Shown here: in pieces, positions 1 through 39,860 of the stretch | How the letters are laid out: every line of letters begins with the position of its first letter | How positions within the stretch are numbered: the first letter of the stretch is position 1 | Virus record (IMG/VR): IMGVR_UViG_3300033407_000053 | Span: 1-39,860 of that record | From: a virus | Taxonomy: Duplodnaviria > Caudoviricetes | Length of the DNA stretch: 39,860 bases | Reading direction: 5' to 3' (one strand) | The notes under the pieces: model-generated | The model's input: only the letters and a program-made list of their open reading frames with translations | Databases searched by the model: none | Told to the model about the DNA's origin: nothing | Translations under genes and position numbers: made by a program

Positions 1-283
1 CGCGCCGGTTCCTCGACCAGCCTCAGCAGCCCGTCGAGCTGGTTACGGCGTTTTCGGGCGGCGCGTTTTTCCTGCCGCCGATGCATCGGCTTACTGCGGG
101 CGTCGGCGTTTCGCCGTCACGCGTTGTCACGCAGCACGGAGCCGCCGCAGCGTTCCCGCTGGGGACGCTAACCACGCAGGATATCCCGTTCAATCCAAAC
201 GGACTGTCCGGAATCACGCTGATCGCAGTGGCGAGATTTGGCGCTTTCGACGGGACCAACCTGCAAGGCCTGCTAACGAACCG
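1..283 (+). repeat. Terminal redundancy, left copy (matches 39578-39860)
   Basis: 283-bp ungapped alignment; 11 substitutions within positions 1-156; positions 157-283 (127 bp) identical. Confidence 0.95.
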
Positions 284-1502
284 GATTACTACAGGCGCCG
301 GCGCGTATTGCCAGTTGACGCGGCGGAATCACTCGTCGGCGCTGCAAAAGCTGCAGTGGATCTATAAGGCGAGCAGCGCGGTATCGGAGGTGAACGTAAG
401 TTTTCCGGACAACAGTTCCCCGCCCGGTGCGATGAATACCGCAGTCGTGACGGCCGGATCGTCGGCGCTGCTCAGGACGTATCTGGATGGCGTCAGAGGC
501 GCATCCACGGCGTGTTCTCCGGTCGCCCTCGCGAATCAACTGACCACGTTTCGCTGTGGAACATACTATTCGAACACGACGTCGAATTCGCTCTCCGCCG
601 ATGTCGCGATGCTGGCGATTCTGCCGTTTGAGATTGAGCCATCCGATGCTGTAGAGATCTCCGCGAATCCGTGGCAGATTTTCCGCGTCCCGGACGAGGT
701 GCTGTATTTCGATCTCGGGGCGGGCGGGGGCGTCACCGGAACAATCTCAGCGGCGGAGTCCGGCAGCGATGCCGCGTCACTGACCGGCAACGTCACCATC
801 TCCGGGACGATCGCAGCAACCGAAGCCGGGGCTGATGTAGCAGCAATGTCGGGCGCCGTGTCGGTGTCCGGAACGCTCGCAGCCGTCGAGACAGGCAGCG
901 ATACGGCCGCATTTACAGGCGACGCGGACAGCGGCATCACCGGCACGCTGGCGGCGACGGAAACCGGTTCCGACTCGGCTGCAATGACCGGCACGGTTGC
1001 GGTGAGCGGAACAATCTCCGCCGCGGAAACGGGGGCCGACACCGCCGCATTCGTGGGCGCCGTTGCCATTGCTGGCGCGTTGGCGGCGACGGAAGCGGGT
1101 AGTGATACGGCAGCGTTTCGCAGCTCCGAGACAGTCGCAGAGCCCGAGCAGCCGGCAGTGTCCGGCGTGGGCGGCGGTGGGTCGGTTTCGTGGTGGCCCG
1201 GCGAGCGAACGCGAACCCGAGAAGAGCGCGACGACGAGCGCAGGCGTCTCGGGATCCTGCCTCCGAAGGTCGCCGCGGTCGTCAAGGCGGTCGCGCAGCA
1301 GGAAGCCGCAAAGCCCGTTCAGCCGCCCGCCGCCGAAGTCAGGCAGGACTTGCGCGAGGGCCTCAAGGCAGTGCGCGCGCAGTACCGCGCCGAGTACCTG
1401 AAGGCGCTCTACGCCGAGATCGAATACCAGCGACTGCAGATGCAGGCGCAGGAAGAAGAGGAAGAGGCCGTCGTGATGCTGATGCTCGCGATGGCTGCAT
1501 AA
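1..1502 (+). CDS. Virion-associated protein with LamG/ConA-like domain, six ~22-aa repeats and charged helical C-terminus; 3' part of a gene that starts at 39559 and crosses the origin (~506 aa)
   Basis: Frame open from position 3 and continuous with the ATG at 39559. LamG-like segment LRTYLDGV...ADVAMLAILPFEIEPSDAVEISANPWQIF; repeats SGT(I/L)AAxE(T/A)GxDxAA. Confidence 0.7.
   Translation, partial: RRFLDQPQQPVELVTAFSGGAFFLPPMHRLTAGVGVSPSRVVTQHGAAAAFPLGTLTTQDIPFNPNGLSGITLIAVARFGAFDGTNLQGLLTNRITTGAGAYCQLTRRNHSSALQKLQWIYKASSAVSEVNVSFPDNSSPPGAMNTAVVTAGSSALLRTYLDGVRGASTACSPVALANQLTTFRCGTYYSNTTSNSLSADVAMLAILPFEIEPSDAVEISANPWQIFRVPDEVLYFDLGAGGGVTGTISAAESGSDAASLTGNVTISGTIAATEAGADVAAMSGAVSVSGTLAAVETGSDTAAFTGDADSGITGTLAATETGSDSAAMTGTVAVSGTISAAETGADTAAFVGAVAIAGALAATEAGSDTAAFRSSETVAEPEQPAVSGVGGGGSVSWWPGERTRTREERDDERRRLGILPPKVAAVVKAVAQQEAAKPVQPPAAEVRQDLREGLKAVRAQYRAEYLKALYAEIEYQRLQMQAQEEEEEAVVMLMLAMAA
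729..1118 (+). repeat. Six degenerate tandem ~66-72 bp coding repeats (GTxxAxExGxDxAA)
   Basis: Visible in the translation of ORF 81..1502. Confidence 0.85.
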
Positions 1503-1546
1503 CGCATCGCGCGGGCGTCTCCGCGCGCAAATCCTTGGAGTAATCC

Positions 1547-2359
1547 ATGACCGAAGAAATTGGCGAAGTCAGCCAAGAAATCGTCACGCCCGCGATCAAC
1601 GAGGGCGAATCGCCGAGCATCCCGGAATCGGCTCCGGACACGAATATCGAGGCGGATGCCGCCGCGCAGCCCGAAGAGGACCACAAAGTCCCCAAGGGGG
1701 TGCAAAAACGCATCGACAGACTGACGCGCGAAAAGTATCGGAAGGACGCGGAAAACGAAATGCTCCGGCGAGAACTGGAGCAGGCCCGATCCCGTCAAGC
1801 CGACGCGCAGCGACAGCCCGCAGAAGGCGCCCCGAAGCCCGAGCAGTTCGCCAGTTATGAGGCGTTCCTCGAAGCCAAGGCAGAATGGAAGGCCGAGCAG
1901 AAAGTCACCGAAGTGCTCAATCGTCAACAGGAGAGCGCCCGGCAACAGACTGCCCAGCAGCGTCAAGCCGAAGCGCAGCAGTCGTGGGACAAGCAGGTTG
2001 ATGCCGCCGTCGAGCTTTACGACGACTTCGAAGAGGTGGCGCTCTCGCCCGACGTGCCCGTATCGAGCGCGATGGCCGAGGCGATCCAGCTCGCCGACAA
2101 GGGTGCGGACGTTCTGTACTACCTCGGCAAGCACCGCGAAGAAGCCGCCAAGATCGCGCGCATGGACCCGCTCCGCGCCGCCGTCGCCATTGGTCGGATC
2201 GAAGCCACCTTGGCCCGTCCGGCCCCGAAGAAGACCACCAGCGCGCCCGCGCCGATCAGTCCTGTAGGGGCTCGTGCTGCCGTGTCGAAAGACCCGGACA
2301 AGCTGAGCGTCGACGAGTGGTTGCGCCAGCGCAATGCAGAGATCAAGGCCCGCCGATAA
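1547..2359 (+). CDS. Capsid scaffolding protein
   Basis: Directly upstream of the coat gene; acidic N-terminus, GVQKRIDRLTRE motif, coiled coil, GGAG RBS. Confidence 0.85.
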   Translation: MTEEIGEVSQEIVTPAINEGESPSIPESAPDTNIEADAAAQPEEDHKVPKGVQKRIDRLTREKYRKDAENEMLRRELEQARSRQADAQRQPAEGAPKPEQFASYEAFLEAKAEWKAEQKVTEVLNRQQESARQQTAQQRQAEAQQSWDKQVDAAVELYDDFEEVALSPDVPVSSAMAEAIQLADKGADVLYYLGKHREEAAKIARMDPLRAAVAIGRIEATLARPAPKKTTSAPAPISPVGARAAVSKDPDKLSVDEWLRQRNAEIKARR

Positions 2360-2370
2360 GCGGGCTTTTT
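2348..2370 (+). terminator. Intrinsic terminator-like hairpin overlapping the scaffold stop codon
   Basis: GCCCGC-cgataa-GCGGGC followed by TTTTT. Confidence 0.55.
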
Positions 2371-2391
2371 CATTTCAAGGAACCGTAAATC

Positions 2392-3621
2392 ATGACTCAA
2401 ACCCTGCTCACTCCGACGATGATCACGCGCGAATCCCAGCGCGTACTTCATCAGAAACTCAATTTCGTCGGCAACGTCAACCGGCAATACGACAGCCGCT
2501 TCGCCCAGTCCGGCGCCAAAATCGGCGAATCGCTCGCCATTCGCCTACCGAACGAATACACCGTGCGCACCGGCAAGGTTCTGGCCGCTCAGGAAACGCA
2601 GGAACAGAGCGTTACCCTGACCGTCGCGACCCAGAAGGGCGTCGACCTGAACTTTTCTTCGGCCGAATTGACGATGAGCCTGGACGACTTTTCGACGCGC
2701 ATCATCGATCCGGCCATGAGCGTGCTTGCGGCCAGCATCGAGGCCGACGCGCTGTCGATGTACAAGGACGTCTTCAACGAGGTGTCCGACGTGGGCGCGG
2801 CGATTGCGCTCGCCGACGTGCTCGAAGTGCAGAAGAAGATGACCGACAACCTCGTGCCGATGGACCCGCGCACGATGCTGCTGACCACGCGCAACAACGT
2901 TGATCTGGTGACCGCATCCTCGACGCTGTTCAACGACCGCACCAAGGTCAGCGAGCAGTACCGCAAGGGGCTCATTGGGAACGACTTCCTCGGTTTCGAC
3001 AACGTCTACCAGAACACCCTGCTGCCGCTGCACACCACCGGATCGGACGACGGCACCGGCGACTATCTGACTGACATTGCGGCGGGCGAGAACAACGGCT
3101 CGGCGGGGCTGCTCAACGTCGACACCGGCGCGGGCTCGTTCAAGAAGGGCGACATCGTCGAGATCGAAAGCCTGTTCGCGGTGCATCCCGAGACCAAGGT
3201 GTCGACCGGCGTGCTCAAGCAGTTCGTTGTCACCTCCGACGCCACTCCGGGCGCGGGCGGCGGCGATCTGGCGCTCAGCCCGTCGATCATCACCTCGGGC
3301 GCGCGCCAGAACGTCACCAACACCCTGGCCGACGGCAAGGCGATCTACAAGCGCGAATCCGACAGCTCGACCGCCATCGCGGCCAATGCCGATTACTACA
3401 TCGGACTGGCGTTCCATAAGGACGCGTTCGCCTTCGCGACCGCCGACCTCGTGATGCCGAAGGGCGTCGATTTCTCGGCGCGCGAGGTCATGGACGGGCT
3501 GTCGGTGCGGCTGGTGCGCCAGTACGACATCAACAACGACAACCTGCCGTGCCGTCTGGACATCCTGTACGGCTACAAGACCCTGCGCGGTCAGCTCGCC
3601 TGCCGTCTCGGCTTCAACTAA
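2392..3621 (+). CDS. Major capsid protein, P22 coat protein (gp5) family
   Basis: 409 aa; VNRQYDSRFAQSGAKIG, QKGVDLNFSSAELT, AFHKDAFAFATADL and CRLDILYG motifs typical of P22-like coats. Confidence 0.93.
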   Translation: MTQTLLTPTMITRESQRVLHQKLNFVGNVNRQYDSRFAQSGAKIGESLAIRLPNEYTVRTGKVLAAQETQEQSVTLTVATQKGVDLNFSSAELTMSLDDFSTRIIDPAMSVLAASIEADALSMYKDVFNEVSDVGAAIALADVLEVQKKMTDNLVPMDPRTMLLTTRNNVDLVTASSTLFNDRTKVSEQYRKGLIGNDFLGFDNVYQNTLLPLHTTGSDDGTGDYLTDIAAGENNGSAGLLNVDTGAGSFKKGDIVEIESLFAVHPETKVSTGVLKQFVVTSDATPGAGGGDLALSPSIITSGARQNVTNTLADGKAIYKRESDSSTAIAANADYYIGLAFHKDAFAFATADLVMPKGVDFSAREVMDGLSVRLVRQYDINNDNLPCRLDILYGYKTLRGQLACRLGFN

Positions 3622-3676
3622 CCGGCACTGACGGGGCTAGACGGCCCCGTCGCCCACCCATCACAGGAGCAACATC

Positions 3677-3928
3677 ATGACTCTCCCCTCCGCATCCGAT
3701 GTGGAATACGTCGGCACCAATGGCGCCGGTGGCGTTGTCGTCGGCCTCACTGCCGCCAAGAAAATCGGCTTCTACGGGCTCGCCCCGACTGCGCAGCGCG
3801 CGTACTCCAGCGCGGTGCACGCCACCTCGGCACTGGCCTCGTCGACCGACTTCGGCGCGACGCAGCTCGCCGCGGTGCATGAGATCCAGAAGACGCTCAT
3901 TGCTTTAGGCATTTGGGCTACGGCGTAA
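3677..3928 (+). CDS. Small head-associated (decoration-like) protein
   Basis: AGGAG RBS; immediately after the coat gene; KKIGFYG motif. Confidence 0.6.
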   Translation: MTLPSASDVEYVGTNGAGGVVVGLTAAKKIGFYGLAPTAQRAYSSAVHATSALASSTDFGATQLAAVHEIQKTLIALGIWATA

Positions 3929-3965
3929 CGGAAACGGCCCCGGCTTCGGCTGGGGCCAATCAACC

Positions 3966-4646
3966 ATGACCAAAAAAGTCGTTTTCTGCATCCCGACGCT
4001 GACGAAGCCGTACCAAGTCACGCTCGACAGCCTGGCCGCGTCCGTGCCGCTGATCGAGGGGGCCGGGTGGGACCATGCAATGGTGTCCGAGGTCGGGTGT
4101 CCGTACATCTCTGTCGCGCGATCGAAAATGCTGCGCAAGGCGATGGACGCGAAGGCCGATGTCGTGGTGTTCATCGACCACGATCTGTCGTGGCGCCCGC
4201 ACGATCTGCTGACGCTCATCGAGACCGATGGCGACGCGATCGCCGGCACCTACCGGTTCAAGCGCGAGCCCGAGGAATACATGGGCGCGCTGTTCGTGCA
4301 GGACGACGGCCGCCCAATAGTGCGCGCAGATGGCTGCATTCGGGCGCAGACGATCCCGGCCGGGTTCCTGAAGATCACCAAGGAAGGCGTCAACACGTTC
4401 ATGGCCGCCTATCCGGAACTGTGCTTCGGCGACCGCTTCGCGCCGTGCGTCGATCTGTTCAACCATGGCGCGCACGACTGGACCTGGTACGGGGAGGATT
4501 ACGCCTTTGCGCGCCGCTGGAATGAGAAGTGCGGCCCGCTGTGGATTGTCCCCGATCTCGATCTCGACCACCACGCAGGCGACACCGCCTATCCCGGCAA
4601 CTTCCACCGTTTTCTGCTCCGCCAGCCCGGCGGAAGCGAGGCATGA
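3966..4646 (+). CDS. GT-A fold (family 2-like) glycosyltransferase
   Basis: N-terminal VVFCIPT strand, FIDHD (DxD) motif, AGFLKI, GEDYAF catalytic-type motif, late His. Confidence 0.8.
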   Translation: MTKKVVFCIPTLTKPYQVTLDSLAASVPLIEGAGWDHAMVSEVGCPYISVARSKMLRKAMDAKADVVVFIDHDLSWRPHDLLTLIETDGDAIAGTYRFKREPEEYMGALFVQDDGRPIVRADGCIRAQTIPAGFLKITKEGVNTFMAAYPELCFGDRFAPCVDLFNHGAHDWTWYGEDYAFARRWNEKCGPLWIVPDLDLDHHAGDTAYPGNFHRFLLRQPGGSEA

Positions 4647-4879
4647 GCATGCAGCGCAAGACATTCCGCCCGCTGACCGCGCACGTCGTCGAAAAGCGCT
4701 TTATCGCCAGCGACGACGCCACGCCGGAAGGCTGGCACGACACGCAAGCGGCTGCGCTCGCCGCATACCAGGGGAATCGCAATGAAGATGCCGTGCAAGG
4801 ACAAGGGCAAGCGCCCGCCGAAGAAGAAGTAGCGAACGCCAAGCCCCGCCGCGGCCGCCCGCTCAAGGTGCCGAAATGA
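4643..4879 (+). CDS. Hypothetical protein with C-terminal RRGRP motif
   Basis: ATGA overlaps at both ends; 78 aa starting MSMQRK. Confidence 0.6.
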   Translation: MSMQRKTFRPLTAHVVEKRFIASDDATPEGWHDTQAAALAAYQGNRNEDAVQGQGQAPAEEEVANAKPRRGRPLKVPK

Positions 4880-5556
4880 CCACGTGGTCGGATGTGATCC
4901 GCCGCTCGCTGCGGCTGACGAAGGTGCTCGCATCGGGCGAGACGCCGGACGCCGCGATGCAGGCCGACGCGCTCGAAGCGCTGAACGACATGCTTGACGC
5001 GTGGCGCAGCGAGTCGCTGATGGTGCATTCGCTGCGCACCGAGTCGTTCGCGCTCACCGGGGCTGCGTCCTACACCATCGGCACCGGCGGCACGTTCAAC
5101 ACGTCGCGCCCGGTCAAGATCGAGGCCGCCTACTGGCGCGACGGCGACATCGACTACCCGATCCGGATCGCGCCCGCGCTGAGTTTCGCGGGCATCGCCG
5201 ACAAGACGACCGAGAGCCACCCGGATTGGCTCTACTACGAGCCGGCGAGCCCGCTCGGAACGATCTTCCTGCACCCGATCCCGACCACGGGCACGTTGAA
5301 GCTCGTCACCTGGACGCCGCTCGCGCAGGTCACGTCCGTGGCTGCTGACGTGGAGCTCCCGCCCGGCTACCGCGAGGCGATCACCTATCAGCTCGCCATG
5401 CGCATCGGCCCCGAGTACGGCATGCCGGTCGCGCCTGAAATCGCAGCCATCGGCGCTGCGGCGAAGAAGGACATCAAGCGCACGAACTTCCGGACGCCGA
5501 TCATGAGCACGGGCCTGACGACCGGCCGGCGCTACGACATCCGGGCGGACGCATGA
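4876..5556 (+). CDS. Head-tail adaptor / packaged DNA stabilization protein (P22 gp4-like)
   Basis: DALEALNDMLDAW and LPPGYREAITYQLAMRI motifs; position after the head genes. Confidence 0.8.
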   Translation: MTTWSDVIRRSLRLTKVLASGETPDAAMQADALEALNDMLDAWRSESLMVHSLRTESFALTGAASYTIGTGGTFNTSRPVKIEAAYWRDGDIDYPIRIAPALSFAGIADKTTESHPDWLYYEPASPLGTIFLHPIPTTGTLKLVTWTPLAQVTSVAADVELPPGYREAITYQLAMRIGPEYGMPVAPEIAAIGAAAKKDIKRTNFRTPIMSTGLTTGRRYDIRADA

Positions 5557-5996
5557 GCGTTATTGCGTGGGACGGCAAAACTATTGCGGCCGACAAGAGT
5601 TCGACTTGTTGCGAAATGCGCGCGCCCGTTACCAAAATCCTCCGCCTGAAATCTGGCGATGTGGTGGCATGGACCGGCGGCCAAGAGCAAGGCATGGCGT
5701 TGGCAGAATGGTACGAAAACGGCGCAGACCGCACCACGTGGCCTGAATTTCAGAAAGGCGACGACTGGACGCGGCTCATTGTTGCATCAAAGGCGGGGGT
5801 TTTTGAGTTCGAGCGACTTCCGTTCCCGCAAAAGATTGAGAGCCCGTTCCGCGCATGGGGATCTGGGAGAGATTTTGCAATGGGGGCGATGGCGATGGGA
5901 GCCGACGCATCTACCGCAGTGATTGTCGCGACGACGTACAACATTCACTGCGGTTGCGGTCTTGATGCGTTCGATATTGTCGAGGGCAACGATTGA
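5553..5996 (+). CDS. Ntn-hydrolase, HslV/proteasome beta-subunit-like protein
   Basis: N-terminus (M)SVIAWDGKTIAAD, TKI lysine, AWGSGRDFAMGAM...A.TAV motif. Confidence 0.7.
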   Translation: MSVIAWDGKTIAADKSSTCCEMRAPVTKILRLKSGDVVAWTGGQEQGMALAEWYENGADRTTWPEFQKGDDWTRLIVASKAGVFEFERLPFPQKIESPFRAWGSGRDFAMGAMAMGADASTAVIVATTYNIHCGCGLDAFDIVEGND

Positions 5997-7399
5997 TGCG
6001 CATCCCGTTCCTCGGCGGCTCCGGCCATGCGCGCAGCGTGTCGGTCAATGCGACCCGTACCGTCAATCTCTATGCCGAGATGGACGCGGAAGGAAAGTCG
6101 CAAATCGCGCTGTACGGCACGCCCGGGCTCGTGCAGTTCGCCACGACGCACGCGGCCGAGGTGCGCGGGCTCTACGAGGCGGCCGGGCGTCTCTTCTCGG
6201 TCGTCGGCAATACCTTCTACGAGGTGTCGTCGGCCGGCGTGGCGACCAACCGCGGCACGCTCACCAGCGTCAACGGTCCTGTCTCGATGGCCGACAATGG
6301 CTTGATGGTGGCGCTTGTAGATGGGGCGAACGGCTACCGATTCACCCTGACTGCGAACGTCTTCGCGCAGATCGCCGACCCGGACTTCCCGGCGGCCGAC
6401 CGCATCGCATTTCAGGACGGCTACTTCATCGTCAATGACGCAGGGACGGGCTCGTTTTTCATCACGAGCCTGTACGGGACCGATGTCGATCCGCTCGACT
6501 TCGCCACGGCCGAAGGGGCGCCGGACCCGCTCATCAGCCTGATCTGCGACCACCGCGAACTGTGGTTGTTCGGCGACGAATCGACGGAAGTGTGGTTCAA
6601 CTCCGGCGCGGTGGACTTCCCCTTCGAGCGCATCAACGGGGCGTTTCTCGAAATGGGTTGCGGCGCCGCGCACTCGGTCGCGAAACTCGACAACTCCGTC
6701 TATTGGCTCACGCAGGACAAGCGTGGCCATGGTCAGGTGGTGCGTGCGCAGGGCTATCAGCCGAAGATCGTCTCCACCCGGGCGGTGGAGTTCGCCATCG
6801 ACGGCTACGCGACGATTTCGGACGCCATCGCCTACACCTACCATCAGGAGGGTCATGCGTTCTACGTGCTGACTTTCCCGACGGCGAACGCGACATGGTG
6901 CCTCGATGTCACGACCGGCCTGTGGCACGAGCGCATGTATTGGGATGGCGCGGAAAACCGCCACCGCGGCAACTGCCATGCGTTCTGCTTCGGGCGGCAT
7001 CTGGTGGGCGACCACGCGAACGGCAAGATTTACGAGCTCGACCTGAGCGCCTACACCGACGACGGCGCCGCACTCCGCGCCATCCGCCGCACGCAGCACC
7101 AGCACGCGCAGGGAAAGCGCCTGTTCTGGAGCGCCCTGCAGATCGACATCGAGGCCGGCGTCGGGCTCGTCACCGGGCAGGGCTCCGACCCGCAGATGAT
7201 GCTGCGCTGGTCGGACGACGGCGGCAAGACGTGGAGCAGCGAGCACTGGCGCGACATGGGCAAGATCGGCGAATACTCGCGCCGCGCCATCTGGCGCCGA
7301 CTCGGGCAGTCGCGCAACCGCGTCTATGAGGTGGCGATCACCGATCCGGTCAAGCGCGTCATCATCGACGCCTGGGCGGACGTGGAGGCGGGACAGTGA
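5996..7399 (+). CDS. Tail hub / packaged DNA stabilization protein (P22 gp10-like)
   Basis: DPLDFATAEGAPD, STEVWFNSG, MLRWSDDGGKTWS and WRRLG motifs. Confidence 0.88.
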   Translation: MRIPFLGGSGHARSVSVNATRTVNLYAEMDAEGKSQIALYGTPGLVQFATTHAAEVRGLYEAAGRLFSVVGNTFYEVSSAGVATNRGTLTSVNGPVSMADNGLMVALVDGANGYRFTLTANVFAQIADPDFPAADRIAFQDGYFIVNDAGTGSFFITSLYGTDVDPLDFATAEGAPDPLISLICDHRELWLFGDESTEVWFNSGAVDFPFERINGAFLEMGCGAAHSVAKLDNSVYWLTQDKRGHGQVVRAQGYQPKIVSTRAVEFAIDGYATISDAIAYTYHQEGHAFYVLTFPTANATWCLDVTTGLWHERMYWDGAENRHRGNCHAFCFGRHLVGDHANGKIYELDLSAYTDDGAALRAIRRTQHQHAQGKRLFWSALQIDIEAGVGLVTGQGSDPQMMLRWSDDGGKTWSSEHWRDMGKIGEYSRRAIWRRLGQSRNRVYEVAITDPVKRVIIDAWADVEAGQ

Positions 7400-8298
7400 C
7401 CACACTCACCCCACCCCCCATCCGCACGCCCATCGAGGCCGCGAACGGGACCATGCATCCGGTGTGGCAACGCTGGTTCATCGACCTGTTCAAGCGGGCG
7501 GGCGGCACCATTGCCACGCCGGTCGATGACCTGGAGCTCGCGCTCAACATGCAGCGCGACGCCATTCCGCTCGACGAGATCGCACAGGACTACGCCGTCA
7601 CCGCGACGCCGGCCGATGCCATCGCGCAGGACTACACGCCGCAGCAGATCATCCAGTCCGCCGATGCGATTGACTGGCTGTGGGCGGGCGTTCGCGACTC
7701 GAAAGAGATTGTTGATGGCGACGCGCTTGCTGTGCAGCGCTCCGACCCGGCGCACAGCGGGTGGAACGACGTACTGGCCGACATCTCGGCCGGTCGCGGA
7801 ATCGGTGTCAATGCGCCGACCTGGGCGACGATCCGAGACGGCATCAAAGCCTACGAGTTCAGCGCGACCGCCATAAACGAGGTGTGGGTCAATCTCCACA
7901 TCCTGCACGACTACCTGTGGGGCTCGAAGGTCTGGCCGCATATCCACTGGACCACGACCGGCACGAATACCGGCGTCGTGCGCTGGGGCATCGAATACAC
8001 CTACGCGCGCGCCTACGGGGTGGAGGCGTTCCCGGCTACGACGACGATCTATCTGGAGCAGGCCGCGAGCGGCACCGCCTACACGCAGATGCTCGCCGAG
8101 CCCGTCGAGGCGGACGGCATTCTGTTGCCGAACTGCGAGCCGGACGGCGTGCTGCTATGTCGGGTGTTCCGGGATGCCGGGCACGCGAACGATACCTGCA
8201 CCGATGGGGCGTTCGCCTTGTTCGCGGACCTGCATTTCCAGTCTGACGGCTACCTCACCAACGAACGCAATCGCGGCTTCACCAAGCGGAGAGTCTGA
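7396..8298 (+). CDS. Tail-associated protein (gp26 needle position) with beta-rich C-terminal domain
   Basis: Synteny after the gp10-like gene; N-terminal PxWQRWF motif. Confidence 0.55.
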   Translation: MTTLTPPPIRTPIEAANGTMHPVWQRWFIDLFKRAGGTIATPVDDLELALNMQRDAIPLDEIAQDYAVTATPADAIAQDYTPQQIIQSADAIDWLWAGVRDSKEIVDGDALAVQRSDPAHSGWNDVLADISAGRGIGVNAPTWATIRDGIKAYEFSATAINEVWVNLHILHDYLWGSKVWPHIHWTTTGTNTGVVRWGIEYTYARAYGVEAFPATTTIYLEQAASGTAYTQMLAEPVEADGILLPNCEPDGVLLCRVFRDAGHANDTCTDGAFALFADLHFQSDGYLTNERNRGFTKRRV

Positions 8299-8300
8299 CC

Positions 8301-8639
8301 ATGGCCCAAGTGGCAAAACGCATCATCCCTGGCTCGCAACTCACCGCGACCGCGGCGACCTATTACACCGCGCCGGCCAACACCAAGTGCGTCGTGAAGC
8401 GCCTGACCTTCACCAACACCGACACCGTGCCGCGCGCGATCACCATCCACCTCGTGCCCTCGGCCGGCTCGGCTGCGGACGCGAACACGATCACCAAGAC
8501 CAAGACCCTGTACCCGGCCGAGACGTGGAGTTGTCCGGATGCAGAGGGGCATGTACTGGAGGCCGGCGGCACGGTGCAAGCGCTAGCCGACGCGGCGACC
8601 GCGGTCACGATCATCGGTAGCGGCGTCGAGATCGTCTAA
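8301..8639 (+). CDS. Putative virion structural protein
   Basis: Beta-rich 112-aa protein within the tail operon; GGAG RBS. Confidence 0.6.
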   Translation: MAQVAKRIIPGSQLTATAATYYTAPANTKCVVKRLTFTNTDTVPRAITIHLVPSAGSAADANTITKTKTLYPAETWSCPDAEGHVLEAGGTVQALADAATAVTIIGSGVEIV

Positions 8640-8641
8640 TC

Positions 8642-9154
8642 ATGATCGCGCTCGCACAAGACCCTCTCGCGACGGCGGAGCGGATGGTGGCGCACGCCCG
8701 GATGCCGGCTCCGTTCGACTTCCAGGGCGCGCTAGCCGCGCCCGGCCCCGACATGCGCGAGAAGATCGACCGGCTCGAAGCGTTCATGTTGCGCGCCCCG
8801 CAAGTCGATATCGAGCCCGTGCATCACTTCGCGCACGGCATCTATGCGCGCGAGATCACCATCAAGGCCGGGACGCTCTTGACCGGCAAGATCCACAAAA
8901 CCGAGCACCTGAACATCGTTTCAAAGGGCCGCATTGCCGTCTGGACCGAAGACGGCGTGAAAGAGGTGGCGGCGCCGTTCACGATGGTGTCACGACCCGG
9001 CACAAAGCGCGTCGGCTACGCGCTGGAAGACACGGTGTGGACGACGATCCACGCCACCGACGAAACCGATCTCGACAAGCTCGAGGTGGAATTGATCGCT
9101 GCGACGCATGACGACGTGCAGATCGAACACACAATGAAGGAGCTTGCGCCATGA
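8642..9154 (+). CDS. Cupin-like domain protein
   Basis: HHFAHGIYAREITIKAG...GKIHKTEHLNIVSKG...VWTTIH pattern. Confidence 0.65.
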   Translation: MIALAQDPLATAERMVAHARMPAPFDFQGALAAPGPDMREKIDRLEAFMLRAPQVDIEPVHHFAHGIYAREITIKAGTLLTGKIHKTEHLNIVSKGRIAVWTEDGVKEVAAPFTMVSRPGTKRVGYALEDTVWTTIHATDETDLDKLEVELIAATHDDVQIEHTMKELAP

Positions 9155-10173
9155 GTTGGGTAGCAGCAGCGGTCGTAGGGGGGGCGGTCATCGGCGGGGT
9201 TGCGTCGAATGCGGCAGCGAAGACGCAATCGAAATCGGCCAAGGACGCGGCGAATATTTCCGCTAGCTCGGCGGCGAACGATCTGGCATTGCAGCGGCAG
9301 ATGTACGACCAGACGCGCGAGGACCAGACGCCGTGGCGCGACACCGGCGCGGGAGCGCTCAACCAGCTTGCTGCGCTTACAGGCGTCGGGCCGGGGTTTG
9401 CAACGGGCAAATATGAGCGTGCGCCGGTGACGGCCGCAAACTTCGACGCAGAGGCGTACCTGCGCGCAAATCCGGACGTTGCTGCGCATCCTGTGTTCGG
9501 GCAAGACCCGTACTTGCACTACACCCGGCACGGCATCAACGAAAATCGTCGCCAGGAACTGCCGACCTTCGACAAAGCAGGCGGCGAAGGCGCCCCCGGT
9601 GCGTACGGGTCGCTGATCGATCCCTTTGGGATGTCCGACTTCGAGGCCGACCCCGGCTATGCGTTCCGCCAGTCCGAAGGAAACAAGATGCTGGAGCGCT
9701 CCGCAGCGGCGCGCGGCGGGCTGCTCTCAGGTTCGGCGATCAAGGCGGGACAGCGCTTCGGGCAGGATCTCGCCTCGCAGGAATACGGCAACGCGTACAA
9801 CCGGTTCCAGAGCAACCAGAACAACCAGTTCAACCGGCTGGCCTCGCTCGCCGGGGTCGGTCAGACCGCCAACAACGCGTTGCAGCAGGCCGGCAGCCAG
9901 TTTGCCAACGCAGCGACCGGCATCGGCCAGGCCAACGCAGCGAACCAGGGCAATGCCCTGATGTCCGCCGGCAATGCACGGGCGAGCGGCTACGCCGGCA
10001 TCGGCAACGCCATCAGCGGCGCGGTGCAGGGCTGGCCGCAACAGCAGGCCGGCTATCAGGTGCCGCAGGGCTACAGCATGGGCAGCGGCTACCTCGGGAA
10101 CGCGCTTGCGACCTCTCAAGGCTATCAGCCGCTCAACCACGCGGCCGCAAACGCCGGCTACTACGACAACTGA
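9151..10173 (+). CDS. DNA ejection (pilot) protein, P22 gp7-like
   Basis: Gly/Ala-rich N-terminus; DPGYAFRQSEG, SAAARGGLLSG and LASQEY motifs. Confidence 0.8.
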   Translation: MSWVAAAVVGGAVIGGVASNAAAKTQSKSAKDAANISASSAANDLALQRQMYDQTREDQTPWRDTGAGALNQLAALTGVGPGFATGKYERAPVTAANFDAEAYLRANPDVAAHPVFGQDPYLHYTRHGINENRRQELPTFDKAGGEGAPGAYGSLIDPFGMSDFEADPGYAFRQSEGNKMLERSAAARGGLLSGSAIKAGQRFGQDLASQEYGNAYNRFQSNQNNQFNRLASLAGVGQTANNALQQAGSQFANAATGIGQANAANQGNALMSAGNARASGYAGIGNAISGAVQGWPQQQAGYQVPQGYSMGSGYLGNALATSQGYQPLNHAAANAGYYDN

Positions 10174-10182
10174 GGGCGCAGC

Positions 10183-11535
10183 ATGGCACTGAACTTTGGG
10201 ATCCTGAACACCGACCTCCCCGCGCAGATCGGCGCCATGCCGGCCAACGCGCTCGCCATGCGTCGTCAGCGCATCGCGCAGGACGAGGACCGCGCATTTC
10301 AGCGCGAAGGCCAGCAGATGCAGAACGCCCTAGCGCGAATGCAGATGCAGCGCGGGCAGCGCGACATGGACGCAGACGAGGCGCTGCGCACCGCGGCGCA
10401 GGGCGGCGGCGAGTGGGGTGAGGTCATTGACCGCGTGCGCGGCGTCGATCCCGTTCGCGCGCTCGACCTGGAAGCGAAGGTCGGGACCGTGCAAGGATCG
10501 AAAGCGGCGGCCAAGGCGGCGGTGACGAAACAGGCGTGGGACAAGCTGGATCGCTACCGTCAGCACGGCCTGCAGAACGTGCAGACGCCGCAGCAATACG
10601 CCTCTTGGCTGCACCAGCAGCACACCGACTCGGAGCTTGCGCCGGTCATGTCGATGCTCCCGCCGCTCGAAGAGTCGCTGCGCACCATCCCGAGCGATCC
10701 GCAGCAGTTCGAGCAGTTCCGGCAGCAGGGCATGCTTGGGATGGAGAAATGGCTGCAGATGAACAAGCCGAGCGACTTCGAGAAGATGACGAAGCTTGCC
10801 GGGCTCACGCCCGAGCAGCAGGCCGCCGCGGCGCGTCAGAAGCTCGTGAAGGAGACCACGCACGCGCCGGCTGCCGTAACCAACGTCAACATGACGCAGG
10901 AAAAGGAAGAGTCGAAGGCGGTCGGGAAGGGGTTCGGCGAGCAGTACAACGACCTGCAGAAATCCGGGCTCGACGCGGGCGGCAAGATCGCACGATTCTC
11001 ACGGCTTGAACAACTGCTGGCCGGCGTCACCACCGGCAAGTTCACCCCGACCACGACGCAGATCGCCGCCGCGGCGGAATCGGTCGGGCTCAACATCGAC
11101 CCGAGCCTACCGGCCAAGCAGGCCGCCGAAGCGCTGTCGAACGAGATCGCCCTGCAACTGCGCAACCCGTCCGGCGGGGCCGGCATGCCGGGCGCGCTCT
11201 CCGACAAGGACCGAGAATTCCTCGTCGGCATGACGCCGGGACTTGCCAAGACCGCGGAAGGCAACCAGATGATCATCGACTCGGCAAAGAAGCTCGCCAA
11301 GCGCGACCAGGACGTCGCCAGGATCGCCCGCGAATACCGCAAGAAGAACGGCACGCTCGACGAGGGGTTTTACGACGAACTGCAGCGCTTCTCGGAGGCT
11401 AACCAGCTGTTTGAGGGCGGGGGGGCGGCGAAGCCTGCCGGGCCGCGCCCGCCCTCGGTCGGTACGGTGCAAAGCGGCTACCGCTTCAATGGCGGCAACC
11501 CAGCCGACCCGAATAGCTGGCAAAAGGTGCAGTGA
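10183..11535 (+). CDS. DNA ejection protein (gp20 position)
   Basis: Gln/Ala-rich helical protein; PGALSDKDREFL motif; synteny. Confidence 0.65.
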   Translation: MALNFGILNTDLPAQIGAMPANALAMRRQRIAQDEDRAFQREGQQMQNALARMQMQRGQRDMDADEALRTAAQGGGEWGEVIDRVRGVDPVRALDLEAKVGTVQGSKAAAKAAVTKQAWDKLDRYRQHGLQNVQTPQQYASWLHQQHTDSELAPVMSMLPPLEESLRTIPSDPQQFEQFRQQGMLGMEKWLQMNKPSDFEKMTKLAGLTPEQQAAAARQKLVKETTHAPAAVTNVNMTQEKEESKAVGKGFGEQYNDLQKSGLDAGGKIARFSRLEQLLAGVTTGKFTPTTTQIAAAAESVGLNIDPSLPAKQAAEALSNEIALQLRNPSGGAGMPGALSDKDREFLVGMTPGLAKTAEGNQMIIDSAKKLAKRDQDVARIAREYRKKNGTLDEGFYDELQRFSEANQLFEGGGAAKPAGPRPPSVGTVQSGYRFNGGNPADPNSWQKVQ

Positions 11536-13157
11536 TGGCGGGCCCGTGGGAGCAATACCAGAACGCGCAGGGCGAGACGATCACCCCGACCGGGGTCGGC
11601 TACATCGGCCCGACTGCCGCGCCGAAGGAGGGGCCGTGGTCGCAGTACGCGAACGAGTTCGACCCGACGCAAGGCATGAGCGGCACCGACAAGTTCCTGG
11701 CGGGGGCGGGGAAATCGTTCTACGACATCGGGCGAGGCGTCGGGCAGATGGCGGGCGTCGTGAGCCGCGAGGACGTCGACGAATCCCGCCGACTCGACGC
11801 GCCCTTGATGCGCACCGGGGCGGGGCGCCTCGGGAACGTGGTCGGTGGGGTGGCCGCCTTTGCCCCGACCGCCTTCATTCCAGGCGCGAATACCGCGGCA
11901 GGTGCGGGGCTCATCGGCGGCGCGATGGGCCTGTCGCAGCCGGTCGGGGCCGACGACAGCCGGGCGATGAATGCCGCGCTGGGTGCCGGGCTTGGCGCCG
12001 CCGGGCAGCAGCTCGGGCAGCGCGGCGGGCAGTACCTGCAAAGCCGGCTCAATGCGCAGCGCGCGCAACTCGCCACGCAGCAAGGGCAGAACGCGACGCG
12101 CGACGCCACGATTTCTGCCGCCAGAGAGGCCGGGTATCTGATCCCGCCGAGCTCGGTCAACCCGACGTTCAAAAATCAGGTTCTCGAGAGCATCAGCGGC
12201 AAGATTGCCACCGCGCAGACGGCGGCCTCGCGAAATCAGCCAGTGACAGAGCGATTGGTGCGTCAGGCGGTCGGGCTCGCCGACGACAAGCCGATCACGT
12301 CGGCAGCAATGAAGGGCATCAGAAAGGATGCGTTCAATGCCGGATACGTCCCGGTCAAAGGCGCCGGCGCAATGCCCGCTGATGCATCGTTTTCGGCGTC
12401 GCTCGATGACGTGGTGAGACAGTACCAAGGGGCCGCAAGATCGTTCCCGGGGGCCGTCTCGGATGACGTGTCGAAGCTGGTGGAAGGGTATCGCGTATCG
12501 CAGTTTGATGCTGGAGACGCGGTCGATGCCGTGCAGATCCTGCGCGACCGAGCATCCTCCGAATTCAATAAGGGCAACAACGAACTCGGCAAGGCGAGCC
12601 GCGCCATTGCGGACGCGCTTGAAGAGCAGATCGAGCGAAACCTGACCGCGGCTGGCGATGACGGGGCGGCGCTGCTACAAGGATTTCGCAACGCGCGCCA
12701 ACTCATGGCGAAGACGCACACGGTCGAAGACGCGATCCGCGAAGGCGCCGGCACGGTCACTGCATCGAACATCGCCAAGGAACTGCAGAAAGGCCGCCCT
12801 CTCACCGGCGAACTGGAAACGATCGGGCGCTTCGCCAACACGTTCCCGCGCGCTGCACAAGCTCCGCAAGCGGTCGCAGGCCCGGCGGTGCACAACCTCA
12901 AGGCGGGACTGTCGACCATCCTGGCCGGCGGCGGCGGCGCGGCATTCGGCCCGCTCGGCATCGCTGCTGGCGCCGTGCCGTTCGTGGCGCCCCCGCTCGC
13001 CCGCGCCGCGCTCTTCTCGCGCGCCTCGCAGAACGCCCTGACGCCGACGTATCAGCCCGGACTCCTCACCCGCTCACTGCCCGCCATGCTAGGCAACGAG
13101 CCGGCTAACGCGCTTTTGCGGCTCGGCCTGCCGTCAATTTATGCGGCGCAGCAATAA
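11535..13157 (+). CDS. DNA ejection protein (gp16 position)
   Basis: Repeated GPWxQY at the N-terminus; Gly/Ala hydrophobic segments; synteny. Confidence 0.65.
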   Translation: MAGPWEQYQNAQGETITPTGVGYIGPTAAPKEGPWSQYANEFDPTQGMSGTDKFLAGAGKSFYDIGRGVGQMAGVVSREDVDESRRLDAPLMRTGAGRLGNVVGGVAAFAPTAFIPGANTAAGAGLIGGAMGLSQPVGADDSRAMNAALGAGLGAAGQQLGQRGGQYLQSRLNAQRAQLATQQGQNATRDATISAAREAGYLIPPSSVNPTFKNQVLESISGKIATAQTAASRNQPVTERLVRQAVGLADDKPITSAAMKGIRKDAFNAGYVPVKGAGAMPADASFSASLDDVVRQYQGAARSFPGAVSDDVSKLVEGYRVSQFDAGDAVDAVQILRDRASSEFNKGNNELGKASRAIADALEEQIERNLTAAGDDGAALLQGFRNARQLMAKTHTVEDAIREGAGTVTASNIAKELQKGRPLTGELETIGRFANTFPRAAQAPQAVAGPAVHNLKAGLSTILAGGGGAAFGPLGIAAGAVPFVAPPLARAALFSRASQNALTPTYQPGLLTRSLPAMLGNEPANALLRLGLPSIYAAQQ

Positions 13158-13280
13158 GCGTTTGATACGCCCCTCGGGAAAGTAGCGCTCGGTAAGCTTG
13201 CGACAAGGGTAGAGCACCAGTGCGGCGAGGACGAGCATCACGAACGGCTTGACGAGTACGGCAATCTGCCACGGTTCCAT
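13134..13280 (-). CDS. Small antisense membrane protein (48 aa), candidate superinfection-exclusion moron
   Basis: Translated manually as MEPWQIAVLVKPFVMLVLAALVLYPCRKLTERYFPEGRIKRLLLRRIN; one TM helix; GGGA RBS and TATACT -10 upstream. Confidence 0.6.
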   Translation of the reverse strand: MEPWQIAVLVKPFVMLVLAALVLYPCRKLTERYFPEGRIKRLLLRRIN

Positions 13281-13313
13281 CTGACGGTCCCATAGAAAAC
13301 AGTCATCCAGTAT

Positions 13314-13335
13314 AGCCGCCCACGGGCGGCTTTTT
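13314..13335 (+). terminator. Intrinsic terminator
   Basis: AGCCGCC-cacg-GGCGGCT followed by TTTT. Confidence 0.7.
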
Positions 13336-13358
13336 CACATCCAGCGCCCGGAGAACCC

Positions 13359-14903
13359 ATGGCCTCACTCATGCCGCAAGGCAAGCAGCAGTATTTCGAC
13401 GCAAACGGCGACCCGCTCTCCGGCGGCAAGCTCAACACCTATGCCGCCGGAACCACCACGCCGCAGGCCACCTATTCCGATCAGGCCGGCACCATCCCGA
13501 ACACGAACCCGATCGTGCTCAACGCCCGCGGCGAGGCCACGATCTACTGGTCTTCGCTGCCGTACAAGGTGACGCTCACCGACTCGGCCGATGTCACGAT
13601 CTACACGCAGGACCAGTTGCACGCCTCGGCCGACCTCGCCGACCTCGCCAGCACCGCCAGCGGCAAGGGGGATGTGCTTGTTGGGGTGAAGAGCACGGCA
13701 GCCGGGTCCATCGCGAGAACACAGCATGACAAAAACGACGAGGCGGTGACACTTGCAGATTTCACAGGTGCTGACAAGACCGGCGTAACTGCGTCAGACG
13801 CGGCCATAACAAGCCTGTTCGCATCAACGAACTCGGGTGAATTCCATCTCGGAAAAGGAACGTGGAAACTGGCAGCGGATTATCTGGTGCCGGCTGTCGA
13901 TTCCGCTGTGTCAATCGACCCGGCGGCGTCCTTTACTGCCGGATTCGAACTCGACTTTAGGAATCATCAGCCGTTTCAGCTCCCGCCCGTGTTCGCGAAC
14001 TACGCATTCCGCAGAGACTACGGCGCCGATTTCGACGCTTACGCAAACTGTTTTTTGGTTTCGGCGCACGCGAAAAATAGCAGCGTCAGCACGACAAAAG
14101 CGGCGGTGGCAATGTACGGGCTCGGGGAAGCTGCGGCGAGCGGCGCGCGGGTCTGGGGCGGCAATCTAACCGGCGTCGTTACGGCCGATGGCGGGACGGC
14201 CATCGGGGTGGAGATTGACGCAGGCATCCGAGGCAGTGCGACGACGGGAAACGCCTATGGTGCAGTGATTGCAGCGGCCGGGAACGCACAGTGCGTGGCG
14301 GCGGTGCAGATTCAGAACAACGATGCGCCAAGCCAATGGATAAACGGGCTAAATCTGATCTGGGATGCATTCCCTGGGTCGGGCTGCCTTACAGGCTCGG
14401 TGCTGCGCTTTGGCGCGACGGGCGGCGGAACGTGTCAATACTTCATCCGTTCTGTCGGCCCGATGAAGGCGTCTATCAACGAAATCGAATTGCCGAGCCT
14501 GACAGTCGGCCCGACCCCTTCGGCGGTCGCAAACAAGCTCCTAATCCGCGCTGGGAATACCGGCGTTGGCGTGGGGCTGCAGGCGACGGGAACGGACGCA
14601 AACGTCACGGCCGAGTTGCAATCCAAGGGCACAGGAATAGTTCGCCTGCTGGCCGGCTCGGACGAGGTATTACGCGCGTCGTCCGGGCCAGGCGTCGATG
14701 CAATGGAGTTTTTCGCCGGCACGGGGGTCGCTCGGATGGGTGCGCGCGGCGCATCTGCTGACGTGGATATTCGGCTGTTGCCGAAGGGCGCAGGGCTGGT
14801 GTCGTTCGGCGCATTTACGGCAAGCGGGGACGTTGCAGTGAACGGCTATATCACGATCAAGGATGCGGCGGGAAATACCCGCAAACTCGCGATCATCGCG
14901 TAA
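13359..14903 (+). CDS. Tailspike / tail fibre with P22-type virion-binding N-terminal domain
   Basis: QYFDANGDPLSGGKLNTYAAGTTTPQATYSD...NPIVLNARGE N-terminus; ART.HDK linker; Gly/Ala beta-rich body. Confidence 0.85.
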   Translation: MASLMPQGKQQYFDANGDPLSGGKLNTYAAGTTTPQATYSDQAGTIPNTNPIVLNARGEATIYWSSLPYKVTLTDSADVTIYTQDQLHASADLADLASTASGKGDVLVGVKSTAAGSIARTQHDKNDEAVTLADFTGADKTGVTASDAAITSLFASTNSGEFHLGKGTWKLAADYLVPAVDSAVSIDPAASFTAGFELDFRNHQPFQLPPVFANYAFRRDYGADFDAYANCFLVSAHAKNSSVSTTKAAVAMYGLGEAAASGARVWGGNLTGVVTADGGTAIGVEIDAGIRGSATTGNAYGAVIAAAGNAQCVAAVQIQNNDAPSQWINGLNLIWDAFPGSGCLTGSVLRFGATGGGTCQYFIRSVGPMKASINEIELPSLTVGPTPSAVANKLLIRAGNTGVGVGLQATGTDANVTAELQSKGTGIVRLLAGSDEVLRASSGPGVDAMEFFAGTGVARMGARGASADVDIRLLPKGAGLVSFGAFTASGDVAVNGYITIKDAAGNTRKLAIIA

Positions 14904-14912
14904 GAGGCAATC

Positions 14913-15068
14913 ATGGTCATCGACAAAAAAGAGCATCAAGCAATCCTGGCCGAACTGGTGAAGCAGGCCAGCTTTCCTGGGCATATGGTGGAAATCGTGT
15001 GCGAACTGAAAGCGGCGATTGCCGAGGCGAGGATCGCGCAAGAGGCAGGCGATCCTGCCCATGCCTGA
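14913..15068 (+). CDS. Small protein after the tailspike (possible fibre chaperone), 51 aa
   Basis: Translated manually as MVIDKKEHQAILAELVKQASFPG...; GAGG RBS. Confidence 0.5.
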   Translation: MVIDKKEHQAILAELVKQASFPGHMVEIVCELKAAIAEARIAQEAGDPAHA

Positions 15069-15390
15069 AAAAGACCCCCTCACCTGGGCCGCCATCTGGC
15101 ACACCCTGCCCGCCACCGTGCAAGCCGCGATCATCGGGGTATGCGTGGCGATGTTGCGCGTGATGTACGACGACCGCGAGCCAAGCATGATTCGCCGCCT
15201 GCTTGAGTGCCTGCTGTGTGGAGCGATCGCGCTGTGTGTCGCGTCGCTCGCGGAAGCGGGTGGGGTCAGCGGGCAGTACGCGACGTTTATCGGGGGGGCG
15301 GTCGGCCTGCTCGGCGCCGATCAGATGCGAATCTGGGCGCGCGCGATTGCACAGCGTCGAGTCGATGACGCGCAGGGGCCGAAACCATGA
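15061..15390 (+). CDS. Holin, lambda S family
   Basis: MPEKDP..W start, three hydrophobic segments, FIGGAVGLLGAD motif. Confidence 0.85.
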   Translation: MPEKDPLTWAAIWHTLPATVQAAIIGVCVAMLRVMYDDREPSMIRRLLECLLCGAIALCVASLAEAGGVSGQYATFIGGAVGLLGADQMRIWARAIAQRRVDDAQGPKP

Positions 15391-15746
15391 TCGTATCGCA
15401 CGACGGCGCAGATGCCATCAGCTACGAACCCGCGGGCGGGACCATTCGGCTGCTTAGTGCCCCGCCCGTCGACGGCGAGGCGAGGCCGGCCTATTTCGGG
15501 GCGGGGCAGGTTCGACCGCTGTGGGGCGGGGTGGCCATGCTCAGCGCGTTCCACGGGCACTTGTCGCGCGCCCACATGCGCCTGATCGTGCGATTGCTGC
15601 TCGATCACGGCTACCGGGTGCTGTACGCCGAGCGGACGGAGGGTCACACGATGCCGTTTGCGACGGAGATCGCCGAGGGCGACTTCAGGGGGCTATTCCG
15701 GATCGAATTGACCGAGGTGCCACACCGGAGGCGCGCGGATGCATGA
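15387..15746 (+). CDS. Hypothetical protein inserted between holin and endolysin
   Basis: 119-aa ORF with ATGA overlap. Confidence 0.6.
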   Translation: MIVSHDGADAISYEPAGGTIRLLSAPPVDGEARPAYFGAGQVRPLWGGVAMLSAFHGHLSRAHMRLIVRLLLDHGYRVLYAERTEGHTMPFATEIAEGDFRGLFRIELTEVPHRRRADA

Positions 15747-15753
15747 GGCCTGG

Positions 15754-16290
15754 ATGCTGCTCGTAACGCCTCAGCAGCTCGCGGCGATCTACGGCTGTCC
15801 GTTCGTGCGCGCGGCGAACTTCGCGCCATACCTCAATGCGGCGATGTCGGAATACGACATTTCCACGCCGGTGCGGATCGCTGCATTCCTGGCGCAAATC
15901 GGCCACGAATCCGGCCGGCTGCGTTACGTACGCGAGATCTGGGGGCCGACCGCGGCACAGCAGCGCTACGAGGGCCGCGCGGATCTCGGCAACACAGAGC
16001 CCGGCGACGGGAAAAAATATATGGGTCGCGGGCTGATCCAGATCACCGGGCGCGCGAATTACCGCAGCGTCACGGATGCGCTCGGCGAGGATTTCGTGAC
16101 TTACCCGTCGCTGCTCGAGTCGCCTAAATGGTCGACGTTGTCCGCTGCATGGTTCTGGGCATCGCGCCAACTGAATGCCCTGGCGGACGCCGGAGATTTT
16201 GACGCAATCACACGCCGGATCAACGGCGGGCAGAACGGCCGAGCGGATCGAGTCGCGCTGCTTGAGTCCGCGCAAGCGGCGATTTCCTAG
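15754..16290 (+). CDS. Endolysin, glycoside hydrolase family 19
   Basis: AFLAQIGHES, LGNTEPGDG..Y.GRGLIQITGR.NY and ITRRINGG motifs. Confidence 0.93.
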   Translation: MLLVTPQQLAAIYGCPFVRAANFAPYLNAAMSEYDISTPVRIAAFLAQIGHESGRLRYVREIWGPTAAQQRYEGRADLGNTEPGDGKKYMGRGLIQITGRANYRSVTDALGEDFVTYPSLLESPKWSTLSAAWFWASRQLNALADAGDFDAITRRINGGQNGRADRVALLESAQAAIS

Positions 16291-16300
16291 GGGGTGACAT

Positions 16301-16693
16301 GTGCCAATCACATACCTACTGGCTGCCGCTGCTGTGGTGGCAGGCCTATCTGGCTGGGGTGGCTACAGCCACGGCATCGATGTGGAGCGAGGCCGTGCTG
16401 CCCTTGCCCTGCAATCGGCGATCTCCGTCGCTCATGACGCTGCACGTCTCGACGCTGAGGCTGAATCCGCGCGCCGGGTTGAGGCAGCCCTACGAAATGC
16501 AGGGCAGGCCGCTGCATCTCGTGCCGCAAAGCTCAGAGGCCAGCTAAATGCCGCTCGCGCCGATGCTCGCCCTGATTGCCGCTGGCCTGATGACCGGGTG
16601 CGCGACATCGCCGCAAGCATTGATGCTGCAAACGCCGGCGCAGCGGCCGACGGAATGCCTGACCCCTTGCCCGATGCTGCCGAGCCTCACTGA
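16301..16693 (+). CDS. Rz-like inner-membrane spanin
   Basis: N-terminal TM segment, Ala-rich coiled coil, Cys near the C-terminus; follows the endolysin. Confidence 0.7.
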   Translation: MPITYLLAAAAVVAGLSGWGGYSHGIDVERGRAALALQSAISVAHDAARLDAEAESARRVEAALRNAGQAAASRAAKLRGQLNAARADARPDCRWPDDRVRDIAASIDAANAGAAADGMPDPLPDAAEPH

Positions 16694-16790
16694 TGGCGAC
16701 GAGATCGCCGTCGTGGTCTGGACGCACGACATGATCGAGACCGCCGGGCAATGCCGGCGCATGCACGAGGCGTGCAGGGGCTCGCGCTGA
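16548..16790 (+). CDS. Rz1-like outer-membrane lipoprotein spanin (overlapping frame)
   Basis: Signal peptide with lipobox LMTG-C; Pro/Cys-rich mature part; overlaps the Rz 3' end. Confidence 0.75.
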   Translation: MPLAPMLALIAAGLMTGCATSPQALMLQTPAQRPTECLTPCPMLPSLTDGDEIAVVVWTHDMIETAGQCRRMHEACRGSR

Positions 16791-16795
16791 GCGGA

Positions 16796-16981
16796 TTACG
16801 CGTTGACCGGATCACTCGCCCCGTCGATCCGATCCCGCACCCATGCAGCCCCGCCGAGCTGCGCCAGTTTCAGTCGCTGGGCGGGCGTCATCCGCAGGGA
16901 TACGGTGACGGTCTCCTGGCCGACTTGCACCGGCTTGCGGCCCTGTCCTCTGCCTGGGCCGCCGCGCTTGGTTTCGGTCAC
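16796..16981 (-). CDS. Small DNA-binding protein (RGGxGRGQGRK plus ribbon-helix-helix-like)
   Basis: KRGGPGRGQGRKP..TVTVSLRMT..Q...L..LGG..WVR pattern; GTGA overlap with the upstream gene. Confidence 0.65.
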   Translation of the reverse strand: MTETKRGGPGRGQGRKPVQVGQETVTVSLRMTPAQRLKLAQLGGAAWVRDRIDGASDPVNA

Positions 16982-17253
16982 CACGAAAGCCGGTTCCAAA
17001 CCCACGCCCTATGCTGATCGGCCTCCTCTTCGTCACAGCCAAAAACCTCGGATATCGCAGATACGATCGCATCTTCAGCGGCGTTCGTCATGCTTTTGTT
17101 GGAGTTGTATTTGTTGGTCCAATCGAACAGCTTCGGGTCGCACTTCCGAACAGCTAAGCGAACACGCTCCGCCCGCTCGATTTCTTCAATGGTTTCCAGT
17201 TTTTCGATCAGTGCCGTAATGGCGTCGCGGATTACGTGGTAGTTGGTTCTCAT
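16978..17253 (-). CDS. Hypothetical moron protein (91 aa)
   Basis: AGGGG RBS, its own promoter, lower GC than the flanks. Confidence 0.7.
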   Translation of the reverse strand: MRTNYHVIRDAITALIEKLETIEEIERAERVRLAVRKCDPKLFDWTNKYNSNKSMTNAAEDAIVSAISEVFGCDEEEADQHRAWVWNRLSW

Positions 17254-17288
17254 CTCGTTCCCCTTGTCTGTTTGCTTACTGTGATTAT

Positions 17289-17340
17289 ATTGTAGTGCGG
17301 AAACAAACAGGATGCAAGGATTATTTGTAGTGCGGAAACA
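17289..17340 (-). promoter_or_regulatory. Sigma70 promoter (TTGCAT-N17-TACAAT) with two identical 16-bp operator-like repeats
   Basis: -35 at 17312-17317 and -10 at 17289-17294 on the minus strand; TTGTAGTGCGGAAACA at 17290-17305 and 17325-17340. Confidence 0.75.
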
Positions 17341-18312
17341 TCAATCCAGCTTGTCCGCAAGGTCGCCCATGTCAGGGCTGAAATAAGTATTCAGCAGGAT
17401 CGACAGGTCCCGGTGCCCGCTCATCTTCGCGAGCTCGAGCACGGGCAGCTTTTTCGACAGCCGGGTAAGCGCCTCGCGCCGAAGGTCATGGAATCGCAGC
17501 CCTTCGACCGCCGCTTTCGTGCGGGCTTTCGCCCACAGCGCGGACGTCGACGCGGCCGACACGTCGAAGCATCCGGCAGGCAGCTGATGGATGATGCGGA
17601 TCGCCTCGCGGGACAGTGGCACGTCGCGTGCGTGCCCGTTCTTCGATTCCGCGATGTGCGCCACCCGTCGATCCAGGTCGATCGTCTGCGGAGTAAGACC
17701 GCAAATCTCGCTCGCGCGCATCGCCGTCTCGACCGCGAACAGGGCCGCGGCCGCCACGCGCGAATTGACGGTCGTCAGCGGCCCGTCGTGATACCCGAGG
17801 ACGTGCAACATGGCTTCCATCTCGTCGCCCTCTGGACGCCGTTTGCGGGCCTTGCCGCCGTCCGGGCGCTTCACCCTGGTGAATGGGTTATCCCGCAGCC
17901 AATGCCATTCCCGGATCGACACATTGCAGGCATGGGACAGTGTGACCCATTCGCGCGCAACGGACGCAGAACTGACTTCCTGCAGGCGCTTGTCCCGCCA
18001 CGCCGCGACTGATCGTTCATCGAAGTCCGGCAGCAGCACCCGGGCGATGCCTGACCGCTTGATCCGGTTGATCCGCATCGCCTCGGGGCGGGCGCCTTTC
18101 TTCGTCGGGGTGATCTCGCGCGCGTAGCGGTCCAAGAGGTCGGCGAACGGAATGTTCGGGATCTCGCCGCGGCGCTCGGCGTTGAGGTTCGCTTCGAACT
18201 GAGCCGCCCATGCTTGCGCAGCGCGCTTCGTCAGGAACGATTCCGATCGGTCAATGCCGGCCTTGCGGACGCGTGCCCGCCATACGCTTTTGCGCCTCTC
18301 GATGACTGCCAT
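17341..18312 (-). CDS. int: Tyrosine recombinase / phage integrase
   Basis: Catalytic set TAMRASE (R), SKNG (K), HDLR, SGH and NTY; N-terminal arm-binding-type region WRARVRKAG; likely start MAVIERR. Confidence 0.92.
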   Translation of the reverse strand: MAVIERRKSVWRARVRKAGIDRSESFLTKRAAQAWAAQFEANLNAERRGEIPNIPFADLLDRYAREITPTKKGARPEAMRINRIKRSGIARVLLPDFDERSVAAWRDKRLQEVSSASVAREWVTLSHACNVSIREWHWLRDNPFTRVKRPDGGKARKRRPEGDEMEAMLHVLGYHDGPLTTVNSRVAAAALFAVETAMRASEICGLTPQTIDLDRRVAHIAESKNGHARDVPLSREAIRIIHQLPAGCFDVSAASTSALWAKARTKAAVEGLRFHDLRREALTRLSKKLPVLELAKMSGHRDLSILLNTYFSPDMGDLADKLD

Positions 18313-18328
18313 CTTCAGCCCCTCACCC

Positions 18329-18349
18329 GGCTTGCTTTGGTCGTTATGC
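18329..18349 (+). mobile_element. Right half (L'-R') of a degenerate attC-like site; core of cassette 1
   Basis: GGCTTGCTTTGGTC-GTTATGC; GTTATGC is the exact reverse complement of GCATAAC at 18630. Confidence 0.6.
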
Positions 18350-18616
18350 CCATCCCCGATGCGCGCCCATGCGCGCAACGAGATCGTCAAGCCGGTCCTT
18401 CTGCGTCCGGTGGTCGCCGTTCCGCGGCAAGCCGTGTTGCGCGAAAAACGATTTCCGCTCCTTTAGCCATGCCTTGTACGGGTGCCGCGCCCTATCTCCG
18501 AACGGGTACGCCGCATCAATGGCCTTCGCCGTCTCTTCGCGCGAAAGCCCTTCTTTCTCGCACGCCATCAGCGTTTCAAGCATGACGGTGTGCGCAATCT
18601 CGCCCCATGTGCTCAT
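18344..18616 (-). CDS. Hypothetical protein (cassette 1 ORF)
   Basis: GGAGG RBS; AIDAAYPFG.R..HPYKAWL motif; stop codon lies inside the core site. Confidence 0.75.
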   Translation of the reverse strand: MSTWGEIAHTVMLETLMACEKEGLSREETAKAIDAAYPFGDRARHPYKAWLKERKSFFAQHGLPRNGDHRTQKDRLDDLVARMGAHRGWA

Positions 18617-18629
18617 GTCTGCCTCCGTG

Positions 18630-18688
18630 GCATAACTCGGCGATCAAGCGCGACGAGCTAAAGCCCGCCGCTTAGCTCTGCGTTGGGC
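18630..18688 (+). mobile_element. Integron attC site (59-base element)
   Basis: R'' GCATAAC, 5-nt spacer, L'' GATCAAGC with extra C, inner stem-loop, L' GCTTAGCT, R' GTTGGGC; 59 bp in total. Confidence 0.8.
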
Positions 18689-18876
18689 GTCAGCTTCCGT
18701 TTCCGCTGTGCCGTTGCTCGATTATTCCTGTGCGCCGCCACGCCGATGGGCCGGCCGTCTTCGCTGACAAATACGAAGTCATGCACCAGCCCGCAGTCAC
18801 AGCAGGCAATGCGGTAAATTTCGCCGCTTGGTACCGTGAAGCCTTCGCCATCCTTCCGCTGCGTGTATCTCGCCAT
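18658..18876 (-). CDS. Hypothetical protein with CCDC..H motif (cassette 2 ORF)
   Basis: IACCDCGLVH; C-terminus TPNAELSGGL is encoded by the attC arm. Confidence 0.75.
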   Translation of the reverse strand: MARYTQRKDGEGFTVPSGEIYRIACCDCGLVHDFVFVSEDGRPIGVAAHRNNRATAQRKRKLTPNAELSGGL

Positions 18877-18881
18877 GTCGG

Positions 18882-19079
18882 CTAGTGCTTCGTCGCCAAA
18901 ACAATCCCACGACGTTGCGCCTCAAGTGCGTAGGTCATCAGGCCGGCGAAACATGCTTGGTGCCACTCGGATTCTTTTTCAGCTTCGGCCGCTGCTTCAA
19001 GGTCGGCCCTGGCGCGCGCCATCGCCGCGATCAGTTCCGCGTCGTTCAAGCTGTCAAGGTGCTCTCGTACTTCGCTCAT
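18882..19079 (-). CDS. Hypothetical protein (cassette 2 ORF)
   Basis: GGAG RBS just inside the cassette boundary; 65 aa, helical. Confidence 0.7.
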   Translation of the reverse strand: MSEVREHLDSLNDAELIAAMARARADLEAAAEAEKESEWHQACFAGLMTYALEAQRRGIVLATKH

Positions 19080-19095
19080 TTACATCTCCAAAATC

Positions 19096-19155
19096 GCCCA
19101 GCCCGGCGCTCAAGCGGGACTGTCGTCGGGACAGTGGCTTGGGACACTTTTTGAC
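19096..19155 (+). mobile_element. Degenerate attC site closing cassette 2
   Basis: GCCCAGC (one change from GCCCAAC, the complement of GTTGGGC), N5, GCTCAAGC, GGGACTGTC..GACAGT stem, GCTT-N8-TTTTGAC. Confidence 0.6.
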
Positions 19156-19343
19156 ACGAGCCCCGTAAAACCAGCGGTAATGAGCGGGTTTCAGGCGCCG
19201 CAAAAAGAGGCGGAATCCCAGTATTTGCGGGGCTTTGCGCACTATACGCGGTCATCGCGGAAGATGCCAGTGTGCCGGGGACGGGACTCGAACCATGGCG
19301 CGTTCAGTGGCTTTTGCGGGTGCGCGGGACATTCTTGGGACGC
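19114..19343. other. attP: tRNA-derived core (19272-19294) flanked by GGGAC arm-type repeats
   Basis: Minus strand GGTTCGAGTCCCGTCCCCGGCAC corresponds to a T-loop, T-stem and acceptor 3' strand (tRNA-Leu-like). GGGAC occurs at 19116, 19128, 19141 and at 19326, 19337. Confidence 0.72.
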
Positions 19344-19615
19344 TGCCGGTCCGCCCAGGCCATGACCTCGACCGCTTTCCAGCGGAGCTGACCGCGACCG
19401 GAGGCCGACGGCAGCCGTATCGTATCAGGGAACCCGACCATCAGCGCGTAGCGCTCGGACACCTGGCGGGCGCTCACACCCAGGTAGGCGCCGGCCGCCT
19501 CCGCGTCCCACAGGACTTTATCGGCGGGGATGGCGGGGCGGGACAGGACATCGATCAACCTGTCGAGTTTTTCAGAGATATCGGTCATCGGGGCTTTCTC
19601 GGTGGTTGTGTTCAT
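19304..19615 (-). CDS. Excisionase / AlpA-like winged-helix protein
   Basis: LWDAEAAGAYLGVS...GFP..IRL...LRWKAVEVMAWA pattern; ends 10 bp from the att core. Confidence 0.75.
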   Translation of the reverse strand: MNTTTEKAPMTDISEKLDRLIDVLSRPAIPADKVLWDAEAAGAYLGVSARQVSERYALMVGFPDTIRLPSASGRGQLRWKAVEVMAWADRQRPKNVPRTRKSH

Positions 19616-19782
19616 GTCGGGTCCGTTCCAATCGCCGCCCGCACCAGATCCATCTGCGTGCGCAGTTCGACGAGCTCGTACAGCTGTTCGCGATACACGT
19701 CCATGTGACGCTCCAGTTGTTCGCGCAGCCGCTTGGTCTCGGCTTCGAGGCGGCGCAGTTTGGCGGATTCCTGCTTAGTCAC
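19612..19782 (-). CDS. Small coiled-coil hypothetical protein
   Basis: GTGA and ATGA overlaps with its neighbours. Confidence 0.55.
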   Translation of the reverse strand: MTKQESAKLRRLEAETKRLREQLERHMDVYREQLYELVELRTQMDLVRAAIGTDPT

Positions 19783-20066
19783 CGCTCCCGCTCCTGCGCC
19801 AGCCGATCCTTGACCGAAATAAGCTCGTCGAGCAGGATCCTGAAATCGACTCGCCATTGTTCGAACGACTCGATCAATGCTTTGTTCTCGGACCGTAGGC
19901 GGGCGTTTTCTGCGACGATCCGACGGACGCACTCTGGGATATCGCCAGCAACAGGCAGCGATCCATTTAGCGCCGACCGGATGCCGCTCAGATGCTCGGA
20001 CATTGCCCGGTTCGCGCTGGCGAGAAGACCGAGGTCGCCGGGCGGGGCCTTGTAATCGCACATCAT
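19779..20066 (-). CDS. Hypothetical protein
   Basis: GGAGG RBS; coupled to its neighbours. Confidence 0.6.
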   Translation of the reverse strand: MMCDYKAPPGDLGLLASANRAMSEHLSGIRSALNGSLPVAGDIPECVRRIVAENARLRSENKALIESFEQWRVDFRILLDELISVKDRLAQERER

Positions 20067-20416
20067 TGGTTGATCCTCCATACCCTCTGTCCGTCCACCG
20101 TCACGGACACCAGAATTCCACGGCCCCGCAGCGACGCGAGATCTCGGTATGTCCGGTCGAGCGGGCCGCCGAACTGAGCCGCAATCTGCGCCGTGGTCCG
20201 ATACTCCTTCTCGCGCACATACCCAAGCACGGCATCCCTGCGGGCTGCTTGCGCTGTACGGCGTTCCGCGATGTCGGACATCCGAGCGTCTGAAAGCTTG
20301 AATCCGATCTCATTCGATCGAAGCTCGTATGCGTATTGGCGGCGCGCATAGCCGAACAGGCTCGACCACGGCTCGGGGATATTTGGCAGGTCGTGATGGC
20401 TGGCTTGTGGGCTCAT
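20063..20416 (-). CDS. Winged-HTH protein, paralog A
   Basis: TTAQIAAQFG...TYRDLASLRGRG helix-turn-helix; N-terminal PWSSLFG. Confidence 0.65.
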   Translation of the reverse strand: MSPQASHHDLPNIPEPWSSLFGYARRQYAYELRSNEIGFKLSDARMSDIAERRTAQAARRDAVLGYVREKEYRTTAQIAAQFGGPLDRTYRDLASLRGRGILVSVTVDGQRVWRINQ

Positions 20417-20748
20417 GCTGACTCCCATTGCCGCGGCGGCTTGCCCGGCATGCAGCGCACGGTTCCGGCAGACTCGAGCAGGCGCAAATCGTTCGTGACG
20501 TTTTCGTTCGTGAGCCCGAACACGTCGGCGAGTTGCGCGACCGTCAGCGGGCCGTTCTCACGCAGATAGACGGCCTCTGCCGCCATGCGCCGGTCGCGCA
20601 TTGCCCTGCGGTGAGTCTGGCTGCCGTTGCTCTGTGAGAGCCCGTACAGGTTATGCGGGACGGCGGGCAACGATTCGCCGTTCTGGCTCGGCGGCGTGAC
20701 GAGGCCGAAGAGCAAAGCCCACGGGGTTGGGAGGTCTGCGGATTTCAT
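20413..20748 (-). CDS. Winged-HTH protein, paralog B
   Basis: TVAQLADVFG...VTNDLRLLESAG helix-turn-helix; N-terminal PWALLFG. Confidence 0.65.
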   Translation of the reverse strand: MKSADLPTPWALLFGLVTPPSQNGESLPAVPHNLYGLSQSNGSQTHRRAMRDRRMAAEAVYLRENGPLTVAQLADVFGLTNENVTNDLRLLESAGTVRCMPGKPPRQWESA

Positions 20749-21857
20749 GCGGCCTCCCGTTGCACAATGCCTTGCGCGAAAATGAACACCTGGCTCAGAT
20801 CGTCTGCGCTCATCGCGTCCAGAAGGTCGTCGATCTCGGCCCGAATGGCGTCGGATGCGCGTGCAAGTTTCATCAATTCGGCGTATTGAGCGGACACAAG
20901 CTCTTCGTCGGCGATGCGCTCGGCTTCCGCGCGCTCTGCAGCAAGTCGAGCCGCTTCTACCTCTCGGGATTTCTGCAGGATCGCGTCCGCTTCGGCGCGT
21001 GCGGCGGAGGCCTTACGGTCGGCCTCGGCGCGCTCGGCGAACGATCGGGCATCGGCTTCGCGCCGGACCGCCTCGGCCTGCCGGTCGAGTTCGGCCTGCT
21101 TCTCGCGGGCGATGCGCTGCTCGGCTTCGAATGCCGCACGTTCCGCTGCGAGGCGTTCGGCTTCGGTCTTCTGCTCGGCGGCGATGCGGGCGCGTTCGGC
21201 TGCTTCGCGCGCTTCCTGCTCGGCTCGCTGCCGGGCGAGTTCCTCGCGCTCGGCCTGCAGGCGGGCGGCTTCGGCCTCGCGGTAGGTTGCGGCATCGTGG
21301 ATCTCGCGCAGGGCGGCGATGGTTTCCGCCTTCGCCTTGTTGGCGGCCGGCGAGAATTCCTCGAACGCGCCGTCGCCCACGTCGATCTCGCCGAGTTGAT
21401 CGATGAGGTTCTGCACCTTCTCTGCGCACGATCCGTATGCCTCGATGATGTGGAATCGGATGAGCTCGATGCCTGCGCGGTGCCCGTCAATTCGCGTCTG
21501 CTCGGCCCGCAACTTCTCCCGGAGCACGGCCGCGCGGGCTGCGTCCCATTCGTCCTGCAGATCCTGCAGGCGGCCCTCCTCTGGCGTGATGAGTGCAATG
21601 AGTCGCTTCTGCTCGGCGATCACGGCGGTCGAAAACGCCTGCGCATCCTCGCGCGCGGCCTTGCCGGTCTTCTCGATCTCGACCCGGGTGTTCTTGAGCG
21701 TCATCCGGGCGCCGTGCGCTTCCTTGTAGCCGTCGGCGTTCTTGATGGCGACGATGCGGACGGAGGACGCCACCAGGGCGGCCAGTTTCAGTTCGTAGTC
21801 CTTGGCGCCCAGGGCGACTGCGGCACGTTCGGGCAGGGTGAGGGCGGTAGTGGTCAT
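20745..21857 (-). CDS. Long coiled-coil early protein (Ala/Glu/Arg-rich)
   Basis: 370 aa; LKNTRVEIEKTGK...EQKRLIALITPEE region; lies in the recombination cluster. Confidence 0.75.
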   Translation of the reverse strand: MTTTALTLPERAAVALGAKDYELKLAALVASSVRIVAIKNADGYKEAHGARMTLKNTRVEIEKTGKAAREDAQAFSTAVIAEQKRLIALITPEEGRLQDLQDEWDAARAAVLREKLRAEQTRIDGHRAGIELIRFHIIEAYGSCAEKVQNLIDQLGEIDVGDGAFEEFSPAANKAKAETIAALREIHDAATYREAEAARLQAEREELARQRAEQEAREAAERARIAAEQKTEAERLAAERAAFEAEQRIAREKQAELDRQAEAVRREADARSFAERAEADRKASAARAEADAILQKSREVEAARLAAERAEAERIADEELVSAQYAELMKLARASDAIRAEIDDLLDAMSADDLSQVFIFAQGIVQREAA

Positions 21858-22351
21858 TTGATTTCAATCCTCGTCGAGCGAGACAGATGTGCACCGGGGA
21901 TGACAAAGCCTTCCTTCATGGCGGACTTCATCGCCGATTTGTCCGGCTCGTGTCGGGCAGGGATTTCCCGCTGGTAATCGATCGGGATGGATGCCTCGTC
22001 ATCGATCACGACCGCTTCCGGGTTGAGCCGGACCGAGATCCGGAACCACGGTGATTCGATCTTCGTGATTCCGCAACGCTCCATGTTGTCGAGCAGGTAT
22101 TGCCGGACGTGCGCGGCTCGGTTTTCGAGTGCCTTGCGGCGCCGCGCCATCTCGGATTCCGCCTGCTTGATCTGCTCGGCAGTCGCTTCGAGATTGCGGG
22201 CGAACATCGCGACGCGCTCCGCTTTCTGTTCGAGCGGCATCGAGATCGATTCGAGGGTGTCGGATACCACTTCGGCCGGCAGGTCCATGTCCGACAGCAG
22301 GTCGGCGGTGGCGCGGAAGTCGGCCGCGAGTTCGTGCAGGGTCAGGTTCAT
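21854..22351 (-). CDS. Siphovirus Gp157 family protein
   Basis: DTLES..LEQKAE, RRKALEN, PDKSAMKSAMKEG..IPGAHL motifs. Confidence 0.82.
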   Translation of the reverse strand: MNLTLHELAADFRATADLLSDMDLPAEVVSDTLESISMPLEQKAERVAMFARNLEATAEQIKQAESEMARRRKALENRAAHVRQYLLDNMERCGITKIESPWFRISVRLNPEAVVIDDEASIPIDYQREIPARHEPDKSAMKSAMKEGFVIPGAHLSRSTRIEIK

Positions 22352-22359
22352 GGCTGGCC

Positions 22360-23055
22360 TCAGATCACACGCCAAGACGCGCCGTCGCCGAGGCGGTTAA
22401 ACGGGATATCGTCCGGGAAGTCTCCGAAACCGCTGCTCATGCCGGCCCCGGGATTCTCCGAATGCGACGACGGCGACTGCGCCTTCGCGCCCGCCTTGCG
22501 CGTGTCGCGCACCGGGTGAGCGGCGAGATAGGCGAGCATCTTCGGAAGCGTCTCCGGGGTCGTCTTGCGCGCCAGGATCTCGCTCACCGTAAGGTCGGTA
22601 TCCGGCTGGAACACGCCGAAAATCTGGATGCGCTCCGAGTCCGCGCCGGTCTTGTTGTTCGTGCTCAATTCCTTCTGCAGCAGCAGGCCGATGCGCTTGC
22701 CCATCAACTCCGGGTAGCCGGGAACGGTAAACTTTTCGCGCTGCCTCGATTCCTTGCTGTACTTGATGCACTCGATCTGATCTTCCTTCGCGCCGCGCAA
22801 TTGCAGGCAGCCGAGCAGGGCTTGCACCGTCTTCATACTCGGCAACGCGTCGCCCTTGGCATTGACGGTGTAGAGGTCGAGGTAGTCGGCCGTCTCGCCG
22901 GAATCGGTTTTGAAGGACAGGCCGAGCCCTTGCGTGTTGTTGCTGGACAGCAGCTTTTCGGCGCGGGTAATGACCCCGACGTACTTTCCGGATTCCGTAA
23001 TTGCGGCGGCGATCTGGTCGGCCGTGGCGGCCACTTGGGGATTGAAGGTCAGCAT
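22360..23055 (-). CDS. Single-stranded DNA-binding protein (Sak4 partner)
   Basis: GKYVGVITRAE start of OB-type fold; acidic DFPDDIPF tail; adjacent to the ATPase. Confidence 0.7.
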   Translation of the reverse strand: MLTFNPQVAATADQIAAAITESGKYVGVITRAEKLLSSNNTQGLGLSFKTDSGETADYLDLYTVNAKGDALPSMKTVQALLGCLQLRGAKEDQIECIKYSKESRQREKFTVPGYPELMGKRIGLLLQKELSTNNKTGADSERIQIFGVFQPDTDLTVSEILARKTTPETLPKMLAYLAAHPVRDTRKAGAKAQSPSSHSENPGAGMSSGFGDFPDDIPFNRLGDGASWRVI

Positions 23056-23072
23056 GTCGTTTGCTCCGTGAA

Positions 23073-23717
23073 TTAGGCCGCGGCCTTGAGGTGGTAGTAC
23101 TCGGTGATTGCGGAGTCGACCATTGCGAGGTCGTTCTCGATATGGTCCGCATCGAACAATCCCATCGGCGTCTTTACCGTGTCCTGCCCGTTGTTGCGGG
23201 TGCTGAAAAGGTATTGACCGTTGATGATGCAAGTCCGCATGACGATGGAAAACATCCCCTCCAGGGTAATTTTTTCGTCCAGCATTTTCCCGATTGTTTT
23301 CGCCTTGACCCGGCCCGCTTCGGATGTTTCGGTGTGCGACAGGATGTAGACGCGGACGTGATCCGGCATGGAAGATGCGGCGCACATGATGTCCCACGCA
23401 TGCCGGCCGATATCGGTGAACTTGTCGTATCCGCGCTCATCGGTGCGGCGCATGTACTCGTTTGCGAGGATGTACTGATAGTCGTCAATCACGATGACCG
23501 GGCGCTTGGTCTTGTGCATCAGCGCCACGATCTTTGCGGAGTCGTCGCAAACGATCATGTTTCCGCCAGCCTGCGTGACGTATGCCCAGCCGCTAGAACG
23601 GAACGGCATCGGCTTCTTGATCGCCTGAATTAGCAGCGTATCTGCCGGGTCCATGTTGCGCAGGCTGGTGGATTTGCCGGTCCCGGATTCCCCGAGGATG
23701 AATGCAGCAATGCTCAT
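23073..23717 (-). CDS. Sak4-like recombination ATPase (AAA_24 type)
   Basis: Walker A GESGTGKS, Walker B IVIDDYQY, TVKTPMG motif. Confidence 0.85.
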   Translation of the reverse strand: MSIAAFILGESGTGKSTSLRNMDPADTLLIQAIKKPMPFRSSGWAYVTQAGGNMIVCDDSAKIVALMHKTKRPVIVIDDYQYILANEYMRRTDERGYDKFTDIGRHAWDIMCAASSMPDHVRVYILSHTETSEAGRVKAKTIGKMLDEKITLEGMFSIVMRTCIINGQYLFSTRNNGQDTVKTPMGLFDADHIENDLAMVDSAITEYYHLKAAA

Positions 23718-23795
23718 GATTCTTTGCCCCTAACTCGTTAAATTCGTGCTCTTCGCTCTGTTGCTGCTGTCCGTAGTCCGGCCCATCGTCGTCCA

Positions 23796-23966
23796 TTACA
23801 GCGCCTTCGCGCGCTTGCTTACGTCACTGGCAATCTGCGCCGACGTTCTCGGGTCGTATGCCCGTCGAAGCGAATTTAGTTCCGTCGCCTGCCATTCGAG
23901 GCGGGTATCCGCTTGCTCGATGCGCCGCTTGATCAGGTAGTGCCGGACTAGCGTAACGATGCTCAT
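23796..23966 (-). CDS. Hypothetical protein (56 aa)
   Basis: Translated manually as MSIVTLVRHYLIKRRIEQ...; GGAGG RBS. Confidence 0.5.
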   Translation of the reverse strand: MSIVTLVRHYLIKRRIEQADTRLEWQATELNSLRRAYDPRTSAQIASDVSKRAKAL

Positions 23967-24319
23967 GACCGCCCCTCCGAACCTGCGATCGCCTTCCGAA
24001 GCATCCGCAGCGCGACCGCTTCCGGGTCAATAGATCCCTCATTCCACCGCTGCTTTGCGAATACGGCCTCGGCGGCGCGTGCGGCGATCATCAGATCTGC
24101 GTGACTGTCCGCGAGGCTCGAATGTTGATGCACAGGCACCACGCCTTGCGACAAATGCTCATCGCTGATTCCGGCGCACGCATTGACGTCGGCACAGATA
24201 CGGTCCGCAATCTCGTCGTCGCTCATATCGAGGCGCGGATAGACCGCGCACACGTCGCGCCCGTCTGCGTCGATGATGTCGCCGGAGCCGTGATTGCTCC
24301 AAGGTGTTTTTGGCAGCAT
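23963..24319 (-). CDS. Hypothetical early protein
   Basis: TPW...RICADVNACAGI motif seen in phage early genes; GGAGG RBS. Confidence 0.65.
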   Translation of the reverse strand: MLPKTPWSNHGSGDIIDADGRDVCAVYPRLDMSDDEIADRICADVNACAGISDEHLSQGVVPVHQHSSLADSHADLMIAARAAEAVFAKQRWNEGSIDPEAVALRMLRKAIAGSEGRS

Positions 24320-24492
24320 TACCGGTCCTCCATCCGATCGAGGGCCGCGTCTTCCTCGTCCTCGAAGGCCTCGGACTCGTCATCGAACTCGTCGTCGGTT
24401 CGCGGATCGTGCGGGTGCCCGCTACACGGCGGGAAATAGTCTCCCGGCCCGCCCAAGACCCCATGGTGAGTTTCATTCAGAATCTTCAGCAT
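24319..24492 (-). CDS. Small acidic protein
   Basis: HPHDPRTDDEFDDE; AGGGGG RBS; TAATG overlap. Confidence 0.5.
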   Translation of the reverse strand: MLKILNETHHGVLGGPGDYFPPCSGHPHDPRTDDEFDDESEAFEDEEDAALDRMEDR

Positions 24493-25126
24493 TTTTATCC
24501 CCCTGGTTGTGTCCGCTACTCTCCCGGACTGGCCCCGCACTGAGTAGTCGGCTACTACCGCGTATTGCCCGCGGCATGCGGATGCAGACGTTTTTGGCGG
24601 TCTGCCAGCGCAACAGCCCTTGCGGTGGGCTGCCGACCTTTGGTGTCACCACCCGGACGCGGACTCTCGCGAATCCGCTACCGGCTGATTCCTCAGCTCG
24701 CCTCATTCGCCCCGCGCCAGCGCAGCTCAGAGATTCCGGTGACATCCATCCGCTGCCGGCCTGTCCGGCATTACCTGCGATGCGCTGCAGGCTGGTGTCT
24801 CGTGTCCCTCGGCCCCATCCATGTCCACCGCCGAGTCGGTGGGAGGTACCGCACACTTGCCCCTGTGCGGCGCCCGAGAGGGACGGGCGTATGTGGGGGT
24901 CAGGCCGTTACTCGTTTGCGACGTCCATGCCCATCACCGATCCGATGGCGATGACCGCCGCCATCAGCGCACCCATGAACAGGTCGGTCACGGCGCGCAT
25001 CACGACCTCTTCGGTGCGGCGGCGAACGCGGCGGCGAGCGATCCGTACTGCAGGATCATCATTGCGGCGATGGCCGCGTCGAAGCCGGTCTTGGCGGGGT
25101 GCGGGACGGTGATTTGCATGATTGCC

Positions 25127-25273
25127 TCAGCGCTTGTTGGTTTTGATGACGAGTCCGGCGGGCGGTGCCGGGATGCGGTATTCCGGGGCGTCGGAGATGG
25201 ACGCGACTTCGGCGAGCGTTGCGCGATCGACAATCGCGATCGTCTGGATTTCGTCGTTGCGGGCGGTTTGCAT
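25127..25273 (-). CDS. First small ORF of the PL operon (48 aa)
   Basis: Translated manually as MQTARNDEIQTIAIVDRATL...; GGAG RBS; ~40 bp below PL. Confidence 0.45.
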   Translation of the reverse strand: MQTARNDEIQTIAIVDRATLAEVASISDAPEYRIPAPPAGLVIKTNKR

Positions 25274-25314
25274 GGCGGTCTCCGGTGGGGCTGCGTGGCG
25301 TTGCTGTGAGTTGA

Positions 25315-25356
25315 ATTATCGGCATATCGATACCAGATGTCAATCGACAAATCGAT
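25315..25356 (-). promoter_or_regulatory. PL promoter (TTGACA-N17-GATAAT) with two OL operators
   Basis: -35 at 25338-25343, -10 at 25315-25320; ATCGgcatatCGAT (25318) and ATCGacaaatCGAT (25343). Confidence 0.8.
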
Positions 25357-25373
25357 ATTTTTGCGTGCGGACG

Positions 25374-25397
25374 AAAAAAATCCCGCGATCGGCGGGC
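25374..25397 (-). terminator. Terminator of the repressor operon
   Basis: Minus strand CCCGC-cgatc-GCGGG followed by A and a T7 run. Confidence 0.6.
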
Positions 25398-25494
25398 TGG
25401 ATAGTTAGCGAAGGCACCGCGTGACGTGTGTCACGCTTCGGCCAGGTAACGGCATGTACAGTCTATGGCTTTTCAGGAGGGCGAACGATGACGG

Positions 25495-25749
25495 TCACGA
25501 TTTTCGAGTTTTCGGCGGCGGAACGTCCGGCGTCGGCAGTGACATCATATCGTCCTCAACGTACCGAGACATCAGACGCACAATGCCCAGCGTCAGCACT
25601 GGTTCTCGGCTGCACGATCCGAGAGAAAATACCTGCACCATCCGGTCGCGATTGATAACGCCGATCGCCAGCCCCGATATCTCTCCGCGCTCGATTTGCT
25701 CTGCCATCGACAGCAGCAGATCGTGCATTTCCTGCTGATCTTCCGTCAT
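25495..25749 (-). CDS. cI-operon accessory protein, paralog 2
   Basis: RGEISGLAI...R.V....G.CSREPVLTLGIVR. Confidence 0.7.
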   Translation of the reverse strand: MTEDQQEMHDLLLSMAEQIERGEISGLAIGVINRDRMVQVFSLGSCSREPVLTLGIVRLMSRYVEDDMMSLPTPDVPPPKTRKS

Positions 25750-25985
25750 GCGCCGTCCAAGTGATGCAGTAGGTTTTGCTCCAGGATGCGAACGGCGCCG
25801 ATGGTGAAAACCGGGCTACGGCTGGCCTCGCCGGTGGCGCCGGTTTGAACCTTGCGCCGCTTGTGCAGGGACACGAACGCAAGCCCGATCAGTTCGCCTT
25901 TGTGGGCTAGCTCCATCAGTTCCATCAGCACATGCATCGTGTCCGATGACGGGTTTTCTGCAATGACCCGGAACGGCGGCTTCAT
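25746..25985 (-). CDS. cI-operon accessory protein, paralog 1
   Basis: KGELIGLAF...R.V....GEASRSPVFTIGAVR; ATGA overlap with the cI stop codon. Confidence 0.7.
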   Translation of the reverse strand: MKPPFRVIAENPSSDTMHVLMELMELAHKGELIGLAFVSLHKRRKVQTGATGEASRSPVFTIGAVRILEQNLLHHLDGA

Positions 25986-26554
25986 TGTTCGCCTCCGCTT
26001 CCCTTCTCGGTTTCTCCCGCCACGATAGTGCGCTCTCCAAGCTTCCCGGATCGAACTCTCCCCCCCTGATACACGACCCTGGTGAACATCGTGCGGCGAG
26101 TTTCCGTGGATCTCAGTCCGCTAGGCTCAAGGCGCCTTTCTGATCCCGAGAAGGGGATAACCTTACCGCGTCGCTCGCCCGCCATCGCCTTATAGGCCCT
26201 CGCCTCGTCGGCGTCGCGCTGGACGGCCTTCACGTAACTGTCTCGCTTCTCTGGCAGCAGTTCGCGCCAGTCGCGCAGTAGAGCGGCTTCGTCCTCCGAG
26301 GCATCCATGACGGCGGCGGGTTCAGGATTGGCCGTCGCGTCTGTCGCGTACTTCGCGCCAAGCCCGCAATCCAGCCATCGCGCCTGCACGCCGAGCACGT
26401 GCGCCAGCGCCGCCACGTACGTCGTGGTCGGAACCTCCCCGGTTTCCAGTTCGGACAGGAGGCTCTGAGACATCCCGACCCGAGCGGCGAGCGCCTTCTG
26501 TGTGAGCTTACGTTCCTTGCGGACCGAGCGAATGCGCTTGCCGATGCTTTCCAT
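25982..26554 (-). CDS. cI: CI-like repressor (XRE HTH), no S24 peptidase domain
   Basis: IGKRIRSVRKERKLTQKALAARVGMSQSLLSELETG; divergent from the cro-like gene. Confidence 0.85.
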   Translation of the reverse strand: MESIGKRIRSVRKERKLTQKALAARVGMSQSLLSELETGEVPTTTYVAALAHVLGVQARWLDCGLGAKYATDATANPEPAAVMDASEDEAALLRDWRELLPEKRDSYVKAVQRDADEARAYKAMAGERRGKVIPFSGSERRLEPSGLRSTETRRTMFTRVVYQGGRVRSGKLGERTIVAGETEKGSGGEQ

Positions 26555-26620
26555 ATCGGAATTCTGATCAGAAATACAATCGATGTTCCGATTGACAAAA
26601 TATCGATTCTTCGATATTAT
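26555..26620 (+). promoter_or_regulatory. OR region: three operators and PR (TTGACA-N17-TATTAT)
   Basis: ATCG-N6-(C/T)GAT at 26555, 26579 and 26602; -35 at 26592-26597, -10 at 26615-26620. Confidence 0.82.
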
Positions 26621-26656
26621 GGGGGCGTTGATCGAACCCTCACGAGAAAAGCCGCT

Positions 26657-26851
26657 ATGGACTGGAAGACCCTGATATCCGACCTGATGGAGGCCGGGCT
26701 TACGCAGGCCGAGATAGGGAAAGAGGTCGGGCTGTCGCAGCCGGCTGTTTCCGAGCTGGTGAGCAAGCGCACGGCCGACGTGAAATGGTCGGTCGGAGAA
26801 AAGCTTTTGACTCTGCACCGCGACCGATGCATGACTCAAGCCGCCGCCTGA
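26657..26851 (+). CDS. cro: Cro-like HTH protein
   Basis: GLTQAEIGKEVGLSQPAVSEL; first gene after PR. Confidence 0.8.
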   Translation: MDWKTLISDLMEAGLTQAEIGKEVGLSQPAVSELVSKRTADVKWSVGEKLLTLHRDRCMTQAAA

Positions 26852-26895
26852 AATGATTGCCATCATTGCTGTCTCCTCCCCGCGGTTCGCCGCGT

Positions 26896-26931
26896 TCGCG
26901 CCGGCCTCTAACGGGGTCGGCGATTTTTTTG
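26896..26931 (+). terminator. tR1-like terminator
   Basis: GCCGGCCTC-taac-GGGGTCGGC followed by GA and a T7 run. Confidence 0.55.
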
Positions 26932-26939
26932 ACTGAGCC

Positions 26940-27128
26940 ATGGCCATCGAAAAACTGACCGAAAACCTCGGCGTGAAGCTCTCCGACTCGCAGGTCAAGC
27001 AGCTGCGCGGCGTCGCGGAAGCGGCCGGGACTACGCCATCCGAGCTGGTTCGACACCTCATCGAGATCCACCTCGCGTCGGAGCGCGACCGGTACCGCGC
27101 GCTTCACTGCATCTTTGCAGACGAATAG
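26940..27128 (+). CDS. Small regulator in the CII position (RHH/CopG-like)
   Basis: LGVKLSD...LRGVAEAAGTTPSELVRHLI. Confidence 0.55.
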   Translation: MAIEKLTENLGVKLSDSQVKQLRGVAEAAGTTPSELVRHLIEIHLASERDRYRALHCIFADE

Positions 27129-27184
27129 CGGCAATCCAAGGGCAACAGCAGGCAACGCAGGAAAACTACCAACCGAGGCGAGGA

Positions 27185-27331
27185 ATGAACGACTACGACA
27201 ACGAAGACTGTGACGCCCGCGCAGACGCGGCCCGCATGCGGCTCGTGTTGCTGCTGATGGTCGTCCTTGGCGCGGCGATCGGGTTCGGGGCCTGGTTGGT
27301 CTGGACCGGGCTGACGATGGCGGGGGCGTGA
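27185..27331 (+). CDS. Small membrane protein (48 aa)
   Basis: Translated manually; GAGG RBS; hydrophobic C-terminal half. Confidence 0.45.
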   Translation: MNDYDNEDCDARADAARMRLVLLLMVVLGAAIGFGAWLVWTGLTMAGA

Positions 27332-27582
27332 TGATCGAACTCGCCAGCAAGCAAAACCCGCGCTACACGATCTGGCGCACCCTGAACCCGGACGCGAAGC
27401 TCTACGAGCTGTTCGGCTGGATTCGCGTGCAGTGGTTGGAGTGCCGGAAAGAGATCGGAACACGCTCAGAAAGCCCGCTAGGCCATCAGTCGGAATTCAC
27501 GGCGTGGCTGTGCAAGCGGCATGGCGCGGCATACGGCGCAGCGGGTCAGGCTGTCCTGTTCCAGACGGCGGATCGCGCCTGA
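27331..27582 (+). CDS. Hypothetical protein
   Basis: NPRY..W...F..WI...W...EFTAWL pattern; TGATG overlap. Confidence 0.55.
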   Translation: MIELASKQNPRYTIWRTLNPDAKLYELFGWIRVQWLECRKEIGTRSESPLGHQSEFTAWLCKRHGAAYGAAGQAVLFQTADRA

Positions 27583-27700
27583 TGCGCGGACAAGACAACG
27601 CCCACATCAACCGGCTGGCGGGCCGTCCGTGGGCGCTTGAAAGAACCGAGGGAATAATGACTGAAATCAAGGCAGCAAGCAAGCACGGATGGGTTTCGTG

Positions 27701-28267
27701 ATGGCCCATTACCGCAAGATCGACGTGCAAATCTGGAATGACGCAAGGATCGCCGGCCTGAAGCCGTGCGCGAAGCTTGCGTTTGTATTCCTCATCACGC
27801 ATCCAAACATGACATCGCTGGGTGCGATGAGGGCAACGCTGCAAGGGCTTTCCGCGGAGCTTGGAGTCTCGGCGAAAGACTTTGGCGAAGTCATCTCGAA
27901 AGGCATGGCGAAGTATGACGAGAAGGCTTTGTGCATATTCCTGCCGAACTTTCTGAAGTACCAGGGCGCAGAGTCTCCGAACGTCATCAAGAATTGGGTG
28001 AAGCAGATCGCTTACATACCCGAAAGCGATCTCAAAAGCGAAGCGATAGCCGCCCTCAAAGCCTACGCCGAAGGCAAGCCCGAAGGCTTCGCGAAAGCCT
28101 TTCGAGATGCCTTCGCCAAAGAGTTCCGCGAAGGGTATTCGAATACAGTAAGCAGTAAGCAGTTAGCAGTAATAAACCCCTCTCCTAGCCATGACGAAAA
28201 AGGTTCTTCTGAGGTAGGGATAGAGGTAGATCCACGCACCGGCGAGATTCGCGGGGTGGCGGCATGA
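27701..28267 (+). CDS. Replication initiator-like protein (O position)
   Basis: MAHYRKIDVQIWND...AKLAFVFLITHP N-terminus; upstream of the helicase; internal repeats. Confidence 0.65.
   Translation: MAHYRKIDVQIWNDARIAGLKPCAKLAFVFLITHPNMTSLGAMRATLQGLSAELGVSAKDFGEVISKGMAKYDEKALCIFLPNFLKYQGAESPNVIKNWVKQIAYIPESDLKSEAIAALKAYAEGKPEGFAKAFRDAFAKEFREGYSNTVSSKQLAVINPSPSHDEKGSSEVGIEVDPRTGEIRGVAA
28061..28175 (+). repeat. Candidate replication origin: 12-bp-period iteron-like repeats plus CAGT(A/T)AG x4 AT-rich tract
   Basis: gcctacgccgaa ggcaagcccgaa ggcttcgcgaaa gcctttcgagat gccttcgccaaa..., then cagtaagcagtaagcagttagcagtaataaa. Confidence 0.5.
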
Positions 28268-29760
28268 GCCTATCGTTGAGGCCATACCAGGCGAACGCCA
28301 TCCAGTCCCTGCGCATCGCATTGGCGAGCGGGTTTAATCGGACGCTGCTCTACTCGCCGACCGGCTCGGGTAAGACCGAGATCGCCATCGCCCTGATCCG
28401 AGGCGCAGTGGCGAAGGGCAAACGCGTCGTGTTCCTGTGCAACCGAATTCACCTGGTCAGCCAAGCGTCGCGCCGATTCGCCAAGGCCGGCATTGCGCAC
28501 GGGGTGGTGCAAGGCGACAACACGCACAACCTGCACTGCCCGGTGATCGTGGCGAGCATCCAGACCGTTGCAAGGCGCAGCATGCCGGACTGCGATCTGA
28601 TCATCATCGACGAAGCGCATGCGGTGGCGGGAAGCCGAGATTTCCGCAGCGTGATTTTCGAGCGCAACGCGCTGCCGGTGATCGGGCTTTCGGCTACGCC
28701 GTTTTCTCGCGGGTTGGGTCGGCACTACGTCGAACTCAACGGCGATCTGTTCCAGTCGCTGGTCGTCGCCGCGACGATTCCGGAGCTGATCGACGCGGGG
28801 TTTCTCGTCGATTGCGACATCTACGCGCCCAGCGAGCCGGACATGACCGGCATCAAGACGTCGCGCAACGCGTTCGGCGAGTTGGACTTTTCCGACGCGG
28901 ATGTTGGGCGTGCGGTCGACAAGCCGACCCTGATCGGCGACATCGTTTCGCACTGGATGCGGCTGTCCGCTGACACGCCGACGGTGTGCTTTGCCGCAAA
29001 CATCGCGCACTCGAAGCACATCGTCGAATCGTTCCGCGCGGCGGGCGTGGCGGCAGAGCACATCGACTGCTACACGGACGATATTGAGCGCGCTGCGATC
29101 CTTGCTCGGGTCGAATCGGGCGAGACGATGATCATCTCGAACGTCGGCATCCTTTGCGAAGGATGGGACTTCCCAGCGTGCAGAACGATGATCCTGGCCC
29201 GCCCGACGCGCTCGCTGATTCGCTATATCCAGATGGCCGGCCGGGTGCTTCGCCCACACGGCACGAAGGATCGCGCGCTGATCCTGGACCACTCCGGGAC
29301 GGTTGGCCGGCTCGGATTCCCGACCGACGAATTCCCGCTGGAACTCGACGACGGCAAGCCGAAGAAGGCGGCCGCCGACGAGAAGGAGCCGCCAAAGCCG
29401 GTTGTGTGCTCGGTGTGCGCCTTTGCGAAGCCGCCGAGAACGCCGGTATGCCCGAAGTGCGGGAGCGTGGCGCACCACAAGCACGACATCGTGACCGAGG
29501 ACGGCGACCTGCATCTCGTGTCGAGGAAGCGCAGGGCGAAGGTCGAAGACAAGCAACGCGTGTGGTCGGAACTGCTGTCCGTTCGGCTTGCGAAGGGCTA
29601 TTCGGAGGGCTGGGCGTCGCACAAATACCGCGACTATTTCGGGGTATGGCCGAAGGGCATGCGTGACGTTTGCATCGAGCCGAGCGCGGAAATCAAGGCG
29701 TGGATTACGTCGCAAAACATCCGGTTTGCGAAGGCGAAGGAGGGGCGCGATGCAGCCTAA
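28264..29760 (+). CDS. Superfamily 2 (DExH) helicase with C-terminal zinc ribbon
   Basis: PTGSGKT, IIDEAH, SAT, QMAGRVLR and CxxC-CxxC motifs. Confidence 0.9.
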   Translation: MSLSLRPYQANAIQSLRIALASGFNRTLLYSPTGSGKTEIAIALIRGAVAKGKRVVFLCNRIHLVSQASRRFAKAGIAHGVVQGDNTHNLHCPVIVASIQTVARRSMPDCDLIIIDEAHAVAGSRDFRSVIFERNALPVIGLSATPFSRGLGRHYVELNGDLFQSLVVAATIPELIDAGFLVDCDIYAPSEPDMTGIKTSRNAFGELDFSDADVGRAVDKPTLIGDIVSHWMRLSADTPTVCFAANIAHSKHIVESFRAAGVAAEHIDCYTDDIERAAILARVESGETMIISNVGILCEGWDFPACRTMILARPTRSLIRYIQMAGRVLRPHGTKDRALILDHSGTVGRLGFPTDEFPLELDDGKPKKAAADEKEPPKPVVCSVCAFAKPPRTPVCPKCGSVAHHKHDIVTEDGDLHLVSRKRRAKVEDKQRVWSELLSVRLAKGYSEGWASHKYRDYFGVWPKGMRDVCIEPSAEIKAWITSQNIRFAKAKEGRDAA

Positions 29761-30673
29761 TCGAACTTCCCCAGCCGAGCTTGCTACCGGACGATGGGGC
29801 TACATCCTGCCGACGCTCGGCCTCGATGAACGGTTCATGCAGAACAAGCACGGGCCATGCCCGCACTGCGGCGGGAAAGACCGCTACCGATACGACGACA
29901 AGGACGGCCGCGGCGGCTGGATCTGCAACCAGTGCGGACCAGGGGACGGGTACAGGATGCTCCAGATCCTCAATGGCTGGAGCTTCAAGCAGGCGTTCGG
30001 CGAGGTGCGTCGCCTGCTCGACACTTCCTGCGCGCCAGCCGCATCGCCGGTCGTTCAGGACGACGAGCCCGCGAAGGTCGCGAACATCCGCCGCGTGTGG
30101 TCGGAGACGGAAGCGGTCGATAAGGGAGATCCGGTGTGGCGCTACCTCAACCGGCGAATCGGCCTCGAGCTGATTCCGGCATGCCTGCGCTATCACCCGG
30201 CACTGGCTTACGTGCATGACGATCGGCGTGTCACGTATCACCCGGCGATGATTGCCGCCGTCACCTACCCGGACGGGAAGTGCGCGACGCTGCACCGGAC
30301 GTACCTCACGCCGGACGGGCGCAAGGCTGACGTTCCCGCTGCGAAGAAGCTCATGCCCGGAAAGCCGCTCCAAACGTCGTCGATCAAGCTTGGCGGCTAC
30401 TCGGAAGTGCTAGGCATTGCGGAGGGCATCGAAACCGCCTTGGCCGCGTCTAGGCGGTTCGGCGTGCCCGTGTGGGCGTGCGTGTCGTCCGGATTGATGG
30501 AGGGCTGGAAGCAGCCCGCCGACATCGATCGCGTGATCGTGTTCGGCGACAACGACCCGAAGTTTGCCGGCCAGGCAGCCGCCTACCGCATCGCTCACAA
30601 GCTCGCCTGCGCTGGCGTGCATGTCGATATTCAGATCCCGGATGTATCCGGAAAGGATTGGGCCGATGTTTGA
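29750..30673 (+). CDS. Primase (zinc-binding plus Toprim domain)
   Basis: HGPCPHCGGKDR, WICNQC, IAEGIETAL, FGDND and KDWAD motifs. Confidence 0.88.
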   Translation: MQPNRTSPAELATGRWGYILPTLGLDERFMQNKHGPCPHCGGKDRYRYDDKDGRGGWICNQCGPGDGYRMLQILNGWSFKQAFGEVRRLLDTSCAPAASPVVQDDEPAKVANIRRVWSETEAVDKGDPVWRYLNRRIGLELIPACLRYHPALAYVHDDRRVTYHPAMIAAVTYPDGKCATLHRTYLTPDGRKADVPAAKKLMPGKPLQTSSIKLGGYSEVLGIAEGIETALAASRRFGVPVWACVSSGLMEGWKQPADIDRVIVFGDNDPKFAGQAAAYRIAHKLACAGVHVDIQIPDVSGKDWADV

Positions 30674-30959
30674 GATGGACCAGTTCAGAGCGGACTTCGC
30701 CGTCGTGCATCGCACCGAGCGTGCGCACGGACGGCATACCGACGCAGAGTCGCGCGCCAATATCGCCGAGGCCGGGAAAGTCGTCCGGGATCGCATGAAA
30801 GACGCGGCATGGATGCGCGACACCGCCACGCACTACGCCGAGATGGCCGGCGCGATCCGTCGCGACATGGAGCGCTCGCAGCAAATCCGGATCGAGATGC
30901 ACGCCGAGCGGACGAAGCGCATCCGCGCGGAGATGGCATCGGCAAAGGAATCGACGTGA
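30666..30959 (+). CDS. Hypothetical protein
   Basis: AAGGA RBS; coupled ORF. Confidence 0.55.
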   Translation: MFEMDQFRADFAVVHRTERAHGRHTDAESRANIAEAGKVVRDRMKDAAWMRDTATHYAEMAGAIRRDMERSQQIRIEMHAERTKRIRAEMASAKEST

Positions 30960-31168
30960 GCAAAATCATCATCCAGAACGACTCGACGCGCAGCGACATC
31001 CAGGCGCTGCAATACGTGATTTCTGTCATACGCGGCGGGAGGGTGTCCGATCACGGAAAGTCGTACTGCTTCGCCAGTACGTTTGTCGACGGCGTGGTCG
31101 TCTATGCATTGCGGAATTACAAGTCCGACAAGTTCGTGGTTCAGGACTGCGTGGCGGTGCCTGCATGA
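30956..31168 (+). CDS. Hypothetical protein
   Basis: GTGA overlap; VIRGGRVS...YC motif. Confidence 0.55.
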   Translation: MSKIIIQNDSTRSDIQALQYVISVIRGGRVSDHGKSYCFASTFVDGVVVYALRNYKSDKFVVQDCVAVPA

Positions 31169-31740
31169 CGATATCCGCCGAACGCCAACCCCGCCCGCGC
31201 AAGTGCAAGGCGCCCGCGTGCCGCGCTGCGTTCGTGCCTGCTCGGCCCCTGCAGGCCGCGTGCAGCCCGCAATGCGCATTGGACATAGCGAGGCAGAGGC
31301 GCGAGAAAGAAACGGCACTGGCGGCCCGTAAAGAGCGCGCAGAGGCCAAACAGAAACTGAAGCGCCGGGCCGATTACGTGCGGGAGGCTCAGCAGGCCGT
31401 GAATGCCTACGTGCGGGCGCGCGATGCGGATCTTCCGTGCATATCGTGCGGCCGTTGGCACGACGGGCAATGGCACGCGGGGCACTACCTATCGACCGGG
31501 GCGAGGCCGAACCTGCGCTTCGACGAGCAGAACATCCACAAGCAGTGCCAGCCGTGCAATACGCACCTGTCTGGAAATCTGGTGAATTACCGGCGAAGGC
31601 TTATCGAGAAGATCGGGATTGACGCAGTTGAGGGTCTGGAGTCGGACCAGGCCGCGCGCAAATGGTCGGTCGACGATTTGATCGCGATCAGAAAGCAGTA
31701 CGTCGAGAAAAGAAAGGCGATTACGAGGGGCAGCCCATGA
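31165..31740 (+). CDS. ninG: NinG/Rap recombination endonuclease
   Basis: RARDADLPCISCG, WHAGHY, LRFDEQNIHKQCQPCN motifs. Confidence 0.92.
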   Translation: MTISAERQPRPRKCKAPACRAAFVPARPLQAACSPQCALDIARQRREKETALAARKERAEAKQKLKRRADYVREAQQAVNAYVRARDADLPCISCGRWHDGQWHAGHYLSTGARPNLRFDEQNIHKQCQPCNTHLSGNLVNYRRRLIEKIGIDAVEGLESDQAARKWSVDDLIAIRKQYVEKRKAITRGSP

Positions 31741-31922
31741 GCACGCACACCGTGAAAATCGAGGTTGTCGGCATGTACCAGCACGGGGCAAAGACGCACG
31801 CGTCCGTGTCGGTTACGGGCGACGGTTCTATCGACCACATGATCGACACGTTCCGGGCCGCGCTGGTCGCCGCAGGGTTCTCGTCGGATACGGCATCGCG
31901 TCTGGATCTGATCGAGCAATGA
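31737..31922 (+). CDS. Hypothetical nin-region protein
   Basis: ATGA overlaps. Confidence 0.5.
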   Translation: MSTHTVKIEVVGMYQHGAKTHASVSVTGDGSIDHMIDTFRAALVAAGFSSDTASRLDLIEQ

Positions 31923-32107
31923 CCGACGACGACATCATCGAGTGGTTCGAGGAGCTCGCGGCCGTCCGCGAACACGATCACCGTATTCCGAGGCGCAATG
32001 CGGAGTCGATCGCACTGCGGATCATCAGCGAGAAGTACGGACAAGACGCGGCGAAAGTTGCACACCGGCACGCCGAAGCGAGGCGGGCAAAAGGGGAAGA
32101 CGAATGA
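31919..32107 (+). CDS. Hypothetical nin-region protein
   Basis: EWFEELAAVREHD; coupled ORF. Confidence 0.5.
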   Translation: MTDDDIIEWFEELAAVREHDHRIPRRNAESIALRIISEKYGQDAAKVAHRHAEARRAKGEDE

Positions 32108-32349
32108 CTGACGACGAGATCATCGCGCACATGCGATCCCGCATCAACACGGTCTATGAGTACCAGATCGGAACCGAGTCATGGGAGCGCAAGAGGGTGC
32201 TTGCGATCATTGATCAGATGAAATCCGATGCGTCAACGCTGCGATCGATTCAGGAGCTCGCGGCGTACTGTCTGAGGAACAACGAGGGATACCACACGAC
32301 GATGATCAAGATCAGCGAACTGGTTGGTAGTGAGCGACGTATTGGATAG
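32104..32349 (+). CDS. Hypothetical nin-region protein
   Basis: ATGA overlap; GGGG RBS. Confidence 0.5.
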   Translation: MTDDEIIAHMRSRINTVYEYQIGTESWERKRVLAIIDQMKSDASTLRSIQELAAYCLRNNEGYHTTMIKISELVGSERRIG

Positions 32350-32419
32350 GCTAGATTTGGTCGAATAAGGGGGTTTACATGGCTTGGTACACGACAGACG
32401 ACGCACGAAGGGACGCGAG

Positions 32420-32683
32420 ATGATCAACCGAATGGATCAGTCCGAACGACTTCGGCAGTACAACCGCTGGCGGCGCGGAGACGACGATCTGGAGCAGCCG
32501 AACCCGAAGGAGCTTGGCGAGCTGATCGAAGGCGCTGCCGATCGGCTCGAAGTGCTGGAGCGATTGGCATCGGATGTCGATCGATGCTACCGGATGCTGC
32601 TCTCGGAGCCGGACACGAAAGGCGCGCTGTTCAAAGCAGAGAACATCCTGCGTGAGGCGCTTGCGGAGATCAAAATGATATGA
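32420..32683 (+). CDS. Hypothetical nin-region protein
   Basis: LRQYNRWRRGD..QPNPKELG motif. Confidence 0.55.
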   Translation: MINRMDQSERLRQYNRWRRGDDDLEQPNPKELGELIEGAADRLEVLERLASDVDRCYRMLLSEPDTKGALFKAENILREALAEIKMI

Positions 32684-32916
32684 CAGACGAACGAGATACG
32701 CATATTGCCCGGATGACATTGCAGGCAATCGACGAGTTGATGGCGAAGATGCCGATGATGGAAGAACGCAAGGCGGCGTTTGGCTACCTGCTGATGACGA
32801 GCTACAAGATTCTGCGAACCGCGGAAGGCGACGAGTTTGTGCGCGGTTGGCTGGAGAGCGCACTAGAGGAAGTGAAGGCGTGCCCGCCGGACGTTGTGAT
32901 GGTGGCGCCGCATTGA
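32680..32916 (+). CDS. Hypothetical nin-region protein
   Basis: Coupled ORF with GGAG RBS. Confidence 0.55.
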   Translation: MTDERDTHIARMTLQAIDELMAKMPMMEERKAAFGYLLMTSYKILRTAEGDEFVRGWLESALEEVKACPPDVVMVAPH

Positions 32917-33392
32917 TGACTCCGACTTTTCAGGGCGAGATGCAGTTAGCCGGGTGGGCCGAGTCGCACACGTCCGGCGCGAAGCTGACCTTCTGGCTGC
33001 CTGCGTCGGCCGATCTGGAAGTCTTCAGGGGCATGACAGCGCGCAAGGGGCATCGGGCCGGGCAGCGGTTCATGGCCGTGCTTGTCGAGATCGGAGACGA
33101 TGAGTTGCCGGTTCCGCAGACGGTGGTGCAGCCGACGGCAGCCCCGGGCCCGGGCCCCAAACAAAAGGGCGGCGAACTCGCGCGCCTCGCCGGCAGATGG
33201 TGCGGAGACGAGATGTTCCGGCACTGGCTCGGCGTGGATACCGCGGAGGATGCGGCGGAGAACGTGCGCATGGCATGCGGGGTCACGAGCCGCGCTGAAC
33301 TGGACCACAACGCCGATGCGGCGAAGGCGTTCCACCGGATCTACCGAGAGCCATTTATTGCGTACTGCCGTGATGCGGGGATTGAACTATGA
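32916..33392 (+). CDS. Hypothetical nin-region protein
   Basis: CGVTSRAELDHNADA motif; TGATG overlap. Confidence 0.65.
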   Translation: MTPTFQGEMQLAGWAESHTSGAKLTFWLPASADLEVFRGMTARKGHRAGQRFMAVLVEIGDDELPVPQTVVQPTAAPGPGPKQKGGELARLAGRWCGDEMFRHWLGVDTAEDAAENVRMACGVTSRAELDHNADAAKAFHRIYREPFIAYCRDAGIEL

Positions 33393-33607
33393 AATGGCTG
33401 GAAATTGAGACAGCGCCGAAGGATTCGACGGCAGTAGATATTTGGCGATCGCAGTGTGGTGGCGAGCGATGCACGAATATGCGCCGAGTCGATCTTGGCA
33501 AGGGCAATGTTTTTTACGAGCCAGTCGGCAGCGGACCTGCCTGCGTGAGGGATGCGACGCACTGGATGCCGCTGCCAGATCCTCCCAAGGATTGCGATGG
33601 CGTATAG
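33389..33607 (+). CDS. DUF551-like protein
   Basis: W..IETAPKD...THWMPLPDPP. Confidence 0.75.
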   Translation: MKWLEIETAPKDSTAVDIWRSQCGGERCTNMRRVDLGKGNVFYEPVGSGPACVRDATHWMPLPDPPKDCDGV

Positions 33608-33845
33608 CTGCAAGACCACTGACCCGAGCTCATGGCGCGGCCGACCGACCGAGCAGTTGATGCAGCGAGGATGGCGATACCTGCACCGAGGCGACGTCAT
33701 CACGCGTGAGCCGGTGATGATCAAGGTGACTACGGACTGGCTGCCGATCCGGTGCGGGCGGCTTGAGCAGCCTGGCTATACGGACACCGAATGCGCGGGG
33801 TGCGCGCTCGACAACAACAAGGACGCCAATGGCCTTACCAGCTGA
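33597..33845 (+). CDS. Cys-containing hypothetical protein
   Basis: AAGGA RBS; C-terminal C...CAGC. Confidence 0.45.
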   Translation: MAYSCKTTDPSSWRGRPTEQLMQRGWRYLHRGDVITREPVMIKVTTDWLPIRCGRLEQPGYTDTECAGCALDNNKDANGLTS

Positions 33846-34062
33846 TCAATACCAAAACCCGGAAAAATGGCTCGCCATCAAGGGCCAGGACTGCGAGAAC
33901 TGCCGCAGCATCGAGGTTATCGAGTGGGACGGCATACGGGTGGTCTCGTGCAGCAACGAGCAGGCGCCGAGGTCGCGCAGGAGCCATGCGCCGGCTTGCC
34001 GGTGTTATCTCTACCGACACAAAGGGGCGCCGTCGGACGATCTCAACCAGGGGGCCGAATGA
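33829..34062 (+). CDS. Cys-rich hypothetical protein
   Basis: AAGGA RBS; CENC...C...C pattern. Confidence 0.5.
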   Translation: MALPADQYQNPEKWLAIKGQDCENCRSIEVIEWDGIRVVSCSNEQAPRSRRSHAPACRCYLYRHKGAPSDDLNQGAE

Positions 34063-34442
34063 TCCGGGAAAGCATCTTCGAGCAGTTGCGGCGCATCCCT
34101 GATGATCTGCAGGAGACGGCCGCCAAGCTGGACAATTGGGCGCACTGGTCCCGCGACAGGCTTAGGCAGGGCCATTGCAGATCAATCGAGTACCGGTACA
34201 AATCGACGGACATTTTCCAGTACCTCGAGCCGCGCGCGGAGTGGGATTCGCTGGCGGCCGAGGCGATCCACAGCCATGTGTGCGCGCTGCCGGAAAAGCA
34301 GCGGTGGCTGATCCATTTGCACTGCTTGCACCGGGCTCCGGACGGATTTATCCGACGTACGCTCGGCATCCGGCGCGATGATCTGGTGACGGAGTTGCAC
34401 CGGGCGATGCGGATGGTGCGGAACCGGGCGCGGCCAAGTTGA
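34059..34442 (+). CDS. Late antiterminator Q-like protein
   Basis: KLDNWAHW...SIEYRY and a C-terminal HTH-like region; immediately before the late promoter and terminator. Confidence 0.6.
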   Translation: MIRESIFEQLRRIPDDLQETAAKLDNWAHWSRDRLRQGHCRSIEYRYKSTDIFQYLEPRAEWDSLAAEAIHSHVCALPEKQRWLIHLHCLHRAPDGFIRRTLGIRRDDLVTELHRAMRMVRNRARPS

Positions 34443-34467
34443 ACCCGCTCGGCATCTGTGCTATAAA
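34439..34467 (+). promoter_or_regulatory. Late promoter PR' (TTGAAC-N17-TATAAA, extended -10)
   Basis: Consensus spacing; TG at 34459-34460; directly after the Q-like gene. Confidence 0.65.
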
Positions 34468-34536
34468 TCGCGCAGAGTACTGAACCCGTCACAGACGAGA
34501 CCGGATGCCGAAGGCAGGCACCCGCGACCGCGACAG

Positions 34537-34568
34537 AAGCCCGTTACCGAAAGGTCGCGGGCTTTTTG
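34537..34568 (+). terminator. tR'-like terminator before the terminase genes
   Basis: AAGCCCG-ttACC gaaa GGTcg-CGGGCTT followed by TTT. Confidence 0.7.
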
Positions 34569-34613
34569 CCGTCCAGCCGCAGGGCTTTAACACTGTCGCC
34601 CGAGGGGCAAAAC

Positions 34614-34892
34614 ATGTCAGCCGATAAACAAACGCCGAGAATCGGAAAGGGCGGGGCGGGCCCTGGGCGAAAGAAGGGCATCCCGAACAAGCTCACGTCC
34701 GACGTCAAGTCGATGATCCTCGAAGCGCTCGACAAGGCCGGAGGCACGGAATACCTGCTGAGCCAAGCGCACGAGAACCCGAAAGCCTTCCTGTCGCTGC
34801 TGGGCCGTGTGATCCCGTTGCAGGTACAGGGCGACAAGGACAATCCGCTGTACATCGCCAAGATCGAGCGCGTCATCATCGACCCGAAGTGA
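34614..34892 (+). CDS. terS: Terminase small subunit (putative)
   Basis: GRKKGIPNKLT..VK.MI...NPKAFLSLLGRVIP; GAGGGG RBS; upstream of terL. Confidence 0.7.
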   Translation: MSADKQTPRIGKGGAGPGRKKGIPNKLTSDVKSMILEALDKAGGTEYLLSQAHENPKAFLSLLGRVIPLQVQGDKDNPLYIAKIERVIIDPK

Positions 34893-36118
34893 CCACGCTG
34901 CAGATCGACACCCCTAGAGTCTTTCTGCCAGCACTCAGCCCGGCAAGGTACAAAGGACTGCATGGGGGTCGTGGCTCCGGCAAATCACACTTCTTTGCAG
35001 AAACGCTGATCGAGCGATGCCTGCTCAACCCGGGCACGCGATGGGCCTGCATCCGCGAGGTGCAGAAGTCGCTCGAGCAGTCGGTCAAGCGCCTGCTGGA
35101 AGACAAGATCGAGGCGCTAGGCGTCGCCGATCAATTCAGCATCCAGAAGTTCGAGATCGGCACGCCGGGTGGTGGGCTGATGATCTTTCAGGGCCTGCAG
35201 AACCACACCGCAGATTCCATCAAGTCGCTGGAAGGCTTCGACGGTGCGTGGGTGGAAGAGGCGCAGAGCCTGTCGCAGCGCTCGCTCGACCTGCTGCGCC
35301 CGACGATCCGCAAGGAAGGCTCCGAACTGTGGTTCTCGTGGAACCCGAGCCAGGATACCGACCCGGTGGACGTGCTGCTGCGAGGCGAGTCTCCGCCGCC
35401 CGATGCGATCGTGGTGCAGGCGAACTATGCCGACAACCCGTGGCTGCCGCAGGTGCTGCGCGACGAGCTGGAGTATGACCAGCGGCGCGACCCGGACAAG
35501 TTCGCGCACGTGTGGCTCGGTCAGTACCAGCGCAACAGCGAGGCACGCGTGTTCCGTAATTGGCGCGTCGAGGAATTCGACGTGCATCCGGAGGCGCTCA
35601 TCCGCCAGGGCGCGGATTGGGGCTTCTCGGTCGATCCTTCCGTGCTGGTGCAGAGCTACATCATCGGCAAGACGATGTACCTCCCGCACGAGGCGTACAT
35701 GATCGGCTGCGAAATCGACAGCTTGCCGGATCTGTTCCGCTCGGTGCCAGACGCCGAAAAGTGGTGGATCACCGCCGACTCGGCGCGTCCCGAGACGATC
35801 AGCTACATGCAAAAGCACGGCTTCCCGAAGATGGCGCCCGCGATCAAGGGCGCGCGCAGCGTCGAGGAAGGCGTCGAGTTCTTGAAGAGCTACGACATCG
35901 TCGTGCATCCGCGCTGCAAGCACGTGATCGACGAGCTCACGCTGTACAGCTACGAAACCGACCCATTGACGGGGCAAGTGCTCCCCAAGCTCAAAGACAA
36001 GGACAACCACGTGATTGACGCATTGCGATACGCGAACGAGGGCGCGCGCCGGGCCGTGAAGCCTGCGACCGTCAAGCGTACCGTGGTCAATCGAGGCGCC
36101 ACGGGCTGGATGGCATGA
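34889..36118 (+). CDS. terL: Terminase large subunit, PBSX family
   Basis: GGRGSGKS Walker A, WVEEA Walker B, WNP, GADWG and NHVIDALRYA motifs. Confidence 0.95.
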   Translation: MTTLQIDTPRVFLPALSPARYKGLHGGRGSGKSHFFAETLIERCLLNPGTRWACIREVQKSLEQSVKRLLEDKIEALGVADQFSIQKFEIGTPGGGLMIFQGLQNHTADSIKSLEGFDGAWVEEAQSLSQRSLDLLRPTIRKEGSELWFSWNPSQDTDPVDVLLRGESPPPDAIVVQANYADNPWLPQVLRDELEYDQRRDPDKFAHVWLGQYQRNSEARVFRNWRVEEFDVHPEALIRQGADWGFSVDPSVLVQSYIIGKTMYLPHEAYMIGCEIDSLPDLFRSVPDAEKWWITADSARPETISYMQKHGFPKMAPAIKGARSVEEGVEFLKSYDIVVHPRCKHVIDELTLYSYETDPLTGQVLPKLKDKDNHVIDALRYANEGARRAVKPATVKRTVVNRGATGWMA

Positions 36119-38343
36119 CGGACAAGACCGACAAGATCATCGCCACCGCCCTGGAGCGTTTCAAGCGCTGCGAGGACGCCGAGAGCGAGATCCGCAACCA
36201 AGCGCTGGAGGAACTGAAATTCAGCCTCGGCGAGCAGTGGCCGGAAGAGATTCGCCGCGCCCGCGAGACCGACCCGAACGGCGCACGCCCGTGCCTGACT
36301 GTCGATAAGCTCGACCAGTACATCAGGCAGGTCGTGAACGACGCCCGGCAGAACAAGCCCGCGATCAAGCCGCGCCCGAAGGACGACGGCGCCGACGTGG
36401 AAACGGCCGAGGTGCTGCAGGGCCTGTGTCGGCAGATCGAGGACCACTCGAACGCCGACGTGGCCTACGACATCGCCGTCGAGATGGCGGCCCGCGCAGG
36501 ATTCGGCTTCATTCGCGTCGTCACCGACTACGCCGACGACGAGGGCTTCGAGCAGGACTTGTTCATCCGCGCGGTGAAAAACCCGTTCTCCTGCCACCTC
36601 GATCCGGACCACAACAACCCGGACGGCTCGGACGCGCAGTACGGCTTCGCCTTCGACGACATGCCGCGCGAGCAATTCGATCGCGAGTATCCGGACGCCG
36701 ATCCGTGCGACTTCGACACCGCGGCCCCAGAGCAGGCCGGTTGGTTGCGGGAAAATCTGGTGCGCGTGGCCGAGTATTTCGAATGCGTCTATGAGGACAA
36801 GACCGTCTATCAGGGCGAGGACGGCAAGCCATCCGAGCGGGAGATCCCGAAGGCGCTCAAGCGCATGGTGCGGCGCAAAAAGATCGTGTGGCGCAAAATC
36901 ACCGCGAAAGAGGTGCTAGAGGAGCGCGAATGGCTCGGCAAGTACATCCCGATCGTGCCGGTGTATGGGCACCTCATCGACGTGGCTGGCGAGAAGCGCA
37001 TCAGCAGCATGCACCGACCGGCGATGGACGCCATGCGGCTCTACAACTACGCCGCCTCCGCGTTCGCCGAGCGGGTCGCACTGACGCCGAAAGCGCCCTA
37101 CATCGCGACCGCCGGGCAGATCGAAGGCTATGAGGACCAATGGGCGGCGGCGAACACGTCGAACGCTGCCGTCCTGCCGTACAACCCGGACCCGCAAGCG
37201 CCCCCGCCGCAGCGACAGCAGGCCGCCGACGTGCCGACCGGCTGGATGCAGGTCATGCAGAACATGGAGCACGACATCCAGTCGGCGCTCGGCATGTACA
37301 ACGCGAGCTTGGGCGCGCCGGGTAATGAGAAGAGCGGCAAAGCCATTCGGGAGCGCAAGCTCGAGGCCGACAACGCGACTTTCCATATCACCGACAACCT
37401 CAGCCGGGCGATCCGCCACGTCGGGCGCATCCTGATCGACCTCATTCCCAAGATTTACGACACCGCGCGCGTGGTGCGGATTATCGGTGAAGACGGTAGC
37501 GAGGACTTCGCCCGCATCGACCCCGAGCAGGAAGAGTCCCGGCGCGAGATTCGCGACCTGCAGGGCAAGGTGATCGAGCGCATCTACAACCCCGGGGTGG
37601 GCAAGTACGACGTGACCGTGACGGTCGGCCCGGCCTACGGCACGAAGCGCCAGGAAGCCGCGGAGTTCATCACGCAGATCGTGCAGTCCAGCCCGGACAT
37701 GATGCCGATCATCGGTGATCTGATGTTCAAGAGCCTGGATATGCCGTTCGCGCAGGACATCGCCGAGCGACTGAAAAAGATGATGCCGCCGCAACTCCAG
37801 GACCAAGAGGACGAAGGCGCGCCGCAGATCCCGCCGCAGGTGCAGATGCAGATGCAGCAAATGAGCGAGGCGTTCGGTCAGACGCAGCAGATCGCCGAGC
37901 AACTGCAGCAGGAACTGGCACAGGCGCAGCAGCAGCTGAAGGACAAGGCCGGGGAGCGCGAGATCAAGGCGGCCGAGTTGCAGATCAAAGCCGCCGAGAT
38001 GCAAACCAAGTCCCGCGAGGTGGCGATCAAGGAGGGCGAACTGCAGCTCAAGGCGATCGAACTAAAGAAGCCGAAGGACGAGCCAGGCGCCGAGCCGCAA
38101 ACGCTCGCTGCGATCGAACAGCTTGCGGCATCGCTCGATCAGGCCATGCAGCAGCACGAACAGCACATGCAGATGATGGCCGAGGCCATGGCCGGGCTGT
38201 CGCAGCGCATCAACCAACCCAAAACGATCAGCCTCATGAGCCCGAGCGGGCGCCAGTACGTCGCCACGTCGGACGGAGAATCTGTGCAGGTTCAATCGCC
38301 GAGCGGCGTGTATAGCGGCTCGATACAGCAGGAGCACGTGTAA
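36115..38343 (+). CDS. Portal protein, P22-like
   Basis: 742 aa; GEQW..RPCLT, YIPIVPVYG, SGKAI, GKYDVTVTVGPAYGTKRQE motifs; C-terminal coiled coil. Confidence 0.92.
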   Translation: MTDKTDKIIATALERFKRCEDAESEIRNQALEELKFSLGEQWPEEIRRARETDPNGARPCLTVDKLDQYIRQVVNDARQNKPAIKPRPKDDGADVETAEVLQGLCRQIEDHSNADVAYDIAVEMAARAGFGFIRVVTDYADDEGFEQDLFIRAVKNPFSCHLDPDHNNPDGSDAQYGFAFDDMPREQFDREYPDADPCDFDTAAPEQAGWLRENLVRVAEYFECVYEDKTVYQGEDGKPSEREIPKALKRMVRRKKIVWRKITAKEVLEEREWLGKYIPIVPVYGHLIDVAGEKRISSMHRPAMDAMRLYNYAASAFAERVALTPKAPYIATAGQIEGYEDQWAAANTSNAAVLPYNPDPQAPPPQRQQAADVPTGWMQVMQNMEHDIQSALGMYNASLGAPGNEKSGKAIRERKLEADNATFHITDNLSRAIRHVGRILIDLIPKIYDTARVVRIIGEDGSEDFARIDPEQEESRREIRDLQGKVIERIYNPGVGKYDVTVTVGPAYGTKRQEAAEFITQIVQSSPDMMPIIGDLMFKSLDMPFAQDIAERLKKMMPPQLQDQEDEGAPQIPPQVQMQMQQMSEAFGQTQQIAEQLQQELAQAQQQLKDKAGEREIKAAELQIKAAEMQTKSREVAIKEGELQLKAIELKKPKDEPGAEPQTLAAIEQLAASLDQAMQQHEQHMQMMAEAMAGLSQRINQPKTISLMSPSGRQYVATSDGESVQVQSPSGVYSGSIQQEHV

Positions 38344-38724
38344 ATGGCAGTCACCTATAGCACCGCAATGAAAACCCTGCGCATGCAGGCCGTCGCCGAT
38401 GGCATCGACGCCGGAGTCGGCGCCGGGACGCTGGAGATCGGAACTGCCGGCATGGCGGCCGTCCTTGCCGTGTTCCAACTCGTCGAGCCCGTCGGCACCG
38501 TTTCAGGCGCCGTCCTCACGCTGGACTTCGATCCGGACATCAGCGACACGAGCGCAGACGGCACCGGCACCGCCGCGGCGGCGCAGATCAAGGACGGCTC
38601 GGGCGTTGCGGTCATTACCGGGCTCACGGTCGGCACCTCGGGCACCGACATCATTCTCGACTCGACATCGATCACTGCCGGGCAGGCGGTCACGATCACC
38701 GCCGGCACGCTGACACACGCATGA
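38344..38724 (+). CDS. Putative virion structural protein (beta-rich)
   Basis: Gly/Thr/Ala-rich; TSITAGQAVTITAGTLTH C-terminus; after the portal. Confidence 0.65.
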   Translation: MAVTYSTAMKTLRMQAVADGIDAGVGAGTLEIGTAGMAAVLAVFQLVEPVGTVSGAVLTLDFDPDISDTSADGTGTAAAAQIKDGSGVAVITGLTVGTSGTDIILDSTSITAGQAVTITAGTLTHA

Positions 38725-39152
38725 CGCCCGCCGAAATCCGCGCGGCGATCGCCGCCGACCCAGCGCTACAGGCGCTCGTGCCCGATACCGTCGCACTCGC
38801 CGCGGCGATGTCGGTCGGGCGCACGAAGCTCGGCACGGTTACGCGCTCCGATTTTGCCGGATGGGCTGCAGCGAGTGGCCTGCGCAGCAAAATCGAGGAC
38901 CTTTCCGTTACTGCCGGGCACCCTCTGCGCGATTCGTCGCTGGCGATCCTGGATGTCCTTAAAGGCGCGTCGGACGGGATCAATCTGTCCCGTCCGGGCA
39001 ACGCTGCGATGCTCGACGCATGGGTAGATACGGGCAATCTCGCAGTAGCGGATCGTGATGCGCTGATCGCGCTCGCCACCACGGATGACCCGGTGCCCGA
39101 ATACGACGTGCGCGTCGCAATCTACAACGCCGACGGGAGCCTCGCAGTATGA
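38721..39152 (+). CDS. Hypothetical protein (head-accessory cluster)
   Basis: ATGA overlaps. Confidence 0.65.
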   Translation: MTPAEIRAAIAADPALQALVPDTVALAAAMSVGRTKLGTVTRSDFAGWAAASGLRSKIEDLSVTAGHPLRDSSLAILDVLKGASDGINLSRPGNAAMLDAWVDTGNLAVADRDALIALATTDDPVPEYDVRVAIYNADGSLAV

Positions 39153-39559
39153 CGACCACAACCCTCACAAAAACGCCCCGCACGCTAATTGCGGCAGCCA
39201 CCAGCAACGCGGCCGGCGCGACGACCGAGGGTACGCCGGTCGATATGCGCACCAAGCATGGCGGCATTCTGACCGCCAAGCTCGCCAACGGCGCCACCGG
39301 CCCATCCGTGCAGGCGACGATCCAGGTGCTCATTGCACACAACTCCGGGGCGACGCCAGCAGGCGCAGCCGAGGGCGCGGACTGGAAGTTGATCTATGAG
39401 ATCGGCGGCGGGGTGGTTGCGAACGATGTCACGCGGATTCGTGGTCTGGCGATTCCAGCCGGGGCGATGCACGTGCACGGTCGCGTCACTGGCAACACCG
39501 GACAGGCTGTGACGTGCGAGATGTTCTTGAGCGAGATCACTGACGCACTGAGCGTGTAA
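39149..39559 (+). CDS. Putative structural protein (jelly-roll-like, head-accessory cluster)
   Basis: Beta-rich 136 aa; ATGA and TAATG overlaps. Confidence 0.6.
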   Translation: MTTTTLTKTPRTLIAAATSNAAGATTEGTPVDMRTKHGGILTAKLANGATGPSVQATIQVLIAHNSGATPAGAAEGADWKLIYEIGGGVVANDVTRIRGLAIPAGAMHVHGRVTGNTGQAVTCEMFLSEITDALSV

Positions 39560-39860
39560 TGTCCCGCCTGATCCTTCCGAGTCGGTTTCTCGATCAGCCG
39601 CAGCAGCCCGTCGAGCTGGTTACGGCGTTTTCGGGCGGCGCTTTTTTTCTGCCGCCGATACATCGGCTTACTGCGGGCGTCGGCGTTGCGCCGTCACGCG
39701 TTGTCACGCAGCACGGCGCCGCCGCAGCGTTCGCGCTGGGGACGCTAACCACGCAGGATATCCCGTTCAATCCAAACGGACTGTCCGGAATCACGCTGAT
39801 CGCAGTGGCGAGATTTGGCGCTTTCGACGGGACCAACCTGCAAGGCCTGCTAACGAACCG
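39559..39860 (+). CDS. 5' part of the LamG-like/repeat gene (continues across the origin to 1502)
   Basis: ATG in a TAATG overlap; MSRLILPSRFLDQPQQP... is in frame with ORF 81..1502. Confidence 0.75.
   Translation, partial: MSRLILPSRFLDQPQQPVELVTAFSGGAFFLPPIHRLTAGVGVAPSRVVTQHGAAAAFALGTLTTQDIPFNPNGLSGITLIAVARFGAFDGTNLQGLLTN
39578..39860 (+). repeat. Terminal redundancy, right copy (matches 1-283)
   Basis: Direct comparison of the two window ends. Confidence 0.95.

What the first reader, a model, noticed from the sequence alone, without database searches (positions are those of the whole stretch)
18344..19110. Cassette ORFs are antisense to attC polarity but aligned with phage transcription
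Seen: the extra base in L'' (TCAAGC) marks the + strand as the attC top strand, yet all three ORFs are on the - strand. On the - strand each cassette starts with a core-like heptamer followed by an RBS and ATG (GTTATGC-cacGGAGGcagacATG; GCTGGGC-gattttGGAGatgtaaATG). One stop codon sits in the core (GCA TAA C), and one ORF reads into the attC arm (TPNAELSGGL). Established: ordinary cassette ORFs are usually sense to the top strand so that Pc expresses them. Inference: these may be a phage-adapted class of inverted cassettes, expressed in the phage operon but silent if inserted at a host attI. Host integrons could then act as a reservoir of phage genes.
Basis: partly seen in the sequence, partly recalled or inferred. 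Interest (0 to 1): 0.75.

Follow-up and report, generated by a model that had tools for sequence, protein, structure and literature searches.

The report
Backwards integron cassettes in a phage
This temperate phage carries three small genes bounded by integron-type recombination sites but facing the opposite way from bacterial integron genes; that backwards layout is the rule in the viral contigs sampled, and it likely lets phages swap their own accessory genes with an integron integrase while keeping them apart from the host's cassette pool.

Summary
Confirmed, with a correction: there is one intact attC (18630-18688) and two half-sites, making two cassettes (ORF1; ORF3+ORF2) between attP and the phage integrase. 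Bulge positions and a model trained on bacterial attC make + the top strand (40.4 bits on -, no + hit); all three ORFs are on -. Folding energy alone does not favour either strand. Relatives switch content exactly at the AAC|G crossover (L001; five ORF1 relatives, five different attC bodies) or have an empty site (L087). Survey, one vote per contig: viral 64 antisense, 5 sense, 8 undecided of 77; bacterial 5, 53, 15 of 73. Cores at the two ends of a cassette match far above shuffles, as for excised circles. The window has no IntI; two prophages carry their own, co-oriented with reversed genes. One chromosomal integron holds a reversed cassette in first position, the only support for a host reservoir. 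Expression and recombination are untested. Not found in ten literature searches; this scan noted the same layout earlier in other phages.

The parts
17341..18312 (-). Phage tyrosine integrase (323 aa), not an integron integrase
   Evidence: phrog_1 E 3e-48; no TIGR02249 match
18330..18349 (+). Half attC: L'-like box, 6-nt spacer and R' core GTTATGC (18343-18349); left end of cassette 1; holds the ORF1 stop on -
   Evidence: sequence; same core ends ORF1 in five relatives, where a full attC follows
18344..18616 (-). ORF1, 90 aa, cassette 1 gene, GGAGG ribosome site; unknown function
   Evidence: 66 homologues; no PHROG, Pfam or NCBIfam family
18630..18688 (+). Intact attC, top strand +; its R'' is the perfect complement of the core at 18343; crossover G|TT at 18682/18683
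   Evidence: identity to L001 ends at 18681
18658..18876 (-). ORF2, 72 aa, widespread phage protein with a CCDCGLVH motif; its tail is read through the attC arm
   Evidence: about 545 viral stretches encode relatives; 86-90% identical relatives are ordinary operon genes without attC
18882..19079 (-). ORF3, 65 aa, first gene of cassette 2; unknown function
   Evidence: 4 homologues incl. itself; identical in L001
19096..19115 (+). Half attC: mutated R'' GCCCAGC, spacer, L'' GCTCAAGC; no R', so cassette 2 is likely fixed
   Evidence: sequence; identical in L001; absent from L087 and L088
19116..19341 (.). attP region: GGGAC arm-like repeats and a 23-nt core (19272-19294) equal to a tRNA 3' end; weak promoter-like site 19270-19241 on -
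   Evidence: arm function inferred
19304..19615 (-). Small gene in the excisionase position, last of the leftward early genes before attP
   Evidence: phrog_4996, unknown function; excisionase role inferred from position
25315..25343 (-). Promoter-like site (11 of 12) heading the leftward early genes; no terminator-like site called on - between it and the integrase
   Evidence: consensus match only

Best explanation
The locus is a short remnant array of reversed-polarity integron cassettes in a temperate phage: each unit carries its attC hairpin and ribosome site in front of its gene, units have been swapped between related phages at the attC crossover, likely by an integron integrase supplied in trans, and the genes would be transcribed with the phage early genes and integrase rather than from an integron Pc. 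Shown: polarity, co-orientation with flanking phage genes, switch points at the core, matching cores within cassettes, absence of IntI in the window. Inferred: (1) IntI folds and cuts the bottom strand as usual, excising and inserting these units as circles; (2) the enzyme comes from the host integron or from another phage that encodes one; (3) since IntI keeps polarity, reversed units stay expressed only in reversed arrays, while ordinary host cassettes landing there, and reversed units landing at a host attI, would face away from the promoter, which keeps the two pools apart; (4) in prophages with their own intI the usual intI-attC geometry is kept and reversing the genes puts cassettes and intI in one early transcript, a likely origin of the polarity; (5) here only the central attC is intact, so cassette 2 is likely fixed and new units can come and go on its integrase side.
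For: L001 is 96.4% identical over 614 nt from attP to position 18681 and then carries a different attC body and two other reversed genes; a contig of run X2 leaves the window at the same base (may be the same phage as L001). L087 has attP directly on the integrase and a contig of X3 shows the same skip with only 31 letters on one side. ORF1 relatives L500, L501, L503, L504, L506 end in the same core followed by five different attC bodies and genes; ORF2 is followed by three different bodies in the window, L001 and L002. Cores at the two ends of one cassette are perfectly complementary in 34 of 45 cassettes against 16.4 in within-locus shuffles, 0 of 20,000 shuffles reaching it; 94 of 120 against 35 of 164 within single attC in the wider viral set, like bacterial arrays, 109 of 127 against 53 of 166. 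Ribosome site plus ATG plus ORF right after R'' on the bottom strand: 51 of 87 viral, 2 of 138 bacterial sites; the sense signature 1 of 85 and 28 of 142. Prophages G054 and G225 have reversed cassettes followed by a co-oriented IntI over the curated cut-off (427 and 462 bits). Rhodanobacter caeni holds an intact IntI with its own array and a prophage with 6 reversed attC hits, sharing a stem sequence. Qi 2023 showed IntI1 recombines five of six phage attC tested (PMC9892861, results read); Loot preprint shows insertion at GWT sites (10.1101/2022.09.11.507474, discussion read).
Against: No recombination or expression experiment. No IntI in the window (68% complete by CheckV) or in its complete relative G001; among 88 viral records searched 4 had IntI over the cut-off and only 1 of these had reversed cassettes. 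The host is unknown. Both outer sites are broken, and the integrase-side junction differs between the window and L001, so other kinds of recombination also shaped the locus. The attC body in front of ORF1 differs between the window and L500, which IntI exchange alone does not explain. Folding energy does not favour the bottom strand.
Confidence: 0.7

Rival explanations
1. The attC sites are relics that now serve as short homology linkers: phage recombinases (the window has a Sak4-like annealing protein and SSB) swap genes between similar hairpins, as with boundary sequences of lambdoid phages (recalled), and IntI is no longer involved.
For: No IntI in the window or in most such phages; half-sites and mutated cores in the window and L001; Sak4-like gene at 23073-23717; ORF1's own attC body differs in L500.
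Against: Switch points lie at the core with unrelated hairpins beyond; cores pair across each cassette, not across each attC; bulge pattern is kept across phages although only IntI is known to read it.
Confidence: 0.15
2. The phage's own tyrosine integrase, or another phage recombinase, acts on these sites, so the array beside int is a self-contained system.
For: The array sits where an integron array would sit relative to intI; arrays near integrase or excisionase genes also in L291, L493, L148.
Against: Int has no TIGR02249 match; close relatives with 85-94% identical Int have no attC (L087, L088); arrays also lie by serine recombinases, in replication regions and between head genes.
Confidence: 0.05
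3. The hairpins are kept mainly as RNA elements (processing, stability or translation start) in front of early genes; their recombination role is incidental.
For: Each hairpin lies just upstream of a ribosome site at a narrow distance, mostly 14-37 nt to the ATG.
Against: Many genes read through the hairpin (ORF2; tails of P0010, P0012, P0014, P0016); conservation follows IntI boxes; core pairing across cassettes needs DNA circles.
Confidence: 0.07
4. The ORFs on - are shadows or the contig is a chimera, and the real cassettes are ordinary sense or empty cassettes.
For: Long shadow ORFs exist on + (18369-18635, 88 aa).
Against: The - strand proteins have conserved homologues; one contig at depth 47 spans 17200-19800 with no differences (possibly the source sample); an independent phage contig shares the layout (L001).
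Confidence: 0.02

Closest known systems
Integron gene cassettes and attC sites (class 1 and chromosomal integrons; Nivina 2016 PMC5027507, Cury 2016 PMC4889954, passages seen)
   Same: R''-L''-L'-R' anatomy, extra bases at 16 and 24, crossover at G|TT, complementary cores across each cassette, near-identical attC sequences in phages and bacteria.
   Different: Genes lie on the bottom strand, so the hairpin precedes its gene; no intI, attI or Pc in the window; cargo is phage accessory genes.
Phage CALINs of Qi et al. 2023 (PMC9892861; main text parts 1-4 of 7 and passages of the supplement seen)
   Same: attC clusters without integrase in phage genomes; DNA methyltransferase cargo.
   Different: Their worked example TJE1 is canonical: annotated genes on +, attC bottom strand on - for 3 of 3 sites. 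The text read makes no statement on gene polarity relative to the bottom strand.
SALIN and attG insertion (Loot et al. preprint 10.1101/2022.09.11.507474; passages and discussion seen)
   Same: By count of intact sites the window is a single attC lacking an integrase; GWT insertion offers a route into phage operons.
   Different: Described for ordinary cassettes landing in either orientation; here the genes inside the units are reversed and are phage genes.
Inverted-integrase integrons (Treponema and others; Cury 2016 passage)
   Same: An orientation anomaly in integrons.
   Different: There intI is flipped relative to attC; in G054 and G225 intI keeps the usual orientation to attC and the cassette genes are flipped.

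Membership tests
attC site | R''/R' cores (AAC, GTT) and paired L''/L' boxes with 5-6 nt spacers, 57-141 bp | tested here: met
   59 bp
attC site | Extrahelical G16 and T23/24 on the bottom strand with a 6-bp stem | tested here: met
   C16 and A24 on +
attC site | Bottom strand folds more stably (an average trend) | tested here: not met
   -4.0 bottom against -4.7 top; spacers are purine-rich on -, one G-T pair on - only
attC site | Recombined by IntI as a folded bottom strand | not testable with these tools
   indirect only: switch points at the core
Integron gene cassette | Moves as a unit bounded by complementary cores | tested here: met
   cassette 1 cores 7 of 7, cassette 2 6 of 7; six different neighbours for the ORF1 end
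Integron gene cassette (canonical) | Gene on the top strand, upstream of its attC | tested here: not met
   3 of 3 ORFs on the bottom strand
Complete integron | intI gene next to the array | tested here: not met
Complete integron | attI site and Pc promoter | tested here: inconclusive
   site at 18330-18349 looks like a half attC; no + strand promoter-like site called in front of it; attI has no general model here
CALIN (two or more attC, no intI) | At least two attC within 4 kb | tested here: not met
   one intact site plus two half-sites; relatives have larger arrays

The most novel reading that the evidence does not exclude
Phages run a second, mirror-image cassette pool on the integron machinery: ordinary phage early genes are turned into reversed cassettes by attC insertion at gene ends, shuffled by host or phage IntI, and polarity acts as a self/non-self filter, so that phage counter-defence cargo is expressed only in phages while the host's anti-phage cassettes are silent there; host integrons occasionally store reversed units silently. 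ORF1 and ORF2, found both as plain operon genes and as cassettes, would make cassette birth directly traceable.
Probability: 0.35. Interest if true: 0.85.

Novelty: new variant of a known kind. Interest (0 to 1): 0.7.

Why it matters
Integron work assumes that cassette genes lie on the top strand so that Pc expresses them. The viral sample shows the opposite as the rule, with arrays of up to 13 sites. If IntI drives the exchange, integron recombination is a mechanism of phage genome mosaicism at gene boundaries, and it acts on cargo that includes DNA methyltransferases, RNA ligases, a Lar-like and a Mom-like protein, while host integrons are reported to store anti-phage systems (10.1101/2024.07.02.601686, abstract start and passages seen). 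How cassettes are first made is an open question (my knowledge); families such as ORF1 (attC in 5 of 94 loci, all among the closest relatives) and ORF2 (plain genes at 86-90% identity) offer before-and-after pairs. This particular locus is a small, partly decayed example, valuable for its filled, swapped and empty relatives.

Tried and rejected
Rfam at gathering thresholds and ARAGORN found nothing in the window. My first attC script had the extra base at the wrong place and missed the site; the second still missed it on a stem filter; both were replaced by a pattern plus energy filter and the covariance model. The constrained fold crashed and was redone. The CAAC pattern gave mostly chance matches (6 of 112 passed). 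A longest-ORF rule alone was noisy at high GC (viral 54 anti, 15 sense, 53 unclear of 122). L115 was called antisense by my gene caller but is a bacterial sense integron. Of 19 hits of the reversed-cassette pattern in 602 genome searches, 7 were reversed cassettes; L618 and L627 were read and are chance ribosome sites at sense cassettes, the other 10 had the opposite polarity or no attC by the model. A scan for relatives of the G054 IntI in viral contigs gave only itself with attC. Two attC probes found only class 1-type records or nothing among cultured phages. The L620 protein had no match in cultured phages or my loci and was found in 1 of 401 family genomes; its relatives carry no informative names. 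No RNA holder was listed. The protein atlas did not answer. The host was not identified: named integrase relatives are about 50% identical, from Chromobacterium, Sulfuricella, Mergibacter and unclassified Gammaproteobacteria. An 'opened two-cassette circle' origin for the two half-sites was considered and dropped because L001 shares one half-site but not the other.

Full report
Setting. The window is a temperate phage contig with terminase, portal, major head, ejection, endolysin, repressor, helicase, primase, Sak4-like, SSB, Gam-like and integrase genes; it is a virus record estimated 68% complete, with a 278-nt repeat at 96.8% identity between its ends. The finding lies between the integrase (17341-18312, -) and an attP-like region whose 23-nt core equals the 3' end of tRNA genes in two other contigs (tRNA-Leu in L482). 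All genes called from about 26,500 down to the integrase are on - (my gene caller), headed by a promoter-like site at 25343.

Observation. Read on -, the order is attP, half attC (19115-19096), ORF3, ORF2, intact attC (18688-18630), ORF1, half attC (18349-18330), integrase. Polarity was tested three ways. The extra bases fall at 16 and 24 counted on +, as described for G16 and T23/24 of bottom strands (PMC5027507, passages). A covariance model from 41 attC bottom strands in bacterial contigs (40 to my knowledge flanked by sense genes or from the same loci) hits only - at this place, 40.4 bits, and agrees with the experimentally used strand of a TJE1 site. Folding energy did not agree: + folds slightly better. 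I take the bulges as decisive, since the paper gives the energy skew as an average. The ORFs are real genes by homology though in no PHROG, Pfam or NCBIfam family.

Relatives of this locus. Three viral contigs have close integrases. L087 has attP directly on the integrase; L088 has one other gene and no attC hit. L001/L086 is 96.4% identical over 614 nt from attP through ORF3 and ORF2 to position 18681, one base past the IntI crossover, then has a different attC body, a 72-aa gene, another attC and a 105-aa phage-family gene, all on the bottom strand. Contigs of runs X2 and X3 show the same two alternatives; X1, possibly the source sample, spans the region without differences. ORF1 relatives: of 94 loci scanned (79 of 80 metagenome loci, own contig left out, and 15 of 24 viral loci), 5 have attC hits, and they are the 67-84% identical relatives; each ends in the same core followed by a different attC body. 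L502 (62%) is a plain operon gene. ORF2: of 62 of 80 relative loci scanned, 1 had attC hits, away from the gene; L001 and L002 have attC right behind it, while the 86-90% identical L003 and L005 do not.

Survey. After a hairpin filter 90 viral and 144 bacterial distinct sites remained (of 133, 112 and 194 matches). Flanking genes by my self-trained caller: viral 80 antisense (one a miscall, L115), 7 sense, 1 mixed, 2 none; bacterial 10 antisense, 88 sense, 9 mixed, 37 none. One vote per contig: 64/5/8 of 77 against 5/53/15 of 73, Fisher p 7e-24, not corrected for kinship. A caller-free signature agrees: 51 of 87 against 2 of 138 antisense, 1 of 85 against 28 of 142 sense. Whole cassettes between model hits: viral 97 antisense, 3 sense, 22 unclear of 122; bacterial 74 sense, 16 antisense, 39 unclear of 129 by score, with 3 antisense by both rules and only L275 scoring like a gene. 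Of the 5 antisense bacterial contigs, L273 and L291 are prophages and L264 has a phage integrase fragment; L309 and L324 were not resolved. Of the 5 sense viral contigs, L106 and L204 carry IntI. Named cargo among 93 viral flanking proteins includes DNA methyltransferases, two RNA ligases, Lar-like, Mom-like, DHH, HNH and excisionase; most have no family. The cultured phage TJE1 is a counter-example with canonical polarity.

Mechanism. In an array built from excised circles, the core that starts a cassette and the inverse core that ends it are complementary, while the two cores of one attC come from different cassettes (established integron logic). Reversed arrays obey this: 34 of 45 perfect against 16.4 in shuffles and 13 of 61 within single sites; 94 of 120 against 35 of 164 (overlapping set). 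With switch points at the core this is the footprint of IntI-type recombination. The window's Int is not IntI. Of 88 viral records searched, 4 had IntI over the cut-off; one, the Mu-like prophage G054, has reversed cassettes leading into a co-oriented intI. A second case, G225, came from a pattern search of 602 genomes: repressor, early genes, three reversed attC, intI. Rhodanobacter caeni has both a chromosomal IntI array and a prophage with a reversed array sharing a stem sequence. So the enzyme is likely host-supplied or borrowed. That SOS induces both prophages and intI is recalled, not checked here. Because IntI keeps polarity, the two pools would stay separate once reversed: inference, consistent with 0 of 238 viral proteins matching 376 kb of bacterial integron loci, a small test.

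Reservoir claim. One case fits: in G333 a chromosomal integron (IntI 502 bits, beside hrpA and acsA) has in first position a cassette with perfect cores, a GGAG site and a 66-aa gene on the bottom strand, followed by a 174-aa sense gene. The 66-aa protein has 38 cluster representatives and occurs in 1 of 401 family genomes, but nothing shows that it is viral, and a frame of about 80 codons without a clear start is open on the top strand. The claim stays open.

Literature. Phage attC sites and their recombination by IntI1 are published (PMC9892861, parts 1-4 of 7 and supplement passages). Cury 2016 noted phage-like integrases beside fewer than three attC without interpreting them (PMC4889954, passages). 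Ten searches and term look-ups in PMC8618304, PMC8876359, PMC9024848, PMC13323075, PMC13676570 and two preprints gave no description of systematically reversed cassette genes in phages. The library lacks most subscription papers, preprint supplements were closed, and the annotation file of Qi 2023 was not seen; its other CALINs may include reversed ones. Earlier notes of this scan report the same layout in other phages; they prompted my search for phage-encoded IntI, which I confirmed in two prophages.

Verdict. Expression, silence at attI and a host reservoir are untested or rest on one case. New variant of a known kind; interest 0.7.

Noticed in passing
L620:1461-1760 (G333:C11): Chromosomal integron beside hrpA whose first cassette is reversed (66-aa conserved protein) and whose next gene is sense; candidate capture of a phage-type cassette.
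   Followed up: partly
L479/L486 (G054) and L636:9082-11803 (G225): Prophages with reversed cassettes followed by their own intact IntI in the same direction as the early genes.
   Followed up: partly
L291/L630 and L498 (G091, Rhodanobacter caeni): A cultured strain with both a chromosomal integron and a prophage carrying a reversed array; a ready test system.
   Followed up: partly
L621:1156-1586 (G374): Reversed cassette between portal and minor head genes, so such units also enter late operons.
   Followed up: no
L488:660-1128 (G001): The closest relative has further reversed attC upstream of the excisionase-position gene, on the other side of attP; the window has none there.
   Followed up: partly
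L158:1582-2334: Viral array with a unit holding two convergent ORFs, one on each strand.
   Followed up: no
L136:812-955: Two attC hits only about 30 nt apart, an apparently empty cassette in a viral array.
   Followed up: no
viral attC list: Many reversed sites have TGA a few bases upstream of the core, as if inserted at stop-start junctions of phage operons; not counted.
   Followed up: no
window 6-283 and 39583-39860: 278-nt repeat at 96.8% identity between the contig ends; near-circular assembly or an internally repeated gene.
   Followed up: no
L275: One clearly coding antisense gene (142 aa) inside a Silanimonas sense array.
   Followed up: no
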